IMG/VR virus record: IMGVR_UViG_2681813320_000010
Location: 1 to 5,088 of that record
Reading direction: 5' to 3' (one strand)
Length of the DNA: 5,088 nucleotides
Source: a virus
Lineage: Duplodnaviria; Heunggongvirae; Uroviricota; Caudoviricetes
Made by a program: the position numbers and the translations under genes
In this document: one piece after another, positions 1 through 5,088 of the stretch
Layout of the letters: each line of letters starts with the position of its first letter
How positions within the stretch are numbered: the first letter of the stretch is position 1
Notes under the pieces: model-generated
Told to the model about the DNA's origin: nothing
What the model saw: only the letters and a program-made list of their open reading frames with translations
The model's database searches: none

Positions 1-799
1 TTCCGGCATCCACATCACCAGGCCAGAGAGCGTAGGCCAGTTCGTCATCCAGTGTTTTCCATGTCTGCTTGTATTCGCGATGAATGGCAGCAATGACCAG
101 GCTGATTTTTCCTGTTGAATTTTCAGTGTGCTGTTGATTGACTCTGGCGCGGGCGAGATCAACAACAGACGTGTATTTTCCGGTTTCCTTGCGTTCACCT
201 TCGCGACGTTTTTTCCAGATGCGCATCTCTGCCTGAATTTCGGGCCATTTGGCACCAGGCTTACATTTATGCTTAACCCACCCGATGGCATGCAGCTTAA
301 GCTCCGGATACATGGCGTTAACTTCTGGCATTTTCATCAACGCTTCAACGATATGTCCGTCGAATGTTGCCATGTCTTCCTGCAACAATTCCTGTGCGCT
401 AATAACCATATCAACGGTGATGTTTTCACATGTGTCGAACTTAACCATGACAGCGTTCTGTACTTCAGGGGCCAGCTTGTCAAAAGTGACGTTCATCGGA
501 TCGGATTCAGTCTCAACCGGGACAAAGGAAGCAGACTCCTCATCCCAGCGGTTTTCCTGCATATATTCAGCATCCCAGGAATCGAGGGCAGGGCGGGGTA
601 TACCGGGTTTATCCTCGCAGACAAGAAATTTATAAGCGCAGTCCTGAGCAGCCGGATAATGTTCCAGGAATTGCCAGTGAAATTTTGCGCGGGCGCGACG
701 TTCATCACCGGCTTCAATGGCAGTGGCTACAGCGACGGCACCTTCTTCCTTTATTGCCTGTTCGTCCGGAATGGCGGCGCAAATAAAGACTTTACTCAT
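1..799 (-). CDS. Hypothetical prophage early-region protein, N-terminal 266 codons (3-prime end lies beyond the window start)
   Basis: Minus-strand frame is open from ATG at 799-797 to the window edge (manual translation, begins MSKVFICAAIPDEQAIKEEGAVAVATAIEAGDERRARAKFHWQF). Composition is acidic and protein-like. GAGGT Shine-Dalgarno lies 8 nt upstream. The track ORF 128..859 (+) is its Phe/Cys/His-rich antisense shadow. Function not recognised; position suggests a recombination or early-left module gene, which is positional inference only. Confidence 0.6.
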   Translation of the reverse strand, partial: MSKVFICAAIPDEQAIKEEGAVAVATAIEAGDERRARAKFHWQFLEHYPAAQDCAYKFLVCEDKPGIPRPALDSWDAEYMQENRWDEESASFVPVETESDPMNVTFDKLAPEVQNAVMVKFDTCENITVDMVISAQELLQEDMATFDGHIVEALMKMPEVNAMYPELKLHAIGWVKHKCKPGAKWPEIQAEMRIWKKRREGERKETGKYTSVVDLARARVNQQHTENSTGKISLVIAAIHREYKQTWKTLDDELAYALWPGDVDAG

Positions 800-891
800 T
801 TTGTTTTACCTCATTACAGATTTAAGGGTGAACAAATCCCTGCCATTGCTGGCATATAAGAATGAAACCGGATATTTATTACGGAACTGTT

Positions 892-1083
892 TTAAAGACC
901 TGCCGGGATTTCGTTATTATCCTGGTGAATAACTTTATCGACCGGGTAACAGTTACCGGGAATTTTCTGTTCTGCTGCGGCAGCCATGCATTCTTTCATT
1001 GAGTTGTACATGCCGGTGATTGCATCAAGCGACTCACCAGTATTGAGATATACAGTCAGAATGAGTATGAATAATGTGTTCAT
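892..1083 (-). CDS. Small hypothetical protein (63 aa) with hydrophobic N-terminal segment, candidate small membrane protein
   Basis: ATG at 1083-1081 preceded by GGAGAG Shine-Dalgarno (5-nt spacing); the track ORF 892..1089 starts 2 codons earlier at GTG. Product MNTLFILILTVYLNTGES... has a hydrophobic stretch at the N-terminus. Its start overlaps the stop of the upstream gene in an ATGA junction. Stop TAA at 894-892. Confidence 0.45.
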   Translation of the reverse strand: MNTLFILILTVYLNTGESLDAITGMYNSMKECMAAAAEQKIPGNCYPVDKVIHQDNNEIPAGL

Positions 1084-1268
1084 CGCCACTCTCCGAAAAT
1101 ACCGAGTTTAAGAAGGGCAATTCTGGAGAGTATGGAATTGTCATTCAGCAGGTAGGGTTCATATTTTCTCATATTGATTGCATCCTCGGTGAAATCCCTG
1201 TTACTGAGCAGAACACCAATATTAAAGCACCCGTCAGACGTATTAACGTTTGGTAGTGACGTTTCCAT
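1080..1268 (-). CDS. Small hypothetical protein (62 aa), translationally coupled to the downstream small membrane protein gene
   Basis: ATG at 1268-1266 with GAGGA Shine-Dalgarno 7 nt upstream. The longer track ORF 1080..1373 starts at GTG with no ribosome-binding site and runs through the inverted repeat, so the shorter start is preferred. Stop TGA overlaps the next ATG (ATGA). Confidence 0.4.
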   Translation of the reverse strand: METSLPNVNTSDGCFNIGVLLSNRDFTEDAINMRKYEPYLLNDNSILSRIALLKLGIFGEWR

Positions 1269-1285
1269 TATCGCGTCCTCAACAA

Positions 1286-1433
1286 TGAATTTTGTGATGC
1301 GGTGCCTGGTGCCTCCAGGTGACGTTAACCAGTTAACAATTAACGCCGGATACAGAGAATCCACCCATAACACTGTTTTTGGTTTTAACTGTTCCGCGTG
1401 CGCTCAGCCGCATTCACCACATCACAAAATTCA
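1286..1433. repeat. 19-bp imperfect inverted repeat pair bracketing a 110-bp spacer
   Basis: 1286-1304 TGAATTTTGTGATGCGGTG; 1415-1433 CACCACATCACAAAATTCA, the reverse complement with 1 mismatch (18/19). The spacer 1305-1414 holds a GGTGCCT tandem direct repeat (1301-1314), a CCTGG/CCAGG palindrome and three closely spaced TTAAC motifs (1325-1344). The left arm ends 18 nt upstream of the ATG at 1268. Confidence 0.6.
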
Positions 1434-1827
1434 CTTTAAAAAGGGCGGCAGAGCAGTCACGGAGTAAAACTGATACCGCCAAAAGTCACCAGAAAATTGA
1501 TAACAGAGGGCGTTGCAGCGGAGTTGTCACTTAAGCGTATGGTCAACCTGACAACCCGGTGTCCTCAACGGGGGAAGGAATAACCCCGCCATACTTACCG
1601 CCGCGCCATTTCGCGGAGTGCCACAACCGGAAGCGCACGGTCGAACTAAATTTAACGACACCGTACAGAGAGACCAATTTCGCCGTGCGCTTTCGCGTTA
1701 TGCCCTGACTTTTCAGGGACATATCCTTTCAGTAAACTGTCAGTGCCGGATGTTCACCCGTGTCCGGCGCACGCACTCCACCTGACCCGTGGAGAACTCC
1801 TTAATTACCAACCCTCAGGAGGGTGAA
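1434..1827. other. ORF-poor, GC-richer structured intergenic region between the plus-strand 92-aa gene and the minus-strand small-gene operon
   Basis: No ORF of 60 codons or more in any frame across about 1468-1788. By hand count about 57% GC over 1541-1700, against AT-rich flanking small genes. Hairpins: CCGCG-ccattt-CGCGG (about 1600-1616), CCCTGA-cttt-TCAGGG (1703-1718), GCCGGA-12nt-TCCGGC (about 1744-1767). GTGCGC/GCGCAC recurs four times. Weak candidate plus-strand promoter: -35 TTTTCA at 1710-1715, -10 TAAACT at 1733-1738. Confidence 0.4.
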
Positions 1828-2106
1828 ATGGATAAAAAGCAAATTGAGGCCCTGCAATCTATTATTGAAAAACAAGATGAAGCTATCAGGATTCTTTCAT
1901 ATCGCACTGATATGATACTAAATATGCTTTCTGCATTAACGGCTGCGCTTGGTGGTACAAAAACAAACGTATACCGCGAAGTTGTTATTCAACAGATAGA
2001 TAAATTTGAAAAAACCATACCAGGTATTAATGCTCATCTTGCAGAACAAGAGAAAGACCATGCTCTTATGGCAATTTCTTCAGTAGCTCTCCCGAAAGTT
2101 GAGTAG
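1828..2106 (+). CDS. Hypothetical 92-aa coiled-coil-like protein, transcribed opposite to the surrounding early-left genes
   Basis: ATG at 1828 preceded by strong AGGAGGG Shine-Dalgarno (1817-1823); the track ORF begins upstream at GTG 1789 with no ribosome-binding site. Product MDKKQIEALQSIIEKQDEAIRILSYRTDMILNMLSALTAALGG... is balanced and heptad-like. Stop TAG at 2104-2106. The 3-prime 41 nt overlap the convergent 133-aa gene. Confidence 0.5.
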   Translation: MDKKQIEALQSIIEKQDEAIRILSYRTDMILNMLSALTAALGGTKTNVYREVVIQQIDKFEKTIPGINAHLAEQEKDHALMAISSVALPKVE

Positions 2107-2467
2107 TTTTAATTGTTGTTTTGAAATAATCACTGCTTTCACATTTGAGTGATTTCATGGCAATCCAAATGCGGGCCTCTGTGCCTGCATTTGGTTCCAG
2201 TTGCTGTAGACGTTTTGCGTCTTCCAAAAGTAAGGCGATAATGTGTTTCAGCTTCTCATCATTTGCTTGATTCTTGTTTTCAGGCGAATTCTGTCCGCCG
2301 AATAGGCGCTTCTCTTCATACAGACCTATAAAGGCACGACGCACGTTACCGGATATAGTATCGATGGTTTCCTTTTCTACAGTACTCAGGTCAAGAGTCG
2401 CCAGTTGAGAGCGAACCACATTCGCTGCCATTTCCTGGAATGGCATTGGTAAATCTTTAAATTCCAT
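2066..2467 (-). CDS. Hypothetical early-left protein (133 aa)
   Basis: ATG at 2467-2465 with GAGG Shine-Dalgarno 6 nt upstream, 22 nt after the stop of the upstream 72-aa gene (operon-like). Protein-like composition (MEFKDLPMPFQEMAANVVRSQLATLDLSTVEKETIDTISG...). No family recognised. The last 13 codons overlap the plus-strand gene, so the true 3-prime end is uncertain. Confidence 0.5.
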   Translation of the reverse strand: MEFKDLPMPFQEMAANVVRSQLATLDLSTVEKETIDTISGNVRRAFIGLYEEKRLFGGQNSPENKNQANDEKLKHIIALLLEDAKRLQQLEPNAGTEARIWIAMKSLKCESSDYFKTTIKTTQLSGELLKKLP

Positions 2468-2489
2468 TATTAGCCTCGTTGGTTAGCTA

Positions 2490-2708
2490 TTAACGTGGGT
2501 ATGTAACCATTCTGGCAATGCTTAATGCCGCTGCTTTTTCCAGCCTGGTGATATCCTGCTCCAGAGCGGACAGATTTTCAGCCTGCTTAGTCCTGGCTTC
2601 ATTGGCCCATTTCAGATCCTGCGCTGCATTAATTTTCTGGCGCATCCACTCATAAAGTTCATCATCGGTATAGTCTGGCGCGATGATGACGGGTTCTCGT
2701 TTCTGCAT
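2490..2708 (-). CDS. Hypothetical small early-left protein (72 aa), predicted helical/coiled-coil
   Basis: ATG at 2708-2706 with GAGGAA Shine-Dalgarno 6 nt upstream; stop TAA at 2492-2490. Product MQKREPVIIAPDYTDDELYEWMRQKINAAQDLKWANEARTKQAENLSALEQDITRLEKAAALSIARMVTYPR is charged and helix-prone. No family recognised. Confidence 0.5.
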   Translation of the reverse strand: MQKREPVIIAPDYTDDELYEWMRQKINAAQDLKWANEARTKQAENLSALEQDITRLEKAAALSIARMVTYPR

Positions 2709-2737
2709 ACTGATTCCTCGCGGTGCTGTTTCGCTTA

Positions 2738-2866
2738 TCAGCCGTTAGATTTTGCCGAACTGGAAAGCGCCTGTTTAAATTCGTTGAAGCTGAGAGCTTC
2801 TTCGCCTTCGGCAAGACCTTCGAAGTATTCTTCGTAAGCCTTTTCCATGATTGTGTCGAAATCCAT
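2738..2866 (-). CDS. Small acidic hypothetical protein (42 aa), absent from the ORF track because it is short
   Basis: Manual translation from ATG 2866-2864 to TGA 2740-2738: MDFDTIMEKAYEEYFEGLAEGEEALSFNEFKQALSSSAKSNG. AGGTGA Shine-Dalgarno-like sequence upstream; ATG lies 1 nt after the stop of the upstream 51-aa ORF. The overlapping track ORFs 2662..2871 (-) and 2723..2920 (+) have basic or antisense-like low-complexity products and are considered shadows. Resembles the small Rac-prophage ydaF/ydaG-type genes by size and position, from memory only. Confidence 0.4.
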   Translation of the reverse strand: MDFDTIMEKAYEEYFEGLAEGEEALSFNEFKQALSSSAKSNG

Positions 2867-2867
2867 A

Positions 2868-3023
2868 TCACTCACCTGAGTTTCTTTCCAGCCAGCGACG
2901 GGCACCATTTTCGGTTTTAAACGTTTTGCTTTTGGTATACGTCATCGCGGTGAACGTACCGTCCTGGTTGGGGAACACGCCACATACCAGAGATTCGCTG
3001 TTGCCAAGATCGATAGTATCCAT
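2868..3023 (-). CDS. Small hypothetical protein (51 aa); first gene after the candidate OL/pL region (alternative upstream start at 3104 would give 78 aa)
   Basis: ATG at 3023-3021 with GAGGT Shine-Dalgarno 4 nt upstream: MDTIDLGNSESLVCGVFPNQDGTFTAMTYTKSKTFKTENGARRWLERNSGE; stop TGA 2870-2868. The track ORF extends to ATG 3104 with an N-rich hydrophobic extension of doubtful coding character. Start choice is unresolved. Confidence 0.45.
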   Translation of the reverse strand: MDTIDLGNSESLVCGVFPNQDGTFTAMTYTKSKTFKTENGARRWLERNSGE

Positions 3024-3199
3024 GCTGACCTCATTTCCCCTTAACGCCGGGGTAGCGGAACAAAAACCTGCTGCATAGTTATTAAAGTTGAACCCTGCCG
3101 TCATGTTCTTACGCCTCGGGCTGGCTACTTAACCCCTGACCACTGCCGGGTAACTCGAAGTATTGCCTGGCGTTCTGTGGGGCGGGGTGGGTTGATGAA

Positions 3200-3250
3200 T
3201 GAACAATACCACTACTATTTAATTATGTAAATAGCAGTGCTATTATCGTG
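3200..3250 (-). promoter_or_regulatory. Candidate OL/pL-like operator-promoter region for the early-left operon
   Basis: Overlapping palindromes: CTATTTA-ATTATG-TAAATAG (3215-3234) and AAATAG-CAGTG-CTATTA (3229-3245), plus a degenerate copy CAATAC-CACTA-CTATTT (3204-3220); same half-site family as the OR region. Candidate minus-strand promoter: -35 TTTACA (3229-3224), 17-nt spacer, -10 TATTGT (3206-3201). Lies between the terminator of the repressor operon and the first early-left gene. Confidence 0.4.
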
Positions 3251-3252
3251 GC

Positions 3253-3278
3253 AAGAAAAAAACCACCCGAAGGTGGTT
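3253..3278 (-). terminator. Rho-independent terminator of the repressor-antitoxin-toxin operon
   Basis: On the minus strand: 7-bp stem AACCACC/GGTGGTT with a UUCG tetraloop (plus 3261-3278), followed by a U-run (plus 3256-3260 AAAAA; transcript GGUGGUUUUUUUCUU). Begins 15 nt downstream of the toxin stop codon (3295-3293). Confidence 0.7.
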
Positions 3279-3292
3279 GTTGACAGGAAGGA

Positions 3293-3583
3293 TTAACAGG
3301 TTTTGTTTGGATACTGTCTTCGTGAGTGAACTACATTTACGATCTCGATGTTAGATGCTGTTACTCGGTAAAGTATTATGTAGTTAGGATGAGTCACTAT
3401 CTCACGAAGACTTGGAACTCTTTCGCTCGGTGGGTACAGATAAGGGTGTTCAGTAAGTGACAAAACTGATGTTTCAATGCGTATTTTTAGTCTACGTGCA
3501 GCGGGAGGGTTTTCCTTAGCAATATAGGCTACGATCTGACGTAAATCATCACGTGCAGAAGGTAGCCATAAAATGGGCAGCAT
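3293..3583 (-). CDS. parE: Type II toxin, ParE/RelE superfamily (ParE-like), 96 aa
   Basis: Product MLPILWLPSARDDLRQIVAYIAKENPPAARRLKIRIETSVLSLTEHPYLYPPSERVPSLREIVTHPNYIILYRVTASNIEIVNVVHSRRQYP shows the ParE pattern: W-x-x-x-A-x-x-DL-x-x-I-x-x-YIA, an R-x-L/I-E region, R-E/L-V/I then YRV then I-x-I-x-x-V-x-H, and a terminal RQ-x-P. ATG overlaps the upstream antitoxin stop by 1 nt (TAATG). Family assignment is from memory of ParE sequences; parE is a family-level symbol only. Confidence 0.8.
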   Translation of the reverse strand: MLPILWLPSARDDLRQIVAYIAKENPPAARRLKIRIETSVLSLTEHPYLYPPSERVPSLREIVTHPNYIILYRVTASNIEIVNVVHSRRQYPNKTC

Positions 3584-3774
3584 TACTCACTCCTGTTCGT
3601 TGCAGCTAATTGAGCAATAAGGTTTTCCATTTCAGCCATTACTTCGTCATGTGGAATTGCAGGACGGGGATCTGAGAGGCTTGCTGCCACTTTGGTTCGC
3701 AACCATTCGTTATAGCTGTTTTCTTGTTCGACTGTTTCAAATTCAGAAATTATCGGGGAAAGGGCTGTACTCAT
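3583..3774 (-). CDS. paaA: Small antitoxin (63 aa) paired with the ParE-like toxin; resembles PaaA-type antitoxins of three-component ParE systems
   Basis: ATG at 3774-3772 with GGAGG Shine-Dalgarno 7 nt upstream, 17 nt after the repressor stop; stop overlaps the toxin start. Product MSTALSPIISEFETVEQENSYNEWLRTKVAASLSDPRPAIPHDEVMAEMENLIAQLAATNRSE is small, acidic and likely disordered, typical of type II antitoxins. The PaaA-like call rests on gene order and recollection, not a search; paaA is a family-level symbol only. Confidence 0.7.
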   Translation of the reverse strand: MSTALSPIISEFETVEQENSYNEWLRTKVAASLSDPRPAIPHDEVMAEMENLIAQLAATNRSE

Positions 3775-3791
3775 GTTTTTACCTCCTCAGA

Positions 3792-4292
3792 TTAGGCGCG
3801 ACGACCCTTTTGCGCAGCTAGCCATCGCGCAACGATTTCTTCAATTGATTCTTTTTTCTCCTTCATTTCCTTAAGCATTTTCTCTTTATCTTCTTTGGGG
3901 AAAGCCCTGAACGTCTGGAGCAAATCCCGCTCCATGGGGTCTATATTAAACGGAAGTTCGTTTTCCGATTGTTCCATATCTGCAGATATAGTGACAACAT
4001 TGTCCTCCCCAGATTCTTGGGGATACATCCTTACAATTTGTAACAACTCGGCCATATCTGGTCTGATTGACTCGGGAGGAACTTGCAGCAACCCTGCGAA
4101 CTTGATAACAGCCTCAAGATTTAAAGGTGTCTGACCATTTAGATAATGGCTTACAGCTCCCTGTGTCGAAAATCCCAGAATTTCTGCCGCACGCTCTTGG
4201 GTTAACCCTAGTTGATTTTTTTTCGCCGTCCAGATTTCTTTCAGTCTCTGGGCGGCTTGCAGGTCGATCTCTGACAGGGATTTTCTTTTCAT
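3792..4292 (-). CDS. paaR: HTH (XRE/Cro-CI family) transcriptional repressor, 166 aa; CI analogue and first gene of the repressor-antitoxin-toxin operon
   Basis: N-terminal helix-turn-helix signature LTQERAAEILGFSTQGAVSHYLNGQTP. C-terminal region is Lys/Glu-rich with no recognisable LexA/S24-type autocleavage motif. Divergent from the Cro-like gene across an operator-rich 107-bp region. AAGG ribosome-binding site almost abuts the ATG, so the leader is poor. paaR is assigned by operon architecture, moderately confident. Confidence 0.8.
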   Translation of the reverse strand: MKRKSLSEIDLQAAQRLKEIWTAKKNQLGLTQERAAEILGFSTQGAVSHYLNGQTPLNLEAVIKFAGLLQVPPESIRPDMAELLQIVRMYPQESGEDNVVTISADMEQSENELPFNIDPMERDLLQTFRAFPKEDKEKMLKEMKEKKESIEEIVARWLAAQKGRRA

Positions 4293-4399
4293 ACCTTCAA
4301 TTCTAATAAGATTATTAATCTCTTTGAAATAGTGATGCTATTTACTTTTAAAAATAACAATGCTATTAATGATCGTGATGACATCACATGAGGTGAACA
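4293..4399. promoter_or_regulatory. Candidate OR-like divergent operator-promoter region between repressor and Cro-like gene
   Basis: Two 17-bp palindromic sites spaced 25 bp centre to centre: AAATAG-TGATG-CTATTT (4327-4343) and AAATAA-CAATG-CTATTA (4352-4368). A separate perfect palindrome GTGATG-a-CATCAC (4375-4387) sits just before the GAGGTG Shine-Dalgarno of the Cro-like gene. Candidate rightward promoter: -35 TTTACT (4341-4346), -10 TATTAA (4364-4369), overlapping the operators. Confidence 0.55.
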
Positions 4400-4675
4400 A
4401 TGAATCTTGGAGAATATTTGCATCATTCCGGTATAACTCAGAAGCATTTTGCTGAAATTGTTGGGGTAACCCAAGGGATGGTAAGCCATGTCATTACCGG
4501 ACGGGCGAAACTTACGGGGAAAAAAATTTTACGCTGGTGCGAAGCAACAGGCTGGATAGTAACTCCGCACGAGATTGATGGCAGTACTTATCCCAACCCA
4601 ACCGACGGCTTACCTGTCGAGTATCAGGCTAACACACAACCAGAGGCGGGGGTGATTCATGAAAATCAAGCATGA
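4400..4675 (+). CDS. ydaS: Cro-like HTH DNA-binding protein, YdaS-type (91 aa)
   Basis: ATG at 4400 with GAGGTG Shine-Dalgarno 4 nt upstream. HTH signature ITQKHFAEIVGVTQGMVSHVITG. Divergent from the repressor and followed by an overlapping YdaT-like gene, the arrangement of the Rac-type ydaS-ydaT pair. Assignment from motif and synteny. Confidence 0.75.
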   Translation: MNLGEYLHHSGITQKHFAEIVGVTQGMVSHVITGRAKLTGKKILRWCEATGWIVTPHEIDGSTYPNPTDGLPVEYQANTQPEAGVIHENQA

Positions 4676-5084
4676 ACACATCCGCATGGCAATGAATGCC
4701 TGGGCGCATCCGGACGGCGAAAAAGTACCGGCTGCGAAAATTACCAAAGCGTATTTCGAGCTGGGAATGACGTTCCCGGAACTGTATGACGACAGCCATC
4801 CGGAAGCCCTGGCCCGTAATACCCAGAAAATTTTCCGTTGGCTGGATAAAGACACCCCTGATGCTGTTGAAAAAATGCAGGCTCTGTTACCGGCGATCGA
4901 AAAGGCGATGCCGCCTTTGCTGGTGGCCCGTATGCGCAGCCACAGTTCTGAATATTACCGTGAGATCGTCGAACGGAGGGATCGGCTGGTGAAGGATGTC
5001 GATGATTTTGTTGCGTCAGCGGTTGTTTTGTATGACCAGATGAATCGCGGCGGCCCGGCAGGGAATGCTGTGGTGATGCACTAA
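4659..5084 (+). CDS. ydaT: YdaT-like protein (141 aa), CII analogue of Rac-type immunity regions
   Basis: Begins MKIKHEHI, which I recall as the N-terminus of Rac-prophage YdaT. Overlaps the 3-prime end of the Cro-like gene by 17 nt in another frame. G-rich ribosome-binding site (GGGGGTG) upstream. Stop TAA 5082-5084. Assignment from recollection and synteny. Confidence 0.75.
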   Translation: MKIKHEHIRMAMNAWAHPDGEKVPAAKITKAYFELGMTFPELYDDSHPEALARNTQKIFRWLDKDTPDAVEKMQALLPAIEKAMPPLLVARMRSHSSEYYREIVERRDRLVKDVDDFVASAVVLYDQMNRGGPAGNAVVMH

Positions 5085-5088
5085 AAGC

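What the first reader, a model, noticed from the sequence alone, without database searches (positions are those of the whole stretch)
892..1268. ATGA-coupled pair of about 62-aa genes, the second with a hydrophobic N-terminal segment
Two very small genes overlap in an ATGA junction, each with its own Shine-Dalgarno. The downstream product begins with an uncharged hydrophobic stretch (MNTLFILILTVYL) consistent with a single membrane helix. Small membrane-active proteins in lambdoid early-left regions are typically host-killing or cell-division inhibitors (Kil-type) or exclusion factors. The pair could be a toxic peptide and its modulator. It sits directly downstream of the 19-bp inverted repeat structure.
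Basis: inference. Interest (0 to 1): 0.4.

Follow-up and report, generated by a model that had tools for sequence, protein, structure and literature searches.

The report
Known prophage dicB–ydfD gene pair
The two small overlapping genes are dicB (a cell-division inhibitor) and ydfD (a cell-lysis protein), a well-studied pair carried by lambda-like prophages in most E. coli genomes, so the finding is real but ordinary.

Summary
On the minus strand, a 62-aa ORF (1268..1080) and a 63-aa ORF (1083..892) overlap in ATGA. Each has a Shine-Dalgarno 7 nt upstream, and the second begins with the hydrophobic run MNTLFILILTVYL. They are not unknown genes. The first is DicB (Pfam PF05358, 111.7 bits; NCBIfam 103.4 bits against a cut-off of 100). 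The second is DUF1482/YdfD (PF07358, 69.3 bits; 42/63 identical to K-12 YdfD). A DicF sRNA gene lies 175 nt upstream on the same strand, and the layout matches the Qin prophage dicBF operon. The pair occurs in 4296 of 5426 complete E. coli genomes and in sequenced lambdoid phages. The ATGA overlap with dicB was kept in all 15 other dicB-ydfD loci examined. Published K-12 work shows DicB blocks division through MinC/ZipA and excludes ManYZ-dependent phages. It also shows YdfD lyses dividing cells, reportedly by inhibiting IspG, and that DicB co-expression prevents this lysis. This window carries a minority allele (about 231 genomes): a diverged block spanning most of DicB and the YdfD N-terminus, between near-identical flanks. 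Already known; low interest.

The parts
1080..1268 (-). dicB: 62-aa cell-division inhibitor DicB (minority allele)
   Evidence: Translation. Pfam PF05358 scores 111.7 bits, E 1.3e-32. NCBIfam NF049927 scores 103.4 bits against a cut-off of 100. The same protein is annotated as dicB, WP_000450218.1, in L001. It is 36/62 identical to K-12 DicB.
892..1083 (-). ydfD homologue: 63-aa DUF1482 protein (lysis protein YdfD family)
   Evidence: Translation. Pfam PF07358 scores 69.3 bits, E 2.5e-19. PHROG 1092 matches at E 5.9e-36. The same protein is annotated WP_001093903.1 in L001. It is 42/63 identical to K-12 YdfD, and 31/35 identical over residues 29-63.
1080..1083 (-). ATGA stop/start overlap (dicB TGA, ydfD ATG)
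   Evidence: Read from the sequence. The same 4-nt overlap with dicB is found in L001-L007, in phages L008 and L009, and in L010-L014 and L016.
1276..1280 (-). Shine-Dalgarno GAGGA of dicB, 7 nt before the ATG
   Evidence: Read from the sequence. It is identical in 7 of the 8 sequences compared; L006 has GAGGG.
1089..1094 (-). Shine-Dalgarno GGAGAG of ydfD, inside the dicB coding sequence, 7 nt (from GGAG) before the ATG
   Evidence: Read from the sequence. K-12-type alleles have AAGGA at the equivalent place.
1443..1494 (-). DicF sRNA gene, same strand, upstream of dicB
   Evidence: Rfam RF00039 scores 75.8 bits against a gathering score of 48, E 5.1e-16, full length 1-52.
1286..1433 (-). DicF-dicB leader, closed by the 19-nt inverted repeat (arms 1415-1433 and 1286-1304)
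   Evidence: Repeat found. The RNA fold of 1500..1255 uses the repeat as a long stem of about 21 bp, with MFE -87.8 kcal/mol and z -4.37. The region is 97-100% identical to most other alleles compared.
841..854 (-). weak terminator-like hairpin 38-51 nt after the ydfD stop codon
   Evidence: Consensus scan: 5 pairs and a T-poor tail, so weak. PMC10448788 reports a K-12 transcript, ydfABC-dicFB-ydfD, that does not extend into ydfE. Equating the two is my inference.
3203..3243 (-). dicBp-like promoter (TTTACA-17-TATTGT) overlapped by operator-type repeats ATAGNNNTGCTAT
   Evidence: Promoter scan. The operator motif gives 6 matches against 0.25 expected by chance, and is shared with the immunity region at 4329-4366. 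Its function is inferred from the Qin dicA/dicBp arrangement (PMC10448788).
2490..3023 (-). ydfA (DUF1391), ydfB and ydfC homologues: the upstream genes of the dicBF-type operon
   Evidence: Annotation of the collinear locus L001, mapped to window coordinates by offset.
3792..4292 (-). 166-aa helix-turn-helix protein on the operon strand, in the position DicA occupies in Qin (its repressor role is inferred)
   Evidence: ORF, annotated as a helix-turn-helix domain-containing protein in L001. No family search was run on this protein.

Best explanation
The two ORFs are dicB and ydfD, the distal protein-coding genes of a dicBF-type early-left operon in a Qin-like lambdoid prophage of E. coli.

Shown here: family membership of both proteins, synteny with DicF and the rest of the operon, purifying selection on both frames, and conservation of the ATGA junction.

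Taken from K-12 experiments in the literature: the operon is repressed by the prophage repressor and is transcribed from a promoter upstream of ydfA. The transcript is processed to release DicF, and read-through transcripts carry dicB-ydfD. DicB binds MinC and, through ZipA, brings it to the septum, where the FtsZ ring is dismantled and division stops. The same DicB-MinC interaction blocks ManYZ, which excludes phages that inject DNA through it. YdfD lyses growing cells, reportedly by binding IspG and starving envelope synthesis of isoprenoid precursors. The lysis needs ongoing division, so co-produced DicB suppresses it.

Inferred: the ATGA overlap, with the ydfD ribosome-binding site inside the end of dicB, couples YdfD synthesis to DicB translation. 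The lysis protein would then normally be made together with the protein that masks it. It is also inferred that this diverged allele keeps the K-12 activities.
For: Family matches: DicB PF05358 at 111.7 bits and DUF1482 PF07358 at 69.3 bits; NCBIfam DicB at 103.4 bits against a cut-off of 100; PHROG 1251 and PHROG 1092.

Context: DicF at 1494..1443 on the same strand. The gene order ydfA-ydfB-ydfC-(133-aa ORF)-DicF-dicB-ydfD-exonuclease matches the K-12-type locus apart from the extra ORF. Operator repeats are shared between the immunity region and a promoter-like site upstream of ydfA.

Distribution: the pair is annotated dicB plus ydfD/'lysis protein YdfD' in 4296 of 5426 complete E. coli genomes. 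It is also present in lambdoid phages such as mEp460 and the PPompW phages, and in E. albertii and E. ruysiae.

Selection and junction: the ATGA overlap with dicB is conserved in all 15 other dicB-ydfD loci. dN/dS was 0.08-0.35 in the 11 of 12 pairwise comparisons that could be estimated.

Functional determinants retained: DicB shares 11 of its first 14 residues with K-12 DicB, including L5, and PMC4967827 shows that the N-terminal ~14 residues and L5 are critical while the last 8 residues are dispensable. YdfD keeps N2, L63, C32 and C45 and 31/35 of the C-terminal domain, and PMC8835842 shows that removing even single terminal residues weakens lysis.

Literature for mechanism: PMC6832061 (DicB-MinC-ZipA and ManYZ exclusion); PMC8835842 (YdfD lysis, IspG, rescue by DicB or SulA, 'same operon, with partial overlap'); PMC10448788 (DicA repression, Rem antirepressor, RNase III/E processing, ydfABC-dicFB-ydfD transcript).
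Against: This allele is diverged from the one that was studied. DicB is only 36/62 identical to K-12 DicB and 10/27 over the C-terminal half. YdfD is 11/28 identical over residues 1-28, the segment reported to bind IspG (PMC8835842). The NCBIfam DicB score barely clears its cut-off.

No experiment exists for this allele. Translational coupling is inferred from geometry only: a local hairpin over the ydfD Shine-Dalgarno is no better than in shuffled sequences (z -0.87).

The IspG mechanism rests on one paper, without enzyme kinetics, as PMC8835842 itself says. It sits uneasily with the conserved hydrophobic N-terminus.
Confidence: 0.9

Rival explanations
1. YdfD acts at or across the inner membrane. 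It would be a membrane-anchored or exported small toxin (a holin-like or signal-anchored peptide, possibly with a C32-C45 disulfide in the periplasm), not a cytoplasmic IspG inhibitor.
For: The uncharged hydrophobic N-terminus is conserved in character in every allele even though its sequence varies. K-12 YdfD reaches a 19-residue Kyte-Doolittle mean of 2.00. Both cysteines are invariant. From my own recollection, the original YdfD study (Masuda et al. 2016) discussed membrane association; the paper could not be read here.
Against: The hydrophobic run is only 13-16 residues and is ended by an invariant G16-E17. In this allele the 19-residue mean is 1.42. There is no positively charged residue near the N-terminus. 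The AlphaFold model gives a 13-residue helix (3-15), but confidence is low at pLDDT 65. PMC8835842 reports pull-down, SEC, ITC and FRET evidence for IspG binding, rescue by ispG overexpression or HMBPP, and that cysteine mutants still bind IspG.
Confidence: 0.2
2. The pair is a dedicated toxin-antitoxin-like module, in which DicB (or its mRNA) specifically neutralises YdfD by direct interaction.
For: DicB co-expression blocks YdfD lysis (PMC8835842, PMC11430063). The genes are always adjacent within Escherichia, with a 4-nt overlap. The most diverged block covers most of DicB together with the YdfD N-terminus.
Against: According to PMC8835842, the unrelated inhibitor SulA also blocks the lysis, so division arrest is sufficient. 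DicB is itself toxic and acts through MinC (PMC6832061). Allele types are not strictly linked: window-type DicB pairs with two very different YdfD types (window versus L005, L008 and L016), and a window-like YdfD N-terminus pairs with a third DicB type in L003. In Citrobacter braakii a DUF1482 gene follows a different, Kil-like ORF rather than DicB.
Confidence: 0.07
3. The two ORFs are decaying relics of a cryptic prophage and have no function in this strain.
For: Qin-type elements are often defective, and in Shigella flexneri L017 only the last 26 codons of ydfD matched. The operon is repressed under ordinary conditions (PMC10448788).
Against: Both frames are intact, with start codons and ribosome-binding sites. 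dN/dS is 0.08-0.35 despite near-saturated or saturated dS in several comparisons, especially for dicB. The pair is present in sequenced phage genomes. The flanking operon, immunity genes and a full-length exonuclease gene appear intact in the near-identical locus L001.
Confidence: 0.05

Closest known systems
DicB of the E. coli K-12 Qin prophage (Pfam PF05358; 62 aa)
   Same: Same length, same position directly after DicF and before ydfD, and the same ribosome-binding region. The N-terminal half is 26/35 identical, including L5 and 11 of the first 14 residues. The match is above both curated thresholds.
   Different: Overall identity is 58%, and the C-terminal 27 residues share only 10 identities. 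This allele type is found in 438 of 5426 genomes, 231 of them at >=95%. Its activity has not been tested.
YdfD, lysis protein of the Qin prophage (DUF1482, PF07358; 63 aa)
   Same: Same length, the same 4-nt overlap with dicB, a nearly identical C-terminal domain (31/35), both cysteines, N2 and L63, and a hydrophobic N-terminus.
   Different: The N-terminal 28 residues are only 11/28 identical and less hydrophobic (19-residue mean 1.42 against 2.00). That is the segment reported to bind IspG (PMC8835842).
Lambda Kil and Rac KilR (prophage division inhibitors in the early-left operon)
   Same: Same kind of job and the same genomic neighbourhood: a small, toxic, repressor-controlled inhibitor of FtsZ-ring formation expressed from the early-left transcript (established knowledge; PMC6832061 covers DicB). 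A Kil-like ORF occupies the DicB position next to a DUF1482 gene in Citrobacter braakii.
   Different: No sequence relationship: there was no Lambda_Kil match for either window protein. DicB works through MinC/ZipA rather than acting on FtsZ/ZipA in the way Kil does (established knowledge).
Single-gene lysis proteins of small phages (phiX174 E, Qbeta A2, M LysM)
   Same: PMC8835842 places YdfD in this group: a small protein that causes lysis of growing cells by blocking a step of envelope-precursor synthesis rather than by degrading the wall.
   Different: The reported target (IspG) is different, YdfD sits in a temperate-phage early operon rather than serving as the phage's own lysis gene, and it is masked by a co-expressed division inhibitor.

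Membership tests
DicB (PF05358 / NF049927) | Sequence match above the curated thresholds | tested here: met
   Pfam scores 111.7 bits against a cut-off of 27. NCBIfam scores 103.4 bits against 100, a narrow pass.
DicB (PF05358 / NF049927) | A protein of about 62 aa encoded just downstream of DicF and just upstream of ydfD in a repressor-controlled early-left operon | tested here: met
   62 aa. DicF lies at 1494..1443 on the same strand. The locus is collinear with the K-12-type locus.
DicB (PF05358 / NF049927) | Intact N-terminal ~14 residues and L5, which are needed for activity (PMC4967827) | tested here: met
   METSLPNVNTSDGC against MKTLLPNVNTSEGC: 11/14 identical and L5 present. Position 2 tolerates substitution according to PMC4967827.
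DicB (PF05358 / NF049927) | MinC-dependent, ZipA-dependent inhibition of division, and ManYZ-dependent phage exclusion | not testable with these tools
   This needs expression in wild-type and minC mutant hosts (PMC6832061).
YdfD / DUF1482 (PF07358) | Sequence match above the curated threshold | tested here: met
   69.3 bits against a cut-off of 25, covering 57/57 of the profile. PHROG 1092 matches at E 5.9e-36. No NCBIfam model matched.
YdfD / DUF1482 (PF07358) | 63 aa, overlapping the dicB stop codon by 4 nt | tested here: met
   The same geometry is seen in all 15 other dicB-ydfD loci.
YdfD / DUF1482 (PF07358) | Residues whose loss weakens lysis (the terminal residues N2 and L63) and the conserved cysteines | tested here: met
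   N2, L63, C32 and C45 are all present. Their importance comes from PMC8835842.
YdfD / DUF1482 (PF07358) | Division-dependent lysis on expression, and IspG binding | not testable with these tools
   This needs induction assays and pull-downs with this allele.
Lambda Kil (PF06301) | Sequence match to the Kil profile | tested here: not met
   No Kil match for either protein at E<=0.01.
Single-pass membrane toxin or holin-like protein | A hydrophobic segment long enough to span the bilayer (about 19-20 residues) | tested here: inconclusive
   The uncharged run covers residues 1-16 and is ended by an invariant G16-E17. The 19-residue Kyte-Doolittle mean is 1.42 here and 2.00 in K-12 YdfD. The model helix 3-15 comes from a low-confidence prediction.
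Known anti-phage defence systems (PADLOC) | Match to a defence-system protein model | tested here: not met
   No PADLOC match for either protein.

The most novel reading that the evidence does not exclude
The diverged block is bounded by near-identical flanks. It covers DicB residues 4-62 and YdfD residues 1-32, at 37-87% nucleotide identity to the K-12 type, while the flanks are 97-100% identical. This block could be an exchangeable specificity cassette. In that reading, alleles such as this one would differ in what they target or exclude, for example a different phage-exclusion spectrum, or a YdfD N-terminal domain that binds something other than IspG. They would not be neutral variants of the K-12 proteins.
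Probability: 0.08. Interest if true: 0.4.

Novelty: already known. Interest (0 to 1): 0.1.

Why it matters
The finding mainly matters as a correct annotation. The window is the dicBF-type early-left operon of a Qin-like prophage, and the 'toxic peptide' idea is already covered by published work on DicB and YdfD. The only open point of modest interest concerns this minority allele. It differs from the studied K-12 proteins in exactly the parts said to matter for partner binding: the DicB C-terminal half and the YdfD N-terminal domain. Whether it keeps the same targets has not been tested.

Tried and rejected
- An inverted-repeat search limited to arms no more than 60 nt apart found nothing. The repeat is long-range, with arms 110 nt apart.
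- I tested whether a hairpin masks the ydfD Shine-Dalgarno, as a mechanistic basis for translational coupling. The local fold is not distinguishable from shuffled sequences (z -0.87), so I make no structural claim.
- The AlphaFold model of YdfD from a 26-sequence alignment reached only pLDDT 65 and pTM 0.32. I therefore ran no fold search and draw no structural conclusion beyond the helix lengths.
- Profile searches of the PDB found no solved relative of either protein.
- PADLOC returned no match, and NCBIfam has no model matching YdfD.
- The original YdfD paper (Masuda et al. 2016, PMC5975272) is not held. Its results are cited only as relayed by PMC8835842, PMC10448788 and PMC11430063.
- Kil-family membership was rejected.
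- The dedicated toxin-antitoxin reading was rejected, because SulA also rescues lysis (PMC8835842) and allele types are not strictly linked.
- The alternative ydfD start at GTG 1089 (65 aa) was rejected. It would leave only about 1 nt between the Shine-Dalgarno and the start codon, and RefSeq annotates the ATG.

Full report
**1. Observation**

The feature lies on the minus strand. A 62-codon ORF starts at ATG 1268 and ends at TGA 1082..1080. A 63-codon ORF starts at ATG 1083..1081 and ends at TAA 894..892. The two share the tetranucleotide ATGA at 1083..1080.

GAGGA (1280..1276) lies 7 nt before the first ATG. GGAG(AG) (1094..1089), inside the end of the first ORF, lies 7 nt before the second ATG.

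The second product begins MNTLFILILTVYL, with a Kyte-Doolittle mean of 2.07 over 13 residues.

**2. Identity**

- The first protein matches Pfam DicB (PF05358, 111.7 bits, E 1.3e-32). It also matches the NCBIfam DicB model, though narrowly (103.4 bits against a cut-off of 100).
- The second protein matches DUF1482 (PF07358, 69.3 bits), the family of YdfD.
- Rfam finds a full-length DicF sRNA at 1494..1443 on the same strand (75.8 bits against a gathering score of 48).

The whole window is 99% identical to an E. coli chromosome. There the genes are annotated, in operon order, as DUF1391/ydfA, ydfB, ydfC, a hypothetical gene, dicB, DUF1482 and a 3'-5' exonuclease. A helix-turn-helix protein and a relB/relE pair lie upstream, and a second helix-turn-helix gene plus ydaT lie on the other strand.

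Both window proteins are identical to the RefSeq proteins WP_000450218.1 (DicB) and WP_001093903.1 (DUF1482 family) of that locus. The K-12-type locus shows the same order: dicA, ydfA, ydfB, ydfC, dicB, ydfD ('lysis protein YdfD'), exonuclease remnant. The feature is therefore the dicB-ydfD end of a dicBF-type operon in a Qin-like lambdoid prophage.

**3. Distribution and conservation**

A 441-nt query covering the pair matches 4296 of 5426 complete E. coli genomes. The matches are nearly always annotated dicB plus ydfD/DUF1482.

The pair is also present in sequenced lambdoid phages: mEp460, the PPompW phages next to Stx2a phages, and others. It also occurs in E. albertii and E. ruysiae.

In all 15 other loci I examined that carry both genes, dicB ends and ydfD starts in the same ATGA.

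Against diverged alleles, substitutions in dicB are concentrated at third codon positions. In ydfD, first and third positions change about equally and second positions least. Nei-Gojobori dN/dS was 0.08-0.25 for dicB, with one comparison (L003) not estimable because dS was saturated, and 0.22-0.35 for ydfD. Both frames are therefore under purifying selection.

One Shigella flexneri locus matched only the last 26 codons of ydfD.

**4. How it works**

The mechanism is taken from experiments on the K-12 alleles.

- **Regulation.** DicA represses the operon promoter dicBp, and the Rem antirepressor relieves this. RNase III and RNase E process the polycistronic RNA to give DicF. A ydfABC-dicFB-ydfD transcript was detected (PMC10448788).
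- **DicB.** It binds MinC, and through ZipA it brings MinC to mid-cell, where the FtsZ ring is depolymerised. The same DicB-MinC interaction inhibits ManYZ, giving about 100-fold resistance to lambda and other ManYZ-dependent phages (PMC6832061).
- **YdfD.** It lyses cells rapidly. The lysis is blocked by co-expressing DicB or SulA, so it depends on ongoing division. YdfD binds IspG through residues 1-28, and ispG overexpression or HMBPP rescues the cells (PMC8835842; DicB rescue is also stated in PMC11430063).

In the window I find the matching regulatory anatomy. The operator-type repeat ATAGNNNTGCTAT occurs at 4329-4366, in the immunity region, and again at 3206-3243 (6 matches against 0.25 expected). 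The second site overlaps a minus-strand promoter-like element, TTTACA-17-TATTGT, that points at ydfA.

Two steps are inferred rather than shown. The first is that the ATGA overlap, with the ydfD ribosome-binding site inside dicB, ties YdfD synthesis to DicB translation, so the lysis protein is made together with the protein that masks it. A local hairpin over the ydfD Shine-Dalgarno is not significant (z -0.87), so this rests on geometry and conservation alone. The second is that this allele keeps the K-12 activities.

**5. What is particular to this window**

The pair here is a minority allele.

- DicB is 36/62 identical to K-12 DicB: 26/35 in the N-terminal part and 10/27 in the C-terminal part.
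- YdfD is 42/63 identical to K-12 YdfD: 11/28 over residues 1-28 and 31/35 over residues 29-63.

At the nucleotide level, the window and the K-12 type are 97-100% identical from 260 nt upstream of the dicB ATG to its third codon. They are 97-100% identical again from ydfD codon ~42 onward. Between these points, over dicB codon ~4 to ydfD codon ~32, identity is only 37-87%. This is a typical lambdoid mosaic block.

The window-type dicB block is found at >=95% identity in 231 genomes and at 80-90% in 207 more. The window-type ydfD N-terminal block is found in 231 genomes.

Allele types are not strictly linked. Window-type DicB also occurs with a very different YdfD (L005, L008, L016), and a window-like YdfD N-terminus occurs with a third DicB type (L003).

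The determinants shown to matter are retained. For DicB these are the first ~14 residues and L5, while the last 8 residues are dispensable (PMC4967827). For YdfD they are the terminal residues, and the conserved cysteines are also kept (PMC8835842).

**6. The membrane-helix claim**

In every allele the uncharged N-terminal run ends at an invariant G16-E17. In this allele the best 19-residue hydrophobicity window is 1.42, below the usual 1.6 guide value, against 2.00 in K-12 YdfD.

An AlphaFold model from 26 sequences has low confidence (pLDDT 65). It shows a 13-residue helix (3-15), a break, a second helix (19-38) and a C-terminal hairpin. Neither protein has a solved relative.

A membrane-associated or exported form cannot be excluded. 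The hydrophobic character and both cysteines are conserved. However, it is not established, and the published target is IspG, an enzyme of the MEP isoprenoid pathway. I keep this as the main rival for the YdfD mechanism.

**7. Comparison with known families, and verdict**

Both proteins pass the sequence, length, synteny and key-residue tests for DicB and YdfD/DUF1482. Their activities cannot be tested here.

They are not Kil-family proteins and match no PADLOC defence model. They are also not a dedicated toxin-antitoxin pair: SulA also rescues lysis, DicB is toxic in its own right, and allele types are not strictly linked.

The family, the assignment of roles to the two genes, and the membrane helix were not established.

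The feature is already known and already annotated with these exact protein sequences. Interest is low.

Noticed in passing
window 1255-1500 (minus strand): The leader between DicF and dicB folds with the 19-nt inverted repeat as a long-range stem of about 21 bp that closes a multibranch structure (MFE -87.8 kcal/mol, z -4.37). The stem ends 5 nt upstream of the dicB Shine-Dalgarno. The stretch from -79 to +10 of the dicB ATG is 97-100% identical in all six loci compared. From -260 to -80 this holds for four of the six, while L003 and L005 diverge. The stem could be a processing or translation-control element for dicB-ydfD expression.
   Followed up: partly
L001 4279-5247 (E. coli fS10a), corresponding to an insertion at about window 1290: The closest genome carries an 863-bp insertion between DicF and dicB that the window lacks. 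It holds a Rha-family regulator gene and an 84-nt partial duplicate of the dicB 5' end, and the upstream sequence diverges about 22 nt before the dicB ATG. This suggests the dicB 5' end is a recombination joint.
   Followed up: no
window 890-1260 compared with L002-L009: There is a mosaic block. DicB codons ~4-62 and YdfD codons 1-32 are 37-87% identical to the K-12 type, while both flanks are 97-100% identical. Synonymous divergence is high in this block (dS about 1.7 for dicB, 0.64 for ydfD).
   Followed up: partly
window 3293-3774 (minus strand): A relB/relE-type toxin-antitoxin pair (96-aa RelE/ParE toxin, 63-aa RelB antitoxin, ATGA-type overlap at 3583) sits between the helix-turn-helix gene at 3792-4292 and the dicBp-like promoter. 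It is followed by a good terminator at 3278..3261. The K-12 Qin locus has no such insert.
   Followed up: no
window 3206-3243 and 4329-4366: Operator-type repeats ATAGNNNTGCTAT occur in two clusters (6 matches against 0.25 expected by chance). One cluster lies in the divergent immunity promoter region. The other overlaps a promoter-like site that points at ydfA.
   Followed up: partly
window 1828-2106 (+) and 2066-2467 (-): Two unnamed ORFs lie between ydfC and DicF: 92 aa from the ATG on the + strand and 133 aa on the - strand. They converge and overlap by 41 nt. Both are annotated as hypothetical in L001 and are absent from the K-12 locus.
   Followed up: no
L015 1176-1692 (Citrobacter braakii): A DUF1482 gene (79.6 bits) is preceded here not by DicB but by an ORF with a sub-threshold Lambda_Kil match (22.2 bits against 27.6), and an STnc100 sRNA match stands where DicF would be. 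This hints that the lysis gene travels with whichever division inhibitor the phage carries.
   Followed up: partly
L012 and L016 (Escherichia albertii): Both loci have an intact dicB-ydfD pair with the ATGA junction, but no DicF match at gathering score within the 1.5 kb upstream.
   Followed up: no
window 841-854 (minus strand): A weak hairpin (TGCCAGCAATGGCA, 5 pairs, T-poor tail) lies 38-51 nt after the ydfD stop codon, before the exonuclease gene. It may correspond to the end of the ydfABC-dicFB-ydfD transcript reported for K-12 (PMC10448788).
   Followed up: no

Follow-up and report, generated by a model that had tools for sequence, protein, structure and literature searches.

An inverted repeat in the DicF-dicB spacer of a Qin-like prophage closes a conserved RNA domain and is a probable site of RNase III cleavage

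Which function does a long inverted repeat serve in the spacer between a small RNA and a small gene of a prophage operon? The question arises at positions 1286-1433 of a 5,088-nucleotide stretch of viral DNA (IMG/VR record IMGVR_UViG_2681813320_000010, positions 1 to 5,088; hereafter the window), where a first-pass annotation had noted two nearly complementary arms around a repeat-rich segment and had considered an RNase III or translational-control stem alongside several DNA-level elements. The window comes from an E. coli prophage of the Qin-like lambdoid type, of which it spans the immunity and early-left region, and its dicBF operon is read on the minus strand. First on that strand comes DicF, a 53-nt sRNA at 1495-1443 (Rfam RF00039, K-12 b1574) with a Rho-independent terminator hairpin whose U-tract lies at 1442-1438. 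The RF00039 match itself spans 1494..1443 (75.8 bits against a gathering score of 48), and the K-12 annotation b1574, which begins 1 nt ahead of it, sets the DicF 5' end at 1495. The repeat element follows at 1435-1284, and then dicB (1080-1280 including the Shine-Dalgarno sequence GAGGA at 1280-1276; Pfam DicB PF05358, E 1.3e-32), with 62 codons running from the AUG at 1268 to 1080; the start codon that the first-pass annotation had placed at 1268 thus exists and is that of dicB. With DicF upstream and dicB downstream, the repeat takes up the spacer that separates the DicF terminator from dicB. Pfam matches on the same strand as dicB further include DUF1482, a YdfA-like DUF1391 protein and a ParE/PaaA2 pair. 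The operon is the same as in K-12 Qin, and only a few positions distinguish the orthologous K-12 spacer (L005:443-594) from that of the window; the ParE/PaaA2 pair and different upstream genes nevertheless mark the window as a different prophage copy. A 901-nt query (window 1000-1900) was matched in 4,719 of 5,426 complete E. coli genomes, and dicBF loci of E. coli genomes show 93-99% identity to this region.

The two arms, 1286-1304 (TGAATTTTGTGATGCGGTG) and 1415-1433 (CACCACATCACAAAATTCA), were recovered by a repeat search as a 19-nt pair with 18/19 complementary positions (95%) at a spacing of 110 nt. This is the sole 19-nt inverted repeat with at most one mismatch and a span of up to 300 nt in the whole window, and a comparable one appeared in 1 of 300 dinucleotide-preserving shuffles of the window, bearing out the view that so near-perfect a repeat lies beyond chance. 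The GGTGCCT tandem (at 1301 and 1308) and the clustered TTAAC/GTTAA motifs (1324-1345) described for the interior are likewise both present. Two details did not hold. The gap between arm and start codon, given as 18 nt, is 17 nt when counted from the arm end at 1286 to the dicB AUG at 1268, and 15 nt from the end of the RNA helix described below. The GTGATG/CATCAC hexamers had been taken to link the arms to a palindrome at 4375-4387; each occurs five times in the window, and the link is dismissed as coincidental because in homologous elements the stem is built from arms of entirely different sequence.

Folding of the leftward transcript, as had been proposed, pairs the minus-strand arms as a long-range stem. 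The 161-nt minus-strand fold reaches a dG of -63.7 kcal/mol (z = -6.4), and none of 200 shuffles was as stable. In this RNA the single DNA mismatch becomes a G.U pair and the helix, here called P1, grows to 21 uninterrupted pairs, 1435-1415 with 1304-1284; the plus-strand RNA retains an A.C mismatch and is 11 kcal/mol weaker. P1 closes a multiloop of four hairpins, all on the minus strand. Its 5' arm (AGUGAAUUUUGUGAUGUGGUG, 1415-1435, which includes 1415-1433) is followed by a conserved junction AAU (1414-1412) and the P2 hairpin (GCGGCUGAGCGCACGC, 1396-1411). P3 (1348-1395) is a variable arm with a conserved base and an apex that is hypervariable in length and sequence. P4 (GGCGUUAAUU GUUAACU GGUUAACGUC, 1321-1347) is the origin of the three TTAAC motifs, and P5 (CCUGG AGGCA CCAGG, 1305-1319) is the most conserved motif of the family; the plus-strand GGTGCCT tandem corresponds to P5 together with the subsequent CACC, the first bases of the P1 3' arm (CACCGCAUCACAAAAUUCAUU, 1284-1304, which includes 1286-1304). 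The "repeat-rich" 110-nt interior is accordingly not made of repeats as such but of hairpins P2-P5 of a conserved RNA fold. An intrinsic terminator or attenuator was also considered and rejected, as the sequence after the 3' arm, GUUGAGGACGCG, has no U-run. A simple consensus scan of 1200-1850 returned no terminator-like sites, within limits on loop (3-8 nt) and stem length that make it miss the DicF terminator as well, and a simple consensus scan of the same region, with limited power to exclude, returned no minus-strand promoter-like site for the element or dicB.

Conservation of the fold was analyzed in homologues gathered from phage records, viral contigs and species-representative genomes, of which 54 distinct long-stem copies were aligned. 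Related elements show the compensatory changes that the first-pass annotation had asked about: 10 of the 21 P1 pairs are changed on both sides. P1 is 96.4% paired across these homologues, in counts that ignore phylogeny and include many close relatives. In this alignment (A2), MAFFT misplaced a bulged A in five kilR-like rows, which makes the P1 pair counts conservative. For the whole five-helix structure, pairing amounts to 94.2%, compared with 34-41% after a shift of the 3' partners by 1-3 columns, and the observed pairing or covariation was reached in 0 of 500 shuffles. All five helices are supported in the long-stem alignment, with 99.3% of cells paired in P2 and 98.3% in P4, where 5 of 10 pairs carry two-sided changes. 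A helix of 17-22 bp persists with at least five unrelated arm sequences, for instance ACAGACCUUGCAAUGCAGUG/CACUGCAUUGCAAGGUCUGU and AAGCAGGUUUUAAGGUGUGGUG/CACCACACCUUAAAGCCUGCUU, and these independent arm types make the conclusion of an RNA helix robust despite counts that are blind to kinship. The strand under selection can be read from the non-Watson-Crick cells of P1, counted with a bulge-aware walk along the helix: 93 are G.U and 4 are A.C in the 54 sequences (37 and 4 in the 24 distinct arm variants). Since a DNA palindrome decaying by transitions would give G.U and A.C equally, selection acts on the minus-strand RNA and not on the DNA. Orientation relative to the flanking genes is constant in all 54 aligned copies. 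The arm pair is a real, strongly conserved and functional feature, and the practical result is one of annotation: in a prophage operon that is very common in E. coli, the 148-bp "repeat-rich" spacer specifies a folded RNA.

The fold has relatives outside dicBF operons. The Rfam model STnc100 (RF02076) matches the window with 38.4 bits (E 6.4e-6), under its gathering score of 47, and the outer stem of its consensus falls on the two arms; scores of 33-44 bits, likewise sub-threshold, were obtained for the copies of K-12 Qin, Rac, Tritos and Stx phages. An assignment on the Rfam score alone was dropped for that reason, and an independent model (R1) was built instead from 58 diverse stand-alone short-stem copies, with all dicB- and kil-type sequences excluded. 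In the R1 training alignment, 17 of 25 consensus pairs are compensatory; the helix equivalent to P2 covaries in stand-alone copies, and three base pairs of P3 covary in the wider family (columns 34-36 with 89-91). R1 matches the window at full length (model positions 1-120 of 120) at 1293-1426 on the minus strand, with 71.3 bits and E 3.7e-17. The element belongs to the STnc100/PasD structural family, which is prophage-borne and found across Enterobacterales, and shares with it the five-helix architecture and the motifs GGUGAAU, UGNGCG in the P2 loop and CACCNGGAGGCACCNGGCACC. Stand-alone copies have a closing stem of 5-10 bp, and about half of them have a terminator within 130 nt, whereas the window copy combines a 21-bp stem with a score below the Rfam threshold and, lacking the terminator of its own that would define a stand-alone sRNA, is followed by the dicB start 15 nt after P1. 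Stand-alone copies are expressed as discrete RNAs in EHEC, with 11 annotated and expressed STnc100 copies in E. coli EDL933, and for PasD, RIL-seq (Pas preprint) is reported to show Hfq association and base pairing in trans. The terms dicF, dicB, kil and kilR are absent from the Pas preprint.

That RNase III cuts the dicBF transcript is essentially known already from the orthologous K-12 locus: according to two papers that both cite Faubladier 1990 (PMC5069750, PMC9438474), RNase III processing of full-length dicBF mRNA gives rise to a 72-nt DicF. Taking this K-12 size as those papers cite it, our own coordinate arithmetic places the 3' end of the 72-nt form at about 1424 (1495 - 71), inside the 5' arm of the window's helix, and an error of a few nucleotides in the cited size would still leave the end within that arm. 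The putative cut (1423..1424, minus strand) would leave 12 bp of P1 on the basal side and 9 bp on the inner side. P1 has the dimensions of an RNase III substrate, an intramolecular helix of ~20-22 bp on the transcribed strand, with 21 pairs on the minus strand. RNase III geometry, with a 2-nt 3' overhang assumed, would put the partner cut at 1293..1294 in the 3' arm. In vivo, the two positions between staggered cuts are paired and include at least one G-C pair (PMC6212723), and the pairs between the two predicted cuts, G1425-C1294 and U1424-A1295, agree with this rule. The partner cut would start the dicB mRNA 25 nt before its AUG and release a core of ~130 nt (1423-1294) with a 9-bp P1. The suggestion of an RNase III stem ahead of the start codon at 1268 is thus supported by covariation, by the G.U strand bias and by the 72-nt end, as given in the citing papers, inside the 5' arm; on the same reading of those papers, the closing stem of the spacer RNA appears to be the RNase III site behind the long-reported 72-nt DicF. 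Within the dicBF literature searched, where Faubladier 1990 is represented through the papers citing it, no description of the helix or of the enclosed fold was found.

A second reported end served as a cross-check of the end-mapping method. A 2023 preprint describes RNase III acting upstream of DicF and yielding a 190-nt species, whose RNase III-generated 5' end maps to 1632, inside the 3' strand of a separate hairpin of ~22 bp. This hairpin (1622-1700, minus strand) contains small interruptions (dG -34.4, z = -2.7), and together with P1 it leaves DicF flanked by two RNase III stems. Published coverage data bear on the fate of the spacer. A table for an rnc mutant (mBio 2017) lists a coverage peak at K-12 1649470, inside the element, with 26 reads compared with 0 in the wild type, in data that are low-count and unstranded and have 400-bp spacing between called sites; the peak sits 7 nt to the inside of the arm and not within the arm, and it lends weak support to RNase III action on the element. 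By this unstranded 26-read peak, the spacer is more abundant without RNase III, which argues against a stable excised core in exponential-phase LB, and library size selection may explain the difference. The 2023 preprint, on the same operon, reported only the 53-nt and 190-nt species and detected no transcripts through to dicB.

Our reading, to which we assign a probability of roughly 80%, is that P1 closes a conserved RNA domain in the DicF-dicB spacer of the leftward transcript and that RNase III cuts P1 mid-stem. The arms are the two strands of P1, which closes a five-helix domain of ~150 nt on the minus-strand early transcript of a Qin-like lambdoid prophage. Where 6-10 bp are usual, the closing helix has here been lengthened to 21 bp, a double-stranded RNA of about two turns. 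P1 would form once polymerase reads past the DicF terminator, and RNase III would cut it near its middle, leaving the 72-nt DicF form upstream. A cut in the second strand would detach the dicB mRNA with a leader of ~25 nt and might release the ~130-nt core with its 9-bp stem; the fate of this core and any effect on dicB expression follow as predictions of the model.

The stem could act mainly on dicB translation. On this account the outer 3' arm and the leader alternate between two pairings, and formation or cleavage of P1 sets the output of toxic DicB; we consider it unlikely. One pairing would extend P1 by joining the DicF terminator U-tract to the dicB Shine-Dalgarno sequence, and the other would be a local hairpin with the AUG in its stem. 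Past a 1-nt bulge, dicB-type copies can indeed form 7-9 more weak pairs (UUUUUAA with UUGAGGA), but this extension is built solely from A-U and G.U pairs, and kilR-type and other long-stem types lack it. The computed unpaired probability of the Shine-Dalgarno sequence is 0.25 in the read-through RNA and 0.80 in an RNA starting at 1293; the AUG, however, is predicted to become paired in the processed RNA, which leaves the direction of the effect ambiguous. Regulation would suit the genes concerned, as the identifiable ones after long-stem copies are all small and several are toxic or membrane-associated (DicB, KilR, 36-aa hydrophobic peptides). A local hairpin is available on the minus strand, where the freed 3' arm sequence CAUUGUUG (1291-1284) can pair with CGAUAAUG (1273-1266), placing the dicB Shine-Dalgarno sequence in the loop and the AUG in the stem, in competition with the outer P1 pairs.

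Somewhat less probable again is that the long P1 serves as a folding clamp, insulating the core from flanking mRNA and ribosomes, so that the core is functional in cis or when bound by a factor and the RNase III cut is a side effect. Long stems are confined to domains embedded ahead of an ORF, while stand-alone copies suffice with 5-10 bp, and conservation is higher in the core loops (AAU junction, P2 loop, UUGUUAACUGG, AGGCA) than in the arms, both as insulation would lead one to expect; the copies of P7 and D6 upstream of tciA, with a P1 of just 8 bp, were also weighed in its favor. Against this, stem length clusters at 17-22 bp across unrelated arms, the size that RNase III accommodates (~22 bp), whereas a clamp needs no ceiling, and an RNase III-dependent end is reported, by way of citing papers, within the stem. 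Insulation and RNase III cleavage of P1 are compatible rather than exclusive.

A role of the DNA itself, as paired looping operators, a MITE or a small invertible segment, could appeal to the near-perfect 19-bp inverted repeat around 110 bp and to the recurrence of the module upstream of dicB, kilR, tciA and other ORFs, which superficially resembles mobility, but it is scarcely credible in view of a covarying RNA fold in the interior and one orientation in all 54 aligned copies. Each version of it failed on its own grounds as well. Operator half-sites are not conserved, given the unrelated arms of homologues and the 93-to-4 ratio of G.U to A.C; the arms covary rather than being conserved as in a MITE, and the ten window ORFs scanned against Pfam include no recombinase or transposase. 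No inverted variant was present among the best full-length matches in the 5,426 complete E. coli genomes. Searching them with the interior reverse-complemented found 157 "full-length" places, of which the top-ranked are just 77.7% identical, and the single example inspected (ML35) has the normal orientation, its match being explained by hairpin self-complementarity.

RNase III cleavage within a long helix has precedents. Phage T7 R sites and the lambda N leader and sib are RNase III helices of ~20 bp that lie between early phage cistrons; when cut, they separate messages and alter the stability or translation of the genes next to them. These sites are simple hairpins, often with an internal loop, whereas the helix in the window is the closing stem of a conserved multi-helix domain. 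In rRNA operons, sequences flanking 16S and 23S rRNA pair over long range into stalks in the polycistronic precursor, and RNase III cuts both strands and frees the enclosed RNA. The window's helix likewise spans a long range around a structured RNA, but the enclosed RNA is here ~130 nt and its release a prediction. Known rRNA RNase III sites are also listed in the mBio 2017 rnc data. For K-12 dicBF, the RNase III end reported for the 72-nt DicF lies, in window coordinates, within the 5' arm of the helix. The nearest parallel in layout is the KilS-kilR region of Rac, built like dicBF: a terminator-ended sRNA (KilS, b4833) is followed by the element with a 22-bp P1, and kilR starts ~20-30 nt further on. 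The same module, just after KilS and its DicF-like terminator and likewise ~20-30 nt ahead of kilR, is found in Stx phages. KilR inhibits cell division as DicB does, and the two proteins are unrelated. P1 of the Rac kilR type has one bulged A, 1 nt from the position equivalent to the predicted cut, and a weak rnc-mutant coverage peak at 1418510 (low-count, unstranded) lies near the Rac copy. The literature search returned nothing on the structure of the kilR leader.

Across the family, stem length tracks context. Among 247 unique family copies, those with a P1 of at least 17 bp have a Shine-Dalgarno sequence and an ORF within 50 nt in 56 of 58 cases and a terminator in none of the 58; with a P1 of 5-10 bp, a terminator comes next in 86 of 177 and an ORF in 10 of 177. 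This pattern is possibly new and a modestly interesting lead. The commonest stand-alone stem is 8-9 bp, and the predicted cut in the window copy would leave 9 bp, an agreement which suggests that RNase III may process embedded copies to an RNA of the stand-alone type. We tentatively raise the broader possibility, falling somewhat short of an even chance, that dicBF, Rac kil and several lambdoid early-left operons encode a third product, an STnc100/PasD-like RNA of ~130 nt obtained by RNase III excision. Such an RNA would be excised from an mRNA leader without a promoter or terminator of its own, the 17-22 bp helix acting as a processing stalk, so that a single conserved fold would be made in two ways; its release would go hand in hand with the expression of small toxic genes aimed at the host (dicB, kilR, short hydrophobic peptides). 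A tie to cell-division inhibitors as a rule was discarded, as long-stem copies also precede unrelated ORFs of 36, 67, 94 and ~128 aa.

The element joins the literatures on DicF/DicB, KilS/KilR and STnc100/PasD, among which the literature searched held no link. If the core proves to be a stable RNA, studies of DicF and KilS in which "the spacer" was deleted or overexpressed would need re-reading, and a very frequently annotated enterobacterial sRNA family would gain a testable biogenesis route and a connection to prophage control of host cell division.

Several family copies are arranged in other ways. Short-stem copies form tandem arrays of 2-4 units (L286, L297, L306, L257, L241, L109, L021) with gaps down to ~20 nt; some of these arrays lie on Pantoea plasmids, and some units have no terminator between them. 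Other copies abut tRNA genes (L305:3738-4745, L321:4789-4900 and L006/L007, which are P7 and D6), either with a tRNA that starts no more than ~10 nt past the P1 3' arm or with tRNA genes on one side of the element and tciA on the other, which hints at co-processing with tRNAs. At L011, L013, L026, L115 and L210 the order is reversed: an element with a 9-bp P1 precedes a KilS/DicF-like sequence and terminator within ~10 nt, indicating that the fold and the DicF/KilS-type module recombine in both orders. Two phage records, MT713136.1 (Aeromonas phage AP1) and PP818812.1 (an Actinobacillus phage), carry an element 87-98% identical to that of E. coli, which one would not expect of such hosts; E. 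coli prophage DNA may have entered the records.

Within the window, a 97-codon ORF with a GTG start (1080-1373, minus strand) runs in frame through the RNA element into dicB and probably does not constitute a gene of its own. It agrees with the "in-phase internal start" named in the title of Cam et al. 1988. The ~300 nt upstream of DicF on the minus strand (1496-1790) contain no convincing ORF. The nearest minus-strand ORF upstream of DicF (2467-2066, 133 aa) has no Pfam match, and a plus-strand 92-aa ORF (1828-2106), also without Pfam match, runs opposite to the leftward operon that encloses it; the arrangement as a whole is unlike that of K-12 ydfABC. The ParE-family toxin (3583-3293) and PaaA2-type antitoxin (3774-3583) are encoded on the minus strand between the repressor gene and the early-left genes. 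Imperfect palindromes resembling AATAGCAGTGCTATT lie at 3205-3244, left of the ParE/PaaA2 pair, and at 4328-4367, and the perfect 13-bp palindrome GTGATGACATCAC at 4375-4387; the latter two fall between a minus-strand 166-aa ORF (4292-3792) and a divergent 91-aa ORF (4400-4675). From where they lie, the three palindromes are candidates for left and right operator sets; they have nothing to do with the RNA stem. At 3257-3275, AAAAAACCACCCGAAGGTGG forms a small G+C-rich hairpin with A/T runs on either side, which resembles a bidirectional terminator separating the leftward operon from the toxin-antitoxin pair.

Follow-up and report, generated by a model that had tools for sequence, protein, structure and literature searches.

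A probable dicF segment in a Qin-like Escherichia coli prophage and the covarying RNA junction domain of its precursor

What does a stretch of phage DNA encode that is rich in G+C and in hairpins, lies among small genes and holds no long open reading frame (ORF)? The question is raised by positions 1434-1827 of a viral sequence of 5,088 nucleotides, the whole of which is called the window here. An earlier note, made from the sequence alone, had described the stretch as GC-richer than its surroundings, hairpin-rich and free of ORFs of 60 codons or more, and all three descriptions hold. The G+C content is 53.3% over 1434-1827 and 56.9% over 1541-1700, compared to 46.1% for the whole window, 42.6% for 800-1433 and 44.1% for 1828-3100. 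The longest ORF with a start codon has 59 amino acids, and four local hairpins are found alongside a multi-helix junction and the DicF terminator (Table 1).

The stretch is very probably the untranslated dicF segment of a dicBF-type early-left operon, carried on the minus strand of a Qin-like lambdoid prophage. By every feature that could be tested, it belongs to the DicF/dicBF family. What this identification leaves to be explained is a conserved RNA domain that occupies the 5' part of the DicF precursor and reaches well beyond the dicF loci themselves.

The dicF locus and its operon

The window corresponds to the early part of a Qin-like lambdoid prophage of E. coli, and its positions 1380-1830 are 100% identical to E. 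coli NZ_CP042892. At that locus, RefSeq annotates on the minus strand of the window a hypothetical gene, a relB/relE pair, ydfA, ydfB, ydfC, a further hypothetical gene, dicB, a DUF1482 (ydfD-like) gene and an exonuclease gene, together with a small hypothetical gene on the plus strand. We take the hypothetical gene preceding relB/relE to be a cI-like repressor. DicB and DUF1482 were both confirmed by Pfam. The Qin prophage of E. coli K-12 MG1655 contains the same operon, in which the annotated non-coding RNA dicF is separated from ydfC, upstream, by 340 nt and from dicB, downstream, by 174 nt, whereas dicF carries no RefSeq annotation at the NZ_CP042892 locus. The gene order ydfA-ydfB-ydfC-(spacer)-dicF-dicB-ydfD is common to both.

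This context changes how the stretch is to be viewed. The earlier note had placed it between a plus-strand gene and the minus-strand operon, but it actually lies inside that operon, flanked by dicB and ydfC. Because the region is intra-operonic, a comparison with the space needed by a divergent promoter pair does not apply. Nor is it a region with no assigned function, as had been stated: the Rfam match and the Qin-like operon identify the known dicF locus.

The scan with Rfam covariance models that had been proposed as a check yielded DicF well above its gathering score (RF00039; 75.8 bits versus 48, E = 5e-16), with model positions 1-52 of 52 aligned to 1443-1494 on the minus strand. The limits of the 53-nt RNA given in Table 1 were set from the K-12 boundaries. 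A GGCGG...CCGCC hairpin, which constitutes the 3' half of DicF, is followed by UUUUU at 1438-1442, as expected for an intrinsic terminator at the DicF 3' end. The position within the operon is likewise that of dicF, which follows ydfABC and precedes dicB, all on one strand. The guess that the stretch encodes a structured non-coding RNA was therefore right in kind. The only other Rfam match in the window, STnc100 (RF02076; 1236-1445, minus strand), falls in the dicF-dicB spacer and almost wholly outside 1434-1827; with 38.4 bits it remained below its gathering score of 47 and was rejected.

Upstream of DicF, window positions 1495-1812 align end to end with the 340-nt ydfC-dicF spacer of K-12, with ~92% identity over ~320 nt. 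The two loci also agree in the candidate hairpin for RNase III and in the region of the 190-nt precursor. They differ at DicF nucleotide 12, which is U here and G in K-12, and the window has a relBE-type toxin-antitoxin pair and a different cI-like repressor upstream. They also differ by a 655-bp insertion between ydfC and the spacer. In an alignment of the window with K-12 and the phage Tritos, the K-12 spacer is homologous up to 1812/1813, and positions 1813-2467 are missing from both K-12 Qin and Tritos. The insertion consists of a plus-strand gene (1828-2106) and a minus-strand gene (2066-2467), both hypothetical; its antisense gene could alter transcription into dicF. The earlier note had also suggested that the stretch might be the remnant of an inserted module. 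An inserted module does exist, but it is the adjoining 1813-2467; the region itself was found with at least 90% identity in 4556 of 5426 complete E. coli genomes.

Table 1 Features of the dicF segment and its surroundings (window coordinates; paired strands are joined by "with")
Feature	Position	Strand	Basis
dicB, cell-division inhibitor, next operon gene	1080-1268	-	Pfam PF05358 DicB, 111.7 bits; RefSeq of identical locus
Run of five U after DicF terminator hairpin	1438-1442	-	Read from sequence
DicF small RNA, 53 nt	1443-1495	-	Rfam RF00039 match 1443-1494; aligns to K-12 dicF b1574
Single-stranded A/U-rich linker GCCCUCUGUUAUCAA between folded domain and DicF	1496-1511	-	Identical to K-12
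Conserved four-way-junction RNA domain, 5' part (~137 nt) of ~190-nt DicF precursor	1512-1627	-	MFE fold, covariance model R1, covariation
Helix P1	1620-1627 with 1512-1519	-	
Helix P2	1612-1616 with 1601-1605	-	
Helix P3	1597-1599 with 1558-1560 and 1584-1588 with 1569-1573	-	
Helix P4	1549-1557 with 1521-1529	-	
Candidate loop-loop pseudoknot	1589-1594 (GUAUGG) with 1537-1542 (CCAUAC)	-	
59-aa Arg/Lys-rich ORF, not a gene, overlies H2 and junction	1543-1722	-	ORF conservation
Long hairpin H2	1631-1692	-	Folds of 96 homologous flanks; covariation
Upstream part of untranslated ydfC-dicF spacer, three local hairpins	1693-1812	-	K-12/Tritos alignment; flank folds
Hairpin CCCUGA-AAAG-UCAGGG	1703-1718	-	
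Hairpin GCCGGA/UCCGGC, adjoins GTGCGC copy at 1767	1745-1768	-	
Hairpin CUCCAC/GUGGAG	1776-1794	-	
ydfC, last K-12 Qin-shared coding gene upstream of untranslated region	2490-2708	-	RefSeq; K-12 alignment

Covarying structures in the DicF precursor

In K-12, Northern blots reveal a 190-nt and a 53-nt DicF species, the former with a 5' end that depends on RNase III, as determined by primer extension, and the latter dependent on RNase E (PMC10448788). Stationary-phase cells accumulate the 190-nt species, which is stable, and an internal promoter was not found (PMC10448788). The main long transcript, ydfABC-dicF, measures 1,146 nt and ends at the DicF terminator (PMC10448788; PMC5069750), and read-through to ydfD was observed only with RNase E inactive (PMC10448788). 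Consistent with the published lack of an internal promoter, our promoter scan found no sigma-70-like site on the minus strand of 1630-1812. The suggestion of a processing element was thus also right in kind, a precursor processed by RNase III as well as RNase E having been described for K-12 (PMC10448788). Locus, small RNA, long untranslated region, 190-nt precursor and RNase III/E processing are all already published.

Two structures upstream of DicF are supported by covariation, namely the long hairpin H2 and the four-way junction. In H2, AAGCGCACGGCGAA (1679-1692) pairs with UUCG-A-CCGUGCGCUU (1631-1645), and the hairpin is present in the folds of nearly all Qin-type homologous flanks (96 flanks folded). 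Among 56 distinct sequences, 6 of its 14 pairs show changes on both sides, compared to 1.6 ± 1.0 pairs in shuffled controls (0/500) and at most 3 in slid controls. An RNA of 190 nt that ends at the DicF terminator would start at ~1632, inside the 3' strand of H2, if its 5' end is placed from the RNA length alone and not from the published cut position. From its position, we take H2 to be a candidate RNase III substrate that would create the 5' end of the 190-nt RNA.

H2 also accounts for part of a sequence repetition. The earlier note had counted four copies of GTGCGC/GCGCAC in the stretch. Three of them (1633, 1685 and 1767) are indeed inside 1434-1827, whereas the fourth, at 1398, is outside. 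Three copies are more than expected by chance (shuffle mean 0.25; 0.7% of 2000 shuffles reach three), and GTGCGC at 1633 and GCGCAC at 1685 are the two strands of the covarying hairpin. A pairing of the GTGCGC at 1633 with the GCGCAC at 1398 was considered and discarded on inspection: covariation links the 1633 strand to 1685, and one homologue (L257) has an altered 1633 strand and an unaltered 1398 strand.

Further upstream, the spacer contains the three local hairpins listed in Table 1. Positions 1723-1788 are complementary to 1380-1442, 3' of DicF, with a predicted energy of -43.4 kcal/mol versus -27.7 ± 4.2 kcal/mol for shuffled sequences. Compensatory change in this long-range stem was absent from 44 distinct sequence pairs.

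Downstream of H2, the domain sequence from the window adopts a four-way junction, composed of helices P1 to P4, as its minimum free energy (MFE) fold. With RNAalifold on a plain MAFFT alignment, the structure was poorly supported and the variable P3 hairpin misaligned. The structure was therefore defined by hand and then turned into a covariance model (R1), with which the sequences were realigned; R1 scores 158 bits on the window. In the R1 alignment of 59 distinct sequences, compensatory changes occur in 19 of 36 pairs, compared to 7.3 ± 1.8 in shuffled alignments (0/500) and 1 to 7 covarying pairs in slid controls, and 95.6% of the cells are paired. The MAFFT alignment of 46 diverse sequences gave 14 of 36 compensatory pairs (shuffled, 6.3 ± 1.7). 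Most of the covariation resides in P1 (7 of 8 pairs), inner P3 (4 of 5) and P4 (6 of 9). P2 and the candidate pseudoknot contribute one compensatory pair each, that of the pseudoknot in the P1/P7 lineage, while outer P3 and the loop sequences of the domain are invariant. The search for structure-preserving covariation that the note had called for thus has a positive outcome for both the junction and H2.

The thermodynamic evidence is of a different kind. Taken alone, the junction domain has an MFE z-score that is not significant (z = 0.15), and the MFE fold of the whole 190-nt RNA favours a different pairing, in which an invariant GGCGG pairs with the 3' strand of the terminator. Both results speak against the junction fold. 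As the z-scores are not significant, the case for the junction rests on covariation.

The domain does not correspond to an RNA family that we could find. Over 1495-1827, none of the Rfam 15 families, including riboswitches, ribozymes, C4/isrK and tRNA-like RNAs, gave a match at E <= 1, and no Rfam family covers the domain in ten other loci that were scanned (E <= 1 for three, E <= 0.01 for seven). ARAGORN detected neither a tRNA nor a tmRNA. The junction model, a range wider than that of DicF and the fusion to many small RNA (sRNA) modules were not found in Rfam or the searchable literature, although the DicF papers of 1990 and 1994 may contain the structure.

Distribution of the domain

Conservation of the domain extends much further than that of the remaining spacer. 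BLAST searches recovered a core of ~100-125 nt in P1/P7-type phages, the cdtI phage, Stx2c phages and an Actinobacillus phage record, where it follows dicA. In the cdtI, Stx2c and pPE4 phages, the domain is located 320-355 nt after the immunity repressor gene, at the head of the early-left transcript; in cdtI and Stx2c, it follows cI by ~355 nt. Matches on plasmids came from Escherichia, Salmonella, Klebsiella and Shigella, mostly on P1-like non-mobilisable replicons. A 15-base pattern scan of genome contigs yielded a single real match, in E. albertii (L145), and nearly all others were chance hits. The taxonomic range given here is that drawn from phage, plasmid and IMG/VR collections.

Pattern scans of IMG/VR retrieved ~200 distinct loci. 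In all of 199 distinct loci, the domain shares its strand with the immunity repressor, which lies upstream, and ydfA/B/C may or may not intervene. It precedes dicB, kil or the cdtI orf39 homologue; in P1-type elements it is found at the ban promoter, 48 nt after dmt. Of 102 distinct downstream flanks, 96 contain a hairpin followed by a T run at a distance of 32-79 nt from the domain. The terminator/seed modules at this place belong to at least nine unrelated sequence types, DicF being one of them. Four lineages have no terminator after the domain; in one of these a coding gene follows directly. In one locus (L276), the domain is fused directly to an mRNA. In nearly all lineages, the P3 loop is rich in C and U and contains UCCU or CUCC; one lineage, L261/L335, is G-rich in this loop.

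The ban leader of P1/P7 contains the same junction domain (R1, 94 bits), which comes shortly after a promoter under repressor control and is itself succeeded by an intrinsic terminator. In the P1 record (AF234172, misc_feature), the domain is labelled 'dicF-like region' in the leader of the ban operon, directly after the C1-controlled promoter. The annotated -10 hexamer of the ban promoter ends 24 nt before the start of the model match, so that the P1 RNA starts about where RNase III would cut in Qin, initiation standing in for the cut. P1 thus differs in that its RNA begins at a promoter and not at an RNase III cut, in a terminator/sRNA module unrelated to DicF, and in its downstream genes, which are tRNAs, tciABC and ban instead of dicB. 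That 'dicF-like' sequences are conserved, P1 included, has reportedly long been noted, as indicated by the GenBank annotation of P1 and the title of a 1994 paper by Faubladier and Bouché.

Processing and possible roles of the domain

The K-12 literature shows both RNA species, their RNase dependence (PMC10448788) and the targets of DicF. Given the similarity of the two loci, processing in this prophage would probably take place at the same sites as in K-12. Minus-strand transcription would start at a repressor-controlled early-left promoter upstream of ydfA, and the transcript would fold into a series of hairpins. A cut by RNase III in H2 would then produce an RNA of ~190 nt, composed of the junction domain, the A/U-rich linker and DicF, and ending at DicF's own intrinsic terminator with its U run. 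RNase E would cut in the linker, presumably at its 3' edge, where we place the cut that makes the DicF 5' end, and liberate the 53-nt DicF. Together with Hfq, DicF would act in trans to repress ftsZ and other mRNAs, while transcripts that read through the terminator would allow the expression of dicB and ydfD.

In its release from a longer transcript, DicF is comparable to SroC, CpxQ and MicL, 3'UTR-derived or intra-operonic Hfq sRNAs that are likewise cut by RNase E from a longer mRNA and end at an intrinsic terminator. In the case of MicL, upstream stem-loops are said to be able to guide processing. DicF differs from these sRNAs in that RNase III acts first and in that the precursor has a large conserved multi-helix domain, common to different sRNA modules.

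What, then, does the junction contribute? It is quite possible, in our tentative view, that it serves as a 5' structural scaffold, which would both define the 5' end left by processing and protect it, and would also expose the linker to RNase E. This role is weakened by the fact that a simple 5' hairpin would be enough for protection, so that the invariant loops and the pseudoknot would be left unexplained.

A broader proposal, which we put forward with reserve as a possible reading, is that the domain constitutes an unrecognised, self-contained RNA family of temperate enterobacterial phages, among them lambdoid prophages as well as phage-plasmids of the P1/P7 type. Placed at the 5' end of early transcripts, whether this end arises by processing or by transcription, it may act as a platform for interchangeable Hfq-type sRNA modules or control read-through.

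Two more specific functions have been considered, both of which appear unlikely to us. One is control of transcription in cis: as a put-like element, a riboswitch-like element or a protein-binding attenuator, the junction would decide between a stop at the terminator and read-through into toxic dicB or kil. The genomic arrangement agrees with such a function, since the domain heads the early-left transcript in the cdtI, Stx2c and pPE4 phages, directly follows the C1-controlled ban promoter in P1 and is nearly always succeeded by an intrinsic terminator. Invariant loops would be expected for contacts with a ligand, a protein or the polymerase. Moreover, the invariant GGCGG resembles the 5' strand of most terminators, and its pairing with the terminator 3' strand in the MFE of the 190-nt RNA represents a possible alternative conformer. 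However, this alternative pairing is not kept in P1-type or GGUGG/CCACC-type terminators, and a distant upstream strand is expected, by our reasoning, to lose kinetically to the local terminator hairpin. The four lineages with a domain and no terminator also argue against control in cis, as does the K-12 main transcript, which ends at the DicF terminator and is extended only when RNase E is inactive (PMC10448788).

The earlier note had also suggested an antitermination element, and such a role is possible. The put RNA of HK022 and the lambdoid nut sites resemble the domain in being structured RNA near the start of early transcripts and upstream of terminators. Nevertheless, R1 had no match at E <= 1 in HK022 20000-34000, the region expected to hold pL, pR and hence put (which is not annotated in the record), and no riboswitch or other Rfam family matched the domain. 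A boxA-like string, CGUGCGCUU, is the 3' strand of the covarying H2 and not single-stranded, unlike what a nut site would have. An N-like protein was not found among seven neighbouring operon and region ORFs, a set that leaves out ydfA, ydfB, relBE and the cI-like gene.

The other function, which we judge to be similarly improbable, is that the ~137-nt domain is a functional RNA itself, for instance a second regulatory arm or a protein sponge, freed by RNase E, with DicF-type modules as interchangeable passengers. Several properties would fit: it has a wider conservation than DicF, at least nine unrelated terminator/seed modules are joined to it, as is an mRNA directly in L276, and its C/U-rich P3 loop (UCCU/CUCC) resembles seeds that pair with Shine-Dalgarno sequences. 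The compensatory change in the loop-loop pseudoknot of the P1/P7 lineage and the stability and stationary-phase accumulation of the 190-nt species (PMC10448788) can be read in the same way. On the other hand, a transcript corresponding to the free 5' fragment is not reported in the accessible literature, the L261/L335 lineage has a G-rich P3 loop, and the conservation is equally compatible with a role in cis.

A protein product of the 59-aa ORF is very improbable. The ORF was suspected early on to be non-coding, with the reservation that it might be an N-like arginine-rich protein. Its conservation bears out the suspicion and not the reservation: of 157 distinct homologous sequences, just 7 retain an ATG-started ORF of at least 55 aa in the same frame. 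For K-12 and the majority of relatives, this frame comprises 0-17 codons, and in K-12 ATT replaces the ATG and a 1-nt deletion shifts the frame. No reading frame of the core is open in the majority of 59 distinct sequences, the ORF, the only Arg-rich one, has no Pfam match, and the substitutions in it are paired compensatory changes in RNA helices. What would support a real small protein, such as an N-like antiterminator, is that annotators called the ORF in several phage genomes and that it matches phrog_8854 over its full length (E = 1.4e-42). However, phrog_8854 appears to be a family built from repeated spurious ORF calls over the RNA element.

An inert stretch, left over from an inserted module or a dead gene and now decaying, is scarcely credible: it is a cryptic-prophage-type region next to a real 655-bp insertion, but copies persist in most E. 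coli genomes, its helices are maintained by compensatory changes, and processed RNAs were detected experimentally in K-12 (PMC10448788).

We return to the reading of the stretch as a dicF segment with a conserved domain in its precursor. In large part, its significance is a matter of annotation: dicF is missing from the RefSeq annotation of the locus, and a spurious 59-aa protein has entered some phage records and PHROGs. What is modestly new is that the 190-nt precursor holds a covariation-supported domain without an Rfam family, common to P1, Stx2c, cdtI and Qin-type phages. If the domain is an RNA family of its own, the element would have the conserved domain as its core and DicF as its passenger. 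Should the domain have its own function, this would explain the persistence of DicF-like loci in most E. coli genomes and would offer a way to find a whole set of prophage sRNAs that differ in their seeds.

Pairing, alleles and loops of the DicF precursor

At nucleotide 12 of DicF (window 1484), the prophage carries GUGACUUUUGG, compared with GUGACGUUUGG in K-12. This is a minority allele, which is also present in the homologous locus L057, and the position falls within the 5′ single-stranded part of the sRNA that we assume to serve target pairing. In the conserved domain, the four-way-junction RNA in the 5′ part of the DicF precursor, the P3 loop varies in sequence and length among homologous loci, yet is nearly always C/U-rich with an anti-Shine-Dalgarno-like UCCU or CUCC. 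The exception is a single lineage (L261/L335) with GGAGUCUGA.

Folding of the entire ~190-nt RNA (1438-1632, minus strand) gave a minimum free energy structure in which the invariant GGCGCGGCGGUAAGUAUGGCGGGG paired with the 3′ half of DicF, replacing the four-way junction. It is possible that this predicted pairing represents an alternative conformer of similar energy. A second, long-range complementarity links the upstream leader (1723-1788) with the segment directly 3′ of DicF (1380-1442; both minus strand), for which RNAduplex calculated -43.4 kcal/mol versus -27.7±4.2 kcal/mol in shuffled sequences (1 of 300 shuffles was better). No compensatory changes in this pairing were observed among 44 distinct sequence pairs. 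The pairing would be consistent with a reported RNase III cleavage yielding a 72-nt DicF 3′ end.

The non-conserved 59-aa ORF overlying the RNA structures (1543-1722, minus strand) matched phrog_8854 (PHROGs; 59 positions, unknown function) with E = 1e-42. This protein family was probably assembled from ORF calls over the RNA element.

Insertion and neighbouring elements

Compared with K-12 Qin and phage Tritos, the window contains a 655-bp insertion (1813-2467). Its two ORFs are convergent with a 41-nt overlap, the minus-strand ORF having the orientation of the operon, and a Pfam search found no match for either of them. The plus-strand gene, antisense to the operon, could disturb transcription that proceeds into dicF. 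The promoter-like site that follows the relB/relE-type pair is probably the equivalent of dicBp. C4 antisense RNA and isrK occur in phages that carry the conserved domain, in an operon separate from it, and L252 additionally contains c4-a1b1 above the Rfam threshold.

Coordinates of features in the window and in homologous loci (L-numbers)
Feature	Location	Strand	Remarks
relB/relE-type toxin-antitoxin pair	3293-3774	-	between cI-like gene and early-left operon
Intrinsic terminator after the pair	3278-3261	-	
Promoter-like site after the pair	3231-3203	-	
Insertion ORF	2066-2467	-	phrog_1363
Insertion ORF	1828-2106	+	phrog_18692
P3 loop	1574-1583	-	homologous loops in L017, L032, L252, L257, L276 and others
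STnc100 sub-threshold match	1236-1445	-	RF02076
STnc100 sub-threshold matches	L006 2758-2942; L257 3993-4197; L276 5138-5331; L004 3842-3961		RF02076
C4 antisense RNA and isrK	L005 40-228; L252 2569-2769	-	above Rfam thresholds

Segments downstream of the conserved domain

In Actinobacillus phage vB_Apl-pPE4 (L006), the sRNA/terminator module 3′ of the domain is tandemly duplicated (~2600-2740). Across the matched dicF-region segments, the record is ~80-85% identical to prophage sequence of E. coli, which is unexpected for a Pasteurellaceae phage. The terminator hairpin of L252 and L046, 40-120 nt past the domain, is long. Within it lies an AGGAGG that resembles a Shine-Dalgarno sequence, and a start codon comes next (ATG in L252, GTG in L046). 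This arrangement may represent a very short ORF or a terminator that responds to translation.

All matches to STnc100 were sub-threshold, scoring 33-42 bits (gathering score, 47). Those in the window, L006 and L257 span a conserved segment directly 3′ of the DicF-type terminator that reaches the start of dicB or kil, while the match in L276 is located ~500 nt past the domain. Phage P1 has a similar segment upstream of tciA. Together, the sub-threshold matches and the P1 segment suggest a common 5′ leader of cell-division-inhibitor genes.

Follow-up and report, generated by a model that had tools for sequence, protein, structure and literature searches.

Genes that lie antisense to lytic genes are viewed as moron loci and are usually expressed in the lysogen (PMC7067206). 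The closest described counterpart of the locus reported here is sieB of P22, lambda and the Rac prophage, which is likewise counter-oriented in the early-left operon, between the repressor-adjacent and kil/sRNA regions, so that the early-left transcript is antisense to it. At the sieB/esc/sas locus of P22, the antisense RNA sas controls the translation of sieB (cited in PMC7067206). Convergent, 3′-overlapping transcription also occurs at lambda oop/cII and at STnc6030 of BTP1, where one strand can lower the other (PMC7067206). Exchange of accessory genes has been described for the anti-phage hotspots of P2-like prophages and P4-like satellites, which combine conserved flanks with differing cargo, exchange AT-rich whole genes and exist in empty and occupied states (Rousset et al. 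2022, PMC9122126). In Escherichia coli K-12, one transcript carries ydfC, dicF, dicB, ydfD and the exonuclease gene; both dicF and dicB are toxic, their control is layered, and a 190-nt DicF species has been described (PMC10448788).

Here we analyzed a window, meaning the whole 5,088-nt stretch of a Caudoviricetes record (IMGVR_UViG_2681813320_000010), in which a gene for a 92-aa protein runs against an early-left operon of the Qin/dicBF type of E. coli prophages and converges on an early gene for a 133-aa protein. Both genes are annotated as "hypothetical protein" in RefSeq, within an identical 701-bp stretch. The gene order in Rac, kilS (−), sieB (+) and ydaF (−), with overlapping 3′ ends of sieB and ydaF (a ydfA homologue), matches the arrangement in the window, where the 92-aa gene also overlaps the 3′ end of an upstream early gene, and it bears out the sieB-equivalent position that had been proposed for this gene. 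The likeness ends with position. K-12 SieB belongs to phrog_6399 (5e-70) and the 92-aa protein, which has no Pfam family, to phrog_18692; SieB is an inner-membrane protein, whereas the 92-aa protein, roughly half as large, lacks a membrane segment; and the Rac sieB leader lacks the hairpins found upstream of the 92-aa gene. The 92-aa protein is thus counter-oriented like SieB, with neither the homology nor the membrane helices of that family. A 156-aa protein with two membrane helices, encoded behind the same leader at another locus (L130), was considered as a SieB homologue and rejected.

Results

The features of the locus are collected in Table 1. What had originally been described for the gene holds in part: the plus-strand ORF is present and is coding, it is preceded by AGGAGGG, and its 3′ end overlaps that of the 133-aa gene by 41 nt. 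This AGGAGGG is the sole GGAGG ahead of a plus-strand start in this region of the window. The accompanying interpretation of a real, counter-oriented gene in a sieB-like position also stands. Two claims do not. The 133-aa gene had been called the last of the early-left operon, but DicF sits downstream in the same transcript, and dicB, DUF1482/ydfD and exonuclease genes come after it on the same strand. The region had also been said to lack an obvious terminator; a consensus scan found none, yet downstream of the stop codon there is a 12-bp hairpin whose pairing is stronger on the plus strand than on the minus strand. The position of the 13-bp stem in the DicF precursor agrees with the 190-nt species.

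Table 1. Coordinates of the features at the 92-aa gene and in the adjoining early-left operon
Feature	Position	Strand	Remarks
Exonuclease gene	..799	−	
DUF1482/ydfD gene	892–1089	−	
dicB	1080–1268	−	
DicF sRNA	1443–1494	−	Rfam RF00039, 75.8 bits; downstream in the same early-left transcript
DicF precursor 13-bp stem	1628–1695	−	Probable RNase III site; borders the plus-strand promoter region on its left
Putative sigma-70 promoter of the plus-strand gene	1710–1738	+	TTTTCA (1710–1715), 17-nt spacer, TAAACT (1733–1738)
Leader hairpin 1	1745–1768	+	GCCGGAUG...UGUCCGGC; invariant 6-bp GC stem
Leader hairpin 2	1776–1794	+	CUCCAC-7 nt-GUGGAG; compensatory changes
Ribosome-binding-site-sequestering stem	1797–1821	+	CUCCU (1797–1801) with AGGAG (1817–1821)
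Imperfect inverted repeat, left arm	1801–1812		TTAATTACCAAC; flanks the cassette
Two-gene cassette	1814–2469		656 bp; lies between ydfC and the dicF precursor; missing from empty prophages such as K-12 Qin
Shine-Dalgarno sequence	1817–1823	+	AGGAGGG, 4 nt upstream of the ATG; kept before all five or six ORF alleles
92-aa gene	1828–2106	+	ATG 1828, stop 2106; allele A of the slot; phrog_18692; soluble three-helix protein
3′-to-3′ overlap of the 92-aa and 133-aa genes	2066–2106		41 nt
133-aa early-operon gene	2066–2467	−	Mosaic of small helical modules
Downstream 12-bp hairpin	2165–2194	+	Within codons for PNAG-TE-ARIW; z = −3.4; 59 nt past the stop
Imperfect inverted repeat, right arm	2478–2493		GTTGGTTAGCTATTAA; flanks the cassette

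The 92-aa ORF is a genuine protein-coding gene. Its frame is open beyond chance, because it was left open in only 12 of 20,000 shuffles, because four unrelated ORF families (63–92 aa) open at the one ribosome-binding site (joint chance ~1e-10), and because dN/dS is low. Computed on the 78 codons free of overlap with any other gene, and between homologues that are 71–74% identical, dN/dS was 0.16–0.23 for the window against Salmonella L124 and against L129 and 0.08 for L124 against L129, and substitutions in the non-overlapped codons were distributed 19/9/29 over the three codon positions. About 92% of the copies in IMG/VR are intact, and a few copies carry frameshifts. The region of the ORF is 36% G+C; in the slot, the G+C content falls to 38% compared to 47–56% in the flanks.

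The product had been described as soluble and coiled-coil; a soluble, helical protein agrees with its low hydropathy (maximum 0.93 over 19 residues on the Kyte-Doolittle scale, well under membrane-helix level) and with an AlphaFold2 model of three helices (residues 3–43, 49–59 and 69–85; pLDDT 83). Its only family match is phrog_18692, a PHROG family without assigned function. Pfam gave no family at E ≤ 1, NCBIfam and PADLOC gave none, a fold search with the model against PDB and BFVD returned no match, and neither did tblastn against deposited phage genomes; across PADLOC, Pfam, NCBIfam, PDB and BFVD there was no similarity to a known exclusion or defense protein. When 1.8 billion representative proteins were searched with a profile, only 21 clusters at 50% identity came up, none of them annotated, and members of this small family could equally be regulators or host-takeover factors. 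Pfam, NCBIfam, PADLOC and PHROGs searches with both proteins and the four other alleles returned only function-unassigned PHROG families.

The 133-aa protein consists of an N module (residues 1–55), an X module (about residues 72–105; ELKHIIALLLEDAKRLQQLEPNAGTEARIWIA) and a tail of ~27 aa that recurs in other phage types, on the proteins partnered with the plus-strand gene. Its AlphaFold2 model (pLDDT 58.5) is confident solely at residues 1–55 and was left out of the fold search.

Both genes lie in a cassette. The backbones of other prophages that cover 87% of the window correspond to the window minus the cassette, and the same backbone occurs with and without it; sequence comparison places an empty site in L122 and in K-12 Qin. 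Cassette A is also carried by E. coli NCCP15648 (NZ_CP009050, 2304582–2305282). Neither direct repeats nor transposon ends were found at the borders; the sole repeat there is the inverted one, whose arms pair as a hairpin with an 8–9-nt loop at empty sites. Across prophages the same ribosome-binding site and start are followed by an ORF of 92, 77, 73, 63/69 or 91 aa, or by none. Our survey of 179 loci revealed alleles A–F and ~60 empty sites, with allele B in O157:H7 prophages, and each allele forms its own PHROG family without assigned function. Purifying selection extends to the other alleles, with dN/dS values of 0.18 (C), 0.26 (E versus F), about 0.3 (B) and 0.4 (D). Different plus-strand genes face a common minus-strand body in alleles C and E, and likewise in B and D. 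Conserved flanks, unrelated alternative cargoes and an empty state are what defines a variable hotspot, and all three are found here; such swapping of unrelated genes in one slot characterizes accessory genes that serve in conflicts among phages or between phage and host. PADLOC detected no recognized defense system, and nothing significant, among five plus-strand alleles and the 133-aa protein. A polymorphic toxin-immunity reading, in which a protein with a constant N terminus and a changing C terminus goes with a small gene that co-varies, was rejected, as the plus-strand gene varies independently of its neighbor (C/E, B/D) and each gene occurs alone.

Homologues of the 92-aa gene always lie against an early operon or beside a repressor, in lambdoid and 186-like prophages; those at 21–47% identity adjoin the early operon of 186-like prophages, and length is kept down to 21% identity. 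The 41-nt overlap recurs in Salmonella, in L129 and in 186-like prophages. The two genes do not form an obligate pair: in L229 and L231 the plus-strand gene stands without an overlapping partner, beside a cI-type repressor, and L131, L145 and L171 carry minus-strand Z-type genes without the plus-strand gene.

A structured leader precedes the gene. The putative promoter upstream of it scores 8/12, under the 9/12 threshold of our scan, which did not call it, and would start the transcript at ~1744–1746, the foot of hairpin 1. In 8 of 13 diverse upstream contexts, a −10-like hexamer (A2, T6) that matches at 4/6 positions or more ends 4–10 nt before hairpin 1, often with TGn ahead; the other five lack such a hexamer in place, one of them having 3/6 matches at 6 nt and L224 and L226 having none. 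The close and intermediate homologue contexts that we examined, those of 186-like prophages among them, carry hairpin 1, and three extra pairs (U.G, G.U and C-G/U.G) are standard in the plus-strand RNA only. Three pairs of hairpin 2 covary (CTCCAC/GTGGAG, CCCGAC/GTCGGG, CCCAAC/GTTGGG and ACCACACG/CGTGTTGGT). The stem that sequesters the ribosome-binding site covaries beside CUCC/GGAG, with U-A in 13 sequences and A-U in 6; for Salmonella L124 and 186-like L224, folding directly predicts a 6-bp CUCCAU/AUGGAG stem, and the same UGGAG in L227 is paired with an alternative CUCCA copy located upstream. The score observed for the three covarying helices was reached by 0 of 500 shuffles, and 91% of cells in the leader are paired compared to 35–51% in slid controls. 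The whole leader, both hairpins and the sequestering stem, is present in every close and intermediate homologue examined. A reading of the hairpins as minus-strand elements of the DicF precursor only was rejected: they move with the plus-strand gene into 186-like prophages, and the strand-specific pairs of hairpin 1 also speak against it. Both hairpins occur in 3,315 of 5,426 complete E. coli genomes (61%), compared with 124 genomes for the A cassette. Empty sites, including K-12 Qin, retain them and the −10-like element with no ORF to express, and therefore the leader may have a role of its own. Literature searches for the leader sequence, the RefSeq accessions and kilS/sieB work on this slot returned nothing.

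The downstream hairpin is lost where the A-type gene is absent, and in Salmonella it is retained with a wobble that pairs on the plus strand alone. It is not a canonical terminator and could end or stabilize the plus-strand mRNA.

Discussion

In our preferred reading, which we consider as likely to be right as wrong, the 92-aa gene is an autonomous accessory ("moron") gene that is expressed independently until convergent early transcription silences it. In a lysogen, with the early-left promoter repressed, the weak promoter of the gene would yield a monocistronic mRNA of ~450 nt that begins with hairpin 1, continues through hairpin 2 and the stem partly sequestering the ribosome-binding site, and probably ends near the downstream hairpin. 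Its product would be a small soluble three-helix protein that acts through the binding of another protein. When the early-left promoter fires, upon induction or from a related superinfecting phage, polymerases heading toward dicF/dicB would read the gene antisense, and collision and RNA pairing would turn it off, sparing the prophage's own lytic growth. The antisense layer suggested earlier agrees with this in its geometry: early-left transcripts to dicF/dicB are fully antisense to the gene, and in this geometric sense only they resemble P22 sas, as their complementarity covers the counter-oriented mRNA together with the site where translation starts. The P22 type of control further comprises a discrete processed antisense RNA and a second in-frame start (esc) to which translation is switched; internal Met codons of the 92-aa gene are codons 29, 33 and 81. 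Unlike at oop/cII and STnc6030, the counter-transcript here encodes a protein under purifying selection, and the coding overlap is only 41 nt as annotated, or ~135 nt if the mRNA ends at 2194. The most likely role of the slot appears to be in inter-phage or phage-host conflict, in the form of exclusion, abortive infection or counter-defense, because it holds at least four unrelated ORF families or nothing behind one leader. Position and hypervariability of the slot make an exclusion or regulatory role of the 92-aa protein plausible.

Alternatively, the convergent genes could form a functional pair of the toxin-antidote or regulator-target kind, in which the conserved C-terminal tail of whichever early protein reads into the cassette would be bound by the 92-aa protein, so that leaky or incoming early protein is neutralized in the lysogen. 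The last 23–27 residues of the minus-strand product (..DY...I.P..LSEELL..C*) are inherited with the plus-strand gene, attached to N and X modules in E. coli, to X alone in Salmonella and to a CII-like HTH protein in 186-like prophages, always in the same reading frame and with the same overlap, and the pLDDT of the tail is below 50, as is often the case in partner-binding tails. Small, adjacent, co-inherited genes and a low-confidence C-terminal tail are also shared with type II toxin-antitoxin systems such as PaaR2-PaaA2-ParE2 in the same window. However, tail conservation is expected if the tail is merely the antisense of the plus-strand 3′ end and 3′ UTR, each gene occurs alone, and the exchanges between C and E and between B and D replace the plus-strand gene over a shared minus-strand body. 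Type II toxin-antitoxin genes are, moreover, co-transcribed from a co-directional operon, whereas the 92-aa and 133-aa genes are convergent, do not strictly co-occur and encode proteins without toxin or antitoxin family homology; the only toxin/antitoxin match found was RelB-like, at a weak 15.9 bits far under the cutoff of 50. We therefore consider a functional pair unlikely. An explanation in which RNA is the main product, with promoter and leader acting as a cis-antisense or transcription-interference limit on dicF/dicB read-through in lysogens and the ORFs as passengers, draws on the presence of the leader in far more genomes than the A cassette, on the −10-like element and hairpins kept at empty sites, on covariation and plus-strand-specific wobbles that indicate a selected plus-strand RNA, and on the toxicity and layered control of dicF and dicB. 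Against it stand the protein-level purifying selection in every allele tested and the strong ribosome-binding site conserved at occupied sites; in addition, the Vanderpool laboratory, assaying the sense strand, saw no other promoters between ydfA and dicF in K-12 (PMC10448788). RNA and protein roles are not mutually exclusive, and we judge improbable the version in which the ORFs are only passengers.

Action in lytic growth, e.g., in host takeover or anti-defense, would have the gene transcribed after induction, its counter-orientation only delaying or limiting expression. Products that are small, soluble, acidic and helical and that differ through replacement of the gene typify phage anti-defense and host-takeover genes, and the sequestered ribosome-binding site suggests that an activating event is needed for translation. 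However, an active early-left promoter means that a strong operon reads the gene antisense and should suppress it, no late-type or activator-dependent promoter is recognizable, and the usual expression of such antisense genes in lysogens (PMC7067206) points the other way, which leaves a lytic role with only a slim chance of being correct. The proposal that the ORF is a chance antisense open frame, with the minus-strand transcript alone of importance, has nothing in its favor beyond the missing functional annotation and is refuted by dN/dS values of 0.08–0.23 in non-overlapped codons, the rarity of open shuffles, the start shared by four unrelated ORF families and the length kept in distant homologues; we give it almost no credence.

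Returning to the autonomous accessory gene, we tentatively extend this reading to the slot as a whole, in a form that we think possible and rather doubtful. In lambdoid (Qin/Rac-type) as well as 186-like prophages, the leader, with its promoter, both hairpins and the sequestering stem, would be a portable expression platform placed opposite the early lytic operon, into which unrelated mini-genes of 63–92 aa are swapped, forming an undescribed hotspot of single-protein exclusion or defense factors; convergent transcription would serve as the self-immunity switch, and at empty sites the same element would act as an antisense brake on dicF/dicB. If the reading is right, most E. coli genomes have a slot in which tiny uncharacterized proteins rotate; these would be made from repressed prophages and would thus be candidates for new, very small exclusion or defense factors. 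Convergent early transcription and a sequestered ribosome-binding site would then amount to a built-in, testable self-immunity, and toxic dicF/dicB, studied solely in K-12, where the slot is empty, would be under an extra layer of control. If the reading is wrong, the locus remains another pair of hypothetical prophage genes.

Conserved flanks with differing cargo, AT-rich whole-gene exchange and the alternation of empty and occupied states are shared by the slot and the hotspots of P2-like prophages and P4-like satellites (PMC9122126). The slot differs from those hotspots in that its cargoes match no PADLOC defense model, each consists of a single 63–92-aa ORF rather than a multi-gene system, and the site lies inside an early lytic operon, on the opposite strand, where a structured leader and ribosome-binding site are reused by every cargo.

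Genomic context of the plus-strand gene

The window comes from an E. coli lambdoid prophage of the Qin/dicB type, of which it covers the immunity and early-left region. The original prediction placed the 133-aa gene last in the early-left operon; DicF, dicB, the DUF1482/ydfD gene and the exonuclease gene come after it on the same strand, and it is a mid-operon gene, since in K-12 a single transcript from a DicA-repressed promoter spans ydfABC-dicF-dicB-ydfD (PMC10448788).

Features of the early-left region, with the leader and cassette of the 92-aa gene
Feature	Position (nt)	Strand	Remark
Exonuclease gene	..799	-	start only
DUF1482/ydfD gene	892-1089	-	
dicB	1080-1268	-	
STnc100-like match	1236-1445	-	Rfam, 38.4 bits, below gathering score (47)
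DicF sRNA	1443-1494	-	Rfam, 75.8 bits
13-bp stem	1628-1640/1683-1695		
-10-like hexamer TAAACT	1733-1738	+	TTTTCA 17 nt upstream
Hairpin 1	1745-1768	+	
Hairpin 2	1776-1794	+	
Anti-RBS stem	1797-1801/1817-1821	+	CUCCU with AGGAG of RBS
Imperfect inverted repeat	1801-1812/2478-2493		flanks cassette
Cassette	1814-2469		656 bp
RBS AGGAGGG	1817-1823	+	4 nt ahead of ATG
92-aa gene	1828-2106	+	ATG to TAG
133-aa gene	2066-2467	-	
12-bp hairpin	2165-2194	+	candidate 3' end
ydfA (DUF1391), ydfB, ydfC homologues	2490-3104	-	
HTH repressor, PaaA2-like antitoxin, ParE toxin genes	3293-4292	-	
YdaS/Cro-like and YdaT genes	right end	+	

Three genes make up the repressor region, a toxin-antitoxin set of the PaaR2-PaaA2-ParE2 type (166-aa HTH regulator; PaaA2, Pfam 1e-21; ParE, 7e-18) directly at the operon head. 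The sub-threshold STnc100 match reaches across the spacer between DicF and dicB into the first part of dicB. The 13-bp stem lies ~137 nt upstream of DicF, where RNase III cleavage in K-12 gives the 190-nt DicF species its 5' end; one half of the stem (GTGCGCTTTCG) is likewise conserved ahead of the plus-strand gene in Rac, Salmonella and 186-like prophages.

A gene under purifying selection

The plus-strand 92-aa ORF is a gene under selection. Its AGGAGGG and its 41-nt overlap with the 133-aa gene are seen in the sequence as first described, and the observation is real and non-random. Only 12 of 20,000 shuffles stay open (region G+C 36%). Against homologues of 71–74% identity from Salmonella (L124–L126) and an unassigned contig (L129), dN/dS is 0.16–0.23, with 0.08 between the two homologues, counted over the 78 codons free of any minus-strand ORF; substitutions fall 19/9/29 across the codon positions. 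Copies in IMG/VR are mostly intact (~92%), with a few frameshifted. RefSeq lists both genes as 'hypothetical protein' in a strain that has the identical stretch over 701 bp.

The uncharacterised product forms a small family, with 21 clusters at 50% identity among 1.8 billion representatives, all in enterobacterial prophages. Its conserved positions include R26, D28, K45, R50 and an E75-K76-x-H78 motif. The AlphaFold2 model, built from a 12-sequence alignment (pLDDT 83, pTM 0.67), has helices at 3–43, 49–59 and 69–85 and no membrane segment was found. No family was matched in Pfam, NCBIfam or PADLOC, and the fold has no significant match in PDB or BFVD.

A covarying leader in front of alternative ORFs

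The plus-strand fold upstream of the gene (1745-1827) comprises three elements whose covariation is established. Nineteen distinct leaders, of lambdoid, Salmonella and 186-like context, show pairing in 91% of cells, against 35–51% when partners are slid; four pairs show changes on both sides, and 0 of 500 shuffles attain the observed covariation score. Hairpin 2 varies from CTCCAC/GTGGAG to CCCGAC/GTCGGG, CCCAAC/GTTGGG or ACCACACG/CGTGTTGGT, and the anti-RBS stem from CUCCU/AGGAG to CUCCAU/AUGGAG. Three hairpin 1 pairs (U.G, G.U or U.G) form standard pairs in RNA of the plus strand alone, an argument for the leader working as a plus-strand transcript. The leader matched no Rfam family.

A -10-like hexamer stands just 5' of hairpin 1, so transcription is predicted to start at the foot of this hairpin. 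In 8 of 13 diverse contexts a hexamer matching at least 4/6 ends 4–10 nt before hairpin 1, and a ninth has 3/6 at 6 nt; the hexamer often follows TGn, and some contexts are otherwise unrelated in sequence. The 1710-1738 candidate matches weakly (8/12) and was not called by a promoter scan, and the plus-strand promoter is therefore putative.

A single slot behind this one leader holds several unrelated ORF families. In other prophages the same RBS and start position precede allele B (77 aa; O157:H7), allele C (73 aa), allele D (63–69 aa), or alleles E and F (91 aa), both distantly homologous to the 92-aa protein (allele A; 28% identity). That such frames would all be open by chance has a joint probability of ~1e-10, and the other alleles are also under purifying selection (dN/dS 0.18–0.4).

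The exact enterobacterial prophage leader also occurs in records titled Chryseobacterium sp. 18061 (L130) and Collinsella MAG (L134), labels that likely reflect mislabelling or contamination. Downstream of it in L130 come first a short ORF and next the gene for a 156-aa protein (phrog_6315), which has two hydrophobic helices and is not SieB.

A present/absent cassette

The cassette holding both genes is a present/absent element. Relative to 'empty' prophages such as K-12 Qin, locus L122 and ~60 of 179 leader-carrying loci, it is an insertion with exact borders, from the RBS of the plus-strand gene to two bases past the minus-strand start codon. Other genomes hold backbones equal to the window minus the cassette (87% window coverage). 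The leader is present in 3,315 of 5,426 complete E. coli genomes and the allele-A cassette in 124. G+C is 38% inside the plus-strand gene versus 47–56% in the flanks.

The flanking inverted repeat forms a hairpin in empty sites, where its arms lie 8–9 nt apart (L122 2526-2556), and the cassette sits in its loop. Direct repeats or mobile-element ends were not found at the cassette borders. In the metagenomic lambdoid contig L229, a 16-nt direct repeat (TGTTCTTGCCGTTGTG; 216-238 and 685-708) lies on both sides of a remote family member, which hints at site-specific or repeat-mediated insertion there.

Relationship to the 133-aa gene

The two genes mostly do not behave as a pair, and the 92-aa gene is autonomous. 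Small helical modules make up the mosaic 133-aa protein: N (residues 1–55, two alleles), X (ELKH...ARIWIA) and other alternative bodies. The minus-strand body is common to alleles C and E while their plus-strand genes differ, as is also true of B and D, and the minus-strand gene occurs without a plus-strand gene in three loci (L131, L145, L171). In 186-like prophages, the gene on which homologues of the 92-aa protein (44–47% identity) converge encodes a CII-like HTH protein; the overlap is once more 41 nt, and only the last 23–27 residues of that protein are shared with the 133-aa protein. A protein-protein link through this shared tail is the weaker reading: remote members, detected by profile search only, stand alone beside a cI-type repressor without an overlapping partner. 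Because partners and bodies vary and members stand alone, it is the ORF that moves, together with its leader and a short 3' flank, into which any upstream early gene reads.

A 12-bp hairpin 59 nt beyond the 92-aa stop, within the codons for PNAG-TE-ARIW, marks a possible 3' end of the plus-strand mRNA. It is more stable on the plus strand (-25 versus -19.6 kcal/mol). Salmonella keeps it through a change that preserves pairing on the plus strand only, it is lost in X-module genes without an A-type plus-strand gene, and loci L227 and L229 also have terminator-like hairpins 3' of the gene. An mRNA ending here would be ~450 nt long and antisense to the 133-aa gene over about its final 45 codons.

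The minus-strand family (window; L002, L026, L123, L195, L159) is an extreme mosaic of 30–70-aa blocks (N, X, Y, Z, W) recombining at short conserved linkers, e.g., KETID..NVR.AF.GLY, and X also occurs as a stand-alone protein of 63–71 aa. The DNA encoding the highly conserved PNAG-TE-ARIW of X is a near-perfect inverted repeat, in which changes in relatives keep the plus-strand (antisense) hairpin, not the coding-strand one.

Comparison with known systems

The 92-aa gene occupies the sieB slot, yet it is not SieB. In K-12 Rac, plus-strand sieB has the kilS sRNA on one side and ydaF, a ydfA homologue, on the other; it overlaps ydaF 3' end to 3' end and holds the same position relative to the sRNA and kil/dicB genes. 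The 92-aa protein differs in having no homology to SieB, no membrane helices and a different leader. The general idea of the original prediction, an accessory gene set against the operon at the site of sieB and in antisense interplay with it, is partly supported. In P22, the antisense RNA sas from the early-left transcript switches sieB translation, and genes lying antisense to a lytic operon count as moron loci that have promoters of their own (PMC7067206). The 92-aa gene may be expressed in the lysogen and silenced by convergent early transcription, and could serve exclusion or defence. The variability of the slot finds its closest analogy in the P2 and P4 defence hotspots (PMC9122126); unlike these, the cargo here is a single mini-gene on the strand opposite the early operon, and a conserved structured leader is reused.

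In strain NCCP15648, whose cassette is identical (L001), a Rha-family regulator gene absent from the window is inserted beside dicB (4627-5594), leaving a truncated second dicB copy. In the 186/P4-like element L224, a C4-type antisense RNA (2526-2613, minus strand; Rfam 77 bits) lies ~900 nt left of the 92-aa homologue, a further sRNA immediately beyond the plus-strand gene, as with dicF and kilS.

Follow-up and report, generated by a model that had tools for sequence, protein, structure and literature searches.

Substitution patterns show ydfB, an acidic mini-protein gene in the early operon of a Qin/CP-933P-like prophage, to be under purifying selection, and its phage homologs suggest a possible host-directed role

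Genes and features of the locus

The stretch of viral DNA analyzed here, referred to below as the window, is 5,088 nt long. The main features are listed by coordinate; all those listed lie on the minus strand.

892-1089, minus: YdfD-like ORF, phrog_1092
1080-1268, minus: DicB-like ORF, from the ORF list and a profile search
1443..1494, minus: DicF sRNA, Rfam RF00039, 75.8 bits (gathering score 48), E=5e-16; downstream in the same operon
2490..2708, minus: ydfC coding sequence, 72 aa plus stop; phrog_1744, E=2.9e-39
2738..2866, minus: ydfB coding sequence, 42 aa plus stop; acidic mini-protein, predicted helix-loop-helix, phrog_2061
2867..2880, minus: ydfA/ydfB junction, with the Shine-Dalgarno sequence AGGTGA within the end of ydfA, the ydfA stop, one spacer base and the ydfB ATG
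2868..3023, minus: ydfA coding sequence, 51 aa plus stop, DUF1391; Shine-Dalgarno GAGG at 3032-3029
3024..3104, minus: 5' leader, non-coding; the 27-codon in-frame extension from the ATG at 3104 is not conserved
3037..3061, minus: conserved leader motif GTTCCGCYACCC(C)RGCGTTAA(N)GGG(G), immediately 5' of the Shine-Dalgarno sequence of the first operon gene
3203..3239, minus: PL-type promoter from a consensus scan, with -35 TTTACA (3231-3226), a 17-nt spacer and a TG-extended -10 TATTGT (3208-3203)
3254..3278, minus: hairpin resembling an intrinsic terminator, 7-bp stem followed by the T-run TTTTTCTTGC

Read directly from the sequence, ydfB runs from ATG at 2866-2864 to TGA at 2740-2738 and encodes the 42-residue protein MDFDTIMEKAYEEYFEGLAEGEEALSFNEFKQALSSSAKSNG, in which 10 residues are acidic and 3 basic (net charge -7, pI 4.05). 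Its Shine-Dalgarno sequence, AGGTGA, ends 5 nt before the ATG, and the ydfA stop codon TGA (2870-2868) is separated from that ATG by the single base T2867. An earlier note on this DNA had described an acidic 42-aa ORF with a ribosome-binding site, starting 1 nt past the stop of a 51-aa ORF, and every part of that description holds. In the mechanical ORF list this frame opens at an ATG farther upstream and appears as a 56-aa ORF (2738-2908); the list also has three ORFs that overlap ydfB: 2662-2871 (minus), 2723-2920 (plus) and 2851-3078 (plus). The junction sequence TCAGGTGAGTGATATGGAT was the sole variant among 78 sources that matched the search pattern. Because the ydfA stop, one nucleotide and the ydfB start follow each other in this way, translation of ydfB is probably coupled to that of ydfA.

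The same note called the ORF unannotated, which is true of the six-frame track only. RefSeq/PGAP carries the matching DNA as "ydfB: protein YdfB" (K-12 b1572), and by sequence the 42-codon ORF corresponds to this annotated prophage gene: its product is identical to E. coli K-12 YdfB at 41 of 42 positions (98%), the only change being N28S. In the literature up to 2024, YdfB is named within the dicBF operon as a small uncharacterized protein.

Gene order also agrees with this assignment. The genes follow the order ydfA-ydfB-ydfC-dicF-dicB(-ydfD) on the minus strand from 3023 to 892, and ydfC, with a Shine-Dalgarno sequence of GAGGAA, begins 29 nt past ydfB. Spacing in the window is the same as in K-12 Qin (b1571-b1573), with ydfA of 156 nt, a gap of 1, ydfB of 129, a gap of 29 and ydfC of 219, and in both DicF and then DicB lie downstream of ydfC. 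The two differ in three respects: the leader upstream of about position 3061 is not homologous, an insert of about 1 kb with two extra ORFs lies between ydfC and dicF in the window, and the immunity region is PaaR2-PaaA2-ParE2 (as in CP-933P) rather than DicA. No DicA/DicC module is found directly upstream in the window. The immunity region is instead of the CP-933P type: an HTH repressor is accompanied by the antitoxin PaaA2 (PF21217, E=1e-21) and the toxin ParE (PF05016), and Cro-like and YdaT genes run divergently from these three. We conclude that ydfB is very probably the second gene of an early-left operon, ydfA-ydfB-ydfC-dicF-dicB, in a Qin/CP-933P-like lambdoid prophage, and is expressed from a PL-type promoter. 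Of 5426 complete E. coli genomes, 4390 have a match to the DNA of the ydfA-ydfB-ydfC region, and multiple copies are common.

YdfA is 94-96% identical to its K-12 counterpart and belongs to the YdfA/YdaF family (DUF1391), from which it does not differ notably. It matches Pfam PF07151 with E=8.8e-28 and 96.2 bits (cut-off 27.3), profile positions 1-48 aligning with residues 2-49 of the 51-aa form, and its pN/pS is 0.17. The start of this gene had been flagged as ambiguous between 3023 and 3104. The ambiguity is real, as public databases carry YdfA in both 50-51-aa and 77-86-aa forms, and it settles on the conserved ATG at 3023, which gives the 51-aa form that PGAP also calls. A 78-aa protein from 3104 can be rejected: many homologous loci, including K-12, share DNA only from about 3061, Qin-type loci have no in-frame upstream ATG, other leader types meet a stop within 5-12 codons, and the equivalent ATG in a Citrobacter locus (L092) meets one after 5 codons. 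An AF2 model of YdfA has three beta strands and a helix (pLDDT 72). Foldseek returned no significant structural neighbor for this model in the PDB, and single-sequence searches of the PDB returned nothing significant for YdfA or YdfC.

Leader motif and transcription signals

The leader motif is present in 95 of 99 sources, where it precedes ydfA, or ydfB directly if ydfA is absent. It may form two short overlapping helices, 3057-3054/3048-3045 and 3052-3049/3040-3037. The first shows the pair variants U.G, U-A and C-G, and in the second C-G is replaced by G-C (Citrobacter) or U.G; these variants, which were read by eye and represent few independent events, are suggestive only, and gaps in the MAFFT alignment of the leader fall out of register with the proposed second helix. 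A large structured leader RNA was considered and rejected, since the 186-nt leader folds no more stably than shuffled sequence (z = +1.09); this leaves the short local helices as the sole candidate structure. Rfam gave no match in the leader.

The PL-type promoter is overlapped by an inverted repeat that resembles an operator and has arms of 12 bp (3239-3210). CP-933P has a promoter, PL933P, with OL operators under the control of PaaR2 and YdaS (PMC8630535), and we infer that the promoter at 3231-3203 is PL933P. ydfB is the second ORF after it. Upstream of the promoter, the terminator-like hairpin is predicted to close the repressor-antitoxin-toxin transcript.

Coding status of ydfB

The window contains 51 ORFs of at least 30 aa in the mechanical list, and for this reason the size of the ydfB ORF has no significance on its own. 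What lifts it above a chance ORF is conservation. Full-length ydfB is kept in 89 of 94 fetched loci, and pN/pS in its frame is 0.315, whereas the three overlapping ORFs score 1.01, 0.97 and 1.76 in theirs. Apart from the ydfB frame, a low ratio is seen only in an antisense frame that shares wobble positions with ydfB and is interrupted by a stop codon. Against orthologs from Salmonella, Cronobacter and Citrobacter, dN/dS of ydfB ranges from 0.07 to 0.31. The excess of synonymous changes is significant by Fisher's test for Cronobacter (p = 1.9e-6), locus L094 (p = 6e-6), Salmonella (p = 1.5e-3) and Citrobacter (p = 0.03).

The comparison of frame conservation and synonymous bias proposed in the earlier note thus came out clearly positive for the ydfB frame, and its view of the longer overlapping ORFs as shadows is borne out by ratios of about 1 to 1.8 in their frames vs. 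0.32 for ydfB. These substitution patterns show that ydfB is a real protein-coding gene under purifying selection. That ydfB is a chance ORF, or that the true gene is one of the overlapping ORFs in another frame, is refuted by the substitution analysis and has next to no probability left: the gene is short and the window rich in ORFs, but selection is specific to its frame, nearly all loci keep it intact, it is conserved in other genera without its neighbors, and the other frames either reach pN/pS of about 1 or above or hold stops.

The YdfB family and SP6 gene 0.6

YdfB matches phrog_2061 over its full length (residues 1-42, E=2e-27). Proteins of this family have 29-45 residues and share the core YEEYF-x-x-L-x-E-G-E-E-A-L-S-F-x-E-F. 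In two family alignments the core columns Y11, E12, Y14, F15, L18, G21, E23, S26, F27, E29 and F30 are invariant or nearly so, and all of these residues are present in the window protein. The family comprises 431 clusters across Enterobacterales, and an exhaustive search gave 77 representatives. A 29-aa member occurs in Klebsiella.

Prophages of Salmonella, Citrobacter, Cronobacter and Pantoea that lack ydfA carry a ydfB homolog as the first ORF downstream of the repressor gene, and a family ORF occupies this first position in loci L088, L090, L092, L094, L095 and L097. Occurrence of the gene without ydfA and ydfC shows it to be an autonomous module.

Homologs are also found outside prophages. 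About 60 phage records match the family, most of them SP6/K1E-like, and SP6 gene 0.6 aligns with the family at an hhalign probability of 98.6% (E=7.5e-16). This link came first from matches in BFVD, which were to uncharacterized family members only, and was then confirmed directly. A tblastn search of a phage collection with the 42-aa protein returned only 5 records, all of temperate phages, probably due to the low-complexity filter and the short query. In the virulent SP6/K1E-like phages the homologs sit in the early region, which is at the left genome end, upstream of an Ocr-like gene in SP6 and K1E and upstream of the phage RNA polymerase in SP6. SP6 gene 0.6, the K1E/K1-5-like homologs and YdfB have in common the core motif YEAYFNSLDEGEEVLSFADFVEA, the PHROG and an early-region position. 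The virulent-phage proteins are shorter (29-33 aa), lacking the N-terminal MDFDTI and the C-terminal tail SSSAKSNG of YdfB, and in SP6 and K1E the gene overlaps the next one by ATGA, which ydfB does not. The SP6 type also belongs to virulent Autographiviridae, whereas YdfB belongs to temperate lambdoid prophages.

Predicted structure

The AF2 model of YdfB consists of a helix (3-17), a loop (18-26) and a second helix (27-39), with pLDDT of 85.6. Foldseek found no PDB structure with E below 4 and no EF-hand for this model, although the method is insensitive at 42 residues, and a PDB sequence search with the family profile gave nothing significant. Pfam and NCBIfam have no family for YdfB or YdfC, and PADLOC gave no match for YdfA, YdfB, YdfC, the two inserted ORFs or the repressor. 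Pfam, NCBIfam, PADLOC and the PDB, searched by sequence and by fold, therefore offered no functional lead for YdfB.

Possible functions

Small early proteins that bind host proteins are familiar from lambda (cIII, Kil, Gam and Ral) and T7 (Ocr, Gp0.4 and Gp2). YdfB shares with these host-directed proteins its early position, its small size and, in some cases, its acidity; neither sequence nor structure shows it to be homologous to any of them. Our best inference is that YdfB is made early, is not toxic and binds some target in the host. Judging from the anatomy of the locus, the repressor-controlled PL-type promoter at 3231-3203 would transcribe ydfB, which would be silent in the lysogen and made at once upon derepression. 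The product, an acidic, aromatic-rich helix-loop-helix that we assume to be probably a dimer, would then, at an early stage of the lytic program, bind and neutralize an enterobacterial protein that is conserved and non-essential, in the service of host takeover or anti-defense and not of the prophage's own switch. For this proposal, a probably dimeric helix-loop-helix that neutralizes a conserved non-essential host protein early in the lytic program, we would give a probability of roughly 0.35 to 0.4.

That temperate prophages and virulent SP6-like phages alike carry the family as an early gene fits some early role directed at the host. When the Qin operon was induced without dicF and dicB, ydfABC were still transcribed, and growth and morphology were normal (PMC5069750), which weakly suggests that YdfB is non-toxic. 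In this one relevant experiment YdfB is thus unlike Kil, Gp0.4 and Gp2. Counting against the proposed host binder is the only phenotype on record, which it does not predict: overexpression of YdfB was found in a screen for tolerance to H2O2 and HOCl (PMC8228696).

DNA mimicry, raised in the earlier note, is a special case of host binding. An acidic surface that imitates phosphates could block, for example, a restriction enzyme, a nuclease or a nucleoid protein, and a net charge of -7 over 42 aa, early expression and the proximity of the homolog to an Ocr-like anti-restriction gene in SP6 and K1E all suit such a role. However, no sequence or fold in the PDB likens YdfB to Ocr, ArdA, Gam or any solved mimic, and its 29-aa core is governed by the invariant aromatic and hydrophobic residues Y11, Y14, F15, L18, F27 and F30 rather than by a patterned acidic array, and we consider mimicry unlikely.

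Slightly less likely still is that YdfB is a Ca2+/Mg2+-binding EF-hand-like mini-protein, paired as a dimer in the manner of a two-EF-hand domain. The stretch G-x-x-A-L-S-F-x-E-F of YdfB resembles D-G-x-I-S-F-x-E-F in the second half of the loop and the exit helix of EF-hands such as those of calmodulin, CHP1 and calcineurin B. EF-hand proteins make up 13 of 16 profile matches in the PDB, including the five best, in constant register (E from 0.024 to 1.6); CHP1/p22 (E=0.024), calcineurin B and MICU2 are among the matches. Two or three of 21 family members weakly match Pfam EF-hand models (best E=0.0033), an EF-hand repeat protein (P0146) turns up in the deep search, and the AF2 model has a helix, a 9-residue loop and a helix, with Glu29 at loop position 12. 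The loop itself, LAEGEEALSFNE, nevertheless fits the canonical 12-residue pattern (Asp at position 1, Asp/Asn at 3, Asp/Ser/Asn at 5, Gly at 6, a hydrophobic residue at 8, Glu at 12) at positions 8 and 12 only. A Leu, invariant or nearly so in the family, stands at position 1 in place of Asp, and a Glu at position 6 in place of Gly; positions 3 and 5 are variable among family members. Furthermore, hhalign against calmodulin gives a probability of 4.9%, the window protein matches no Pfam family at E up to 10, and the Foldseek search described above contains no EF-hand structure. With profile scores short of threshold and a non-canonical loop, we treat this as a resemblance and reject EF-hand membership.

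A role in the lysis-lysogeny switch of the prophage, for example as a cIII-like protease inhibitor that shields the CII analog YdaT, or as an anti-repressor, is suggested by the position of ydfB in the PL operon adjoining the immunity region, as for lambda cIII, and by prophage loci that always pair it with Cro/YdaS plus YdaT-type modules. This appears quite improbable: YdfB has no similarity to cIII, and at the Pantoea locus (L095) the repressor is of another type (S24 peptidase) and YdaT is absent. SP6/K1E-like phages, which are strictly virulent and lack a lysogeny switch, also carry clear homologs, and this occurrence argues against a role confined to the switch. Least credible among these roles is that ydfB is only a translated spacer, providing coupling or anti-polarity for ydfC, DicF and dicB with a peptide of immaterial sequence; the 1-nt spacing to ydfA and, in SP6 and K1E, the ATGA shared with the following gene would suit a spacer, but its residues are conserved across genera and phage types, some of them invariantly (dN/dS 0.07-0.31), and the downstream neighbors are wholly different between contexts.

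Significance of ydfB and its homologs

As a discovery ydfB matters little; it has been annotated since the K-12 genome and PGAP names it routinely. It is, however, one of the uncharacterized "y-ome" genes (PMC11551758), and it lies at the very start of an operon whose DicF, DicB and YdfD all strongly affect the host. What is added here is the clear purifying selection, the autonomy of ydfB from ydfA and ydfC, and the homologs in the early region of virulent SP6/K1E-like phages; the last of these narrows the plausible functions to an early, host-directed one. The gene is a reasonable candidate for anti-defense or host-takeover screens.

A broader and more doubtful extension of the host-binding proposal is that YdfB and gp0.6 represent a pan-enterobacterial early "mini-effector" of phages, a helix-loop-helix of about 30 residues common to temperate lambdoid prophages and virulent SP6/K1E-like phages, that neutralizes one conserved, non-essential host factor (e.g., a defense or nuclease component). 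In prophages, the conserved hairpin or pseudoknot of 25-40 nt in the leader, close before the Shine-Dalgarno sequence, would set its expression. Were it true, identifying the target would explain what a y-ome gene does, one whose operon has DNA matches in about 80% of complete E. coli genomes.

Identity of the Acidic ORF

The acidic 42-aa ORF, which the earlier note regarded as unannotated, can be identified as ydfB, a gene already known and annotated. Coordinates relevant to its identification are as follows.

ydfB: 2738-2866, minus strand; ATG at 2866-2864, 42 codons, stop TGA at 2740-2738
Overlapping other-frame ORF (mechanical ORF list): 2662-2871, minus strand
Overlapping other-frame ORF (mechanical ORF list): 2723-2920, plus strand
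Overlapping other-frame ORF (mechanical ORF list): 2851-3078, plus strand
DicF: 1443-1494, minus strand; Rfam, 75.8 bits

Read from the sequence, the ydfA/ydfB junction (minus strand) is AAC TCA GGT GAG TGA T ATG GAT TTC, with the stop TGA of the 51-aa ORF ydfA at 2870-2868, T2867 as the one spacer base before the ydfB ATG, and a Shine-Dalgarno sequence (AGGTGA) ending 5 nt 5' of that ATG. This agrees with the original description of an acidic ORF with a ribosome-binding site that starts 1 nt past the upstream stop. The product, MDFDTIMEKAYEEYFEGLAEGEEALSFNEFKQALSSSAKSNG, carries a net charge of -7 (10 acidic, 3 basic residues; pI 4.05). The same frame appears in the mechanical ORF list as a 56-aa ORF, beginning at an ATG farther upstream.

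Positions 2400-3300 were matched by megablast in 4390 of 5426 complete E. coli genomes. The closest record carries the 42-aa ORF as WP_000344935.1, “protein YdfB,” and the 51-aa ORF as “DUF1391 family protein.” In the Qin prophage of K-12 MG1655, ydfA (b1571, 156 nt), a 1-nt gap, ydfB (b1572, 129 nt), a 29-nt gap, and ydfC (b1573, 219 nt) are followed by dicF, dicB, and ydfD. Gene lengths and spacing of ydfA-ydfB-ydfC in the window are identical to these, the two YdfB proteins differ by one residue (N28S), and DicB-like and then YdfD-like ORFs lie 3' of DicF; the supposedly unannotated ORF is therefore ydfB.

Evidence for Coding

Homologous loci (n = 94) were collected from species-representative genomes, IMG/VR viral contigs, and assemblies with divergent orthologs, and full-length ydfB is kept in 89 of them. 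Among 15 distinct nucleotide alleles, codon positions 1, 2, and 3 have 11, 8, and 21 variable sites, and pooled pN/pS is 0.315, in contrast to 1.01 (2662-2871), 0.97 (2723-2920), and 1.76 (2851-3078) for the overlapping ORFs, which bears out their earlier description as shadows. The antisense frame whose wobble positions coincide with those of ydfB also has a low ratio, as would be expected, and is interrupted by a stop codon. Comparison with divergent orthologs gives dN/dS values of 0.16 (Salmonella), 0.07 (Cronobacter), 0.08 (locus L094), and 0.31 (Citrobacter), with a synonymous excess in all four comparisons (Fisher p 0.03 to 1.9e-6). Given the intact loci and these ratios, ydfB withstands the check proposed at the outset, namely frame conservation and substitution bias: its frame is conserved and is favoured over every alternative. 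This comparative evidence establishes ydfB as a conserved protein-coding gene.

A few alleles are frameshifted or truncated (protein clusters P0049, P0058, and P0060; loci L006 and L007), and at the C-terminus they cross over to the reading frame of shadow ORF 2662-2871. With 1-2 member sequences per cluster, such alleles are rare and would fit either sequencing errors or decay in cryptic prophages.

Start of the Upstream Gene ydfA

Across residues 2-49, the 51-aa form of ydfA matches the Pfam model DUF1391 (E=8.8e-28). The start of this gene had been noted as ambiguous (3023 or 3104), and since public databases carry ydfA both as 50-51 aa and as 77-86 aa (current PGAP, 51 aa), the ambiguity is a known annotation inconsistency. 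Homologous loci favour 3023, and the ATG at 3104, which would add 27 codons, was rejected on three results from them. In about half of the loci, including K-12, the DNA in common with the window begins at ~3061 and the 3104 region is absent. In Qin-type leaders no in-frame ATG lies farther upstream, and in the other leader types a stop closes the frame within 5-12 codons. In Citrobacter locus L092, where the longer leader is present, translation from the ATG equivalent to 3104 would end at a stop 5 codons on. The ATG at 3023 is universal, with GAGG 5 nt upstream.

Immunity Region, Promoter, and Operon

HTH repressor, 166 aa: 3792-4292, minus strand, upstream of ydfA
PaaA2-family antitoxin: 3583-3774, minus strand, upstream of ydfA
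ParE toxin: 3293-3583, minus strand, upstream of ydfA
Cro-like and YdaT (CII analogue) genes: 4400-5084, plus strand, divergent from the repressor unit
Terminator-like hairpin with T-run: 3278-3261 (hairpin), minus strand, 3' of parE
Inverted repeat with 12-bp arms: 3239-3210, minus strand, overlapping the promoter
Sigma-70-like promoter: 3231-3203, minus strand; TTTACA, 17 nt, TG-extended TATTGT
Insertion ORF, 133 aa: 2066-2467, minus strand; phrog_1363
Insertion ORF, 105/92 aa: 1789-2106, plus strand; phrog_18692

Repressor, antitoxin, and toxin form one leftward unit, in which the toxin-antitoxin pair separates the repressor from the PL operon. This is a CP-933P-type immunity region; in that prophage PaaR2, YdaS, and YdaT are analogues of CI, Cro, and CII, and the PL933P promoter, with its OL operators, is PaaR2-repressed (PMC8630535). 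We infer that the candidate promoter at 3231-3203 is the PL equivalent and drives ydfA-ydfB-ydfC-...-dicF-dicB; 3203-3278 is probably the prophage OL/PL region, and homology breakpoints with other prophages flank it at ~3233 and ~3194. Transcription of the Qin operon starts from dicBp, upstream of ydfA, and is DicA-repressed (PMC10448788).

The window differs from K-12 Qin in a ~1 kb insertion between ydfC and dicF. Its two ORFs are convergent with a 41-nt overlap, and neither has a Pfam, NCBIfam, or PADLOC match. A below-threshold Rfam match to STnc100 (1236-1445, minus strand; 38.4 bits vs. a gathering score of 47, E=6e-6) runs across the spacer between DicF and dicB and into the beginning of the DicB-like ORF.

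The Wider Family in Prophages

In Salmonella, Cronobacter, Citrobacter, and a Logan contig, ydfB orthologs (69-83% identical) are found where ydfA, and mostly also ydfC, is missing. There the repressor gene is followed after 190-300 nt by ydfB as the first ORF, and then by KilR or DicB, Gam, and RecE-type exonuclease genes. A Pantoea prophage has a 39-aa member after an S24-type CI repressor. The ydfB gene is therefore a module in its own right, tied to neither ydfA nor ydfC. Both ydfA and ydfB start ATGGAT behind a similar ribosome-binding context, which hints at clean modular gain or loss of ydfA.

An exhaustive profile search gave 77 family representatives and a second, word-indexed search 431 clusters, from Klebsiella, Raoultella, Enterobacter, Pantoea, and others, all named “hypothetical.” Many members have just 29 aa, M[ED]KAYEEYF[ENDS]SLAEGEEALSFAEF[VK]EALS; invariant or nearly invariant positions are Y11, E12, Y14, F15, L18, G21, E23, S26, E29, and F30.

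In some E. coli loci without ydfA, a window-type leader is joined straight to ydfB, and gene callers give 68-aa “fusion” proteins, MTAGFNFNYAAGFCSATPALRGNEVNMDFDTIM... (P0003, P0012, P0016, etc.; loci L088-L094). A 2.5-kb contig binned as Collinsella (Actinomycetota) (L002, JAIIUG010000151.1, “MAG: Collinsella sp.”) carries ydfA-ydfB-ydfC DNA 98% identical to the window and most likely represents E. coli prophage DNA assigned to the wrong bin.

Homologs in Virulent Phages

Foldseek against BFVD matched tiny uncharacterised proteins of virulent phages. The SP6 gene 0.6 product, MYDELYEAYFNSLDEGEEVLSFADFVEARGGAE, clearly belongs to the family by pairwise comparison (BLASTP, 28 residues at 50% identity) and by profile comparison (hhalign, E=7.5e-16, probability 98.6%), and falls in the same PHROG, phrog_2061. 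About 60 phage records have a match, mostly SP6/K1E-like Autographiviridae, in which the ORF, often unannotated, is placed 0.9-1 kb in from the left end of the genome, 5' of an Ocr-like gene and the phage RNA polymerase.

K1E family member, MNYEEMYEVYFDSLDEGEEALSYAEFVEALS: 965-1060 of L102 (AM084415); unannotated, as in some related genomes

The K1E stop overlaps the gp1 start (ATGA), as does that of SP6 gene 0.6 with gene 1.

Leader Upstream of the Operon

A conserved motif, GTTCCGCYACCC(C)RGCGTTAA(N)GGG(G), lies at 3037-3061 (minus strand) and in other loci (L088, L089, L090, L092-L094, L097, L098, L005, and K-12, L101), just 5' of the Shine-Dalgarno sequence of the operon's first gene (ydfA, or ydfB where there is no ydfA). 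It marks the left edge of a module common to prophages with differing immunity regions. The motif could form two short overlapping, pseudoknot-like helices; the variants seen at paired positions (U.G/U-A/C-G, and in Citrobacter C-G to G-C) would allow this pairing, but stem from few independent events. It has no Rfam match.

A longer leader is conserved between 3105-3195 (minus strand) and Citrobacter L092, ~140-50 nt 5' of the ydfB-like ATG 3001. Shuffled sequence folds at least as well (z = +1.09), and the leader has only a weak boxA-like CAACTTTAATAA at 3090-3079. Perfect rrn-type boxA sequences, TGCTCTTTAACAA, occur in SP6 (L099, ~926-938), ~60 nt 5' of gene 0.6, and in the Pantoea prophage (L095, ~3309-3321), ~200 nt 5' of the ydfB-like gene; in both, the family ORF is the first after the Nus-factor (boxA) site.

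Predicted Fold

The AlphaFold2 model (46-sequence alignment, mean pLDDT 85.6) depicts YdfB as an acidic, aromatic-rich helix-loop-helix, with helices at 3-17 and 27-39 and a 9-residue loop at 18-26; no solved structure was alike in fold. EF-hand proteins made up 13 of the 16 matches of the family profile to PDB sequences, including the five best (marginal E, 0.024-1.6), with GeEALSFaEFveal always on the second half of the EF loop and the exit helix. In EF register the loop, LAEGEEALSFNE, shares Glu at position 12 and Leu at position 8, but has Leu instead of Asp at position 1 and Glu instead of Gly at position 6, and positions 3 and 5 are variable. An hhalign comparison with calmodulin gave the same register at 4.9% probability, and YdfB of the window matched no Pfam EF-hand model. 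EF-hand membership was rejected because of the marginal E-values, deviant loop positions, low calmodulin probability, and lack of a Pfam match, leaving a resemblance only.

Possible Function

YdfA, YdfB, and YdfC have been described as “small proteins of unknown function” (PMC5069750), all three genes are on the 2024 y-ome list (PMC11551758), and DicF, DicB, and YdfD are the only characterised members of the Qin dicBF operon (PMC10448788). Gene position marks ydfB as early, whether in a repressor-controlled operon of prophages, under the candidate promoter, or in the early region of virulent phages. When the operon was induced with dicF and dicB deleted, growth and morphology were wild-type (PMC5069750), and this absence of toxicity argues against YdfB inhibiting an essential host machine.

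The most economical reading, to which we tentatively give a probability of about 0.35-0.4, is that YdfB would act early as a host-directed binder, probably dimeric, of a non-essential, conserved enterobacterial protein, in host takeover or anti-defence. DNA mimicry, a special case of such binding that the earlier note had raised for acidic phage proteins, seems improbable, and nothing found points to it specifically. A role confined to the lysogeny switch is unlikely because the family is present in strictly virulent phages. The gene itself is real but already known. An ASKA overexpression screen lists ydfB among H2O2 and HOCl tolerance candidates (PMC8228696).

Follow-up and report, generated by a model that had tools for sequence, protein, structure and literature searches.

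The 5,088-nt stretch of Caudoviricetes DNA analysed here (the window) carries a family of 17-bp palindromes on both sides of a repressor operon, which raises the question of what protein reads these repeats and which genes they govern. Judged from sequence, the palindromes are almost certainly bound by a lambda-like repressor of the prophage, and by the Cro-like protein that accompanies it, to control the early promoters. The complete explanation, by which four dyads, probably joined by a weak fifth, form the operators of a lambdoid immunity switch, is in our assessment very likely.

Repeated dyads at the predicted early promoters

The pattern AAATAR-N5-CTATTW was found three times in the window; 200 dinucleotide-preserving shuffles gave a mean of 0.00 and a maximum of 0. 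These strict sites (4327-4343, 4352-4368 and 3229-3245) lie precisely where the sequence-only reading had placed them, and the pattern matches nowhere else in the window. When up to three mismatches were allowed, six matches were observed and 2.9 expected, which is not above chance; the case is therefore built on exact matches, PWM scores and conservation, and the degenerate copy at 3204-3220 is justified by its position, not by motif match alone. This copy, also proposed earlier, proved to be real, since it lies 25 bp from the site at 3229-3245, which is the spacing of the OR pair, and has a well-conserved equivalent in relatives. The half-sites AAATAR and CTATTW suggested by that reading stood, but its 5-bp YRRTG spacer did not, because these bases belong to half-sites that extend further inwards. 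In full, the repeat reads AAATAGCA-N-TGCTATTT, a 17-bp dyad with positions 2-5 invariant and mirrored by positions 13-16 across 34 distinct sites.

The four sites are arranged as two pairs with a centre-to-centre distance of 25 bp. One pair lies in the 107-bp repressor/cro intergenic region and the other just past the terminator of the repressor-paaA-parE operon (Table 1). When the motif was searched in the 46 kb and 41.5 kb around two identical or near-identical copies of the prophage (L001 and L002), the four sites scored 19-23 bits and the next best matches 13-14 bits; thus, for the DNA examined, the motif does not occur at similar frequency throughout the genome. It was also not found in the host flanks (~33 kb scanned).

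Table 1. Coordinates of genes, promoters and predicted operators in the window
Feature	Position	Strand	Sequence or domain	Basis and remarks
Predicted pL	3203..3231	-	-35 TTTACA (3231-3226), 17-bp spacer, TG-extended -10 TATTGT (3208-3203)	promoter scan
OL1-like operator	3204..3220		CAATACCACTACTATTT; pL direction AAATAGTAGTGGTATTG	PWM 19.0; promoter-proximal, overlaps extended -10 of pL; 2 mismatches vs strict consensus
OL2-like operator	3229..3245		AAATAGCAGTGCTATTA; pL direction TAATAGCACTGCTATTT	exact pattern match; PWM 23.2; promoter-distal, overlaps pL -35; centre 25 bp from OL1 centre
Intrinsic terminator	3261..3278	-	7-bp stem, 4 G-C pairs, then T run	terminator scan
ParE-family toxin gene, 96 aa	3293..3583	-	Pfam ParE_toxin	E = 6.6e-18
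PaaA2-family antitoxin gene, 63 aa	3583..3774	-	Pfam PaaA2	E = 1e-21
Repressor gene, 166 aa	3792..4292	-	HTH_3	
Predicted pRM	4300..4328	-	-35 TTCAAA (4328-4323), 17-bp spacer, -10 TAGAAT (4305-4300)	promoter scan
Weak OR3-like site	4304..4320		GATTAATAATCTTATTA on minus strand	PWM only 5.7 bits; overlaps pRM spacer and -10
OR2-like operator	4327..4343		AAATAGTGATGCTATTT; perfect AAATAG-N5-CTATTT	exact pattern match, PWM, relatives; overlaps pR -35; centre 43 bp upstream of repressor ATG
Inferred pR	4341..4369	+	-35 TTTACT (4341-4346), 17-bp spacer, TGc + TATTAA (4364-4369)	read from sequence
OR1-like operator	4352..4368		AAATAACAATGCTATTA	exact pattern match, PWM, relatives; overlaps pR spacer and extended -10
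Cro/YdaS-like gene, 91 aa	4400..4675	+	HTH_3	
YdaT-family gene, CII analogue, 141 aa	4659..5084	+	Pfam YdaT_toxin	

The overlap of the sites with -35 and -10 elements of divergent promoters, noted earlier for both sides of the operon, was recovered for the predicted pRM, the predicted pL and, by reading the sequence, a pR at the equivalent position. The last fits 8 of 12 consensus positions, for which reason it is absent from the promoter scan list; it is equivalent in position to pL and to the pR of relatives (TTTACA or TTGACA at the -35), and it would drive the cro-like and ydaT genes. Likewise, pL would drive the leftward ydfA-ydfB-ydfC...dicF-dicB operon. The two promoters can be matched base for base, and in both the sites cover the -35 and the TG-extended -10. 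Part of the conservation of right half-sites may reflect promoter elements, as CTATTGAC holds a -35 and TGcTATTnT an extended -10.

On the opposite strand, the -10 of pRM ends 7 nt ahead of the repressor ATG, and the layout TTCAAA-N17-TAGAAT-N6/7-ATG is conserved in relatives. No Shine-Dalgarno sequence was found at a usable distance from this ATG. The repressor is probably translated from a leaderless mRNA, as demonstrated for the homologous paaR2 (PMC8630535). The weak OR3-like site, an addition to the four sites described earlier, has a conserved counterpart at the same position in relatives, GATTAGYAAWMCTATTA, with scores of 14.1 (L012) and 11.5 (L008).

At OL, the relatives keep the promoter-proximal site at the same position, and no third site was found by PWM scan or by comparison with pR and the relatives. 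The sites detected are two strong ones and one weak, positionally conserved one at OR and two at OL, not three plus three. The terminator, which closes the repressor-paaA-parE operon ahead of OL, is conserved in the loci L014 and L005. A second 'terminator-like' hairpin reported by the scan at 3210-3239 was rejected, as it consists of two OL half-sites pairing with each other.

The repressor module and its inheritance with the motif

The module comprises a CI-like repressor gene divergent from a Cro-like gene, which is followed by a gene for YdaT, described as a CII analogue (PMC8630535, PMC9986795). The repressor, PaaA2 and ParE_toxin genes are consecutive minus-strand ORFs in the order regulator-antitoxin-toxin. 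In the structure model, a disordered linker joins the lambda-CI-like N-terminal domain of the repressor to a helical C-terminal domain of the PaaR2 type. The N-domain, which comprises five helices and an N-terminal basic arm, is ~38% identical to that of lambda CI; phmmer against PDB retrieved the lambda CI N-domain entries 1lmb and 7jvt (E about 1e-9). The top 10 Foldseek matches of the model were all lambda CI N-domain, with target-normalised TM values of 0.83-0.93 for nine N-domain entries and 0.40 for a 199-residue hybrid repressor chain. Two acidic residues, E33 and E37, align with lambda E34 and D38, which are positive-control positions.

The C-terminal 44 aa, a helical hairpin in the model, are 55% identical to PaaR2 (E = 3e-16), and the N-domain showed no sequence similarity to PaaR2. 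No match to a Peptidase_S24/LexA-type domain was found in the repressor by Pfam search; RecA-stimulated autocleavage is therefore not expected, and the term 'CI-type' fits the DNA-binding side of this protein only. The Cro-like protein matches the repressor across the HTH (BLASTP, E = 2e-7), and its recognition helix (TQGMVSH) is similar to that of the repressor (TQGAVSH).

Relatives were obtained through a homologous-protein search followed by retrieval of the contigs encoding the homologues; a scan of genome contigs with the repressor N-domain gave no match. Nine independently fetched loci (53.5 kb), with repressors 45-83% identical, were collected in this way. A PWM derived from the window's four sites only gave 32 matches of at least 14 bits in these loci versus 0.3 in shuffles, several of the loci being akin to each other and hence not fully independent samples. 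In the window and in eight of the nine relatives, the two OR sites have their centres 42-43 and 66-68 bp ahead of the repressor ATG; in the ninth (L013) the positions are -54 and -80 relative to a start that may have been assigned wrongly. Eight of the nine also have, 500-2960 bp downstream and whatever the cargo genes, a second pair with a spacing of 24-26 bp; L006 has just one downstream site of at least 10 bits.

The motif is co-inherited with the repressor and Cro recognition helices across diverged prophages: all 17 repressors in the alignment have the same helix sequence, GF.TQGAVSHY, and the Cro helix SQGMVSH is conserved in motif-carrying loci. Loci that share the backbone and have other repressor N-domains do not contain the motif (best scores 10.8-11.1 bits) and carry palindromes of their own at the same OR and OL places, the published PaaR2 system included. 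With a swapped N-domain the motif changes wholesale, and the flanking DNA is ~100% conserved. The immunity-specific segment corresponds approximately to positions 3923-4584 together with an OL island of roughly 60 bp. No type-B operators were found in the tandem-HTH relatives.

Among 5,426 complete E. coli genomes, 72 carry 80% or more of the 1.55-kb immunity module, and relatives are present in E. albertii, Shigella sonnei and Salmonella. Among deposited phage records none has this repressor, the best being 52% identical over the N-domain. Literature searches with the site sequences and the protein accession returned no matches and no binding or expression reports for this immunity type, and those for PaaR1 and PaaR3 returned type VI secretion PAAR papers only.

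Known switches and competing explanations

The closest described system is the paaR2-paaA2-parE2 and ydaS-ydaT immunity region of CP-933P and phage Evi (Jurenas et al. 2021, PMC8630535), for which DNase footprints and gfp reporters demonstrated that PaaR2 and YdaS bind OR and repress PR, PRM and PL. In both systems the repressor-paaA-parE operon is followed by a terminator and PL/OL, and the ydaS-ydaT genes diverge from it on the opposite side; the two also share homologous PaaA2, ParE and YdaT, the repressor C-terminal domain, a probably leaderless repressor start, and operators at OR and OL overlapping PR, PRM and PL. In contrast, the repressor N-domains are unrelated in sequence (that of PaaR2, a protein beginning MQKKE, is PDB 7nkv, whereas the present one is lambda-CI-like), the Cro HTH differs, and the operators there are 18-bp repeats of the GTTTAGTAA type instead of AAATAGCA-N-TGCTATTT. 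Inverted repeats of the GTTTAGTAA type were not found in the window, and the phage Evi locus that encodes the published PaaR2 (L004) has them and lacks AAATAG-type sites. Identity with the published system was therefore rejected, as only the C-domain, PaaA2, ParE and YdaT are in common.

The likeness to lambda lies in a homologous CI N-domain, a repressor mRNA that is probably leaderless, 17-bp dyad operators, as in lambda, and a second operator cluster at pL past the terminator that ends the repressor operon. Measured from the repressor start, the site centres lie ~20, 43 and 68 bp upstream here; in lambda, measured from the PRM start, the distances are ~19, 42 and 66 bp. However, the S24/LexA-like C-terminal domain is missing, the half-site differs (lambda TATCACCG), the CII analogue is YdaT, and toxin-antitoxin cargo takes the place of rexAB. 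The Cro-like protein is of the HTH_3 family and shares the repressor's recognition helix, like those of 434 and P22 and unlike lambda Cro. In place of OR1-3 and OL1-3 there are two strong OR sites and two OL sites; with a third site as weak as 5.7 bits in the window and none seen at OL, the analogy is incomplete.

Some Stx2a-converting phages (e.g. Lyz12581Vzw) and Rac-SA53 have a CI or 'DicA' with N-domains 52-54% identical to the present one, a divergent layout and palindromes that hold AATAG/CTATT-like half-sites. Their recognition helices are altered (QGAVSQLLN, QGTVSQYLN) and their operators are of mixed ATTAG/CTAAT types, scoring at most 13 bits with the present motif. The Stx-phage CI carries a LexA-type C-terminal domain, unlike the 166-aa repressor.

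Sequence analysis cannot separate the repressor from the Cro-like protein, so one regulator alone might bind the sites, for example if they were Cro/YdaS-like operators and the 166-aa repressor recognised other DNA. The PaaR2 study left the recognition sequences of PaaR2 and YdaS open and proposed two overlapping repeat types, but it also found overlapping footprints for the two proteins (PMC8630535). We consider a single regulator unlikely, given that the recognition helix TQG[A/M]VSH is common to both proteins, that both helices are co-conserved with the motif, and that neither OR nor OL shows a second family of repeats besides the weak third site.

Less probable still is an origin of the repeats as duplicated promoter sequence, with pL and pR being paralogous AT-rich promoters bearing UP-like elements and having no dedicated protein-binding dyad. 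The two promoters are indeed alignable over ~50 bp, and the -35 and extended -10 are embedded in right half-sites. However, the left half-sites (AAATAGCA) are not promoter elements and are nonetheless invariant in their core; their mirroring on the right is the dyad symmetry that marks a dimeric HTH protein, and the motif is replaced together with the repressor N-domain, not with its flanks.

Recognition by the PaaA2-ParE complex or a host factor instead of the phage regulators, suggested by the autoregulation of classical type II operons by antitoxin at upstream palindromes, is the least plausible reading and was rejected, because PaaA2 has no DNA-binding domain (PMC8630535), the sites outlast the change of cargo to HigBA, HipA-like or no toxin-antitoxin genes, and the motif is absent from the host flanks scanned.

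A predicted lambdoid switch and its significance

The proposal that these are CI-type operators controlling pR/pRM and pL thus agrees with the gene layout, the N-domain homology, the promoter overlap, the co-inheritance and the CP-933P precedent. In the switch we propose, repressor dimers would bind the dyads through the lambda-CI-like helix-turn-helix N-domain, and the Cro/YdaS-like protein, with its near-identical recognition helix, would compete at the same sites. Repressor on OR1 and OR2 would cover the pR -10 and -35 and shut off cro-ydaT and the replication genes beyond. OR2, 43 bp upstream of the probably leaderless start, would occupy the place from which lambda CI activates pRM, and the weak OR3-like site over the pRM -10 may allow autorepression or repression of pRM by Cro. 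The OL pair would cover pL and silence the ydfA...dicF-dicB (kil-type) operon. The paaA-parE toxin-antitoxin pair is part of the repressor operon and would be regulated by it. Cooperativity, possibly with OL-OR looping over 1.1 kb, may be provided by the PaaR2-type C-terminal domain; since this domain is not of the lambda type, both are predicted from reports on PaaR2, whose C-terminal domain is reported to octamerise. We infer actual binding, occupancy order, pRM activation, the leaderless start and looping from these features.

The module is a new sequence specificity (immunity type) within a well-understood kind of switch, and a second specificity for the 2021 PaaR2 model; current understanding is extended, not overturned. 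More tentatively, it may be a natural hybrid, in which a lambda-CI N-domain on a PaaR2 oligomerisation domain rebuilds the lambda OR geometry with its leaderless start, a conserved sigma-contact acidic patch and the OL-OR pairing, all without a RecA-cleavable domain. If so, it would represent an immunity group not described before and widespread among prophages of Escherichia, Shigella and Salmonella. The repressor operon would then be a swappable slot for toxin-antitoxin or defence cargo (ParE, HigB, HipA-like), and some members would have gained a further HTH domain belonging to a different immunity type.

An operator consensus and promoter map for this group should make superinfection immunity and cross-repression between co-resident prophages predictable. 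The chimera of lambda-CI N-domain and PaaR2 C-domain also offers a test of how far the logic of the lambda switch is set by the N-domain and the geometry of the sites, as opposed to the C-domain. The proposed regulation would account for the silence of the paaA-parE pair and the dicF-dicB cell-division inhibitors in lysogens. Beyond the operators, the ydaS/ydaT junction contains GTGATTCATGAAAATCAA (4652-4669), which has one mismatch to TTGATT-N6-AATCAA, the YdaT site (PMC9986795).

Paired dyads and promoters around the repressor operon

The gene layout, drawn from Pfam and from how RefSeq annotates near-identical prophages of E. coli, marks the region studied as a lambdoid prophage's immunity region. 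Integration adjoins ompW or potC in the two genomes that were inspected. Among 5,426 complete genomes of E. coli, 72 carry at least 80% of the 1.55-kb immunity module.

Features of the immunity region, with strand and source where available
Feature	Position	Strand	Sequence, placement or source
Leftward genes			recE-like exonuclease, DUF1482 gene, dicB, DicF sRNA, ydfC-ydfB-ydfA
DicF sRNA	1443-1494	-	Rfam RF00039, 75.8 bits, full length
pL-to-ydfA leader	~3024-3196	-	~170 nt, to annotated ydfA; includes G-rich run CCCACCCCGCCCCACAGAAC
OL1-like dyad (fourth, degenerate copy)	3204-3220		CAATACCACTACTATTT; OL pair, between ydfA side and terminator
pL	-35 3231-3226; -10 3208-3203	-	TTTACA, 17 bp, TG-extended TATTGT; consensus promoter scan
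OL2-like dyad	3229-3245		AAATAGCAGTGCTATTA; OL pair
Intrinsic terminator	3261-3278	-	terminator scan
parE	3293-3583	-	
paaA2-like gene	3583-3774	-	
HTH_3 repressor gene	3792-4292	-	166 aa
pRM	-35 4328-4323; -10 4305-4300	-	TTCAAA, 17 bp, TAGAAT; consensus promoter scan
OR3-like candidate	4304-4320		GATTAATAATCTTATTA on minus strand; 12-28 bp upstream of ATG
OR2-like dyad	4327-4343		AAATAGTGATGCTATTT; OR pair, between repressor and Cro/YdaS-like genes
pR	-35 4341-4346; -10 4364-4369	+	TTTACT, 17 bp, TGc-TATTAA; read from sequence
OR1-like dyad	4352-4368		AAATAACAATGCTATTA; OR pair
Perfect palindrome	4374-4386	+	GTGATG-a-CATCAC; predicted pR transcription start / cro 5'UTR
Cro/YdaS-like gene	4400-4675	+	91 aa
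YdaT operator-like site	4652-4669	+	GTGATTCATGAAAATCAA; ydaS end / ydaT start
YdaT-family gene	4659-5084	+	

The palindromes that the sequence-only reading had described as a 17-bp family are present exactly where it placed them. In the window, AAATAR-N5-CTATTW matches only the two OR sites and the OL2-like site, against 0.00 expected from 200 dinucleotide-preserving shuffles. Relaxing the pattern to three mismatches gives no excess over chance (6 observed versus 2.9 expected), so the fourth copy needs support beyond a motif match. This is given by its distance from the OL2-like site, 25 bp centre to centre as in the OR pair, and by a conserved site at the same position in relatives; the copy first called degenerate is thus real. 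Once oriented along the outward promoters, all four sites conform to a longer dyad, AAATAGCA-N-TGCTATTT, of whose half-sites the proposed YRRTG spacer is the inner part. In 34 distinct sites compared, positions 2-5 (AATA) and 13-16 (TATT) vary little or not at all, and the left half-site is as conserved as the right one although it lies outside any promoter element. A search beyond the window with a position weight matrix (PWM) left the four sites standing alone, with no other match above 14.1 bits in 46 kb and 41.5 kb around two prophage copies.

Promoter pR is missing from the consensus scan output because only 8 of its 12 positions match the consensus. It aligns base by base with pL: in both, the distal site ends in the -35 element, and after an 8-bp spacer the proximal site contains the extended -10. 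The expected overlap of dyads with promoter elements on both sides of the repressor operon is therefore borne out for predicted pL and sequence-read pR. The pRM -10 is separated from the repressor ATG by 7 nt, no Shine-Dalgarno sequence occurs at a usable distance from this ATG, and the layout is kept in relatives, which suggests that the repressor mRNA is leaderless, as experimentally shown for paaR2 and lambda cI (PMC8630535). The palindrome at the predicted pR start shows no conservation in L014 and L005, the closest relatives.

Regulatory proteins and the predicted switch

Residues 2-90 of the repressor form a homologue of the N-terminal domain of lambda CI (phmmer against PDB, E ~1e-9 to 1lmb and 7jvt). 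In the AlphaFold model (mean pLDDT 77, ~90 in the N-domain), five N-terminal helices are followed by a disordered linker (92-113) and then by a helical hairpin at the C-terminus. The best ten Foldseek matches of this model in PDB are all lambda CI N-domain at 32-39% identity, with target-normalised TM-scores of 0.83-0.93 for N-domain entries and 0.40 for a 199-residue lambda-186 hybrid repressor chain. The C-terminal 44 residues are 55% identical to the PaaR2 C-terminus, and Pfam detects no S24 peptidase domain in the repressor. The Cro-like protein (...TQGMVSHVITG) and the repressor (...TQGAVSHYLNG) have a common HTH (BLASTP E = 2e-7); since their recognition helix is shared, binding of the dyads by only one of the two regulators is unlikely.

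Repressor dimers would bind OR1 with OR2, and OL1 with OL2, cooperatively, thereby blocking pR (cro, ydaT and replication genes) and pL (ydfABC, dicF and dicB). From OR2, 43 bp upstream of the start, bound repressor may activate pRM via an acidic patch; its E33 and E37 align with E34 and D38, which are positive-control residues of lambda CI. Transcription from pRM would include paaA-parE and end at the terminator before OL. Through the OR3-like candidate, a probable weak OR3 equivalent, pRM may be repressed by the repressor itself or by Cro. In the window the candidate has a score of only 5.7 bits; its equivalent in relatives is conserved as GATTAGYAAWMCTATTA, with scores of up to 14.1 bits. 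The candidate is centred 23 bp from the OR2-like site and overlaps the pRM spacer and -10, and its similarity could partly be due to promoter conservation. No OL3 was found at OL of the window and the relatives compared. The PaaR2-type C-domain may support oligomerisation, perhaps with a 1.1-kb OL-OR loop; PaaR2 is octameric according to work cited in PMC8630535. Because the repressor has no S24 domain, induction would not proceed via RecA-stimulated cleavage; CP-933P/Sp12 was reported to be unresponsive to mitomycin C (PMC8630535).

The YdaT operator-like site differs at one position from the YdaT operator TTGATT-N6-AATCAA and occupies the ydaS/ydaT junction, the place at which CP-933P has its OM site and PRE (PMC9986795). 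The CII analogue is likely to act there in establishment transcription of the repressor.

Comparison with other immunity types

Lambda already provides a system of this kind, and the PaaR2/YdaS/YdaT switch is a more specific precedent. In CP-933P, the 97-bp paaR2-ydaS intergenic region was footprinted by PaaR2 and YdaS, and gfp reporters showed that each of the two represses PR, PRM and PL; a PL that follows the toxin-antitoxin genes has similar repeats, and PaaR2 lacks an autocleavage motif (Jurenas et al. 2021, PMC8630535). The published PaaR2 starts with MQKKE and the repeat consensus is GTTTAGTAA (PMC8630535). Both are carried by phage Evi (L004) and are absent from the window. In an O157 'type B' paaR locus (L003), ACAATAAAAAACTGT occurs exactly four times, as one pair at OL and one at OR (2369-2408, 3404-3442), with the copies of a pair 24-25 bp apart; the 2+2 architecture of this locus is that of the window, but its specificity is a third one.

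BLAST homology between the window and these two loci runs through ydfA, the pL leader, parE, paaA and the repressor C-domain, is lost at ~3923-4584 (repressor N-domain, OR and Cro N-terminus) and returns in the cro 3' end and ydaT. At OL, a ~60-bp island differs by type inside flanks almost identical in all three. These breaks show that operators, repressor N-domain and Cro HTH are exchanged together, a classical hallmark of lambdoid immunity specificity. Duplication of promoter sequence does not explain the dyads, as it accounts neither for this type-specific replacement within conserved flanks nor for the conserved left half-sites.

Two more distant N-domains are 52-54% identical to that of this repressor, those of an S24-containing Stx2a-phage CI (Lyz12581Vzw, L016) and of Rac-SA53 'DicA' (L017), with altered recognition helices. 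Their loci (L016 2865-2995, L017 2840-2968) show related but different palindromes that mix ATTAG/CTAAT with AATAG/CTATT half-sites, which may amount to a graded specificity series. The operator consensus combined with a lambda-CI-N-domain/PaaR2-C-domain repressor was found neither in the searchable literature nor in deposited phage genomes.

The pL-to-ydfA leader is nearly identical in the three immunity types; a 78-aa ORF call overlapping it (2868-3104) is probably an over-extended ydfA. Because of its DicF sRNA, the pL-driven leftward operon is assigned to the Qin type (ydfA-ydfB-ydfC-dicF-dicB, a cell-division-inhibitor operon), here under putative OL operators. Strain fS10a (L001), the closest complete-genome match (99%), has an extra insertion of ~860 bp (L001 ~21279-22247 versus window ~1270-1400) encoding a Rha-family regulator, with a dicB fragment at the flank.

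Conservation of sites and helices in relatives

A search of 5.8 billion protein sequences returned 31 repressor relatives. The recognition helix region GF.TQGAVSHY is invariant in 17 aligned sequences that are 45-89% identical to the window protein. Nine loci with repressors of 45-83% identity (L005, L006, L008, L009, L011-L015) were scanned using a PWM built from the window's four sites only, and their 53.5 kb yielded 32 matches of at least 14 bits versus 0.3 in shuffles. Relative to the MKRK start codon, the OR sites of the window and of eight of the nine loci have their centres 42-43 and 66-68 bp upstream; in L013, they lie at -54 and -80 from an assigned start that is probably mis-set. Eight loci have a second pair, its sites 24-26 bp apart, at a distance of 500-2960 bp downstream from the repressor start. 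In the ninth, L006, the proximal site alone reaches 10 bits, and a weaker candidate, AAATACTCAGACTATTG, is readable 25 bp upstream of it. The loci scanned also keep SQGMVSH, the recognition helix of Cro, which differs in the 'type B' and Evi loci, where the same PWM gives a maximum of only 10.8-11.1 bits. Motif, repressor helix and Cro helix are thus inherited together.

The pattern is independent of the intervening cargo, whether PaaA2/ParE, HigB/HigA, HipA-like with DUF3037, or nothing recognisable. This persistence, together with the absence of sites from the host DNA scanned, contradicts binding by a toxin-antitoxin complex or a host factor. Promoter overlap, the lambda-CI-type N-domain and motif/helix co-inheritance argue instead for the original proposal of CI-type operators controlling pR/pRM and pL.

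In some relatives (P0014-P0021; loci L009-L012 and L015), the repressor is 240-255 aa long and contains two HTH domains: the lambda-CI-like one comes first, then one resembling the N-domain of O157 'type B' PaaR, and the PaaR2 C-domain follows. These loci contain AAATAG-type sites only and no type-B motif. The cargo slot 3' of the repressor varies and includes unknown ORFs (L006 3612-4339; L011 3787-5360; L008, L009 and L013); the cargo is always placed between the repressor and the OL pair, and the slot therefore looks swappable.

Follow-up and report, generated by a model that had tools for sequence, protein, structure and literature searches.

The paaR-paaA-parE modules of E. coli O157:H7 occupy the immunity regions of prophages CP-933M and CP-933P, according to PMC8630535 and PMC9986795, and the arrangement itself is therefore already published. 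The copy that these papers characterize experimentally is paaR2-paaA2-parE2 of CP-933P (Sp12), which is also found in Escherichia phage Evi; there, PaaR2 takes the place of CI and paaA2-parE2 that of rexA and rexB (PMC9986795). PMC8630535 reports experiments on the operon, on repression by PaaR2, on the leaderless mRNA, on PL, PR, PRM and PRE and on bistability, and it describes ParE2 as triggering the SOS response and co-localizing with the nucleoid. PMC8630535 and PMC4803016 together also report for the O157 homologues that each ParE is neutralized by its cognate PaaA, that ClpAP/ClpXP degrade PaaA, that post-segregational killing depends on these proteases, and that pairs 1 and 2 do not cross-neutralize. 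For paaR1 and paaA1, our literature search returned reviews only.

The window analyzed here is a 5,088-nucleotide stretch of a Caudoviricetes virus record (IMG/VR IMGVR_UViG_2681813320_000010, positions 1 to 5,088). The best overall explanation, and in our judgment a very likely one, is that this DNA comes from a lambdoid E. coli prophage resembling Qin and CP-933M and forms its immunity region, in which a non-cleavable PaaR-type repressor and a PaaA/ParE pair share one mRNA. The module sits in a lambdoid setting, with ydaS-ydaT divergent from it and a PL-type promoter downstream. An earlier sequence-only reading had noted a likeness to the O157:H7 paaR-paaA-parE modules as a described class, and the family and PDB matches and the gene order in strain EDL933 bear this out.

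Operon anatomy and the PaaA-ParE pair

The operon lies on the minus strand. Its first gene encodes the immunity repressor (PaaR-type, a CI analogue; 166 aa; positions 3792 to 4292; Pfam HTH_3, 9.9e-10), and a spacer of exactly 17 nt (3791 to 3775), within which we read a Shine-Dalgarno sequence (GAGGAGG; 3782 to 3788, minus strand), separates it from the gene for a PaaA-type antitoxin (63 aa; 3583 to 3774; Pfam PaaA2, PF21217, 1e-21). The antitoxin stop codon (TAA, 3585 to 3583) shares one base with the ATG (3583 to 3581) of the ParE-family toxin gene (TAATG), which encodes 96 aa (3293 to 3583; Pfam ParE_toxin, 6.6e-18) and has an AGGAG at 3594 to 3590 ahead of its start. The HTH repressor, the 17-nt gap, the small acidic antitoxin and the TAATG overlap are all located where the sequence-only reading had put them.

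Upstream of the repressor, a pattern scan and the sequence itself point to a PRM-like promoter (TTCAAA-17-TAGAAT; 4300 to 4328, minus strand). Because its -10 hexamer ends 7 nt before the repressor ATG (4292), a transcript with no leader, or almost none, is predicted; a leaderless paaR2 mRNA was demonstrated experimentally in CP-933P (PMC8630535). At the other end of the operon, the pattern scan located an intrinsic terminator (3254 to 3278, minus strand) with a 7-bp stem, a UUCG loop and a U7 run, the DNA reading AACCACC-TTCG-GGTGGTT followed by TTTTTTT. This terminator had been called strong: its pattern at 3278 to 3254 is a textbook one, but the hairpin energy of -10.4 kcal/mol corresponds to a z-score of only -1.3 in a 56-nt context and is not exceptional, so the call rests on the pattern. 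The structure is kept in the EDL933 locus despite a different sequence. It is the single pattern-perfect terminator, located after parE, and the scan found none between the repressor and paaA-parE; a weak 5-bp terminator-like match inside the repressor gene (3967 to 3951) is at chance level (3 found, 1.6 expected). The spacing, the ribosome sites and the single terminator suggest that repressor, paaA and parE are co-transcribed, a property shown experimentally for the O157 homologue only (PMC8630535).

Both small proteins could be assigned by profile and structure-database searches, surpassing the curated Pfam family cut-offs 2- to 3-fold and thus far above chance. The antitoxin (pI 4.41; 11 acidic and 4 basic residues) scored 77.1 bits with PaaA2 against a cut-off of 27, matched PaaA2 in the PDB (3zbe; E 2e-22, 70% identity over 54 aa) and is 84% identical to its EDL933 homologue; PaaA2 was its only Pfam match, with no DNA-binding domain. 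The basic toxin (pI 9.72) scored 65.5 bits with ParE_toxin against a cut-off of 23, is 65% identical to crystallized ParE2 (5cw7_B; E 5e-36) and 88% identical to its EDL933 homologue. The PaaA-type antitoxin and ParE-like toxin that had been proposed before any search were thus both recovered. All four PDB matches of the toxin are deposited under ParE or plasmid-stabilization names, with ParE2 the best, and its NCBIfam RelE_StbE score falls just under the cut-off (27.6 versus 27.9); on these comparisons, the toxin belongs by sequence to the ParE branch rather than to RelE.

The repressor and its candidate operators

Three segments make up the repressor: a lambda-CI-like HTH N-terminal domain (NTD; residues 1 to 90), an acidic linker (residues 91 to 121) and a PaaR/DicA-type C-terminal tail (residues 122 to 166). 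Residues 2 to 90, basic N-terminal arm included, align with the NTD of lambda CI (E 1.5e-9, 38% identity over 89 positions), and the NTD of Stx2-phage CI is 52% identical. Toward the other end, the protein is 47% identical to EDL933 PaaR over 87 aa and 55% identical to PaaR2 of phage Evi over 44 aa, contains the conserved PaaR C-terminal segment LLQxFxAFPxED...ARWxAAQKxRRA and matches positions 75 to 130 of the NCBIfam DicA model (E 1.5e-7). Since the Pfam search returned HTH_3 alone and no Peptidase_S24 domain, since alignments to full-length CI end at approximately residue 115, and since the C-terminus is PaaR/DicA-like, we classify the repressor by its sequence as an analogue of CI that binds DNA through a CI-like domain and not as a member of the CI family. 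With no S24 autocleavage domain, RecA-mediated induction is not expected.

A BLASTP comparison of the NTD with PaaR1 or PaaR2 gave no N-terminal alignment; even between PaaR1 and PaaR2 the NTDs are not alike, so homology to them in this domain is not really family-defining. It follows from a DNA-binding domain unrelated in sequence to those of PaaR1 and PaaR2 that low-dose activation, octamerization and looping may not transfer to this repressor. A PDB sequence search with EDL933 PaaR returned generic 434/HipB HTH domains only, leaving the PaaR C-terminal tail with no solved relative detectable by sequence.

The repressor probably binds 15-bp AATAG-N5-CTATT palindromes, which we treat as its candidate operators. 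Two of them, AATAGTGATGCTATT (4328 to 4342) and AATAACAATGCTATT (4353 to 4367), form an OR pair spanning 4328 to 4367 with a spacing of 25 bp; they overlap a putative PR (TTTACT, 4341 to 4346; TATTAA, 4364 to 4369), and AATAGTGATGCTATT abuts the PRM -35 hexamer. The PR hexamers failed a consensus promoter scan, and this promoter was placed by symmetry with PL. The OL pair (3203 to 3244) consists of AATACCACTACTATT (3205 to 3219) and AATAGCAGTGCTATT (3230 to 3244), again 25 bp apart, and overlaps a PL-like promoter (TTTACA-17-TATTGT; 3231 to 3203, minus strand) that would drive ydfA-ydfB-ydfC-dicF-dicB. The placement of OL/PL-type operators just past the terminator and of OR-type operators upstream of the repressor agrees with the cI-rexAB slot that had been proposed for this operon and that PMC9986795 states for the described module.

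Allowing at most one mismatch, four such palindromes were found against 0.14 expected, and none of 200 shuffles reached four; at up to two mismatches, the count (4 versus 2.6 expected) is no better than chance, and the significance therefore holds only at the stricter setting. All four sites belong to the two 25-bp-spaced pairs, one at either end of the operon and each overlapping promoter-like hexamers. Each side has only two clear operators; a third OR site over PRM (4305 to 4319) matches 7 of the 10 half-site bases, which makes it weak, and is not established. In alleles that have diverged by 8 to 20%, the OR and OL half-sites are kept while the spacers drift. In the EDL933 locus, these OL and OR positions are taken by another repeat, ACAATAAAAAACTGT, with equal 25-bp spacing; given the unrelated repressor NTD of that locus, the candidate operators co-vary with the DNA-binding domain.

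The immunity cassette and its relatives

On the plus strand, divergent from the repressor, lie genes for a YdaS-like Cro analogue (HTH; 91 aa; 4400 to 4675; Pfam HTH_3, 9.4e-6), which is 42% identical to EDL933 YdaS with the C-terminal half conserved, and for YdaT, the CII analogue (4659 to 5084; Pfam YdaT_toxin, 2.8e-10; 87% identical to EDL933 YdaT). The ydaS/ydaT junction contains an OM-type YdaT operator, GTGATTCATGAAAATCAA (4652 to 4669), with one mismatch to the TTGATT-N6-AATCAA site defined in PMC9986795. It is predicted to mark the PRE region, and both the EDL933 locus and phage Evi have perfect YdaT operators at the equivalent position.

A sliding identity profile and BLAST segments delimit a cassette at approximately 3190 to 4655, comprising OL, the terminator, parE, paaA, paaR, OR and the 5' part of ydaS, which diverges from the EDL933 locus between flanks that are 92 to 100% identical. 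The paaA-parE genes are located within this divergent cassette, and a toxin-antitoxin pair that lies inside the cassette and diverges along with it is the pattern expected if the pair stabilizes the cassette. What is new is a third immunity type, with a lambda-CI-like NTD joined to a PaaR tail, operators of its own and the toxin-antitoxin pair inside the cassette.

The window pair is closest to that of the EDL933 locus (paaR1-paaA1-parE1). The repressor of that locus lacks the MQKKE with which PaaR2 begins, and on this ground we identify the locus with the CP-933M copy. The two loci share the order exonuclease, DUF1482, dicB, ydfB, ydfA, parE, paaA, HTH repressor and divergent ydaS-ydaT, as well as the operator spacing at OL and OR and the placement of the terminator. 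They differ in the repressor, which in EDL933 has 133 aa and a 434/DicA-like NTD compared with 166 aa and a lambda-CI-like NTD in the window, in the operators and in the DNA-binding half of YdaS. With paaR2-paaA2-parE2, the window has in common the three-gene immunity-region operon, the divergent ydaS-ydaT and the YdaT operator at their junction (PaaA 70%, ParE 65% and the PaaR tail 55% identical, the last over 44 aa), whereas it is set apart by a repressor NTD that aligns to lambda CI (E 1e-9) and by differences in the operators and in the OL block.

Lambda cI-rexA-rexB has the same plan of a repressor first on a PRM-type (here probably leaderless) transcript, two cargo genes and a terminator right before OL/PL, with divergent cro and cII analogues and a homologous NTD. 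In contrast to lambda, the window repressor lacks the autocleavage domain, the cargo genes encode a ParE toxin-antitoxin pair with no relation to RexAB, each side has two clear operators rather than three, and the distance from OL to OR is 1.1 kb rather than 2.4 kb. Pfam, NCBIfam and PADLOC searches for RexA/RexB homology yielded PaaA and ParE assignments only, and the rexAB analogy is positional only. The Qin prophage of K-12 matches the left arm (ydfA-ydfB-ydfC-dicF-dicB-DUF1482-exonuclease; 90 to 96% nucleotide identity) and the position of the repressor, and there is weak similarity (27% identity) between the C-terminus of DicA and the window repressor tail; unlike in the window, no toxin-antitoxin genes separate dicA from ydfA in Qin, and its repressor, operators and Cro analogue differ.

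Among 5426 complete E. coli genomes, 72 (∼1.3%) have the repressor type, O104:H4 and several STEC strains included, and in 70 of the 72 the operon stretch is present over 80% or more of its length. E. coli FDAARGOS_401 is identical to the window (100%) from 3240 to 4400, and a homologue is carried by 583 E. coli genomes in all. Two divergent alleles that we inspected, one of them possibly among the 70, also carry paaA-parE.

Proposed role of the toxin-antitoxin pair in the prophage

We propose that the PRM-like promoter would produce one mRNA for repressor, PaaA and ParE that stops at the terminator just before OL/PL. Bound to the OR and OL palindromes, the repressor would silence two operons, divergent ydaS-ydaT and leftward ydfABC-dicF-dicB, while PaaA would neutralize ParE by binding it directly. 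A PaaA that has no DNA-binding domain is unable to regulate transcription, and the pair would thus rely on the prophage switch for its expression. The earlier claim that this couples lysogeny control to toxin dosage was overstated, as the homologous paaA2-parE2 pair is transcribed in both transcriptional states and no ParE2 activity was detected in either (PMC8630535).

The tested O157:H7 systems make addiction the most likely function of the homologous pair in the window. Were the cassette lost or replaced, ClpXP/ClpAP would degrade PaaA and free the stable ParE, and the freed toxin would penalize deletion of the region or its replacement by heteroimmune recombination. The analysis establishes what the genes are and how they are laid out, the operator statistics and co-variation, the purifying selection and the distribution; at the window locus itself, we infer co-transcription, the leaderless start, operator binding, toxicity and addiction.

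The pair could instead be cargo for superinfection exclusion or abortive infection, equivalent to rexAB in function as well as in position, such that infection by another phage upsets the PaaA:ParE balance and the lysogen is killed or arrested. Prophage-borne toxin-antitoxin systems are an established theme in defence, and the pair, which follows the repressor on its transcript where rexAB does in lambda, would be expressed in the lysogenic state. We nevertheless judge this reading unlikely, as none of the three operon proteins matched a PADLOC defence model and the covered sections of PMC8630535, which demonstrate addiction for the homologue, contain no phage-exclusion test. A further alternative is that the HTH protein is not an immunity repressor and serves only as a dedicated regulator of the pair (a "split antitoxin"). 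Three-component systems with a separate regulator do exist, such as omega-epsilon-zeta and pasABC (PMC4803016), and the domain content of PaaA would suit one. The same palindromes, however, lie over the ydaS promoter and at a second, PL-like promoter 1.1 kb away (ydfABC-dicF-dicB), the gene is in the exact dicA/cI position, and a phmmer search found no PaaR-like gene at 57 non-enterobacterial PaaA-ParE loci; these observations assign the regulator to the phage rather than to the pair, and we disfavor the alternative as highly improbable. Equally improbable is an inert remnant of a decaying cryptic prophage, in keeping with which the best-studied relatives reside in cryptic prophages and 50,697 phage records contain no full-length repressor and only two ParE homologues, but against which stand three intact ORFs with good ribosome sites, purifying selection on the operon genes that is strong (compared with the EDL933 homologues, pN/pS is ∼0.12 for parE, with pN 0.095 and pS 0.79, and ∼0.16 for paaA, with dN/dS 0.11), an organization kept across the 8 to 20% diverged alleles, and a homologue that is expressed and addictive (PMC8630535, PMC4803016).

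Returning to addiction, we tentatively suggest, as something possible rather than probable, that each lambdoid immunity type of this lineage carries a private, non-cross-neutralizing PaaA-ParE allele between OL and the repressor that polices the cassette, with the window locus as a third specificity pair whose repressor joins a lambda-CI-type domain to a PaaR oligomerization tail. If true, swapping to a heteroimmune cassette, or deleting the cassette, would deprive a recombinant of its cognate antitoxin and kill it. The idea of cassette policing extends a hypothesis voiced by Jurenas et al.

The finding matters little beyond correct annotation: RefSeq has only generic labels for these genes (a "helix-turn-helix domain-containing protein," a "RelB family antitoxin" and a "RelE/ParE family toxin"), which can be replaced by the name of a paaR-paaA-parE module whose candidate operators are defined. 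PaaR-type repressors are modular, with one conserved C-terminal tail joined to at least three unrelated DNA-binding domains, and with OL and OR operators that fit each of these domains, they would constitute a natural set of orthogonal switches.

A CI-like repressor with a PaaA-ParE pair

The sequence-only reading proposed a repressor-antitoxin-toxin operon at 3293-4292, and the three minus-strand ORFs are laid out there as it described. The repressor (4292..3792, 166 aa, an HTH_3 protein) is followed after a 17-nt spacer, with GAGGAGG at 3788..3782, by an acidic 63-aa antitoxin (3774..3583, pI 4.41), whose TAA stop overlaps the toxin ATG by one base at 3583 (TAATG). The toxin (3583..3293) has 96 aa and a pI of 9.72, with AGGAG ahead of its ATG. 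The expected intrinsic terminator has the canonical pattern AACCACC-TTCG-GGTGGTT plus T7 3' of the operon (3278..3254) and was called by the terminator scan, but the epithet "strong" does not hold by energy: the folded hairpin has -10.4 kcal/mol, unexceptional for such a context (z = -1.3), and the call therefore depends on the pattern.

Profile searches recovered both predicted families. For the antitoxin, the hits are Pfam PaaA2 at 77.1 bits (cut-off 27), the NCBIfam 'RelB family antitoxin' model at 92.8 bits (cut-off 50) and the crystallised PaaA2 3zbe at E 2e-22, with 54 aa aligned at 70% identity. The toxin scores 65.5 bits with Pfam ParE_toxin, above the cut-off of 23, and is 65% identical to the crystallised ParE2 5cw7 (E 5e-36); its remaining PDB matches bear plasmid-stabilisation or ParE names. 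A pN/pS of ~0.12 for parE, with synonymous sites saturated, and dN/dS values of 0.11 for paaA and 0.14 for ydaT indicate that these genes are maintained by selection.

The likeness to O157:H7 prophage modules proposed in that reading holds up and is in the literature already. Hallez 2010 (cited via PMC8630535 and PMC4803016) defined the paaR-paaA-parE class in O157:H7, and the locus of E. coli O157:H7 EDL933 (L002) has a gene order identical to that of the window, with PaaA 84%, ParE 88% and YdaT 87% identical. Experiments on paaR2-paaA2-parE2 reported in PMC8630535 describe an operon, PaaR2 as a CI analogue with operators at PRM/PR and PL, YdaS as a Cro analogue, YdaT as a CII analogue that activates PRE, bistability, and ClpAP/ClpXP-dependent post-segregational killing. 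Placement in the cI-rexAB slot agrees with PMC9986795, according to which paaA2-parE2 take the place of rexA and rexB, and PaaR2 that of CI. The suggested link between lysogeny control and toxin dosage is less strong than that reading implies, as PMC8630535 reports the homologous pair to be transcribed in both switch states and ParE2 activity to be seen in neither.

Repressor domains, candidate operators and promoters

The repressor matches Pfam HTH_3 (9.9e-10). The N-terminal domain of lambda CI, basic arm included, aligns to residues 2-90 of the repressor (E 1.5e-9, 38% identity), as does CI of Stx2 phages (52%). An S24 peptidase domain is absent from the repressor C-terminus, where the last 45-55 residues resemble the C-terminus of O157 PaaR proteins (47% over 87 aa and 55% over 44 aa) and, more weakly, DicA (27%; positions 75-130 of the NCBIfam DicA model). 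By sequence, the repressor unites a lambda-CI-like DNA-binding domain with a PaaR tail. In its CI-like N-terminal domain it differs from PaaR2 of CP-933P, reported by its authors to be without sequence similarity to CI (PMC8630535).

An AATAG-N5-CTATT palindrome, allowing at most one mismatch, occurs four times against 0.14 expected, a count reached in 0 of 200 shuffles. The copies form a predicted OR pair between the repressor gene and ydaS (4328-4342 and 4353-4367) and a predicted OL pair just past the terminator (3205-3219 and 3230-3244), each with its members 25 bp apart. The left pair overlaps a PL-like minus-strand promoter found by the promoter scan (TTTACA-17-TATTGT), and the right pair a plus-strand PR (TTTACT-17-TATTAA) that we infer by symmetry and that was not among the scan's calls. 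The -35 of a PRM-like minus-strand promoter (TTCAAA-17-TAGAAT, 4328..4300) abuts the candidate operator at 4328-4342. Its -10 ends 7 nt ahead of the repressor ATG and a usable ribosome site is absent, so a leaderless repressor mRNA is predicted, as PMC8630535 reports for paaR2 and cI. A predicted YdaT operator, GTGATTCATGAAAATCAA, lies at the ydaS stop and ydaT start (4652-4669) with one mismatch to the TTGATT-N6-AATCAA defined in PMC9986795; perfect sites occur at the same aligned position in the EDL933 locus and phage Evi (L004).

In the EDL933 locus the repressor N-terminal domain is unrelated to that of the window, and a distinct repeat, ACAATAAAAAACTGT, stands at OL and OR (L002 3864-3913 and 4879-4944), with aligned positions and 25-bp spacing unchanged. 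These repeats are probably the operators of the EDL933 locus repressor; the published work cited here describes operators for CP-933P only. Two alleles of the present immunity type that are 8-20% diverged (L064 and L063) keep the AATAG/CTATT half-sites with changed 5-bp spacers. Together, the co-variation and half-site retention support the palindromes as putative operators of the present repressor and/or its Cro analogue. The notion that the HTH protein is a mere toxin-antitoxin regulator meets the same operators at both PL and PR, co-varying with the repressor, a pattern that shows it instead as the predicted controller of both promoters.

We note that in L064 (E. coli STEC299; 92% identical, repressor 88% identical) three of the four operators (745-874, 1863-1983) share one half-site change, CTATT to TTATT, which may reflect either operators and repressor drifting in concert or simple tolerance.

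Mosaic structure and prophage context

The EDL933 locus is presumably the CP-933M copy, since the repressor there starts differently from PaaR2 (MQKKE). Identity to it is 92-100% in the left flank up to about 3160, about 50% across OL and the terminator (about 3220-3340), 65-87% over parE, paaA and the repressor tail (3340-3920), and 25-48% (unrelated) over the repressor N-terminal domain, OR and the 5' part of ydaS (3940-4540); the right flank, from about 4660, starts at 98-100% and drops to about 75% by 5080. These sharp changes place the toxin-antitoxin pair within the divergent immunity cassette (about 3190-4655) and indicate that the pair diverged along with the cassette. On sequence comparison, the present PaaA/ParE allele is nearest to pair 1 (paaR1-paaA1-parE1).

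The window comes from an E. coli prophage, and its best full-length match (99%) is a prophage integrated beside ompW in strain fS10a. Its gene order is exonuclease, DUF1482, dicB, DicF RNA, a 133-aa ORF, ydfC, ydfB, ydfA, parE, paaA and repressor, then the divergent ydaS-like gene and ydaT. K-12 Qin shares this left arm and carries dicA at the repressor position, but unlike the window it is without the toxin-antitoxin pair. The DicF small RNA gene (1443-1494, minus strand) is a full-length match to Rfam RF00039, scoring 75.8 bits where the gathering score is 48, and is flanked, as in Qin, by the 133-aa ORF on one side and the dicB homologue (1080-1268, minus strand) on the other.

Within the otherwise leftward PL operon, a plus-strand ORF of ~92-105 aa (1828-2106) converges with the 133-aa minus-strand ORF (2066-2467), overlapping it by 41 nt; neither matched Pfam or NCBIfam, and RefSeq lists both as hypothetical proteins. 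Relative to the window, E. coli fS10a (L001 16279-17247) has an extra stretch of ~860 bp with a Rha-family regulator gene adjoining dicB; a partial copy of dicB remains as a duplicate.

Distribution and immunity type

Of 5426 complete E. coli genomes, 72 contain the immunity-specific block (3923-4584), 70 contain at least 80% of 3240-4400, and 583 contain some homologue of the toxin-antitoxin pair. The complete three-gene operon is likewise present in both divergent alleles that were examined. The full-length repressor was not found among 50,697 phage records, just 2 of which carry ParE homologues. In Escherichia phage Evi (LR597642.1, 1916-2779) the immunity region encodes PaaR2 (MQKKE...), PaaA2 and ParE2, the last two essentially as crystallised; the parE2 ORF is unannotated in that record.

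Beyond the enterobacteria, two-gene PaaA-ParE modules are widespread, with examples in Bartonella, acetic acid bacteria, Pseudomonas and sphingomonads, among others. They span alpha-, beta- and gamma-proteobacteria in 57 species-representative genomes (L006-L062), and phmmer found no PaaR-like ORF at these 57 loci. This fits the idea, published in PMC8630535, of a pair inserted into a phage immunity region. At ~15 loci (L045-L059) the PaaA-motif ORF, its start unrefined, is about 150 aa and could encode an antitoxin extended by an additional N-terminal domain.

The window shows ordinary lambdoid mosaicism in a described system, and holds a third immunity type that shares the architecture of known paaR-paaA-parE systems and has its own putative operator sequence. 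PMC4803016 reports that neither PaaA1 nor PaaA2 neutralises the other pair's toxin. Extending a hypothesis of earlier authors, we raise the tentative and rather doubtful suggestion that each immunity cassette may carry a private toxin-antitoxin allele that would penalise heteroimmune replacement.

Follow-up and report, generated by a model that had tools for sequence, protein, structure and literature searches.

The overlap of a cro-like gene and ydaT in a probable Escherichia coli lambdoid prophage immunity region appears to be one of several forms of a conserved joint

Results

Genes of the window

The window, i.e. the whole stretch of DNA analysed here (5,088 nt; positions 1 to 5,088 of IMG/VR record IMGVR_UViG_2681813320_000010), carries the following genes in its right-hand part:

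3293-3583, minus strand: gene for a ParE-family toxin (96 aa; PF05016, E 6.6e-18)
3583-3774, minus strand: gene for a PaaA-type antitoxin (63 aa; PF21217 PaaA2, E 1e-21), overlapping parE by 1 nt
3792-4292, minus strand: prophage repressor gene (166 aa; HTH_3)
4400-4675, plus strand: gene for an HTH regulator in the Cro position (91 aa; HTH_3, E 9e-6; phrog_35)
4659-5084, plus strand: ydaT, encoding a CII functional analogue (141 aa; POU-like HTH domain and tetramerisation helix)

In the ORF list of the window, both rightward genes are initiated by ATG, and the cro-like gene ends with a TGA stop codon at 4673-4675. As described in the initial annotation, both ORFs are present and share 17 nt (4659-4675), which are read in different frames. 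RefSeq annotates both CDSs identically on identical DNA of E. coli O104:H4 (7201-7476 and 7460-7885 of our locus L002). Over its right-hand 1.9 kb (3200-5088), the window matches prophage DNA of E. coli O104:H4 and of other strains with 100% identity. An exact copy of the whole 5-kb window was absent among complete E. coli genomes, and the best match to it has 99.0% identity in two pieces, which fits a mosaic lambdoid prophage. Positions 1-3200 lack co-linearity with the O104:H4 prophage to which 3200-5088 is an exact match; this part carries small prophage genes, i.e. a DUF1391/ydfA-like gene at 2868-3104 and further ORFs that match phrog_2061, phrog_1744, phrog_1363 and phrog_18692, which are of unknown function.

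Homology searches confirmed the YdaT-like identity of the downstream gene product. It matches Pfam PF06254 (40.9 bits versus a cut-off of 21) and phrog_163, 'CII-like transcriptional activator' (E 3e-48), and is identical at 139 of 140 positions to the crystallised YdaT of prophage CP-933P of E. coli O157:H7 (PDB 8BT1); it is also similar to PDB 3C4R, and 31% identical to Rac YdaT of K-12. R60 and W61 are present in the translation, Arg60 being a conserved residue of the recognition helix. The 139/140 identity indicates that the protein shares the fold and the tetramer of the crystallised one. A search of NCBIfam gave no model matching YdaT.

The upstream gene lies between the repressor gene and ydaT and is divergent from the former, i.e. 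it occupies the position of cro. Its product had no match to PF15943 (YdaS family/COG4197) even at E≤10, while the same run returned YdaS of CP-933P (3e-12) and of Rac (3e-31), and it is 27% identical to CP-933P YdaS. Together, the lack of a PF15943 match and the low identity argue that the protein is a Cro analogue by position and not a YdaS homologue. Thus, the earlier description of a ydaS/ydaT-type pair with a 'Cro-like' first member is correct in that there is an HTH protein in the Cro position, and incorrect in that this protein is not YdaS. The history attached to that description, in which the ydaS/ydaT pair was proposed as a toxin-antitoxin pair and later reinterpreted as Cro/CII analogues, agrees with the literature (PMC8630535, PMC5917428).

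From its sequence, the repressor appears to be a chimera of a lambda-CI-like N-terminal domain and a PaaR2/DicA-like C-terminal segment of 44 aa: the N-terminal 90 residues resemble the DNA-binding domain of lambda CI (E 1e-9), the C-terminal 44 aa are 55% identical to CP-933P PaaR2, and the C terminus resembles that of DicA (E 1.5e-7). The repressor has no S24 peptidase domain and, lacking this autocleavage domain, is probably not SOS-inducible. In printed PDB alignments, the ParE protein is ~70% identical to ParE2 of PDB 5CW7, and the antitoxin matches PaaA2 of PDB 3ZBE over residues 3-56 with ~70% identity; with the PF05016 and PF21217 matches, these identities bear out the genuine ParE toxin module that had been proposed. 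As in paaR-paaA-parE systems, whose antitoxin has no DNA-binding domain, a ParE-fold toxin, a PaaA-type antitoxin and a separate upstream regulator gene lie in the same operon, and the regulator shares with PaaR2 only its C-terminal 44 aa. By homology, we regard the repressor and the PaaA/ParE pair as diverged relatives of PaaR2-PaaA2-ParE2. Just after parE and before the OL-like operators described below, the minus strand has a strong terminator-like hairpin at 3261-3278 (AACCACCTTCGGGTGGTT) followed by a T run.

Operators and promoters

The following candidate regulatory sites were found around the leftward operon:

3205-3219 and 3230-3244, unstranded: second pair of the operator motif (25 bp apart), downstream of parE, where it covers a PL-like promoter that points leftward
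4300-4328, minus strand: PRM-like promoter TTCAAA-17-TAGAAT (promoter scan)
4328-4342 (AATAGTGATGCTATT) and 4353-4367 (AATAACAATGCTATT), unstranded: intergenic pair of operator-like pseudo-palindromes, 25 bp apart

The 15-bp pseudo-palindrome AATAGYRRTGCTATT is present in four copies that form two pairs, and its motif has six matches versus 0.17 expected by chance. By their sequence and arrangement, the pairs resemble OR and OL, here with a new immunity specificity. The PRM-like promoter ends 7 nt before the repressor ATG (4292); its predicted start is at or next to this ATG, and therefore a leaderless repressor mRNA is predicted. Leaderless mRNAs have been described for paaR2 and cI (PMC8630535). 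The intergenic region between the repressor gene and the cro-like gene is 107 bp. Because the operators are unlike GTTTAGTAA of CP-933P and the intergenic region there is 97 bp, we conclude that the locus is of a different immunity type from CP-933P. That the locus is CP-933P itself was ruled out by the same differences and by the N terminus of the repressor, which is MQKKE in PaaR2 and MKRKSL here. Finally, the stretch that separates the PR-like -10 region from the cro SD holds a perfect palindrome at 4375-4387 (GTGATGACATCAC), which might be a further operator or form a hairpin in the 5' UTR.

In 4400-4760, there was no leftward sigma-70-like promoter scoring ≥9/12 that could be the equivalent of PRE. 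A relaxed leftward-promoter scan gave weak candidates only, e.g. CAGCCT-17-TAAAAT at 4554-4526.

The cro/ydaT joint and the YdaT box

The region in which the cro-like gene and ydaT meet contains the following features:

4643-4653, plus strand: ydaT Shine-Dalgarno (SD) region GAGGCGGGGG, inside the cro-like CDS
4646-4685, plus strand: predicted mRNA hairpin
4652-4669, unstranded: YdaT box/OM operator GTGATT-CATGAA-AATCAA, with the ydaT ATG in the spacer
4653-4675, plus strand: mosaic joint TGATTCATGAAAATCAAGCATGA, 23 bp long and conserved, in which each of the three frames has a TGA
4659-4675, plus strand: overlap of the cro-like gene and ydaT
4688-4713, unstranded: counterpart of the weak CP-933P YdaT site 'OL' GGCAATGAATGCCTGGGCGCATCCGG

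The TGA codons of the joint are located at 4653, 4660 and 4673, i.e. at -6, +2 and +15 when counted from the ATG of ydaT. The last six codons (IHENQA) and the stop codon of the cro-like gene are encoded by this joint, which belongs to the conserved ydaT module.

Footprinting placed CP-933P YdaT on OM, a TTGATT-N6-AATCAA repeat located where ydaS ends (Prolic-Kalinsek et al. 2023, PMC9986795), and the OM oligonucleotide used in that work is the reverse complement of ATGGAGTTGATTCATGAAAATCAAGCATGA, i.e. of the ydaS/ydaT joint. In the Rac YdaT box (ATGATTCATGAAAATCAA), the ATG of the spacer serves as the initiation codon of ydaT (PMC11879457). The sequence GTGATTCATGAAAATCAA at 4652-4669 has one mismatch to the TTGATT-N6-AATCAA repeat, a G for T at the first position, which places the 17-nt overlap inside the YdaT operator region. 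A search of the window for the perfect repeat gave no site, and the four other sites with at most three mismatches are at chance level. The match to the published operator suggests that YdaT would bind the box at 4652-4669. The counterpart of the OL site, the sequence of which was taken from the supplement of PMC9986795, is identical at 24 of 26 positions when compared by eye; the third and weak YdaT site, OR, which is located in ydaS of CP-933P, has no counterpart here.

Mosaic boundary and junction forms

A megablast search with 4400-5088 against 5,426 complete E. coli genomes gave matches in about 3,060 of them; among the matches listed, most begin at query position 254, i.e. at position 4653 of the window. 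In an alignment of five immunity types, the sequences are unrelated up to 4653 and nearly identical from TGATTCATG onward. We conclude that this breakpoint is a mosaic boundary: to its left lies an exchangeable cassette with the repressor gene, the operators and cro, and to its right the conserved ydaT module. Some megablast matches begin at query positions 183-190 instead of 254, and the C-terminal segment of the Cro-like protein encoded at 4550-4640, VTPHE(I/L)RPD.YPNPTDGLP...QANTQ, is common to loci L060, L081, L092, L109 and L116 despite unrelated N-terminal HTH halves. The common C-terminal segment next to unrelated N-terminal halves points to another mosaic boundary, located within cro.

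We surveyed at least 119 IMG/VR loci with the joint together with E. coli loci; 124 loci had enough upstream DNA. The sample is dominated by E. coli prophages, and the counts are those of sequences and not of independent events. Relative to the ydaT ATG, the cro-like gene ends as follows in the loci listed:

+17 nt (overlap): 44 loci, tail ...IHENQ(A/T)
+4 nt (ATGA overlap): 65 loci, tail ...DS
-3 nt (gap): 1 locus
-22 nt (gap): 13 loci, Rac K-12 type

In each of the 124 loci listed, the end of the upstream gene lies either inside this same joint or 22 nt ahead of it, and the overlap is therefore not a chance ORF artefact. Among these loci, 47 distinct Cro-like proteins fall into seven families, and three of the seven hold two junction states. 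The closest Cro relative of the window among the loci listed, from L047 (87 aa, ending in ...GVDS), has the 4-nt overlap; this locus differs from the window by a 1-nt indel immediately left of TGATTC, and the indel also gives a perfect TTGATT half-site. The 17-nt overlap and the IHENQA tail thus follow from the frame in which the cro allele enters the joint and not from a conserved design. In total, the sequence comparisons indicate that the 17-nt overlap is a reading-frame accident and one of several interchangeable forms of the joint.

In a scan of genome contigs, all matches to the joint were from Escherichia or Shigella, apart from two contigs of MAGs. The latter are short contigs with the exact joint assigned to 'Candidatus Nanosynbacter' (L129) and 'Collinsella' (L130), and they most likely represent binning contamination. 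In one IMG/VR locus (L050) with a Cro-like protein of the 71-aa family, the cro-like ORF has only 47 aa and ends at the ATGA joint; it could be a truncated gene or have an alternative start.

Expression of ydaT

No promoter-like or terminator-like site was predicted between the cro-like gene and ydaT, and no terminator-like site in 4400-5088. Moreover, because the two genes overlap, there is no intergenic space for an equivalent of nutR/tR1. In Rac, RT-PCR detected a bicistronic ydaS-ydaT mRNA, and ydaT has no separate promoter (PMC11879457). The lack of a site between the genes and the Rac result together point to co-transcription of the cro-like gene and ydaT from the PR-like promoter, which we regard as near certain. 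Thus, the coupled expression that had been deduced from the overlap holds in the transcriptional sense.

The ydaT SD region is predicted to pair with the anti-SD with -11.8 kcal/mol. An SD is present in 30 of 30 distinct junction variants, with a mean of -6.9 versus -2.6 for background windows inside cro-like genes. That it is kept in cro 3' ends that are otherwise non-homologous argues that ydaT initiation is under selection. In the predicted mRNA hairpin, UCCGC is the partner of the SD segment GCGGG, and CAUGAA, which holds the cro stop codon, is that of UUCAUG of ydaT. RNA folding of 4620-4700 gave a dG of -21.4 kcal/mol and a modest z of -2.19. The core stem of the hairpin recurs in most variants, and the AUG is predicted to be paired in most of them. 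In a covariation test with 45 junction variants, the core stem was invariant and alifold kept only that stem; being invariant, the stem makes covariation uninformative either way. The layout is that of coupled pairs, in that the stop and start codons overlap and the SD lies inside the upstream gene. Based on these predictions, translational coupling by ribosome-mediated unfolding of the hairpin is plausible; such coupling would serve the 4-nt form equally well.

Alternative explanations of the overlap and of YdaT function

The overlap would disappear if it were an annotation artefact, with the true ydaT start downstream at ATG 4686 or 4692 and the two genes not overlapping. Indeed, ydaT has in-frame ATGs at codons 10 and 12. 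However, the N terminus MKIKHEHI is conserved even in the 31%-identical Rac YdaT; the start at 4659 is the same as in the constructs of PDB 3C4R and 8BT1, and YdaT is ordered from residue 2 on in the crystallised constructs; the SD is spaced for 4659; and the footprint paper on Rac names the corresponding ATG as the initiation codon (PMC11879457). We hold a downstream start to be almost certainly wrong, and the earlier placement of the ydaT start at 4659, inside the 3' end of the cro-like gene, is backed by the conserved N terminus, the crystallised constructs and the SD placement. Given the start at 4659, the 17-nt overlap could also be a selected coupling device, by which YdaT synthesis would require translation of the Cro-like protein and scale with it. 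Several points speak for such a device: the SD and AUG of ydaT are situated within cro, this AUG is paired with the cro stop region in the predicted hairpin, which terminating ribosomes would open, and a paired AUG is predicted for most variants. By contrast, the length of the overlap varies: within one Cro family there are overlaps of 4 nt and of 17 nt, a 1-nt indel apart, Rac of K-12 has a 22-nt gap, and one locus has a 3-nt gap. Moreover, the SD is strong enough for independent initiation, and the 3' arm of the hairpin is part of the invariant ydaT module, and therefore the hairpin exists wherever cro stops. Altogether, we consider selection of the 17-nt overlap as a coupling device unlikely and favour the reading-frame accident.

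A different question is whether the Cro-like protein and YdaT form a toxin-antitoxin module, or whether YdaT is a second growth inhibitor beside ParE. The names in Pfam and RefSeq ('Bacterial toxin ydaT', 'toxin YdaT family protein') suggest this, as does the filamentation and death that follow induction of Rac YdaT (PMC11879457). However, CP-933P YdaT, which differs from the protein here by one residue, is not toxic, and the CP-933P pair is not a toxin-antitoxin system (PMC8630535). Rac YdaT is only 31% identical and exerts its toxicity via the host promoter rcsA and not as a toxin of a toxin-antitoxin system (PMC11879457). Moreover, the upstream protein is not a member of the YdaS family. 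We therefore regard a toxic function of YdaT or of the pair as highly improbable. The activity of CP-933P ParE2 was undetected even with the operon on (PMC8630535), and the parE operon and ydaT are on opposite, mutually exclusive arms of the bistable switch. The non-toxic CP-933P YdaT, the undetected ParE2 activity and the opposite arms leave little weight to the earlier suggestion that two growth-inhibitory functions are wired to the same operators. We favour that YdaT here is a CII analogue.

Discussion

In CP-933P, PaaR2, YdaS and YdaT are analogues of CI, Cro and CII (Jurenas et al. 2021, PMC8630535); YdaT turns on the leftward promoter PRE933P at the ydaS/ydaT border, and the locus is bistable (PMC8630535). 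The locus described here has the same gene order and orientation as CP-933P/Sp12 of E. coli O157:H7 and shares with it YdaT (139/140), a YdaT operator at the cro/ydaT joint, a PaaA/ParE pair behind the repressor gene and a repressor C-terminal domain that is 55% identical. Moreover, a PRM of the leaderless type is predicted here, as is a PL-like promoter with the same operator motif downstream of parE, which is analogous to PL933P (PMC8630535). By contrast, the N-terminal domain of the repressor is lambda-CI-like, with a total length of 166 aa versus 123 aa; the Cro protein is of the HTH_3 type and not YdaS (27%); the operators are AATAGYRRTGCTATT and not GTTTAGTAA, in an intergenic region of 107 bp versus 97 bp; PaaA and ParE are only ~70% identical; the cro/ydaT overlap is 17 nt versus 4 nt; the first position of the box is a G; and the weak site in ydaS is missing.

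With the racR-ydaS-ydaT locus of Rac in K-12, the locus shares the 23-bp joint and the YdaT box around the ydaT ATG (PMC11879457, PMC5700373, PMC5917428). One bicistronic rightward mRNA and a YdaT that activates a reverse promoter towards the repressor gene, both established for Rac, are predicted here as well; in Rac, this promoter is activated 29-fold through the YdaT box (PMC11879457). However, in Rac the repressor is RacR, a ParE module is missing, YdaT has 31% identity to the protein here and exerts toxicity via rcsA, and a 22-nt gap separates the end of ydaS from ydaT.

As in the cI-cro-cII region of lambda, there is a divergent PRM/PR pair with common operators and a predicted leaderless repressor mRNA; downstream of cro lies the gene of an activator that would bind where its own gene begins and turn on an establishment promoter directed leftward, antisense to cro. 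Lambda differs in that nutR and tR1 lie between cro and cII, so that cII needs N antitermination, while there is no such interval here. Moreover, the repressor here has no RecA-sensitive S24 domain, a toxin-antitoxin pair replaces rexAB, and YdaT, a POU-like tetramer, is unrelated in fold to CII. Finally, the joint resembles coupled overlapping gene pairs of bacteria, of the ATGA type and longer, in which the stop codon is a few codons from the start codon and the SD is inside the upstream gene. Unlike in such pairs, the length of the overlap toggles freely between relatives, and it is thus not itself under selection.

In total, the window very probably contains a lambdoid immunity region from an E. 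coli prophage, related to that of CP-933P and hetero-immune, with a switch deduced from homology, in which the overlap is the joint between the cassette and the ydaT module. We suggest that this switch would work as follows. The leftward operon encodes the repressor, the PaaA antitoxin and the ParE toxin, and the rightward operon the Cro-like protein and YdaT. The joint TGATTCATGAAAATCAAGCATGA contains the ydaT start codon and a TGA in each frame and would be a high-affinity YdaT operator, and because of these stop codons any recombined cro allele terminates there. Depending on its frame, such an allele leaves a gap of 3 nt or an overlap of 4 or 17 nt; the window has the +2 frame, which gives the IHENQA end. 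The PR-like promoter would generate a single cro-ydaT mRNA from which ydaT would be translated using its own strong SD inside cro, probably helped by ribosomes finishing cro, which would melt the hairpin in which the cro stop region is base-paired to the SD and AUG. Tetramers of YdaT would then bind the box over the start codon of their own gene and activate a PRE-type leftward promoter, as judged from CP-933P and Rac, and the resulting transcript would run antisense through cro into the repressor-paaA-parE operon.

Tentatively, selection might have shaped the joint into a 'universal adaptor' through which lambdoid prophages of Escherichia exchange modules, a reading that we consider possible rather than probable. 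As such, it may combine the YdaT operator, the ydaT start, stops in three frames and the hairpin that pairs start and stop. If so, recombination could attach any immunity cassette to ydaT, with termination of cro, translation of ydaT and feedback by YdaT automatically preserved. We found no explicit description of the joint as an adaptor in the papers on CP-933P and Rac consulted here.

The circuit, i.e. a CI-like repressor, a Cro analogue, YdaT as CII, an embedded ParE pair and a box over the start codon, is already established for CP-933P and Rac. The wiring of the switch is not new, having been published for CP-933P, and the value of the locus as a discovery is small because the circuit is known experimentally in both prophages. 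The allele is, as judged by homology, a natural hetero-immune version of the PaaR-PaaA-ParE switch in which the repressor's DNA-binding domain, the Cro protein and the operators are different and YdaT is the same. With these different specificity parts and the same YdaT, it would be a ready-made specificity-swap control for the published system. Moreover, the survey indicates that the ydaT module supplies the stop codon of cro and that the length of the overlap is an accident of frame. Altogether, these observations call for caution in assigning a function to such overlaps and in using the annotation 'toxin YdaT'.
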